Assembly: GCA_030619095.1 (NCBI GenBank)
Contig: JAUXCB010000001.1
Coordinates: 1-32,134 of the forward strand
Length of the DNA stretch: 32,134 bases
DNA from: Verrucomicrobiota bacterium
Lineage (GTDB): Bacteria; Verrucomicrobiota; Kiritimatiellia; Kiritimatiellales; Tichowtungiaceae
Direction: 5' to 3'
Part shown: positions 1 to 32,134 of the stretch, piece by piece
Position numbering within the stretch: position 1 is the stretch's first letter
How the letters are laid out: every line of letters begins with the position of its first letter
Position numbers and translations under genes: made by a program
The notes under the pieces: generated by a model
The model's database searches: none
What the model was told of the DNA's origin: nothing
What the model saw: only the letters and a program-made list of their open reading frames with translations

Positions 1-138
1 GATGGCATCCGCCCCCGCCTCAGCCGCCGCGCGGATGGTTTCTTTTGCCTTTTCGAGAGACCCGCCGTGGTTGGCTGAAAGTTCCGCCACCACATAAACC
101 GGCTGCCCGGCCCCAATTTTCTTTTTGTTAATTTCCAT
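1..138 (-). CDS. N-terminal part of a NeuB/PseI-family nonulosonic acid synthase (runs off the left edge of the window)
   Basis: Manual translation from ATG at 138: MEINKKKIGAGQPVYVVAELSANHGGSLEKAKETIRAAAEAGADAI. The AELSANH-G and A-GADAI motifs fit NeuB/PseI, and it lies in a polysaccharide cluster. Confidence 0.85.
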   Translation of the reverse strand, partial: MEINKKKIGAGQPVYVVAELSANHGGSLEKAKETIRAAAEAGADAI

Positions 139-150
139 TTTTGTCCCTTT

Positions 151-172
151 CGGCTCACAGAGCCGACTCTAC
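151..172 (-). repeat. GTAG-type REP-like palindrome
   Basis: Minus strand reads GTAGAGTCGGCTCTGTGAGCCG, with stem CGGCTC-aca-GAGCCG. Related copies at 2490-2516 and 2564-2581. Confidence 0.55.
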
Positions 173-175
173 ATT

Positions 176-305
176 TTCCAATGGTTGGAAACCGGCCCGA
201 AGAGTCAGGCTTGCAGATGATCCGGCCTGCATTATTTTTCCAAACCTTGGAAACTTTTCTTCCAGATAGTGGAACTTTTTTCCTCATGTTTTCCAAGCAT
301 TGGAA
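176..305. repeat. Cluster of four TTCCA-N5-TGGAA palindromes
   Basis: Copies at 176-190, 238-252, 260-274 and 291-305. The motif recurs elsewhere in the window. Confidence 0.8.
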
Positions 306-327
306 TTTCTACCACCCGTTCACTGCG

Positions 328-714
328 TTAAACAACCTGCACCGATTCCCCGTATTCTCCCAACAACCGATCATGTGTCAACAAAACCATCGGCTCAGAT
401 CGCGCCTGCGCAATCAGTATCCGGTCAAATGGATCCTTGTGATGGTGTGGCAGATTTTCAACACCCACAGCATGAGCCGACTTCACCGGCAGTTCAATGT
501 ATCCGGCCTCGCGAAGATAGCCAACCAACTCCACCCCGGAAACCGGCATTTGAGCGGACGACAGCGAATGCTTGATTGAAACCTCCCAGACCGATGCCGC
601 ACTGAAATAGATCTGATTGGTTTCGTCCGAAATCAGCTGACGGGCTTTCTCCGGCAACTGCGGGCTGTCGGTCAGAGCCCACAGAATGATATGCGTATCC
701 AGCAGGATTCTCAT
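328..714 (-). CDS. vapC: PIN-domain (VapC-like) toxin
   Basis: MRILLDTHIILW, SAASVWEVSIK, HKDPFDRILIAQA and LLTHD are PIN motifs. Overlaps the upstream antitoxin by 4 bp. Confidence 0.92.
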   Translation of the reverse strand: MRILLDTHIILWALTDSPQLPEKARQLISDETNQIYFSAASVWEVSIKHSLSSAQMPVSGVELVGYLREAGYIELPVKSAHAVGVENLPHHHKDPFDRILIAQARSEPMVLLTHDRLLGEYGESVQVV

Positions 715-962
715 TTTTTGTTCATTCCTGCCGAAAACAAGGCCTCAATCTCCGAATTGCACCCATCAATGTCGTCGGGAGCTTTAAAGCGCCCGAGCGC
801 CACGCCGATACGTTTGGCTGTTCCGGCTTCGGAAACCGGAATGATTTTCACTACCGGCTTGCCGTGCCGCGAGACAATAATGGCATCTTCAATTCCCGAG
901 ACAATGTCCTGAACAATCCGGGACAAGTGCGTTTTTGCATCAAAAAGACTGACCGTATGCAT
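711..962 (-). CDS. Phd/YefM-family antitoxin
   Basis: VSLFDAKTHLSRIV...IIVSRHGKPVVKIIP is the Phd signature. GGAGG RBS upstream, coupled to the PIN gene. Confidence 0.9.
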   Translation of the reverse strand: MHTVSLFDAKTHLSRIVQDIVSGIEDAIIVSRHGKPVVKIIPVSEAGTAKRIGVALGRFKAPDDIDGCNSEIEALFSAGMNKK

Positions 963-982
963 ATTTCATCCTCCAGAAAATA

Positions 983-1002
983 TAGTTAGACCAAACTAGT
1001 TT
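983..1002. promoter_or_regulatory. Putative TA autoregulatory operator
   Basis: TAGTT-N6-AACTA (983-998) overlapping the palindrome AAACTAGTTT (993-1002), just upstream of the antitoxin RBS. Confidence 0.4.
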
Positions 1003-1018
1003 ATTTTCAAGAACCATT

Positions 1019-1690
1019 TTATGCAATTTCCCAAATCGTTTCGAACGCTTCGGCGGCTTTCAGGCCGACGGCGCTTCCGCGGGTGAGAGCCATCGCACGC
1101 AGAACCTCCGGTGAGCGCGGGTGCGGAGCCGGACGGCTTTCCGACTCATACGCGGTCATCGCCTCGATTTTTTTCTCTATAAAATCGGAAATATCCACGA
1201 AGAGAGAGGGGCGGAAGACCGGATCGAATTTCTGGAATGCCCATTCGGTGGAAGAGGCGACTTCGTAGGCGTAGAGTGCGCGAATGCCCTGCCCCTCCAT
1301 CGGGCGCACCGCCGTCATGACAGCCCGAAAGGTGATCTGATGATCCACATTCAGATCGCCTCCATGCTGGGTAAAAACGATTTCGGGCTGCACCTCGTCG
1401 ACGACGGCTTCGATCTGTTTGATCACATCCAGCAGCGGAATCAAATCGAATTGATTGTCCGGCAGGGATGCGAAGCGGACGTTCACCGCGCCCATCACCT
1501 CTGCTGCTTTGCGGGCATCCGCACGGAGAATCTCCACTTCCGCACCCGTGGCTCCATCGCGCGAGGTTCCCCCTTCCCCGAGGATCAGGATCTCCACCTG
1601 CTTTCCCTCGGCGGCCATTTTGGCAATGGTGCCTCCGCAACCGAGAACTTCATCATCCGGATGAGCTACTATCACAATAATTTTTGACAT
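1019..1690 (-). CDS. PIG-L/LmbE-family deacetylase
   Basis: AHPDDE and DLNVDH motifs. Start reassigned to ATG at 1690 (MSKIIVIVAHPDDE) with a GGAGG RBS. The longer ORF in the track overlaps cysQ. Confidence 0.9.
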   Translation of the reverse strand: MSKIIVIVAHPDDEVLGCGGTIAKMAAEGKQVEILILGEGGTSRDGATGAEVEILRADARKAAEVMGAVNVRFASLPDNQFDLIPLLDVIKQIEAVVDEVQPEIVFTQHGGDLNVDHQITFRAVMTAVRPMEGQGIRALYAYEVASSTEWAFQKFDPVFRPSLFVDISDFIEKKIEAMTAYESESRPAPHPRSPEVLRAMALTRGSAVGLKAAEAFETIWEIA

Positions 1691-1719
1691 ATTGACCTCC
1701 AGTGGAAACGGAGTATGAA

Positions 1720-2487
1720 CTATGAATGATGAAGGATGGAAGAGGTTTTTTGACAAAGGGCCGGATCGCGTGCGGCGATCAAGCCGGGTTTTTCTAGATT
1801 TCCACTGAATGGATACGGCTGTCCATCCACGGTGGTGAAGGTTCCACCCGCCTCTTGAAGGATCAGTGCCGGGGCGCCGACATCCCAGTCGCGCACGACA
1901 ATATCTTTGAAAAAGAGGTCGGCCGAGCCATCTGCCACCCGACAGATTTTCAGGGAAATACTGCCGGATTCCAGATAACCGGTGCACGAGAGCTCTTTCA
2001 TCATGCGGACGGCGGTTCCTTTCGGTTCGGGATAGTTGTCCACCAAAATCAAACGGTTTTCGTCTGTAGAAACATGGATCGGCTCCCCGTTGCAAAAGGC
2101 TCCTCTGCCTTTCTCTGCCGAGTAGAGCCGGTCGAACACGGGGGCATAAACCGATGCCAGTACGGGTTCGCCGTTTTCCATCAGAGCAGCCTGCGTAACA
2201 AACCCGTCAAACCCGCCCGCGAGGCTGGCGGTTCCGTCGATGGGGTCGATCAGCCAATAGCAGTCAGGGCGCGGGTCGATATGCGAGGCAGGATCTTCTT
2301 CGCTGAGAATCGGAATGTCCAGCAACCCGGTCAGTGCAGTGGAAAGTGCCTGATGCGCCTCGCGGTCGGCCTCGGTTTTGAGCTGGGCTCCCTGCCACTC
2401 GCCGCCGGCATTTCCGCGCCAGCGCAACAGGTCTTCGCCCACTTTTTTTAGAATACTTTTCAGTTGATTTATCACTTCATCCCTCAT
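1720..2487 (-). CDS. Inositol monophosphatase/CysQ-family phosphatase
   Basis: ILSEE, WLIDPIDGT and WDVGAPALILQEAGG motifs. Confidence 0.9.
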   Translation of the reverse strand: MRDEVINQLKSILKKVGEDLLRWRGNAGGEWQGAQLKTEADREAHQALSTALTGLLDIPILSEEDPASHIDPRPDCYWLIDPIDGTASLAGGFDGFVTQAALMENGEPVLASVYAPVFDRLYSAEKGRGAFCNGEPIHVSTDENRLILVDNYPEPKGTAVRMMKELSCTGYLESGSISLKICRVADGSADLFFKDIVVRDWDVGAPALILQEAGGTFTTVDGQPYPFSGNLEKPGLIAARDPALCQKTSSILHHS

Positions 2488-2489
2488 AG

Positions 2490-2516
2490 CGGCTCACTCG
2501 GCGAGTTCGCCCTACC
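2490..2516 (-). repeat. GTAG-type REP-like element
   Basis: Minus strand reads GGTAGGGCGAACTCGCCGAGTGAGCCG, with the same GTAG...GAGCCG ends as 151-172. Confidence 0.55.
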
Positions 2517-2529
2517 CTCTCCATCGAAA

Positions 2530-2560
2530 TTCGATATTCCTTGTTCGATATTCATTATTC
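2530..2560. repeat. Degenerate heptamer tandem array (TTCNNNN)n
   Basis: ttcgata-ttccttg-ttcgata-ttcatta-ttc. Confidence 0.65.
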
Positions 2561-2577
2561 AAGCGGCTCTGCCGCGC

Positions 2578-3525
2578 CTACCAATAGCACCCTTCTTCGA
2601 CATTTTGAAAAGACTGCGGTGTTTCAGAGGAGAGAGGGCGAACCCAGTGTTCGTTATACAGCTCGCTGATTTCCGGTCGGCTGTCCCAGCGCGCGCCCTT
2701 GATTCCAAAAAGGAGCTGCAACATTCCACCCATGTGGACCGCCTGTTTTCCAAGATCCTTGATGTGCGCCGCCAGCGGCAGGCCGTAGGCTCCAGCCCCG
2801 ATCAACGCGATATCGAAATCTGTCGCGGCGACCTGCGTCTTCATCGCCTCCAGCGCGTCGGCCCAGCAGGAAAATTCAACCGTGCCGCCCGCCGCGGATT
2901 GCACGGCCCTGACCGTTTTTAACTCAAAGTCCGGAAGAACATCACGACCGGGGAAAAGAAGATCGCGTTTCAAATACTGCTTCTGAATGCTCTCTTCAAA
3001 GGGATGAATGACCAACACCTTTTTTCCTTTGAGCACTGCGGACCATGGCTCCGACTGATCATAGGGATCGATTGCATGCAATGGAATAAGAGTGGCGGTC
3101 GGGCACTGCTCACGAAACAGCGTTTCTTCGAGCCGCAACGAATTCGACCAGATGCCGAGCACATCGATGCGGGCACAGGCCTTGAGGGTGATCTGAGCAA
3201 AATAATCGAGTCCTTCATCCGTCGCCGGAAACACCCCGGCATTGTTCTGAGCCTGAAATCGAATTTTTTTGGTGTAGTCCGGCGGCACACCGGTCAACAA
3301 ACTGGTGATCCGCCGGGTCGGAGCATTTCGCAGGCGCTGGCGGTGGGCATTGAGCACGTTCATCTCGCATGTGCTGAAGCGCGAAACCATCAGCGGATCG
3401 CTCCCGGAAATCCGTTCCTGAAGAAATAGGGAAGCGGCCTGTGGCACCAGAACAGGCACTCGACGGAACTGGCGGTCATGCCGTCGCTTTCGAAAACGGG
3501 TCAGTGCCTGTTTATGCAAGGCCAT
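2578..3525 (-). CDS. Polysaccharide-cluster protein, possibly GT-D-fold glycosyltransferase-like
   Basis: PWSAVLKGKKVLVIHPF and FDIALIGAGAYGLPLAAHIKDLGKQAVHMGG match proteins common in LPS/EPS loci. Exact activity unknown. Confidence 0.65.
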   Translation of the reverse strand: MALHKQALTRFRKRRHDRQFRRVPVLVPQAASLFLQERISGSDPLMVSRFSTCEMNVLNAHRQRLRNAPTRRITSLLTGVPPDYTKKIRFQAQNNAGVFPATDEGLDYFAQITLKACARIDVLGIWSNSLRLEETLFREQCPTATLIPLHAIDPYDQSEPWSAVLKGKKVLVIHPFEESIQKQYLKRDLLFPGRDVLPDFELKTVRAVQSAAGGTVEFSCWADALEAMKTQVAATDFDIALIGAGAYGLPLAAHIKDLGKQAVHMGGMLQLLFGIKGARWDSRPEISELYNEHWVRPLSSETPQSFQNVEEGCYW

Positions 3526-3543
3526 GAGGTTCTCTCTTCCCGC

Positions 3544-4338
3544 TTACTGATTTTCCATGAGTGTATTGTAGCGGTGCACCACTTCGTGAATATCCGCCGC
3601 ATCATACTGTTCAATGCCGTGGTCGAGAATGATGCCGCGGTTGCACAGCGCGGAGACCGCGTGCGCATTGTGGCTGACAAACAGAACCGTGCGGCCTTCT
3701 TTCTCGCTGATGTCTCTCATTTTATTGAGACATTTGGCCTGGAACTTGGCATCGCCGACCGCGATCACTTCGTCAGCAATCAGAATATCGGAATCCAAAT
3801 TGGCGGCGACCGCGAAGGCGAGCCGCACAAACATGCCGCTGGAAAAGCGCTTCACCGGCGTGTCGATAAACTCCGGCAGACCGGAAAACTCGACAATCTC
3901 ATCAAATTTGGCGGTGATCTCATTTTTCTTCATTCCGAGAATCGCCCCGTTGAGATAGATGTTCTCGCGTCCGGTCAGTTCGGGGTGGAAGCCGGTGCCG
4001 ACCTCAAGCAGGCTGGCGACCCGCCCGCGGATGCGGATGCGCCCCTCGGTCGGTGCGGTGACACGAGACATGATTTTCAGCAGGGTCGACTTGCCGGCAC
4101 CGTTGACCCCCATAATGGCCAACCGCTCCCCTTTTTTGACCTCGAAGTTCACGTTACGCAAAGCCCAGAAGCGGTCACGACGACCGACATTGGACTCCTC
4201 GCCGACACGCACGTTGGGATCTTCTTTACCGCGCTTGGTGGCCCACCAACTTCGCATATCACGGGCAAGGCTCATGTTATTGATCACCCCATACCGGTAC
4301 TGCTTAGAGATGCCTTCTACGCTAACGACTGTGCTCAT
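3544..4338 (-). CDS. wzt: Polysaccharide ABC exporter ATP-binding subunit (Wzt-like, no C-terminal binding domain)
   Basis: GVNGAGKST Walker A, LEVGTGFHPELTGRENI, FSSGM signature and ILIADE Walker B. Confidence 0.92.
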   Translation of the reverse strand: MSTVVSVEGISKQYRYGVINNMSLARDMRSWWATKRGKEDPNVRVGEESNVGRRDRFWALRNVNFEVKKGERLAIMGVNGAGKSTLLKIMSRVTAPTEGRIRIRGRVASLLEVGTGFHPELTGRENIYLNGAILGMKKNEITAKFDEIVEFSGLPEFIDTPVKRFSSGMFVRLAFAVAANLDSDILIADEVIAVGDAKFQAKCLNKMRDISEKEGRTVLFVSHNAHAVSALCNRGIILDHGIEQYDAADIHEVVHRYNTLMENQ

Positions 4339-4347
4339 AAAACTCCC

Positions 4348-5214
4348 TTAAATAACGTCAATGAATGTGCGTTCGTTACGGTTGAAAATAATAATTCCGA
4401 GCAAAAGTATAACGACCGATAGGATCAGGCTGACCAGCCAGGCCCCGATCGGCTGCGGCCCCTCGCCGGTCATTGCATAGCGGAACATGGCCACCACCGG
4501 GATAACAGGATTGGCATAAATAAGCCATCCATAGCCGCGGTCAACAAACTCCGAAAGCGGGATGATCACAGCGGAACAATACATCCACAGTTGCATCCCG
4601 AACGATAGCAACTGCTTGAGGTCCCGATACTTGGTGGTCAGGGAAGAAACGATCACCCCGCATCCGACACCCAGCGCACCGAGCTGAAACAGAAACACCG
4701 GAATCGCCAGCAGCCAGAGGTTCGGGTGCATCACGGCCCCCTGAACCACATAATAAAAAAAGAAAAAAACCAGTATCGAAAACTGAATCAGCACTTTCAG
4801 CCCTTCCATGGCCACATAGCTGATCGGAACGGCCAACCGCGGAAAGTAGATTTTACGAAACAGCTGGGCATTCGAGTTGAACGTGTTGGCGCATTTCGTT
4901 AGGCAATGGGAAAAAAATCCCCAGAGCATGGTGCCGGAAAAGTAAAACAGCATCTGCGGGACACGATCCGTGCCGAGCTTGGCGATATTCCCGAACACAA
5001 AACTCCAAACCATCGTGGTCATAACGGGCTGGATGAAAAACCACAGCGGCCCGACAACCGTCTGCTTGTAGGCAGAGACAAAATCGCGGCGGATCAACAG
5101 GCCCAGTAGATCACGATACCGGTAGAGTTCCCCAAACCGGAAATCGAGCAGTTTGTCTGGAGGCTCAATGATGAGATCCCATGTGTCATCCGGCTGTTTA
5201 TTTGTCTCGCTCAC
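4348..5214 (-). CDS. wzm: Polysaccharide ABC exporter permease (Wzm-like)
   Basis: YRDLLGLLIRRDFVSAYKQTVVGPLW and KIYFPRL, with several TM segments. Start likely GTG at 5214 after GGAG (the track uses TTG at 5226). Confidence 0.9.
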   Translation of the reverse strand: MSETNKQPDDTWDLIIEPPDKLLDFRFGELYRYRDLLGLLIRRDFVSAYKQTVVGPLWFFIQPVMTTMVWSFVFGNIAKLGTDRVPQMLFYFSGTMLWGFFSHCLTKCANTFNSNAQLFRKIYFPRLAVPISYVAMEGLKVLIQFSILVFFFFYYVVQGAVMHPNLWLLAIPVFLFQLGALGVGCGVIVSSLTTKYRDLKQLLSFGMQLWMYCSAVIIPLSEFVDRGYGWLIYANPVIPVVAMFRYAMTGEGPQPIGAWLVSLILSVVILLLGIIIFNRNERTFIDVI

Positions 5215-5284
5215 GATGTCTCCCAAGTGGTTAAGAACTCTATCTATACTTTATTGGATACGCAGGTTTCAACCTCAGAACCCA

Positions 5285-6238
5285 TCAAAGGCAATCCGCC
5301 CGCCCCAGCAGCTTTTGTTTCATCCGCCACAAGCGCTTGCGCAGGCGATATCGCCAGCACAGCTCCTTGCGCATTTTGACTCCCGGATAGACATGATCAA
5401 ACGTGTACTGATCTGCCTCTCGGTCGCGAACCACATCCGCCGGGTGCGTCAAAAAGCCGATGGACTCGGCCGGTCGACTCGATATCCAGCACGCCCCCTC
5501 TCCTTTGGTATTGGTTCCGTCCACCCCAAAGCCGATATTAGCGACCAAATTGACATTTGGCAAAATAGTCAGGCCACGGTTCATCCAACAGGTCATCGTC
5601 CAGATATAAGCCCAACTGTTCGGGGTTCCTTCCGTATAGAGCGTTTCAAAAATAGTGTGCCAATACGTCACCTCCACCGGATCATCCAGAATCTCATCCA
5701 GACAACAGGCATCCCGAAACGCGGGCCAGCCAGCCATGTCGTGATCATAACACTGCCATGCCCGCCGCCAAGTCGCCCAGCCCCAGCCATGATTATAGTC
5801 CGAAAAATAATAGCTGGCAACCCCGCGTTTCTGCCCGCGCCGAAAATTATCACCGCTTACACACCAGATGCGCTCATCCCCCCGGTAGCGATCCAGCAGC
5901 TCATCGCAATAGTCGAAAAACGAAGGATCCGGCAAGCAGTCATCCTCAAGAATAATGGCTGTCTCAACCTGCTCAAACACCCAGTCCAGCCCGCCGCTGA
6001 TCCGTGCACGGGTGCCCATGTTCTCCTCGGAATAATGACGGAACACCTCGCAGTCCCAGTCGACAGAATCGGTCACCGCGCGGGCTTGGTCGCAACGCTC
6101 TGCCTCCTCCGCACCGCGCGGGCCGTCGGCGATCACAAACAGCATTTCTGGTTGTGCTTCGCGAATCCGCTCAAAGACCTTCTGCGTCAGGTCAGGCCGA
6201 CGAAACACAACAAACACAACGGGCGTTTTACAAGACAT
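5285..6238 (-). CDS. GT-A-fold glycosyltransferase-like protein (HlpA-like family)
   Basis: TPVVFVVFRRPD, ADGPR, IILEDDCLP (DXD-like), WGWATWRRAW and NLVANIGFG motifs. Confidence 0.82.
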   Translation of the reverse strand: MSCKTPVVFVVFRRPDLTQKVFERIREAQPEMLFVIADGPRGAEEAERCDQARAVTDSVDWDCEVFRHYSEENMGTRARISGGLDWVFEQVETAIILEDDCLPDPSFFDYCDELLDRYRGDERIWCVSGDNFRRGQKRGVASYYFSDYNHGWGWATWRRAWQCYDHDMAGWPAFRDACCLDEILDDPVEVTYWHTIFETLYTEGTPNSWAYIWTMTCWMNRGLTILPNVNLVANIGFGVDGTNTKGEGACWISSRPAESIGFLTHPADVVRDREADQYTFDHVYPGVKMRKELCWRYRLRKRLWRMKQKLLGRADCL

Positions 6239-6285
6239 AGCAGGCTTTCAACAGGATTTATAAACCCTCAGATAAATCGATGGAG

Positions 6286-6882
6286 TCAGGCGGCGGGTTT
6301 GAGTTTTGCCCGCAGCCATGCTTTAACTTTTTTCTTTCTGTATTTGGATCCCATCTTGAGAGCTTTTGAAATTTCATACGCCGCAACACCCATCGAAGGA
6401 ATGTGAATTGAGACCGTTCCGGGTTCCGGACAAGGCAGGGTGTTAAACACTTCCACGATCTGATCCCGGAACCGTTCATAGTAAGGGCGGCGGGCTTCTC
6501 TTTCCAGATATCCTGCCGTGACCGTCCAGGGGTTGGTGTTGATTTCCCAAACCTGAACCTCGCCATCTTTTACTCCGTAATCAACACGCCCGTACTGAAG
6601 TCCGGCGGCTTCGTAGACCTTCATCAATTCCTCGGCATGAGGATTCTCTTGCTGATACGAATTCAGTTCATCATATAAATACGGATTCTCATCCGCAAAG
6701 GTATCGCCCGAAAGCTTTTGCATCCACTTTGTGTCGAAGAAAATACTTCTTGGAATAATTTTATCCCCGACTCGACAAGCCGAATATTTTCGATAAACGC
6801 CTTTTGCATCCGATATATCGCAAAACTCCACAAACTTTTCCATCGTGTAGGTGTGTTCAACGGTGGCAAAATAATAAATCAT
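6286..6882 (-). CDS. Hypothetical protein with an ATP-grasp-like C-terminal motif, possibly internally deleted
   Basis: GLQYGRVDYGVKDGEVQVWEINTNP resembles the ATP-grasp D...E-x-N end, but 198 aa is short for the fold. Confidence 0.55.
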   Translation of the reverse strand: MIYYFATVEHTYTMEKFVEFCDISDAKGVYRKYSACRVGDKIIPRSIFFDTKWMQKLSGDTFADENPYLYDELNSYQQENPHAEELMKVYEAAGLQYGRVDYGVKDGEVQVWEINTNPWTVTAGYLEREARRPYYERFRDQIVEVFNTLPCPEPGTVSIHIPSMGVAAYEISKALKMGSKYRKKKVKAWLRAKLKPAA

Positions 6883-6969
6883 ATGGATTTTTTCCTCTGT
6901 TAAAATACTGCAAAAGCTATCACCCGCCCAACGAAATCAAACTCAAACAGCCCCAACCCTTGGAAAGGT

Positions 6970-8610
6970 CTAGGCGAGTGCCGCATTGACGATTTCCTTC
7001 GCTTCGGCTTGGATCTGTTTGAGGTGCGCTTCGCCTTTGAAGCTTTCGGCGTAGATCTTATAGATGTCCTCCGTGCCGGACGGACGGGCGGCAAACCAGC
7101 CGTTCTCCGTACAGACCTTCAGGCCGCCGATGGCCGCGCCGTTGGCCGGCGCATGCGTCAGCTTGGCGGTGATCGGCTCGCCGGCAAGCGTTTCGGCGGT
7201 CACCTGCTCCGGCGAGAGGTCGGCCAGCTTGGCCTTCTCTTCGCGCGAGGCGGCCGCATCGACGCGGGCGTAGACCGGGTTGCCGAATTTGGCGGTCAGT
7301 TCCCGATAGTGCTCGCCCGGGTCTTTTCCGGTGACGGCAAAGATTTCGCAGGCGAGCAGACAAAGGATGATGCCGTCTTTGTCGGTCGTCCAAACAGAGC
7401 CGTCTTTGCGAAGGAACGAGGCACCGGCAGACTCTTCGCCGCCAAAGCCGCACGAGCCGTCGACGAGACCGTTGACGAACCATTTGAAGCCGACCGGCAC
7501 TTCCTGCAGGTCGCGGCCGAGATCGGCGGCGACGCGATCGATCATCGACGAGCTCACCAGAGTCTTTCCAACAGCGGCGTCGTTCCGCCAGCCATCGCGG
7601 TGGGTGTAAAGATAGTTAATGGCTACCGCGAGGTAGTGGTTCGGGTTCATCAGTCCAGCGGACTTCGTAACGATGCCGTGGCGGTCATAGTCGGGGTCGT
7701 TGCCGAAGGCGAGGTCGAAGTCGTCTTTCAAGGCGACGAGGCTGGCCATGGCGTACGGCGAGGAACAATCCATGCGAACCTTGCCATCGTGATCGACGGT
7801 CATGAAGCCAAAGGTTGGATCGACGGTGTCGTTAATGATCGTGAGGTCGATGCCGTACTTTTCGGCAATCGGCTTCCAATAGCGAATGCCCGCGCCGCCC
7901 ATGGCGTCGGCGCAAATCTTGAGGCCGGAGTTGGAAATGGCCTCCATGTCGATCACGTTTTCGAGGTCGTCGACGTAGGGGGTGATGAAGTCGTAAGCGA
8001 CCGTGGTCCCGGCATCAAGCGCATCCGCATAGTAGATCGATTCAACGCCCTCGTTATCGCCGGCCAGCAGCGCGTTAGCGCGGTCAGCAATCCATCCGGT
8101 CACATCGGTGTCGGCCGGGCCGCCGTTCGGCGGGTTGTACTTAAAGCCGCCGTTGTCCGGCGGGTTGTGCGACGGGGTGATGACGACCCCATCGGCGAGG
8201 CCATCGGTGCGGCCCTTGTTGTATTGCAAGATCGCGTGGGAGATTACCGGTGTCGGCGTGTACCCGCCATCCTTATCGATCATTGCGGTCACGCCGTTGG
8301 CGGCGAAAACCTGAAGGGCCGTTTTTTCCGCCGGGGTGGAGAGCGCGTGGGTATCTTTTCCGACGAAGAGCGGGCCGGTGATCCCCTGCTCTGCACGGTA
8401 TTCGCAGATCGCCTGCGAGATCGCCATGATGTGGTCTTCTGTGAAGCTGGCATTCAGCGAGGAACCGCGGTGGCCGGAGGTGCCGAAGGCGACTTTTTGG
8501 TCGGGGTGAGTCACGTCGGGTTGCGTCTCGTAGTACAGGCTGATGAGCTCCGCAATATCGGGCCGTTGTTCGATTGCAACGGGTTTTCCCGCATCTGGGT
8601 GGATCGCCAT
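6970..8610 (-). CDS. pgm: Phosphoglucomutase (alpha-D-glucose-1,6-bisphosphate dependent)
   Basis: [29 protein letters not shown] and RPSGTE motifs. Start at ATG 8610 with an AGGAG RBS. Confidence 0.96.
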
Positions 8611-8795
8611 AGATTTTCTCCTGTTAGAAAGGGTGAAACCATAGAATAAAGCAACGCCACTTCTCAATGCTATAACGTGAAAACTAAGGCGGGGTGCCAT
8701 AAATGTTTCCTTGGCACCCTGTTCCGATACCCTTCGGCCTTCCGCCGAATGAAAACTGTCTTTCCATCCGCGAAGGGTTGGGTATCCTCTCGATT

Positions 8796-10409
8796 ATGAA
8801 AACAAAATCCCTTCCCGAGCAATTCCGCGAAGCGGCGCATACATTTGCAACGCATCCCGCCATCGTCACCCCCGAACAAACCGTCACCTACGCCGAGCTC
8901 GACGCGCAGTCCGATGCCATTGCCGCCGGACTCATTGAACGAGGTATCCGACCCGGCGACCCCATCGGACTCTACGGAATCAATAGCTCTACGTTCGTCG
9001 CCATCTATCTCGGCATTCAAAAGGCGGGCGCAACGGTCGTGCCGATCAACCTGCTGATCAACCCGCAGGAGGCTGCCTGGATACTCACCGATGCCGAGGT
9101 GAAACTTCTCTTCTACTTTGAACCGTTCACACCCGCCGTCAGCGCCATCCGCACCAAACTCCCGGCCATCAAGACCTTTGTTTGCATCGGAGAGAACCGG
9201 TCGAACACAAAGGATCTGCTTCTCCCCGAAATCCTCCAAACTCAGGTTTCAAGTTTCGCGTTTCAAGTTTCCTGCGACTCCGTCGCAGTCATCATCTACA
9301 CCTCCGGAACCACCGGCCGTCCCAAGGGTGCGATGTTGACCCATCGTAATCTAGTGAGCAATGCTCTCTCCGCCGGAAAGGCACTCAAGCTTCGGCCCTG
9401 CAACGAGCGTTTTCTAGTGGTTCTGCCGATGTTCCATGCCTTCGCATCGATGGCCGGAGTTCTGATTCCTCTGTTACACGGCTCGTCGCTCATCCCGGTT
9501 CCAAAGTTTGACCCGGCTCGAACCGCCGAGTGGATCGAAAAACTGGAAGCCACCATCTTCCTCGGCGTGCCGAGTATGTACAACCTCCTGCTGCGCCTGC
9601 CCGAGAAGCATACGCAGCAAATCGCCAAACTGCGCTTCTGCGTCTCTGGCGGTGCGGCGATGCCCGCTGAAATTATGAAGCAGTTCGAAAAACGTTTCGG
9701 TGTGCTGATTTATGAAGGCGATGGCCCGACCGAATGCGCACCGGTCACCTGCTTCAACCCCATCGACGGGCTTCGCAAGCCGCAGTCGGTCGGGCAGACC
9801 ATCCCCGGTGTAGAGATGAAAATCATGGACGAAACCGGCAAAGAAAAAGCGCCGGGGGAGGTCGGCGAAATCTGTGTGCGCGGCCCGAACGTAATGAAAG
9901 GCTACTGGAAACAGCCGGAGGAAACCGCTCAATCATTTTTCGGCGACTGGTTCCGCACCGGCGACCTCGGCACTGAGGATGAGGATCACTATTTTTATAT
10001 CGTCGACCGGATTAAAGACCTGGTGATCGTCAACGGCATGAACGTCTACCCGCGTATGGTTGAAGAGGTGCTCTATCGACACAACGCGGTGCGCGAGGCC
10101 GCAGTGATTGGCCAGCCGAGCCGGTTGCACGGCGAAGTGCCCGTCGCCTATATTTCCCTCATCGAAGGCAGTCAGGTCACAGAACAAGAGATCCGCGCAT
10201 TCTGCTTCGACCACCTCGGGCGGCACGAAGTCCCCAAAACCGTCACGTTTCTCGATGAACTGCCGAAGAATGCGACGGGAAAAATCATGAAACGGGAGCT
10301 GCGAAAATCCGGAGAAGTGGAGCGCGGAGTGGACTCCGGAGCGGCAGACTCTCCGGCGCACCAGACGCTCAGAGGCGGCGAGAGCGGAGCTGACCGCAGG
10401 CGGCCTTGA
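8796..10409 (+). CDS. Long-chain fatty acid-CoA ligase (AMP-binding family)
   Basis: YTSGTTGRPKG, GEICVRGPNVMKGYW, WFRTGDLG and LPKNATGKI motifs. Start likely ATG 8796. Confidence 0.9.
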   Translation: MKTKSLPEQFREAAHTFATHPAIVTPEQTVTYAELDAQSDAIAAGLIERGIRPGDPIGLYGINSSTFVAIYLGIQKAGATVVPINLLINPQEAAWILTDAEVKLLFYFEPFTPAVSAIRTKLPAIKTFVCIGENRSNTKDLLLPEILQTQVSSFAFQVSCDSVAVIIYTSGTTGRPKGAMLTHRNLVSNALSAGKALKLRPCNERFLVVLPMFHAFASMAGVLIPLLHGSSLIPVPKFDPARTAEWIEKLEATIFLGVPSMYNLLLRLPEKHTQQIAKLRFCVSGGAAMPAEIMKQFEKRFGVLIYEGDGPTECAPVTCFNPIDGLRKPQSVGQTIPGVEMKIMDETGKEKAPGEVGEICVRGPNVMKGYWKQPEETAQSFFGDWFRTGDLGTEDEDHYFYIVDRIKDLVIVNGMNVYPRMVEEVLYRHNAVREAAVIGQPSRLHGEVPVAYISLIEGSQVTEQEIRAFCFDHLGRHEVPKTVTFLDELPKNATGKIMKRELRKSGEVERGVDSGAADSPAHQTLRGGESGADRRRP

Positions 10410-11403
10410 GGCCGACCCCTTTGGAATCGCGCAGTGTGGCGTTGATATGCGCTTTTTCCAAGGTTTGGAAAAAGGCCTTCATTGCCTCCGGGGTCGAGCG
10501 CTCCCCCTCAAACTCCTCGACCGGGCTGAGCGGAATCAGATTGACACGGCAGGGAAACCTTCTGAGAAGTTTCACCAGCTCGCGTGCCTGCACGGCGGAG
10601 TCATTGAGGTCTTTGATCAGCGTGTACTCGAAGGTGATGATCCGATTGGTTTGGGTGGTATAGGCCTCGCAGGCATTCATCAGTTCATCGAGCGGCCAGC
10701 TTTCATTCACCGGCATGAGACACGAGCGGGTCTGGTCATCCGTCCCATGCAAAGAGACGGAAAGCTCCACCTGAATCCCCTCCTCTGAAAACCGCTCAAT
10801 CCCCGGCACAACCCCGCAGGTGCTGACCGTAATTTTTCGTGCGCCGATGGCGAGTCCATCCGGGTGGTTCATAATACGGATCGATTTCATCACCTCATCG
10901 TAGTTATCGAATGGCTCGCCAATCCCCATGAACACCACATTGTTCGGACGCGCGCCAAGCTCCCGTGTCACCTCAAGCACCTCGCCGACGATTTCCCCGG
11001 CACTCAGATTCCGAATGACACCCTTCTGCCCGCTGGCGCAGAAGGCACACCCATAAACACAACCGACCTGACTGGAGAGGCACACTGTGTTTTTCTGCCG
11101 CCGAGGCGCGGGAATAATCACCGTTTCGATCCATTCATTATCCGCCAACTCGAAGAGCAGTTTTTGCGTCTCACCGGCTTCTCCCTTCGTCTCCAGCTTC
11201 TTCAGGGTTTGGAAAACAAACTGTTCGCCCAGCAGGCCACGCAGCGGCGCGGGAAGATTTTTCATTTCGTCGAATGAGGAGACGCGCTGGGTATAGAGCC
11301 AATCCCAGATCTGCTTTGCCCGAAAAGCCGGAAGCTTCTGCTCGTTACAAAATGTTGCGAGTTCATCCAGAAGCAAGCCATGTATGGAGGGTTTAGTACT
11401 CAT
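10369..11403 (-). CDS. rlmN: 23S rRNA/tRNA adenine C2-methyltransferase RlmN
   Basis: CLSSQVGCVYGCAFC radical SAM motif, MGIGEP and AACGQL. Confidence 0.95.
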   Translation of the reverse strand: MSTKPSIHGLLLDELATFCNEQKLPAFRAKQIWDWLYTQRVSSFDEMKNLPAPLRGLLGEQFVFQTLKKLETKGEAGETQKLLFELADNEWIETVIIPAPRRQKNTVCLSSQVGCVYGCAFCASGQKGVIRNLSAGEIVGEVLEVTRELGARPNNVVFMGIGEPFDNYDEVMKSIRIMNHPDGLAIGARKITVSTCGVVPGIERFSEEGIQVELSVSLHGTDDQTRSCLMPVNESWPLDELMNACEAYTTQTNRIITFEYTLIKDLNDSAVQARELVKLLRRFPCRVNLIPLSPVEEFEGERSTPEAMKAFFQTLEKAHINATLRDSKGVGLKAACGQLRSRRL

Positions 11404-11472
11404 GTTCTGCGACCGCGTATTGTTCTTTGCCGTGTCTCTGCGCGGGATCGCCCTCTCCTCGTCCGGGGCGGT

Positions 11473-12966
<1,494 letters not shown>

Positions 12967-12987
12967 TTATATGGAATCGAAACACCA

Positions 12988-13968
12988 CTACTGGTCATTC
13001 ATTTCGTCGTAAAACGCAATATAGGCATTTTTCTGATTTCCCTCGCGCACCTTGATGGCGGAGCGGGGATGTTCGTTCATCTGGCCGGTAATCATGTAGG
13101 GCACGCTATAGCCCCAATCGATGCTTTCGCGTAGCGGCACCATCAGTTTTTCAACGGCTTCGATGATTGGCCGCTGATGGAACTTGGGATTGCGCAGGAA
13201 GCCGAGCAGCAGCTCGGTCGGGCAGTTGCCCGCGCCGCGGCCCATGCCGTCGAGGGTGGAATCGAGCATGGTGGCCCCGTTGATCGCGGAACAAACGGTG
13301 TTGACGTACGCCATCTGCTGGTTGTTGTGCGCATGAATTCCGATCTGCTGGTTGTGCTCCATGGCTCCGAGATAGCGGCGCATCAGGTCTTCAATCTGCT
13401 CATAGTAGAGCGAACCGAAGCTATCAACGAGATAAAGCATATCCATCTCCTTACATTTCCCGAGCAGCTCAAGCCCTTTGTTCAGCTCAAACTCAGGAAC
13501 CGTGGAAATGGCCATCAGGTTGACGGAGGTTTCGTAGCCTTTATCTTTGGCGTCTTTTATCATCTCGAGCGCGGCGGGAATCTGGTGGATGTAGCAGGCG
13601 ACGCGAACAAGATCGAGTACGCTCTGATCGCACGGAACAATATCGCTTTCGGTGGTTCGCCCGACATCGGCCATCACACTGAGTTTAATGCCGGGATCCT
13701 CGTCACCAAAAAAGCGGTTGAGCGCATCCTCGTCGCAGGATTTCCAGAGACCGTACTCATCCGGGCTGAAGAGCTTTTTATCCGCCTTGTAGCCAAGCTC
13801 CATGTAGCCCACACCCGCCGCCACAAGGCTTTTGTGAACTGTGCGCACGAAATCATCGCTGAACTGATGGTTATTCATCAGCCCCCCGTCACGGATTGTG
13901 CAGTCGAGTACTTTGAGCTGCGGCCAGTAATTGACCGATTCACCGCTGATATCTTTTGTTTTTGTCAT
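12988..13968 (-). CDS. DRE-TIM metallolyase (HMGL-like, 4-hydroxy-2-oxovalerate-aldolase-like catalytic domain)
   Basis: DCTIRDGG, VDSFGS, GIHAHNN and GMGRGAGNCPTE motifs. An AAGGAG RBS precedes ATG at 13968. The upstream in-frame segment is listed separately. Confidence 0.85.
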   Translation of the reverse strand: MTKTKDISGESVNYWPQLKVLDCTIRDGGLMNNHQFSDDFVRTVHKSLVAAGVGYMELGYKADKKLFSPDEYGLWKSCDEDALNRFFGDEDPGIKLSVMADVGRTTESDIVPCDQSVLDLVRVACYIHQIPAALEMIKDAKDKGYETSVNLMAISTVPEFELNKGLELLGKCKEMDMLYLVDSFGSLYYEQIEDLMRRYLGAMEHNQQIGIHAHNNQQMAYVNTVCSAINGATMLDSTLDGMGRGAGNCPTELLLGFLRNPKFHQRPIIEAVEKLMVPLRESIDWGYSVPYMITGQMNEHPRSAIKVREGNQKNAYIAFYDEMNDQ

Positions 13969-14157
13969 TTTTTTCTCCTTTAAAACTACTTTGCTTTTCA
14001 CTGCGTCCACCTTCTCTGCCATCCGAGCCAGAGCCTCTTCACGATAGATTGTCTGAAGCGATTCAGAGTACTGAATTCCATTGATCTTCTGCCGCCAGTA
14101 GTAAAAACCACCCCGCAACTTGAGATTTTTTATCCCTGTACCTTTAAATGTACCCAT
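13969..14157 (-). other. In-frame 63-codon segment resembling an integrase N-terminal (arm-type) DNA-binding domain
   Basis: NLKLRGGFYYWRQKINGIQYSESLQTIYREEALARMAE. AT-rich, with no stop codon before the aldolase. Confidence 0.5.
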
Positions 14158-14394
14158 TACGCATCACCCAAGTGAACACCTTTTGTTTTTTGTGATGCGT
14201 GAATGATGCGCCTTTTTAAAAATTCGTCAACCTTTATTTCAAAACATTTTCCCCGCAGAAATTTTTCACATGGAGGAAAGCAAGAGAACGAAGCCCGACT
14301 GACAGCCGAGCATTCCGTTCGCCTCTCCATCAAACTGCGGAAAAACCTCTACAGAAAATCAGGCCATCCAAAAACCCGTGCAATCGTATTTTCA

Positions 14395-14480
14395 GGCAGA
14401 ATAATTGAGGGCAGAATAATTTTCACACCCAACCGCAACTGAAGAGGTAATCATTCTCCTGCCTTAAAATGATTCTGCCC
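14395..14480. mobile_element. Gene-less inverted doublet repeat (MITE-like)
   Basis: Left arm GGCAGAATAATT x2 (14395 and 14410, period 15). Right arm on the minus strand GGCAGAATCATT-TTAA-GGCAGGAGAATGATT (14449-14479). Confidence 0.55.
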
Positions 14481-14600
14481 ATGTTTCATATCGGTTGAAT
14501 CGGCATATTTCGAAAGTGATTGTAAACGCGGGGCTTTATTAACAAGCTACTCTCTGTTTCCTTCTGTTTAGCGATTGAAACCTAAAACCCAATACCTCAT

Positions 14601-14648
14601 CATTCCCTCTTTCCAACATTCCAATATTCCAGTACTCCAATACTCCAC
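14601..14648 (+). repeat. Six-unit degenerate octamer array upstream of thyX
   Basis: cattccct-ctttccaa-cattccaa-tattccag-tactccaa-tactccac, abutting the GGAGG RBS. Confidence 0.8.
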
Positions 14649-14659
14649 GGAGGTTCCCT

Positions 14660-15514
14660 ATGGCGCACATCACCGTTCCCGAAGCCGAAAAACTGCTCGA
14701 TCAGACCCTTCCCGTTCTGGACAAAGGATTTATCCGGCTCGTCGACTATATGGGTGGAGACGACCGCATTGTGCAGACCGCGCGCGTCTCCTACGGCGAA
14801 GGTACAAAAACCATCCGGCAGGATGCCGGGCTGATTGACTACCTCCTGCGGCACGAACACACCTCCCCCTTCGAGCACGTCATCTTTGAGTTCCACTGCA
14901 AAATGCCGATCTTTGTCGCCCGCCAGTGGATCCGCCACCGCACCGCTCGCCTCAACGAAATCTCCGGCCGCTACAGTGTGATGAAAGACGAGTTCTACCT
15001 GCCGCCGCGCGAGCAGATCAGCCTGCAGAGCGAAGACAACAAACAGGGGCGCGAAAGCGAGTCCGTGCCGGTGGAACTTCAAGATAAGGTGCTCAATCTG
15101 CTCAAAAGCGACCAGTCCTCCAGCTACAGCAACTACAGCGAAATCCTCGACGACGGCATCGCCCGCGAGCTCGCGCGAATCAACCTGCCCCTTTCGATGT
15201 ACACGGAGTGGTACTGGCAGATGGATCTCAAAAACATGCTTCATTTTCTCAAGCTGCGCATGGACTCCCACGCCCAGTGGGAAATCCAGGAATACGCCCG
15301 CGCCATCGCCGGAATCGTTAAAACCGTCTGTCCGATGGCCTATGAATCGTTCGAACGCCACATCCTGCGCGGAGCCAAATTCTCCAGCGATGAAATCGCC
15401 GCCATCCATGCGATGATCGACGGCAAGCCCAACCCGCTCGAAGGCCGCCGCCTCGCCGAGTTCGAAGACAAGCTCACCGGCAACCTCTCCCTCTTCGAAA
15501 AACCGGCGGAGTAG
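14660..15514 (+). CDS. thyX: FAD-dependent thymidylate synthase
   Basis: HTSPFEH, RQWIRHRTARLNEISGRY and LRMDSHAQWEIQEYA motifs. Confidence 0.96.
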   Translation: MAHITVPEAEKLLDQTLPVLDKGFIRLVDYMGGDDRIVQTARVSYGEGTKTIRQDAGLIDYLLRHEHTSPFEHVIFEFHCKMPIFVARQWIRHRTARLNEISGRYSVMKDEFYLPPREQISLQSEDNKQGRESESVPVELQDKVLNLLKSDQSSSYSNYSEILDDGIARELARINLPLSMYTEWYWQMDLKNMLHFLKLRMDSHAQWEIQEYARAIAGIVKTVCPMAYESFERHILRGAKFSSDEIAAIHAMIDGKPNPLEGRRLAEFEDKLTGNLSLFEKPAE

Positions 15515-15670
15515 CCACTGCGTTACGGCACAGCGCTTCGCGGCGCTAAAGCAACGTCTATTTCCAGTTATTGGAAACACAACAAATGTCCCCACACTGT
15601 GGCTTCCAAACATTGGGAAATTCAGAGGTCGGAGATCAGAAAACGGTTTTCAAAATCCACGGATCTATCC

Positions 15671-15756
15671 ATATTGTAGGCCAAGCTTCCCCGAAGGGGA
15701 GCTTGGGAACGGAACCGCACGCTCTCTGCTTCGCAGAGAAGCGCGCCCTACAATAT
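15671..15756. repeat. REPIN-like element with GTAG/CTAC ends
   Basis: Terminal inverted repeat ATATTGTAGG/CCTACAATAT enclosing hairpins CCAAGCTTCCCC-gaa-GGGGAGCTTGG and CTCTGC-ttc-GCAGAG. Confidence 0.6.
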
Positions 15757-15868
15757 TTATTAATGCGGCAAACTTTTTTCAGTTTTTTCCTAAGAACTTC
15801 CTGTTTCGCCCGTTACCCTCTGTGAAGACTGCCGACGCAGTTCAGGGAAACAACCCGAGAGGAAGACG

Positions 15869-16366
15869 ATGGATAAAGAAAAATGGATTAGCTCACTGGT
15901 CAAGCGATACGAACGCCCGCTCTGCAGCTATGCATTCAGCCTGCTGCACGACTTCGAACGAGCGCGGGATGCCGTACAGGACACCTTCCTGCGGCTCTGC
16001 GGCCAAAAACCTGAAAAACTCAAGGGGCGCGAAGCCCCCTGGCTTTTTCGCGTCTGCCGCAACCGATCACTCGATATCCTGCGGAAGGAAGAACCCGTTT
16101 GCCCCCTGAGTGAGCCGCAGGAGGCCTCTCTGCCCTCTGAGGAAAAAACTCCGGACGAACAGACCGCCCACGGCGATCTAAGCCAACTCCTCCCCCGCTT
16201 CCTCTCCAAACTTCCGAAAAATCAACAGGAAGTGATTCGTCTAAAATTCCAACAGCAACTGAGCTACCGGGAAATCGCCCACTGCACCCGGCTCAGCGAA
16301 AGCAACGTGGGCTACCTGTTACACACAGGCATCAAAACCCTGCGTGCACAAATGATTAATCTGTAA
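15869..16366 (+). CDS. ECF RNA polymerase sigma factor
   Basis: ARDAVQDTFLRL and WLFRVCRNRSLD (region 2), LPKNQQEVIRLKFQQQLSYREIA (region 4). Confidence 0.93.
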   Translation: MDKEKWISSLVKRYERPLCSYAFSLLHDFERARDAVQDTFLRLCGQKPEKLKGREAPWLFRVCRNRSLDILRKEEPVCPLSEPQEASLPSEEKTPDEQTAHGDLSQLLPRFLSKLPKNQQEVIRLKFQQQLSYREIAHCTRLSESNVGYLLHTGIKTLRAQMINL

Positions 16367-16378
16367 GGAGATTTTAAA

Positions 16379-18436
16379 ATGAAAACAAACGACACCAAAC
16401 TGACTGCCTACGCTCTGAATGAGCTGCCTGAAACCGAACGTCAGGCCTTTGAAAAAGAACTCACCCCCGAAACCCGAAAAGCCGTGGAGGAAATCCGCGC
16501 ACTGGCCGGACAACTGAATGCACATTACGCCACCGAAGGCGAAACCTGCCTGACCGATGAGCAGCGCGAAACCATCTTCGCCGCCGCCCGTAAAAAGAAG
16601 GAGAAAATTATCCCCTTCCCGCGTTATGTTTGGATGCCCCTTGCCTCTGCCGCAGCACTGGCCGGGATCATTCTATACGTCTCTTTACCTAGAATCAGCG
16701 GCCCAACGGATCGAGCTGTGGAAGTTGCAGGACGCATGGAATCAACCGCTACACCAACCGACAAACGAATCCGTACAGACGTAGATCCGTTTTCTTCGAC
16801 ACCATCCGTAACACGCCCAAAAATGGAACTGAAAAAACCGGCAATAAAAATGAAAAAGTCAGCCAAGCCCAAAACGTTACGGCGCATCGCCAGGGGAAGA
16901 CCCTATGGAAAGCGTTCAGATGCAGGGGCTGTTAGCTTGTATATGTCGGCGGATAAATTTGAGAAGACTGATTGCTATGGAGTAACCCGAACCGACTCTT
17001 TGACAGCCCGCCCGTGGGGGCCAAGTATCGAGAACTATGCCGAAATCCGGGAAAATCAGTTCCTGCGCGTAATCAATCAGCCGCTATCGACATTTTCGAT
17101 CGACGTGGACACCGCTTCGTATTCCAACATGCGGCGATTCCTGAAAAACGGAACCCTGCCGCCGAAGGATGCGATTCGTATTGAGGAGTTGATCAACTAC
17201 TTCGACTACAACGATGCGCCGCCAACGGGCAACACTCCGTTCGCAACGCATCTGGAGGTTTCTTCCACCCCCTGGAACCCGAAACACAAACTGGTTCGGA
17301 TCGCCCTGAAAGGCTTTGAGATCGAACAAAGCGAGCGCCCGGCGCTCAATCTGGTCTTCCTGCTGGATGTCTCCGGTTCCATGAACAGCGAAAACAAACT
17401 TCCACTGGTCAAACGCGCAATGACCATGTTAACCCGCCAGCTCGATGAACGCGACCGCGTCTCCATCGTGGTCTACGCCGGTGCCTCCGGCCTCGTCCTG
17501 CCGCCCACCTTCGGCGCAAACCGTCAGGCTATTCTCGACGCGCTTAAGCGCCTCGAAGCAGGCGGCGGCACCAACGGCGGTCAAGGGATTGAACTGGCCT
17601 ACCGCACCGCGCTGGAAAACTACAACAAAGAAGGTGTTAACCGTGTGATTCTCTGCACGGACGGTGACTTCAATATCGGCGTTACGCAGGGCGGCGACCT
17701 GAATCGTCTGATCGAAGAAAAAGCCAAAAGCGGCATTTTTCTGAGCGTCCTTGGTTTCGGAACCGGCAACACCAAAGACTCCATCATGGAACAGCTCGCC
17801 GACCGGGGAAACGGAAACTACGCCTATATCGACACCTTCAGCGAAGCGCGCAAAGTGCTCGTCGATGAGATGAGCGGCACACTGCTCACGATCGCTAAAG
17901 ATGTTAAAATTCAGGTCGAATTTAACCCGGCGCTCGTCGCTGGCTACCGCCTGATCGGCTACGAAAACCGAATGCTCAAAACCGAAGACTTCAACGACGA
18001 CAAAAAAGATGCGGGCGAAATCGGTGCGGGCCATACGGTTACGGCTCTTTACGAGATCGTTCCCACGGGTCAGCCGGTCAACGGCATCCCGCCGGTTGAT
18101 GAACTGAAATATCAGATATCCGACAGCGCACCCGTTCGCTCGGATGAACTGTTGACCGTCAAACTGCGCTACAAAGAGCCGGATGGCGATACCAGCCGGA
18201 AAATTGAAATCCCGTTACGCAACGTAGAGCGCTCGTTCGAAAGCACCAGCGATGACTTCCGCTTCGCAACCGCCGTAGCCGGATTCGGAATGCTCCTGCG
18301 TGACTCGGAGTTTAAAGGGGACCTCACCTATGGCCAAGTGATCGAATGGGCGCAAAGCGCACAGGGCGAAGATGGATTCGGCTACCGCCGCGAATTCATC
18401 GAACTCGTCCGCAACGCGCAGGCCATTGGGCGCTAA
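16379..18436 (+). CDS. Membrane-anchored vWA protein (YfbK/DUF3520-like) with an anti-sigma-like N-terminus
   Basis: N-terminal LTAYALNEL plus one TM segment, then PLSTFSIDVDTASY, MIDAS DVSGS, TDGDFN, YRLIGYENR and DAGEIGAGHTVTALYEI. Confidence 0.9.
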   Translation: MKTNDTKLTAYALNELPETERQAFEKELTPETRKAVEEIRALAGQLNAHYATEGETCLTDEQRETIFAAARKKKEKIIPFPRYVWMPLASAAALAGIILYVSLPRISGPTDRAVEVAGRMESTATPTDKRIRTDVDPFSSTPSVTRPKMELKKPAIKMKKSAKPKTLRRIARGRPYGKRSDAGAVSLYMSADKFEKTDCYGVTRTDSLTARPWGPSIENYAEIRENQFLRVINQPLSTFSIDVDTASYSNMRRFLKNGTLPPKDAIRIEELINYFDYNDAPPTGNTPFATHLEVSSTPWNPKHKLVRIALKGFEIEQSERPALNLVFLLDVSGSMNSENKLPLVKRAMTMLTRQLDERDRVSIVVYAGASGLVLPPTFGANRQAILDALKRLEAGGGTNGGQGIELAYRTALENYNKEGVNRVILCTDGDFNIGVTQGGDLNRLIEEKAKSGIFLSVLGFGTGNTKDSIMEQLADRGNGNYAYIDTFSEARKVLVDEMSGTLLTIAKDVKIQVEFNPALVAGYRLIGYENRMLKTEDFNDDKKDAGEIGAGHTVTALYEIVPTGQPVNGIPPVDELKYQISDSAPVRSDELLTVKLRYKEPDGDTSRKIEIPLRNVERSFESTSDDFRFATAVAGFGMLLRDSEFKGDLTYGQVIEWAQSAQGEDGFGYRREFIELVRNAQAIGR

Positions 18437-18445
18437 ACCCAGAGT

Positions 18446-18480
18446 TCCAAACCTTGACAGTATTGTGTCCAAGGTTTGGA
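18446..18480 (+). terminator. Hairpin after the vWA gene formed by two TTCCA-N5-TGGAA-type units
   Basis: TCCAAACCTTGACA-gtattg-TGTCCAAGGTTTGGA, 10 bp after the stop codon. Confidence 0.45.
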
Positions 18481-18542
18481 CATTTCCTTGTGTAACTTTT
18501 TTGAATTACAAAGTTAAACTCAACACGAACCGGGAGAATACT

Positions 18543-18769
18543 ATGAAATGGATCGTCACACTTATATGCCGCCATTACCAGCGATGCGAAAAACACCGCA
18601 CTCACGCTCTACAACCAAAACTTCGCGATCGTGCATGAACGAATCGAACTGGAATTGAACAAAGGAGGAACCCATCATCAAAGTGGACGGTCAACTGCGC
18701 TTCAGTCTGCCGGGACAGCCGCTGTTTCCAACCCCTCTATATACCAATGAAGATGAGACACGAAAGTGA
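18543..18769 (+). pseudogene. Eroded remnant of a secreted DUF4139-like gene
   Basis: GGAGA RBS and MKWIVTLI, then in other frames TALTLYNQNFAIVHERIELELNKG (18595-18666) and EPIIKVDGQLRFSLPGQPLFP (from 18668). Family recognised from memory. Confidence 0.6.
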
Positions 18770-18840
18770 AATGCACGGGGCGCATAGAGTGTTTGGAAAA
18801 ACTCGACGCTACAGCTTCCACGCATTGGAACTCCGGCGCT

Positions 18841-18862
18841 CCCATACGTTTAAACGTGTGGG
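18841..18862. terminator. Near-perfect palindrome downstream of the orn-like gene
   Basis: CCCATACGTTTAAACGTGTGGG, between convergent units. Confidence 0.4.
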
Positions 18863-18906
18863 ACAGCGTTCAAATTCACTAAGGAAAATTGGCTTTTAAG
18901 ACGCCC

Positions 18907-19518
18907 CTACCGTTGCAACAGATGTTCGCGGTAGTAGGCGAGTTCGGCGGCGGAGGCGACGATGTCGTAGTAGGCATCGTGCTGGCGCAACCGGCGCAGA
19001 TCCGCCTCGGGGAAATATTTTTTTACGTTTTTGGCGTCATTTTTATCGAAGTCCGCCCCCTCAGTCAGATCGAGCCACTGAACCTTTAGGGTGGAAACAT
19101 CGAGTAGACGGTAATGTAACCGGCTGACGAAGGTTGGGAAAAATTTACGCGCGAGAATCCAGTCGTTATGCACACTGTTGCCAGCCATCAGCGGTCTCTT
19201 TTTGATGGTTTTTGTTGGCGTGCCGCACCAGCGATCAATAAAAGCCGTGAGCTTTTCGTCGATCTCTGCCACCGGAATGGCGTCGCGTGAGCGGCACTTT
19301 TTGACCAGATCGGGCAGATTCTTCTGCACCCAGGCACTGATCGGAACATTCTTTGCGGCGCGGACGTAAAAATTAACATCCTCCTCCGGCGGCGTGAGCC
19401 GCTTGAGGTCTTTATCGGTGAGCATCACGGAGACCTGAAGCAAATTCGCTTCGTCGAGATCAAGCGAAGTGAACTCGGTATCGAACCAGACGTAGGCTGT
19501 GGAAGGGATTTTTTTCAT
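18907..19518 (-). CDS. orn: Oligoribonuclease-like DEDDh exonuclease
   Basis: VWFDTEFTSLD, LMAGNSVHND, LHYRLLDVSTLK and HDAYYDIVASAAELAYYR motifs. Confidence 0.82.
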   Translation of the reverse strand: MKKIPSTAYVWFDTEFTSLDLDEANLLQVSVMLTDKDLKRLTPPEEDVNFYVRAAKNVPISAWVQKNLPDLVKKCRSRDAIPVAEIDEKLTAFIDRWCGTPTKTIKKRPLMAGNSVHNDWILARKFFPTFVSRLHYRLLDVSTLKVQWLDLTEGADFDKNDAKNVKKYFPEADLRRLRQHDAYYDIVASAAELAYYREHLLQR

Positions 19519-19537
19519 AAGACTAAGAAGTGTTTAT

Positions 19538-20405
19538 TTCACAAGATGATGGACAACAAGATTATTTTTTAAGAGTGATAAGCTGAATCTTCTCCCGATT
19601 AAAATTCACCCACTGCAATTGCTTTAACGGAGTATGATTAAGCAACTTGAGCAACTGCTTTTTATAAGATTCAAAATGTCGAATTATTGAGGATACGTGC
19701 AAACAGGTCTGTTCATCCAATCGACATATTTTTTGGTACCCAACAATCTTTCCTGCCACAACAACTTCTACAGGCTGTATCAACGCATCTTCCCCGCCAA
19801 GAAAATGATGGATCGCCTCCCGATACAAACCCACATCCAAAAACGCACCCCAGTTCGTTAGTAATTTTTGAACGATATCCCGAATGGATAAACTTGAAGG
19901 AAGCTCTGCCTGCCATGCATCCTCATTCATCTCAAAGGCCATTCGTTTTTCAGCACTCAAATTCGTTGTCACAAAACGATGCTGAACGGAGGGTGAGGAA
20001 AAATTAATCAGTTTTCCAAACTGCAAATCAGAAAGTAACAGATAGTTCAACGTTTGCGCCTCATGCGTTCCGCCTAATAAATCGACCGCCTTCAGCTCAT
20101 AAATTGAACCGGCGTTCACTAAAGCGTCGATAAAATACGATTTTTTAAACGATTCACAGGAAACAACAATTTCACCCTCCGACAAAACGTTTAATCCGCT
20201 ATTTAAACAATGGCGGATCAGTTCGGCATGGTAAACGTGTTCATCATAAAAACGCCCCAATTCATTTTGAATATCAAACGCATGACCCATCACAAGGTGA
20301 TCAATCTCGTAGAATTGAGATCGGGAAGGCGGTTCGACATCAAAACAGCACTCGATTGGCATCAGAATCTCCAAGAAATCATCTTGTTGTCCATCATCTT
20401 GTGAA
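19538..20405. mobile_element. Inverted-repeat-bounded GxxExxY cassette
   Basis: TTCACAAGATGATGGACAACAAGAT at 19538-19562 is the exact reverse complement of 20381-20405, extending inward to 33 bp with 2 mismatches. Interior visibly AT-richer than the flanks. Confidence 0.7.
19562..20362 (-). CDS. GxxExxY (PD-(D/E)XK-fold) protein with a second degenerate GxxExxY-like domain
   Basis: LGRFYDEHVY, IDALV...YELKAV and HEAQTLNYL...GKLINF, then WGAFLDVGLYREAI...QLLKLL...LQWVNF. Start ATG at 20362 with a GGAG RBS. Confidence 0.85.
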   Translation of the reverse strand: MPIECCFDVEPPSRSQFYEIDHLVMGHAFDIQNELGRFYDEHVYHAELIRHCLNSGLNVLSEGEIVVSCESFKKSYFIDALVNAGSIYELKAVDLLGGTHEAQTLNYLLLSDLQFGKLINFSSPSVQHRFVTTNLSAEKRMAFEMNEDAWQAELPSSLSIRDIVQKLLTNWGAFLDVGLYREAIHHFLGGEDALIQPVEVVVAGKIVGYQKICRLDEQTCLHVSSIIRHFESYKKQLLKLLNHTPLKQLQWVNFNREKIQLITLKK

Positions 20406-20425
20406 CTCGATCCGAACAAGCCAAA

Positions 20426-21625
20426 TCAAGCATTCAAAATATCAAAGGTGTCGGATGCGATCACTTTCTCCTCATCCGTGTGGATGACCAGCGCGGCCAC
20501 CTTGGACTCGGCCGTGGTAATCACCGTCTCATTGGCCTCGTTGGCGGCGTCATCCATCTTCAGCCCGAGATAGGTAAAGTTTTCGAGAATCAGCTTCCGG
20601 ACGGTGCGCTCGTTCTCGCCAATACCCGCCGTGAAGACGATTCCGTCGACCCCGTTTAGAGCGGCGGCGTAGGCACCGATATACTTCTGAACTTCATAGA
20701 CAAATTTTTCAATCGCCTGCGTGCAGCCTTCGAGTCCTTTGCGGTAGCCCTCCATCGTGTCGCGCATGTCGCGGTTCCCGCACAAGCCGAGGAGTCCACC
20801 CTGCTTATTCATCAGAGAGCTGACCTGATCGACCGTCATATCCTGCGTCTGCATAATATGCAGGGGGATATAGGGATCGAGATCGCCAGAGCGGGTGCCC
20901 ATAAGAATACCGGCCAGCGGGGTCATTCCCATTGAGGTGTCGACAGATTTCCCACCTTCAAAAGCAGTGATTGAACTGCCATTGCCAAGATGGCAGGTGA
21001 TCAGCTTGAGTTCTTCCAAGGGTTTACCAAGGGCTTCAGCGGCTTGCGCAGCCACGTACCCGTGAGACGTCCCGTGGAATCCGTAGCGGCGGATTTTATG
21101 GGTGGTATATTGGGTTTTTGGCAGGCCATAAAGATAGGCTTTCGGCGGCATGGTCTGGTGAATGGCCGTATCGAAGACCGCCACCTGTTTCATCGTGGGT
21201 TCCAACTCGTGAATGGCCTGAATTCCCATCAGATTCGGTGGATTATGCAGCGGCGCCAGCACAGAATTATCGCGAATAGCCTTCACGACATCGCCATTGA
21301 TCAGAACCGACTTTGAAAAATCTTCGCCACCATGAACGACTCGATGCCCCACCCCGGAGAGATCGCCCAGACTTCGGAGTGTATTTTTTTCGGGATCCGT
21401 CAGCAGTTTGAAAATCGCGTTGATCGCCTTTTTATGATCGGGGAGATCCAAGTAGATATGCTCCCTGTGCTCACCCTCTCGTTTGCAGTCTACACTGGCT
21501 CCGGAAATGCCGATGCGATCGGCCCCGCCCTGAGCGAGAACTTTGAAATCGTGATTGTCGCCGGTCACCTCGTAGAGTTTGTATTTGATCGAGGAAGACC
21601 CCGAATTAATTACCAGAATTTTCAT
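20426..21625 (-). CDS. ackA: Acetate kinase
   Basis: ILVINSGSSSIKY, GHRVVHGG, APLHNP, RRYGFHGTSH, HLGNGSS and FTAGIGEN motifs. Confidence 0.97.
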   Translation of the reverse strand: MKILVINSGSSSIKYKLYEVTGDNHDFKVLAQGGADRIGISGASVDCKREGEHREHIYLDLPDHKKAINAIFKLLTDPEKNTLRSLGDLSGVGHRVVHGGEDFSKSVLINGDVVKAIRDNSVLAPLHNPPNLMGIQAIHELEPTMKQVAVFDTAIHQTMPPKAYLYGLPKTQYTTHKIRRYGFHGTSHGYVAAQAAEALGKPLEELKLITCHLGNGSSITAFEGGKSVDTSMGMTPLAGILMGTRSGDLDPYIPLHIMQTQDMTVDQVSSLMNKQGGLLGLCGNRDMRDTMEGYRKGLEGCTQAIEKFVYEVQKYIGAYAAALNGVDGIVFTAGIGENERTVRKLILENFTYLGLKMDDAANEANETVITTAESKVAALVIHTDEEKVIASDTFDILNA

Positions 21626-21643
21626 ATCTTCTTATTCCTGTTT

Positions 21644-22618
21644 TTAACAACCTAAAGCCTGCACGGCAGTAATTGCTGTGAGACCCACTATATCTTCCGC
21701 ACTGCATCCGCGCGACAAATCATTCACTGGCTTATTGAGGCCTTGAAGCATCGGACCGTACGCCTCGGCACCGCCGAGGCGCTGCACAAGCTTATAGCCG
21801 ATATTTCCGGCATTGAGGTCGGGGAAAATCAGGACACGGGCTTCGCCATGCAACTCGCTCTCCGGGGCTTTGCTTCCGGCGACCGCCGGCACAATGGCGG
21901 CATCGAGTTGCAATTCGCCGTCGAGGCGAATCGGTGCATCGGGATGGTTGACCGCAAGGATTTCTTTGGCCTGGGCGGTCGCATCAATCACCTTCTCAAC
22001 CAGCGGACTGGAGGCCGAGCCTTTGGTGGAATAGGACAAAAGGGCTACAGCGCCGGGAATGCCAAATTTGAGTGCGGTGAGGCCGCTGCTGACCGCGATC
22101 TGCGCAAGCTGTTTCGCACTTGGGTTTTCAACAAGTGCGCAGTCGGAGAAGAGATAGGTGCGTCCCTGAACACACATAAAGAAGACGCTGGAGACGAAGG
22201 AGCCCTTGATGATCTGAAGCGCGGGGCGAACCGTGTCGGCAGTGGAATGAGCCGCGCCGGAGACGAGGCCGTCGGCATCACCGCACTGCACCATCATCAT
22301 GCCGAAATAGTTGACCTCTTGCTGAAGCGTCTCTTTGGCCTGCTCCAGGGTAAGCCCTTTGTGTTTACGCAGCTCATAGAACGCGGCGGCGTATTCATCG
22401 AGCTTCCCGGAGGTTTCGGGATGGATCACCTGCACACCGGCACCAGCGCGTCCGGCGACGGTTTCATCGCCGAGAACAATCACACGGGCAATGCCTTCGG
22501 CGACAATCTGTTTCGCCGCTTCCGTTACACGCTCGTCGGCACCTTCCGGCAAAACAAGGGTTCGCGGATTGGCTTTGGCCTTTGCAATAATGTCGGTGAT
22601 GAAAATACTGCGACTCAT
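21644..22618 (-). CDS. pta: Phosphate acetyltransferase
   Basis: LVLPEG, SGAAHSTADTVRPALQII, DGELQLDAA, FPDLNAGNIGYK and PVNDLSRGCS motifs. Confidence 0.96.
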   Translation of the reverse strand: MSRSIFITDIIAKAKANPRTLVLPEGADERVTEAAKQIVAEGIARVIVLGDETVAGRAGAGVQVIHPETSGKLDEYAAAFYELRKHKGLTLEQAKETLQQEVNYFGMMMVQCGDADGLVSGAAHSTADTVRPALQIIKGSFVSSVFFMCVQGRTYLFSDCALVENPSAKQLAQIAVSSGLTALKFGIPGAVALLSYSTKGSASSPLVEKVIDATAQAKEILAVNHPDAPIRLDGELQLDAAIVPAVAGSKAPESELHGEARVLIFPDLNAGNIGYKLVQRLGGAEAYGPMLQGLNKPVNDLSRGCSAEDIVGLTAITAVQALGC

Positions 22619-22648
22619 CTTTTTTCCTTTGCGTTCTAACCCGTAACT

Positions 22649-22689
22649 AAAAAAAGACCTCTTAGCGGGTTAGCATAAAAGGTCTTTTT
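22649..22689 (-). terminator. Intrinsic terminator after rplQ
   Basis: Stem AAAAAGACCT...AGGTCTTTTT with a U-run on the minus strand. Confidence 0.6.
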
Positions 22690-22711
22690 CCATCCATCGG
22701 GGGTAATGTCC

Positions 22712-23086
22712 TTACTCGGCGGCTGCCTCGGAGGCTTCCACCCATTCAAGAATCGCCATTTCAGATGCATCGCTCATCCGCGGACCCAGCTTGGTGATCC
22801 GTGTATAGCCGCCTGCGCGGCTTGCGAAACCCGGTGCAATCTCTTCGAAGAGCACCTTCACCTGATCGGGATTTTTCAGCTTTGCCAACGCCTGACGGCG
22901 GGCAGAAAGCGTTCCTTTTTTTCCGAGGGTGACCATTTTCTCAGCGAGTGAACGGGCCACTTTGGCTTTCGAAAGCGTGGTTTTAATCCGGCGTTCTTTG
23001 ATCAGGCTGCAGACCATATTGGCTAGCATCGAGTCGCGATGTGCGCCCCGTCGACCCAGTTTAATTTTGCTTACGCGATGTCTCAT
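22712..23086 (-). CDS. rplQ: 50S ribosomal protein L17
   Basis: MRHR...KLGR, RIKTTLSKAK and GGYTRITK motifs. Confidence 0.97.
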   Translation of the reverse strand: MRHRVSKIKLGRRGAHRDSMLANMVCSLIKERRIKTTLSKAKVARSLAEKMVTLGKKGTLSARRQALAKLKNPDQVKVLFEEIAPGFASRAGGYTRITKLGPRMSDASEMAILEWVEASEAAAE

Positions 23087-23108
23087 GAGGTACCTCTTCT
23101 TCTACAGT

Positions 23109-24116
23109 CTATTCTTCATCAATGGCCGGGGGATTGAGCAGATCGGCTTCAAATGTCATACCGAGCGACAGTCCCATTTCGATGATCTTCTTCTTAATTT
23201 CATTCAGCGACTTCTTCCCGAAGTTGCGGTACTTGAGCATTTCAGCCTCCGTCTTCTGCGCCAGCTCACCAACCGTTGTGATATTGGCGTTGTTGAGGCA
23301 GTTGGCGGCGCGAACGCTCAGCTCGATTTCGTTCACACTGATATTGAGCTTCTTCCGGAGCTCTTCTTTTTCAATATCAATCTGTTTTTCGCTCGCTTCG
23401 AACTCGATGAGGTCTTTGTCGTAGCTGACAAAGATGTCGAGATGATGGCGCAGGATGGCGGCCGACATGGTCAGCGCCTCGTCCGGGTTCACACGGCCAT
23501 CGGTCCAGATTTCGATAATCAGTTGATCATAGTCGGTGCGGCGACCCACGCGGCAATTTTCGATTTCATATTTCACACGCGAAACCGGGGAGAAAAGCGA
23601 ATCGATCGGAATCACACCGATTTCCTGCTCGTCCGGCTTGTTTCCTTCCGCCGGACAGTACCCGCGACCGACGCGAGTTTCGATTTCAACATCAAAGGTG
23701 CCGTTAGTGTCGAGTGTCGCAATGTGGTGATCGGGGTTGAGTACCTCAATACTATCATTGGTCTGAATGTCTCCAGCCGTCACCTCGCCCGGACCTTTGA
23801 CGCTGATCGTTAGGTGCTGGGGCTCACGGGTGTAGGATTTGAGCAAAACCTTTTTGAGATTGAGAACGATGTCGGTGACATCCTCCACAACGCCCGGAAG
23901 GCTGCAAAATTCATGTGGAGCGCCTTCGATTTTGATCGAAGAAATTGCGGTGCCTTCCAGAGAGGAAAGCAGTACGCGGCGCATGGAGTTTCCGATGGTA
24001 CGGCCATATCCGGCCTCGAAGGGCTCCGCAATGAATTTTCCGTAGGTATCGGTGGAAACGGACTCGTCTTTGACGACCCGCTTGGGCATTTCGAAACGTC
24101 CCAGTCTAATTGGCAT
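23109..24116 (-). CDS. rpoA: RNA polymerase alpha subunit
   Basis: EPFEAGYGRTIGNSMRRVLLSSLEG, ELSVRAANCL and NFGKKSLNEI motifs. Confidence 0.98.
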   Translation of the reverse strand: MPIRLGRFEMPKRVVKDESVSTDTYGKFIAEPFEAGYGRTIGNSMRRVLLSSLEGTAISSIKIEGAPHEFCSLPGVVEDVTDIVLNLKKVLLKSYTREPQHLTISVKGPGEVTAGDIQTNDSIEVLNPDHHIATLDTNGTFDVEIETRVGRGYCPAEGNKPDEQEIGVIPIDSLFSPVSRVKYEIENCRVGRRTDYDQLIIEIWTDGRVNPDEALTMSAAILRHHLDIFVSYDKDLIEFEASEKQIDIEKEELRKKLNISVNEIELSVRAANCLNNANITTVGELAQKTEAEMLKYRNFGKKSLNEIKKKIIEMGLSLGMTFEADLLNPPAIDEE

Positions 24117-24178
24117 CTTTTCTCCTCCCAGAACCGGGCATTAACCGGTTCGTATGGTGTGTTTATTTTATCGATTCG

Positions 24179-24799
24179 TTATACGCGGCGCTGCTTCTTA
24201 GGGCGGCAGCCGTTATGTGGAATCGGCGTGGTATCTTTAATGGCGGAAACGCGTAACCCTGCGGACTGAATCGCACGCACGGCCGACTCGCGGCCCGCGC
24301 CCGGTCCCTGCACCCGGACCTCGACTTCGTTCATGCCATGGGAAATGGCACCGCGCGCGGCTTCCTGCGCAACGGTTGTGGCGGCAAACGCTGTGCTCTT
24401 GCGGGATCCTTTGAACCCGCAACGCCCGGCGCTACTCCACGAAACAACCTCTCCCTTCATATCGGTCAGAGAGACGATTGTGTTATTAAAGGTGGTTTTG
24501 ATGAATGCAATTCCGTACGGAACGTTCTTGGCACCCTTGACCCGGCGCTTCGGTTTGGCTTCCTCTTCCTGATCGCCTTCGATCACCGCAAAAATATCTT
24601 TTTGGCGGGAGGGTTTCTTCGCCTCACCGGGTTTTTCTTCCGTTTTCTCCGGAGTCTCCGCAGGGGCTTCCTCTGTTTTCGCTTCCGCGTTGGCGGGCAC
24701 GTCAGCAACAGGAGTCTCTACAGGGGCGTCCTCTGTCTTCGCTTCCGCTTTGGCGGGCGCGTCGACCACTTCTTCTACAGGTTTGGTTTCTTCAGCCAT
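24179..24799 (-). CDS. rpsK: 30S ribosomal protein S11 with a long acidic N-terminal extension
   Basis: [25 protein letters not shown] and [10 protein letters not shown] motifs, preceded by about 80 extra residues. Confidence 0.96.
24651..24770. repeat. 60-bp tandem duplication within the rpsK extension
   Basis: Units 24651-24710 and 24711-24770, encoding [20 protein letters not shown] and [20 protein letters not shown]. Confidence 0.85.
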
Positions 24800-24822
24800 G
24801 AATTCAATTCCTTAAGTTAAAA

Positions 24823-25227
24823 TTATCGCGTGGCCACTTTGGCGGCCGAACGCGCTTCCTTACCGCGAACCGCGCCCACCGTGCGAACCGGTCCCTTGCG
24901 AGTGCGGGCATTGGTTTTCGTCCGCTGTCCGCGAACGGGGAGACCGCGGCGATGCCGTGAACCGCGATAGGAATTAATGGAAATCAGGCGACGGATGTTC
25001 TGGGTAACCTGACGACGAAGATCGCCTTCAATCACATAGTCTTCACGAAGAATCTTGGTGAGGCTGGTGAGCTGCTCGTCGGTCAGGTCGTCCGCTTTCT
25101 GGGCGGGGTCGAGACCCGACTTAGCAATCGCTTCACGCGACGAGGTGAGGCCGAGGCCATACATATAAGTCAGCGCATATTCGAGGCGCTTTCTTCCGGG
25201 GATATCAATACCGAGGATCCGTGGCAT
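24823..25227 (-). CDS. rpsM: 30S ribosomal protein S13
   Basis: MPRILGIDIP, IEGDLRR and RHRRGLPVRGQRTKTNARTRKG motifs. Confidence 0.97.
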   Translation of the reverse strand: MPRILGIDIPGRKRLEYALTYMYGLGLTSSREAIAKSGLDPAQKADDLTDEQLTSLTKILREDYVIEGDLRRQVTQNIRRLISINSYRGSRHRRGLPVRGQRTKTNARTRKGPVRTVGAVRGKEARSAAKVATR

Positions 25228-25239
25228 AAATCTGCTCCT

Positions 25240-25356
25240 TTAGCCCTGACGCTGTTTGTGACGGGGTTTGTTCTTATTAATAATGTAAACACGCCCTTTA
25301 CGACGGACAATCTTGTCGTCAGCGCTGATCTTTTTTACCGAAGCTTTAACCTTCAT
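25240..25356 (-). CDS. rpmJ: 50S ribosomal protein L36 (absent from the ORF track)
   Basis: Manual translation [38 protein letters not shown], between the infA-like gene and rpsM. Confidence 0.95.
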
Positions 25357-25364
25357 AAATTCAC

Positions 25365-25571
25365 CTAAAGTACTATTCGCCCTGCATTCATATTATAAGG
25401 CGACATTTCAACCTTCACACGCTCGCCTGTCTCCAGGAAAATCTTTTCCCGATCCCGCATGGCTATATAAGCCGTAAACTCATGTCCATTGCCTAAAACC
25501 GCACGGAAAGCGTGAGGTTCTATCACCGACTCCAATCGGGCGTCCAGCAAAATAATCTCGCGCTCATTCAT
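25365..25571 (-). CDS. infA: Diverged translation initiation factor IF-1-like protein
   Basis: [15 protein letters not shown]...[18 protein letters not shown] aligns to IF-1, in the canonical position before rpmJ. Start uncertain. Confidence 0.7.
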
Positions 25572-25716
25572 TTCAAAGGCGGACATCATACCCGCCCGCC
25601 CCTGTTGCACAAGCCAGAATTTGAGAAATTTCATCTTTTCAAGTCAGGGCTTTCCGCAACGGGGAACTTTTATCTTCAAACCTTGAAAAAAATGACGCCC
25701 TCGGTAGAGTATCCGG

Positions 25717-26658
25717 ATGATGACTAAGTTGAAAAATACATTTTCGTGGTCGTTCAGCGCGGCGGCCGATTTTGACGAGTGCCGGCGGCGACGCTATTGG
25801 AGCAAGTACGGCATGTGGGGCGGATGGGAGCGCGGCGCAGACGAGATGACGAAGGCCGCCTACCGCCTGAACAAGATGACCAACCGCTGGGGTCTCATGG
25901 GCGTGGCGACGGAAGAGACGATTATGCGGGTTCTTCGCCAGCATCAGGCGGGAAACCCCATCACAGCGGACGAAGCGTACGAAGCGGTTGCACGACCCTT
26001 TTTAATTCGATGCTGGAAGGAGTCGCGCGCGAAGGCGTGGCAGAAAAATCCAAAACAGTTCTGCTGCCTGCAGGGTCATTACTACGGAACAATGGAGGAT
26101 GAAAAATCCGCCATCGGCGCCATCCGAAAACAGGTGCTCCACTGTACAGCCAACTTTATCGACAACGTTCTCCCCCGGATTGAACAGATCCCTTTTGAGC
26201 AGGAGATGCGAATCCAGACACCGGATATGGGCGGCGATCCCGAAAACATCACCTGGAACGGGGTGAAGATGTATGTGATTCCGGACTACGCCTACCGCAG
26301 GGGCAATCAGATGCATATTCACGACTGGAAGGCAGGAAAAATCAAGAAGGCGCACCGCGAACAGCTGGCGGGCTACGCGCTTTGGGCGGAGGTGAAGTAT
26401 CACGTGCCGATCGAAAACATTTTCCTCTATGTAGAATATCTCAACGAGGGACAGGTGCTTCCGTTCCAGTTGACGAAGGAAGAGTTCGACGGACAAAAAG
26501 CCCGCATTGAAGCGTCGGTGGCGGAGATGAGCGAATACCTCGCGGACTTCGACCGCAAAAAAAACGAGCCGCTCCCAAAAGAGGAGTGGGAGTTGGCAGC
26601 CGATCCGAACTCCTGCAAATACTGTAAGTTTTATGAGCTCTGCAAGGGGGAATTGTAG
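25717..26658 (+). CDS. PD-(D/E)XK nuclease, Cas4/AddB-like, with probable Fe-S ligands
   Basis: N-terminal Cys (FDECRRRRY), PDY...HDWKAG, QLAGYA and C-terminal CKYCKFYELC. Confidence 0.85.
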   Translation: MMTKLKNTFSWSFSAAADFDECRRRRYWSKYGMWGGWERGADEMTKAAYRLNKMTNRWGLMGVATEETIMRVLRQHQAGNPITADEAYEAVARPFLIRCWKESRAKAWQKNPKQFCCLQGHYYGTMEDEKSAIGAIRKQVLHCTANFIDNVLPRIEQIPFEQEMRIQTPDMGGDPENITWNGVKMYVIPDYAYRRGNQMHIHDWKAGKIKKAHREQLAGYALWAEVKYHVPIENIFLYVEYLNEGQVLPFQLTKEEFDGQKARIEASVAEMSEYLADFDRKKNEPLPKEEWELAADPNSCKYCKFYELCKGEL

Positions 26659-26672
26659 GAAGTGAGAGTGTA

Positions 26673-26700
26673 CATTCCACTTTCCACATTCCACTTTCCA
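26673..26700. repeat. Heptamer tandem array between convergent genes
   Basis: cattcca-ctttcca-cattcca-ctttcca. Confidence 0.8.
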
Positions 26701-26708
26701 CAATCTCT

Positions 26709-27854
26709 CTACGTCTTTTTCCGCTTATCCTTAAAGAGCGCGGCGCGGCGTCTGGCCTTTGGGGTTCGGGCCGTGTGTGCGACGTTGACAAGTATCCCGA
26801 TCATCGCGAAACAGACGAGCAGGCTCGATCCCCCATAACTGATAAAAGGAAGCGCGATCCCTTTGGTCGGCATGGATCCGGTAACAACGGCCAGATTAAT
26901 CATCGCCTGCAAAGTAAGCATCAGGGTGATCCCAAGTGCCGTGAAACGTCCAAAATCATCATTGGCCCGCTCGGCAATCCGCAATCCGCAAATAAAAATA
27001 ACAACAAATAGAAGCAGTACACACGCCGTGGCGATGAGACCCAGCTCCTCCCCGATAATAGGAAAGATGAAATCGGTGTGGGCTTCGGGGAGATAAAACT
27101 GCTTCTGAATGCTGCTACCGAGGCCGACACCCCACTCTCCGCCCGCTGCGAAAGCGCATTTGGCGTTGATGAGCTGCCACCCAGCGCCCTGAGAATGCGC
27201 TTCGGGATCCAAGAAGGCCATGATCCGCTCCCGTCTATTTGGAATCAACACCAGCATGAAAGCCAACGATCCCACACCGAGAGCAATAACTCCCAAAAGC
27301 CAGAAAAAGCGAGCACCGCCAATATAAAGAAGAATGAAAACGACGGCACCCACCAGCATTGTGGTTCCGAAATCCGGCGCAGCCATCAATAAAACAGCAA
27401 ACAGTCCGATCCCCAGAACGGGAACAAGGAAGCCTCGCTTAAAGGTGTGCATATAGCGGCGGCGGCGGGAAATCCACCAGGCCGAAGAAAGAATGACCCC
27501 AAGCTTGGCAAACTCAGAGGGCTGAATTGCAAAGGGTCCAAAACGAATCCAGCGCCAGCTTCCATTGATTTCACGCCCGATGCCGGGAATGCGAACCAGT
27601 ACTAGAAAGACAATGCAGAATGCGGCGGCGGGTAGCGCGATTTTTCGAACCCATGCTAAATCGATTCGCGCGCAAACAATGGCAATCGGCAGTGAAATAA
27701 AGAGAAGCCAGATCAACTGGCGAACCAGAAAGTGTTCCGCTTGTTCATAATGGCTCTCCCCGCGCACCATGCTGGCACTGAACATCATCACCATCCCAAC
27801 CGTAACAAGAATGAGGACGGCGGAAATGAGGACAATGATGGTTCGACGCTGCAT
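26709..27854 (-). CDS. ftsW: SEDS peptidoglycan glycosyltransferase FtsW
   Basis: NGSWRWI, IQPSEFAKL, PDFGT, YLPEAHTDFIF and PTKGIALPFISYGGSS motifs, downstream of murD. Confidence 0.93.
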   Translation of the reverse strand: MQRRTIIVLISAVLILVTVGMVMMFSASMVRGESHYEQAEHFLVRQLIWLLFISLPIAIVCARIDLAWVRKIALPAAAFCIVFLVLVRIPGIGREINGSWRWIRFGPFAIQPSEFAKLGVILSSAWWISRRRRYMHTFKRGFLVPVLGIGLFAVLLMAAPDFGTTMLVGAVVFILLYIGGARFFWLLGVIALGVGSLAFMLVLIPNRRERIMAFLDPEAHSQGAGWQLINAKCAFAAGGEWGVGLGSSIQKQFYLPEAHTDFIFPIIGEELGLIATACVLLLFVVIFICGLRIAERANDDFGRFTALGITLMLTLQAMINLAVVTGSMPTKGIALPFISYGGSSLLVCFAMIGILVNVAHTARTPKARRRAALFKDKRKKT

Positions 27855-27914
27855 GAGAAAAACTATAATCCAGCTGAAGGTAGAAAGTCAAAAAAACGAA
27901 AGCTGAAATCAACA

Positions 27915-27942
27915 AAAAGCACTCCGAGAACGGAGTGCTTTT
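27915..27942 (-). terminator. Intrinsic terminator after the LysM gene
   Basis: AAAAGCACTCCG-agaa-CGGAGTGCTTTT, a perfect stem with A/T tails. Confidence 0.8.
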
Positions 27943-27996
27943 CATCCCTTTTGCTATCGAAAAAATTTATCTAAGCAGTCTACGACTGCTGTAGAC

Positions 27997-28887
27997 TTAT
28001 TCTGGAATCGGAACCAGCAACTTGGTGCCGGGCTTCAGGGTCGAAGGATCCGTAATGCCATTCAGAAGCATGATCTCCTTCTTCAAGCTTCCATACTGGC
28101 GGGCGACATCCTCAAGGGTCTCTCCGGGATAAAGAACATGCTCGTACACCGGGGCGGAGCCCGCCGGTGCGAGAGGTTTCAAACCAACAATCGGAGCCAA
28201 CTCCGGGGCGGCATCTTTCACGGGTGCCAATTTCGCAGGGGCGGAGGGAGCAACCTTGATCAACACAACGCCTTCTTTTGGAATGGTGAGGCTCTTCCCG
28301 GCAATAATCCGGTTGCTGCTCATCGCATTGGCCGCCTTGAGTTCGGCGATAGTCACGCCGGCACGACTGGCGATGCCTGAAAGGGTGTCGCCTCGTTGAA
28401 TGACATAGGTGGTGCCTTCTGTAATCGGCTTGCTGGAGCCCGCCGCCGGACGGGTAACCCGGGAGGAGGAAGCGTTGAGCCCGGAAGGAATCACGATCTC
28501 CTGACCCACCAGAAGCTTGTTGGCATTGGAGAGGTTGTTGAGTGCGGCCAGCTTTTTCCAGCTCGTGCCATACATCGAGGCAATCGCGGAAAGGGTATCT
28601 CCTTTACGGACAACATAGGTGTCTCCAACTGCCGGCACGGCGGGAGGATCAAATATCACACCGGGATCCGTATCGATCATCGGCGGCAACAAAATGGAGT
28701 CTGACCCGTCAGCAGGAAAATCGACGGTGTCGGCAACGTGCGCAGGCCCAAGGGTCGGCTCGTTGTAGGGCCAGTTAAACGCGTCGATGGGACACTGACC
28801 TGTCGCACATCCTTGCATAAGTAGAACACCCGCCAGCACCACCAGGTGCAGAGCCAAAAGCTGTAAACTGATTTTTCTTGATTTCAT
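27997..28887 (-). CDS. LysM-domain lipoprotein (three LysM domains)
   Basis: Signal peptide with lipobox-like LMQGC, then YVVRKGDTLSAIA, YVIQRGDTLSGIA and HVLYPGETLEDVA. Confidence 0.9.
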   Translation of the reverse strand: MKSRKISLQLLALHLVVLAGVLLMQGCATGQCPIDAFNWPYNEPTLGPAHVADTVDFPADGSDSILLPPMIDTDPGVIFDPPAVPAVGDTYVVRKGDTLSAIASMYGTSWKKLAALNNLSNANKLLVGQEIVIPSGLNASSSRVTRPAAGSSKPITEGTTYVIQRGDTLSGIASRAGVTIAELKAANAMSSNRIIAGKSLTIPKEGVVLIKVAPSAPAKLAPVKDAAPELAPIVGLKPLAPAGSAPVYEHVLYPGETLEDVARQYGSLKKEIMLLNGITDPSTLKPGTKLLVPIPE

Positions 28888-28889
28888 GA

Positions 28890-30194
28890 CTATCCCTCTC
28901 TCTTCTTTCTATTCTTTTCACCCGCCTGCTTACATACGTTCTTCAGCCGGCTTGCTTCGCAGGCAAACACCTCGCCGCGCTCATTAAAACCGCTAAACTG
29001 GTCGAAGCTGGTGCATGCAGGAGAAAGCAATATGGTATCGCCCGGCACGGCTCTCTCCCATGCGGCGGAAACCGCTTCTTCCAGTCTCCCGCAAGGAAGA
29101 CAAATAACAGAATCCTCCCATGCCGCCTGCATCGCTTCCGACGCTTCCCCAATAAGATATAGACGGGACACCTGCTGCGCCAGTAAATCTTTTACAAAAC
29201 TAAGATCCGTCTCCTTGGCCCGGCCCCCTGCAATCAAATGAACCCGCCCGGAACTCATCCGAAGCGCTGCACACATTCCGGCCAAGTTCGTGGCCTTGGA
29301 ATCATTAATAAATTTAACTCCATTCACCTCCGCCACCGGCTCCATCCGGTGCGGAAGTGGCTGAAAGGCTCGGGCGGAGTCCTCCAATGCGCTCGGCGGC
29401 AGCCCGCAGGCATCGCCGACTGCAGCAACCGCTGCGGCGGCGGCGGCAAGCACCTCATTGTCAAAGTAGGTCCCCGTCAAATCGACCTCACCGACGCGGC
29501 CTTCAAAAAACCGGTACCCAGCCCCCTGCTCCGTGCCAAAGGTCTCAGGCTCAACAGCAAACGGAAAATCGGCGGCGGCGGAAACAAAGCCAAAGGGAAG
29601 AATGGCCGTGTCGCCCGTTTCCATCTGTTTAAAAAGCCGCAGCTTGAGGGCGCCATAGGTCTCTATGTTGTTATGACGATCAAGGTGGTTGGGCAACACA
29701 TTGAGAAGCACGCCGACATCGGGACGGAACCGCTCCACCGTTTCGAGCTGAAAAGAACTGACCTCCATGACCAACCAGTCAGGACGTTCCGGCAACCGGA
29801 CCGCAGCAGAAACCGGAAAGCCGTAGTTGCCGCAGGGCACGGCGAACCGCCCGGCCTGCGCCAACATATCAACCATCCATTTAACCACCGTGCTTTTCCC
29901 GTTGGAGCCGGTCACCGCAATCACCGGACAATCTCGACGGGACCAGCCAAGCTCAAGCTCGGAAAGCAGAGGAACCCCTCGTTCCGCCAACTCCCTCACC
30001 CAAGGGTGCTCCAGCGAAAAGCCGGGGCTGAGAATGGCGACTTCCGGCTCAAAAGAAAGCGCCTCATATCGGTAGTCGGGAGTGGTTTCATCAGCAATTG
30101 AAACCACCGTCGCCCCTTCGCTCCGCAACAACGCCTCGGCGGCGCGCCCGCTTCGTCCGCACCCCAAAACCAGAGCTTCCCTGTATTTATGCAT
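28890..30194 (-). CDS. murD: UDP-N-acetylmuramoyl-L-alanine--D-glutamate ligase
   Basis: VTGSNGKST, EVSSFQLE, NHLDRH, INDSKATN and LLSPACTSFDQF motifs. Confidence 0.95.
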   Translation of the reverse strand: MHKYREALVLGCGRSGRAAEALLRSEGATVVSIADETTPDYRYEALSFEPEVAILSPGFSLEHPWVRELAERGVPLLSELELGWSRRDCPVIAVTGSNGKSTVVKWMVDMLAQAGRFAVPCGNYGFPVSAAVRLPERPDWLVMEVSSFQLETVERFRPDVGVLLNVLPNHLDRHNNIETYGALKLRLFKQMETGDTAILPFGFVSAAADFPFAVEPETFGTEQGAGYRFFEGRVGEVDLTGTYFDNEVLAAAAAAVAAVGDACGLPPSALEDSARAFQPLPHRMEPVAEVNGVKFINDSKATNLAGMCAALRMSSGRVHLIAGGRAKETDLSFVKDLLAQQVSRLYLIGEASEAMQAAWEDSVICLPCGRLEEAVSAAWERAVPGDTILLSPACTSFDQFSGFNERGEVFACEASRLKNVCKQAGEKNRKKREG

Positions 30195-30359
30195 TCGGCA
30201 ACATTAAATGGGTGGAAGTCAGAATGCAGTTAAAATATGCGGGGGTAAACAGGTTTTTTAAACAGGTTTTGTTATGATCCGCTGGTCAACCTGCGAGAAA
30301 ATGTTCATGCTGTGTAAAGAAGCAAAAACTGAACCCCATAAGGAAAGGACGCTGGAAAC

Positions 30360-31766
30360 ATGGATATAAAACTGAACTTCTTCGGCGCAGCAAAAAACGT
30401 CACCGGCTCCTGCTATTTTCTTGAGGCGAACGGTGTCCGACTCTTGGTGGATTGCGGTCTCTATCAGGAGCGCGATCTGAAGCCCCGCAACTGGGCTGAC
30501 TTCCCCGTACCGGCAGAGACCATCGACGCCGTCCTGCTCACCCACGCCCACCTCGATCACTGCGGCCGCCTGCCAAAGCTGGTCAAAGAGGGCTTCCGTG
30601 GAAAAATCTATGCAACCCCCGCCACAGCAGAAATTTCGACCATCATCATGCTCGATTCCGCTCACATCCAGGAAGAAGACATCAAACACAAAAAACGGCG
30701 CCACGAACGCTCCGGCAAAAAAAGCCCATTCCCCTACGAACCGCTCTATACAATGGAGGATGCCGAAAAAACCCGGTCGCTCTTCCACTCGGCGCGATAC
30801 AACACGAACATCGACATCGGCAGCGGGATCACCGCCGAGTTCCGCGAAGCAGGACACGTTTTCGGCTCGTCGATGATCCGCCTTACAGTGAACCAGGCTG
30901 GGGAAAAGCGAACCATTCTGTTTTCAGGCGATGTCGGCCGCCGGGATCTTCCGATCATGCGCGACCCCGCCCAGTTTGAGCAGGCCGACTACGTGCTGAT
31001 CGAATCAACCTACGGCGACCGCATCCACGGGCAGGTGGCGGACATCCCCGGCGAGCTGGAGCGCATCATTAACGAAACACAGCAGGCGGGCGGCAACATT
31101 GTGATTCCGAGCTTTGCGCTCGAACGGACCCAGGAGCTGCTTTACCACCTCAACAACCTGCTTAACGAAGACCGCATCCCGCACCTGCAGACTTTTGTCG
31201 ACAGCCCCATGGCCATCCGGGTAACGGACGTGTTTAAAAAACATCCTGAATTGTTCGACGAAGAAACCATGGCGCAGGTAAATGCCGGCGATCAACCGTG
31301 CGACTTCCCGGGGCTGACAATGTCCCGCACGGTCGACCAGTCCAAGGCGATCAAAGATGTCAAAGGCTCCGCGATCATTATTGCCGGCTCAGGCATGTGC
31401 ACCGGCGGACGGATCAAACACCACCTTAAAAGCAATATTGACCGTCCCGAAAGCACCATCCTCTTCGTGGGATATCAGGCGTTCGGCACTCTCGGCCGGG
31501 TGATTTTGGAAAAACCTGAAACCGTGCGGCTCTTTGGCGAGGACTACCCCGTCAAAGCCCGAATCGAAAAAATATCCGGCTTCTCGGCGCACGCCGACCA
31601 GAACGAGCTTCATCAGTGGATCTCATCGCTGAAAACCCCGCCGCGCAAGGTATTCATTACCCACGGTGAGGAATCGCAGGCTACCGCCTTCCAAAAATTC
31701 CTCTCCGGAAAAACAGGCTGGAACTGCACCGTCCCCGACTACGGCCAAGAAGTACTTCTGGACTGA
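30360..31766 (+). CDS. MBL-fold beta-CASP ribonuclease
   Basis: THAHLDHCG, AGHVFGS, FSGDVG, ESTYGDR, GSGMCTGGRI and FSAHAD motifs. Confidence 0.92.
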   Translation: MDIKLNFFGAAKNVTGSCYFLEANGVRLLVDCGLYQERDLKPRNWADFPVPAETIDAVLLTHAHLDHCGRLPKLVKEGFRGKIYATPATAEISTIIMLDSAHIQEEDIKHKKRRHERSGKKSPFPYEPLYTMEDAEKTRSLFHSARYNTNIDIGSGITAEFREAGHVFGSSMIRLTVNQAGEKRTILFSGDVGRRDLPIMRDPAQFEQADYVLIESTYGDRIHGQVADIPGELERIINETQQAGGNIVIPSFALERTQELLYHLNNLLNEDRIPHLQTFVDSPMAIRVTDVFKKHPELFDEETMAQVNAGDQPCDFPGLTMSRTVDQSKAIKDVKGSAIIIAGSGMCTGGRIKHHLKSNIDRPESTILFVGYQAFGTLGRVILEKPETVRLFGEDYPVKARIEKISGFSAHADQNELHQWISSLKTPPRKVFITHGEESQATAFQKFLSGKTGWNCTVPDYGQEVLLD

Positions 31767-32024
31767 TCGCTTTCTACATAATTGCAAAACAACAAATTAT
31801 GAAAATGTTACGATGCCAGGTCTGCCCCGAATGGCACTAAGTTAAGCCTTTTTGGCACGGAGAAGGGATCCTCTTTTGTCCTTCAAAAAGACACCTTCTT
31901 CCTTAAATTTAACTCACGGATTTTTACTGTACAGCGAATTAAAACAGAAGCAACTTTCCATCCTTAAGCCAGCATGACGCTTTAGGCGGACTGGCACGTT
32001 TCACGAGGGGTTGCAAAAACGCTG

Positions 32025-32050
32025 AGAAAAGGGGTCAGAAAAGGGGTCAG
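32025..32050 (+). repeat. 12-bp direct repeat AGAAAAGGGGTC x2
   Basis: 32025-32036 and 32037-32048, plus AG. Confidence 0.8.
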
Positions 32051-32110
32051 CCAAAGAATCTTGCTGTTTTTATCCTTGATGTTCATTAATGCGTGCTGCA
32101 CGATGTGTTC

Positions 32111-32134
32111 ATGCCGAGACCTTTACGAGTGGAA
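32111..32134 (+). CDS. Start of a probable Y1/RAYT-like HUH transposase (truncated by the window edge)
   Basis: Only 8 codons, MPRPLRVE, resembling the MARPLRIE N-terminus of this family. Promoter-like TTGATG-N17-CACGAT lies 6 nt before the ATG. Confidence 0.45.

Follow-up and report, generated by a model that had tools for sequence, protein, structure and literature searches.

An apparently mobile one-gene nuclease cassette with inverted doublet arms at an ackA-orn junction in a Verrucomicrobiota bacterium

In the window, that is, the whole stretch of 32,134 nucleotides that was analysed, a single open reading frame lies on the minus strand between ackA (20426..21625, minus strand), which is upstream, and an orn-like RNase_T exonuclease gene (18907..19518, minus strand), which is downstream. 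The frame starts at an ATG at 20362, ends with its stop codon at 19562 and encodes a protein of 266 aa. It is enclosed by two arms of 25 bp, an upstream arm at 20381..20405 and a downstream arm at 19538..19562, which are exact reverse complements and whose pairing extends inwards to 33 nt at 94% identity (19538-19570 and 20373-20405). This arm pair is the longest among 13 inverted pairs within 5 kb. Each arm carries two ACAAGATNAT words 15 nt apart, which in the upstream arm appear as two ACAAGATGAT words at that spacing. An earlier, sequence-only reading of this DNA had described the perfect repeat, its extension, the single enclosed gene and the spaced words, and all of these are found as it described them, as are the ribosome-binding site beside the other arm, a GGAG word at 20369..20372 (minus strand) that abuts the extended upstream arm, and the higher AT content of the cassette (GC 40.8%, against 52.9% in orn and 53.2% in ackA). 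Its placing of the stop codon within an arm holds for the extended downstream arm, which covers the TAA at 19562-19564, but only one base of this codon falls inside the perfect 25-mer. Likewise, of the neighbours that it named, ackA passes TIGR00016, but the downstream gene has oligoribonuclease as its best model under the cut-off of that model (81 vs 106 bits).

The identification of the enclosed gene as a GxxExxY nuclease gene stands for the N-terminal half of the protein, which exceeds both curated cut-offs, with 72.7 bits against 35 for TIGR04256 and 73.2 against 22 for PF13366. The sole frame matches these two models alone, in agreement with the observation that no DDE, HUH or recombinase gene lies inside. 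Because the models, which are 116-117 positions long, cover residues 19-128 only, the protein is twice the length of the GxxExxY family; GxxExxY / PDDEXK_3 members are single domains of about 120-140 aa. The motif is also altered: it reads G-R-F-Y-D-E-H-V-Y, with no literal GxxExxY, and F or L occupies the position of the motif's G in 111 of 115 homologues. In a structure model built from 115 homologues (pLDDT 96) the order helix-helix-three strands-helix-two strands occurs twice. The N-terminal domain (19958..20362, minus strand) has D79 and E89 in all 115 homologues, K91 in 114 and E41 in 114-115, and it matches the BpuSI structure at a middling Z of 8.0 (rmsd 2.3, 91 aligned) and that of Cas4 SSO0001 at Z 7.9. 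In the model this half is an intact PD-(D/E)XK nuclease fold, and its activity is predicted. The top Foldseek match, Wolbachia CinB, was set aside, its rmsd of about 14 being unusable.

The C-terminal half (19565..19936, minus strand) conserves W171, G172, Y180, H222, S224, Y233 and W251, has H222/S224 in place of E89/K91 of the N-terminal half, and lacks the acidic catalytic set. The profile match between the halves is weak (E 0.08), and the match of this half to a profile of 44 short-form frames has an E of 0.0013 over 105 columns with a probability of 18%. Modelled alone it reached a pLDDT of 50, too poor for a structure search; it has no Pfam match, and its matches in the structure atlas are GxxExxY clusters only. 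The secondary-structure order of the model together with the weak profile scores suggests that this half is likely a second, catalytically dead copy of the fold. The protein would then be a one-chain pseudo-dimer with a single active site and, likely, a nickase: because each chain has one intact and one degenerate active site, we infer nicking rather than double-strand cutting. Those relatives of the protein that are named belong to Kiritimatiellales and other Verrucomicrobiota, one of them, 54% identical, being encoded by the cultured Pontiella desulfatans, and the atlas clusters also include Planctomycetota. In one paper PDDEXK_3 is listed with the function 'Unknown' and with multiple transfers (PMC3424549), which accords with the statement of the sequence-only reading that GxxExxY proteins have no established function.

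A search for an empty site in relatives, proposed in that reading, succeeded. We found orn in 22 of 24 relatives from the genus of the host, and among the 21 in which the junction is readable, 20 are empty between ackA and orn and one (G015) has a remnant. In the 20 empty alleles the two genes abut or overlap, with an aligned gap of -4 to 11 nt, overlapping stop and start codons and no scar. From this comparison the cassette is an insertion at the junction of the ackA stop and the orn start. The inserted sequence includes a leader of 20 nt (20406..20425, minus strand), with a weak resemblance to a decayed orn 5' end, and a trailer of 19 nt (19519..19537, minus strand), both of which lie outside the arms and are missing in the empty alleles. 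The arms can therefore not be the terminal repeats that they had been taken for. The gap in G015 (L010) is 128 nt long and ends in the outer downstream arm and the same trailer, most of the cassette being replaced there by a GC-rich palindromic repeat. In another family, six genomes have ackA-orn gaps of 100-148 nt without the gene, and two genomes have no ackA beside orn. The trailer is also common to a metagenome contig (L035) in which this site is filled by the same cassette, with a protein that is 82% identical. Between the host genome and this contig the gene is 82.5% identical in DNA, ackA 67% and orn 78%; at fourfold sites, where the divergence is 0.40 in the gene, 0.48 in orn and 0.50 in ackA, the three are not clearly separated. 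A host clade of the three carriers is rejected by both flanking genes (AU p 1.5e-30 for ackA and 5.8e-4 for orn), as is a clade of the two complete carriers (1.5e-7 and 0.032), and the nearest neighbours of the carriers on these trees are empty and scar-free. On these gene trees, the carriers of the ackA-orn cassette do not form a host clade.

The absence of a target-site duplication is borne out for short duplications, but the sequence to the left of the cassette may include a degenerate copy of the orn 5' end. In L035 the signal for such a flank duplication was reached in 0 of 2000 shuffles. In the host genome it was reached in 2 of 2000 if the first bases of the arm are included and in 182 of 2000 if they are not, for segments picked after inspection, and in wider windows the ackA-orn loci fail the test (33/300 and 5/300 shuffles). 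A general long target duplication was rejected, as direct similarity of the flanks occurs at only 4 of 55 loci, two of which are repeats of a whole hairpin.

Our results also suggest that the cassette has changed junction. The two ackA-orn cassettes are sister to the nadC-coaX cassettes of two genomes, G001 and G008 (support 100/99), and the pair is nested inside the nadC-coaX clade, the monophyly of the nine nadC-coaX copies being rejected by a modest margin (p-AU 0.033). From this nesting we conclude that a move to a new junction is supported by the sequence comparison. A survey of 30 nadC-coaX loci gave three complete cassettes, one remnant, one gene-less pair of the same word, one single word, 14 short empty junctions, nine other repeat inserts and one longer insert. 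The cassettes of G001 and G008 at this junction are 99.5% identical in the gene, while their flanks are 80.8% and 77.1% identical and their ackA and orn genes 81.1%; the identical tract runs from 12 nt before the nadC end to within about the first eight codons of coaX. No other pair points so strongly to a recent transfer into a cognate site, and comparison of gene and flanks thus supports transfer between species into the same junction. Both genomes are metagenome assemblies, and L036 and L037, their second records, may repeat the same data. Because most other same-site pairs diverge about as their flanks do, as under vertical descent, and only one pair is decisive, such transfer seems to be rare. 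The mobility that had been proposed for the cassette is thus supported by the change of junction, by the scatter of its carriers over the host trees and by the transfer between species. As side observations, the nadC-coaX cassette of G015 is split over two contigs (L165, L151) by unrelated sequence, and five loci (L046, L047, L048, L055 and L057) have cassette genes 70-86% identical with flanks that do not cluster. The latter are a candidate burst of moves to new sites, on contigs several of which are short and with sites that are partly resolved.

The flanks of homologues had also been suggested as a place to look for inverted arms. Our set comprised 114 loci, 103 of them with the long form of the gene, and 83 after the removal of 12 duplicates and 8 cut loci. 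Of the 83 unique long-form loci, 69 have an inverted repeat with a score of at least 12; the same score was reached in 2 of 415 shuffles, in 1 of 83 controls placed inside genes and in 12 of 83 controls in direct orientation. Neither result that would have told against the sequence-only reading, a lack of empty alleles in relatives or a lack of inverted repeats beside homologues, was therefore obtained. The remaining 14 loci have no good inward inverted repeat; some of them have outward-facing or directly repeated hairpins. In three loci (L090, L111 and L124) a long-form gene stands between direct copies of the whole hairpin or in an array of them, and recombination between such copies would leave a gene-less hairpin. 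The arm word is a 10-mer and is common to cassettes at unrelated junctions. When the long-form set was enlarged to 91 loci, 79 had a doublet common to both flanks, with a spacing of 14-16 nt in 77. In the short form, for which 43 of 48 loci were usable, 35 share a doublet, with a spacing of 8-11 nt in 27 and of 16-19 nt, roughly double periods, in the other eight. Other two-domain forms, which have different words (contig C38 of the host genome; L178-L181), have a word spacing of 17-20 nt at 4 of 5 loci. This correlation of spacing with protein architecture does not count as many independent events, since the two share ancestry. The exact 15-nt doublet is present in both inward arms at 47 of the 91 loci; in these the arm spacers are 0.84 identical within their own cassette and 0.45 across sites, and at 31 of them stop codon and downstream arm overlap in one common register. 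Within the host genome, 8 of 10 GxxExxY matches (tblastn) are flanked on either side by inverted arms with a word particular to that match, mostly between co-oriented genes; of the other two, one is truncated where its contig stops and the other has the downstream arm only. The suggested new mobile element is a member of a large arm-gene-arm family and not a one-off element with terminal repeats.

Arm pairs of the same word also occur without a gene. The host genome has 44 doublets of the arm word, against 5-8 in shuffles, and nine gene-less and three gene-filled inward pairs, against none in five shuffles (13 inward pairs were listed, and one that reuses an arm was removed). The gene-less pairs are never inside a long open reading frame, with the exception of one 12-nt overlap with an alternative frame, so that they are over-represented extragenic inverted pairs, as REPINs are. 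One pair of this word family lies in the window at 14397..14477, upstream of a thyX-like gene. Another, on contig C70, has one arm identical to that of the cassette described here and is located at a methyltransferase-NUDIX junction; of 28 relatives, 9 have only a short gap there, and many have other hairpins.

We propose that the cassette spreads by arm-directed nicking, a reading to which we give a probability of about 0.45. The two-domain nuclease would bind the inverted doublets of the 10-base word in the arms of its own cassette and would nick at or near them, making the ends of the cassette recombinogenic. Host recombination would then carry it to the corresponding junction in related species and, on rare occasions, to a new one, and gene-less arm pairs could be mobilised in trans. 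Pairing of the arms in the operon mRNA may bring the upstream stop near the downstream start, which would make the insert tolerable. The arm is the simplest substrate, because its word is constant across unrelated junctions and its spacing follows the protein architecture; it is by this correlation of spacing with architecture that the supposition made from the sequence, a nuclease that recognises its own doublets, is supported. A PD-(D/E)XK nuclease hydrolyses DNA and cannot rejoin it, and integration would therefore need host repair. Such a dependence fits transfer to the same site with short flanks, ragged ends and no regular target duplication.

The reading that survives next best, and which we consider rather unlikely, is classical intronless homing. 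Here the empty allele would be cut by the nuclease in or close to the junction and would gain a copy of the cassette during repair, and the arms would be an autoregulatory operator or an mRNA stem and not cut sites. PD-(D/E)XK homing endonuclease families are known, according to the part of PMC6083498 that treats them. Filled and empty alleles with transfer into a cognate site, as seen with homing endonucleases, are present here, the carriers are patchy, the nearly identical cassettes of G001 and G008 occupy one site in two species, and most protein clades keep to one insertion site (on a quick tree, 10 site groups take 10 changes, against 37 if shuffled). The upstream arm abuts the ribosome-binding site. 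A divergent patch of ackA beside the cassette also resembles co-conversion. Contigs from four sequencing runs match the window, cassette included, and come from otherwise near-identical strains, but differ from it at 13 positions in the last 100 nt of ackA (20444..20537; 10-13 differences where covered), and the version in the window was not seen in those four runs. The patch fits co-conversion but may also stem from the assembly, and none of 22 related loci matches either allele. Against this reading, proteins that are 68% identical are found at unrelated junctions while the arm word stays constant, and arm pairs that contain no nuclease gene have multiplied all the same. The borders of the recent transfer, moreover, lie within about 12-25 nt, whereas free-standing phage enzymes, in the sections of PMC2988022 that describe them, cut hundreds or thousands of bases away. 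If the enzyme does cut the empty allele, the element would fall among the free-standing homing endonucleases.

A less probable explanation, and in our view an unlikely one, places the function of the arms in RNA: they would form an mRNA stem for RNase III processing or for restoring translational coupling, in the manner of rRNA intervening sequences, with the gene riding along and ordinary recombination spreading it. Fold prediction for the mRNA does give a stem of 33 bp that the arms form round the gene (z -5.2, 20 shuffles), the arm spacers co-vary within a cassette and the inserts are located at stop/start junctions. Pairing, however, needs neither a fixed word nor a fixed spacing of 15 nt, and both are strongly conserved; the catalytic residues are invariant, and relocation to a new junction requires a DNA event.

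It is more doubtful still that the arm pairs are REPIN-like and moved in trans by another enzyme, such as a Y1 RAYT-like transposase, with the GxxExxY gene as a captured spacer. The gene-less inverted doublets resemble REPINs as these are presented in the consulted part of PMC3116915, and the host genome has 12 Y1_Tnp matches. Of the 12 Y1 genes, however, only 1 has the doublet in its flanks and 6 lie within another repeat that belongs to them, and word and spacing are particular to each GxxExxY type. Those six Y1_Tnp genes (contigs C76, C142, C224, C150, C197 and C33) encode about 340-360 aa, and each lies inside its own inverted repeats of 21-27 nt that start with GGGGTCAG, the same arm-gene-arm design with another enzyme. 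A domesticated host function, for example in defence or hairpin maintenance, with vertical inheritance and frequent loss, is equally doubtful: PF13366 genes occur in 33 of 33 genomes of the genus (2-18 matches each) and most same-site pairs track their flanks, but the empty alleles are scar-free with overlapping stop and start codons, the carriers are scattered, and PADLOC, against which a defence system was also tried and rejected, gave no match.

By analogy, the cassette that we suppose to nick its own arms works most like a hybrid of REPIN/RAYT systems and intronless homing. With REPINs, in the account given in the accessible portion of PMC3116915, it shares extragenic, inverted, hairpin-forming pairs with many gene-less copies and the tie of each repeat type to its own single-copy nuclease gene. 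It differs in that its enzyme is a PD-(D/E)XK nuclease and not a Y1/HUH transposase, that its arms are tandem word doublets where those of REPINs are palindromes, and that its gene forms the spacer and has moved to another site and another host, while RAYTs are described there as not self-mobilising (PMC3116915). With the seg and mob genes of phage T4, to the extent that PMC2988022 covers them, it has in common a single intergenic nuclease gene, site-specific clades, patchy presence, cognate-site transfer between relatives and possible nicking. Unlike those genes it is found at chromosomal operon junctions, with none in viral contigs, and it has conserved inverted arms, gene-less derivatives and very short co-converted flanks (PMC2988022). 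ORF-bearing intervening sequences of 23S rRNA, as portrayed in the relevant passages of PMC4990558, likewise have a small, horizontally acquired ORF in a base-paired stem within a host transcript; the cassette differs from them by its nuclease fold and its fixed word and spacing, and this identity was rejected since it stands between two protein genes, not in an rRNA gene, and no structured RNA family has an Rfam match in the window.

Insertion sequences have terminal inverted repeats round one gene, and MITEs are non-autonomous arm pairs. The cassette resembles both in its inverted repeats round one gene and in its gene-less, non-autonomous arm pairs, but it has no DDE, HUH, serine or tyrosine recombinase, its arms are not the exact ends, and there is no regular target-site duplication. 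Nor does the host assembly, which is 81% complete, contain near-identical copies, the nearest paralogues being 40-45% identical. For its arms, its target and its lack of multi-copy spread an insertion-sequence identity was rejected. GxxExxY / PDDEXK_3 proteins are the closest in the N-terminal half, and the degenerate second domain, with the double length, altered motif and longer arm spacing that go with it, sets the cassette protein apart from them. Judged by the defining features of each neighbouring family, several of which are missing here, the cassette may be of a new kind.

The cassette is real, by sequence comparison mobile and apparently undescribed, and its mechanism is what we infer; no description of the arm-gene association was found in the literature searched, which includes few subscription journals. 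We tentatively propose, with slightly less confidence than in arm-directed nicking as such, that transposase-free PD-(D/E)XK cassettes which nick their own arms use host recombination to colonise stop/start junctions across species and leave families of gene-less hairpins behind. Duplication of the nuclease to a form with one active site would go with a change in spacing from about 9 to 15 nt, a protein-to-repeat code, and GxxExxY proteins would have their function in a new class of prokaryotic mobile element. If true, this would explain a large class of intergenic hairpins and would constitute a way for DNA to move without a transposase or a recombinase. The function of GxxExxY becomes directly testable, because a candidate substrate (the 10-mer doublet with its spacing of 15 nt), the position of an empty site, a move between junctions and a recent transfer between species are now available.

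Excised or empty forms, which had been expected in read data, were not found in the contigs of eight sequencing runs, contigs being prone to drop rare variants, and no joint connects the host flanks. In two runs there are joints across 19568-20378 with sides of less than 30 nt and 17-31 other letters between them; given these short sides and foreign letters, we take them for gene-less arm pairs from other places or organisms. A phage was rejected as vehicle, with no relative in viral contigs and no PHROG match, and so was a plasmid, with one short-form match among 72,556 plasmids. A contig of run X7 over 19552-20302 holds a further allele of the cassette, about 92% identical and from another organism. 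The nadC-coaX (L185-L214) and methyltransferase-NUDIX (L246-L274) junctions are hot slots, where different species have hairpins from three or more unrelated families; given this variety of other hairpins, the junctions may admit inserts quite generally. Elsewhere in the window, short inverted repeats of the type TTCCAA...TTGGAA are located at 18439-18482 and 18787-18836, downstream of a VWA-domain gene, and repeats of this type recur in the junctions of many relatives.
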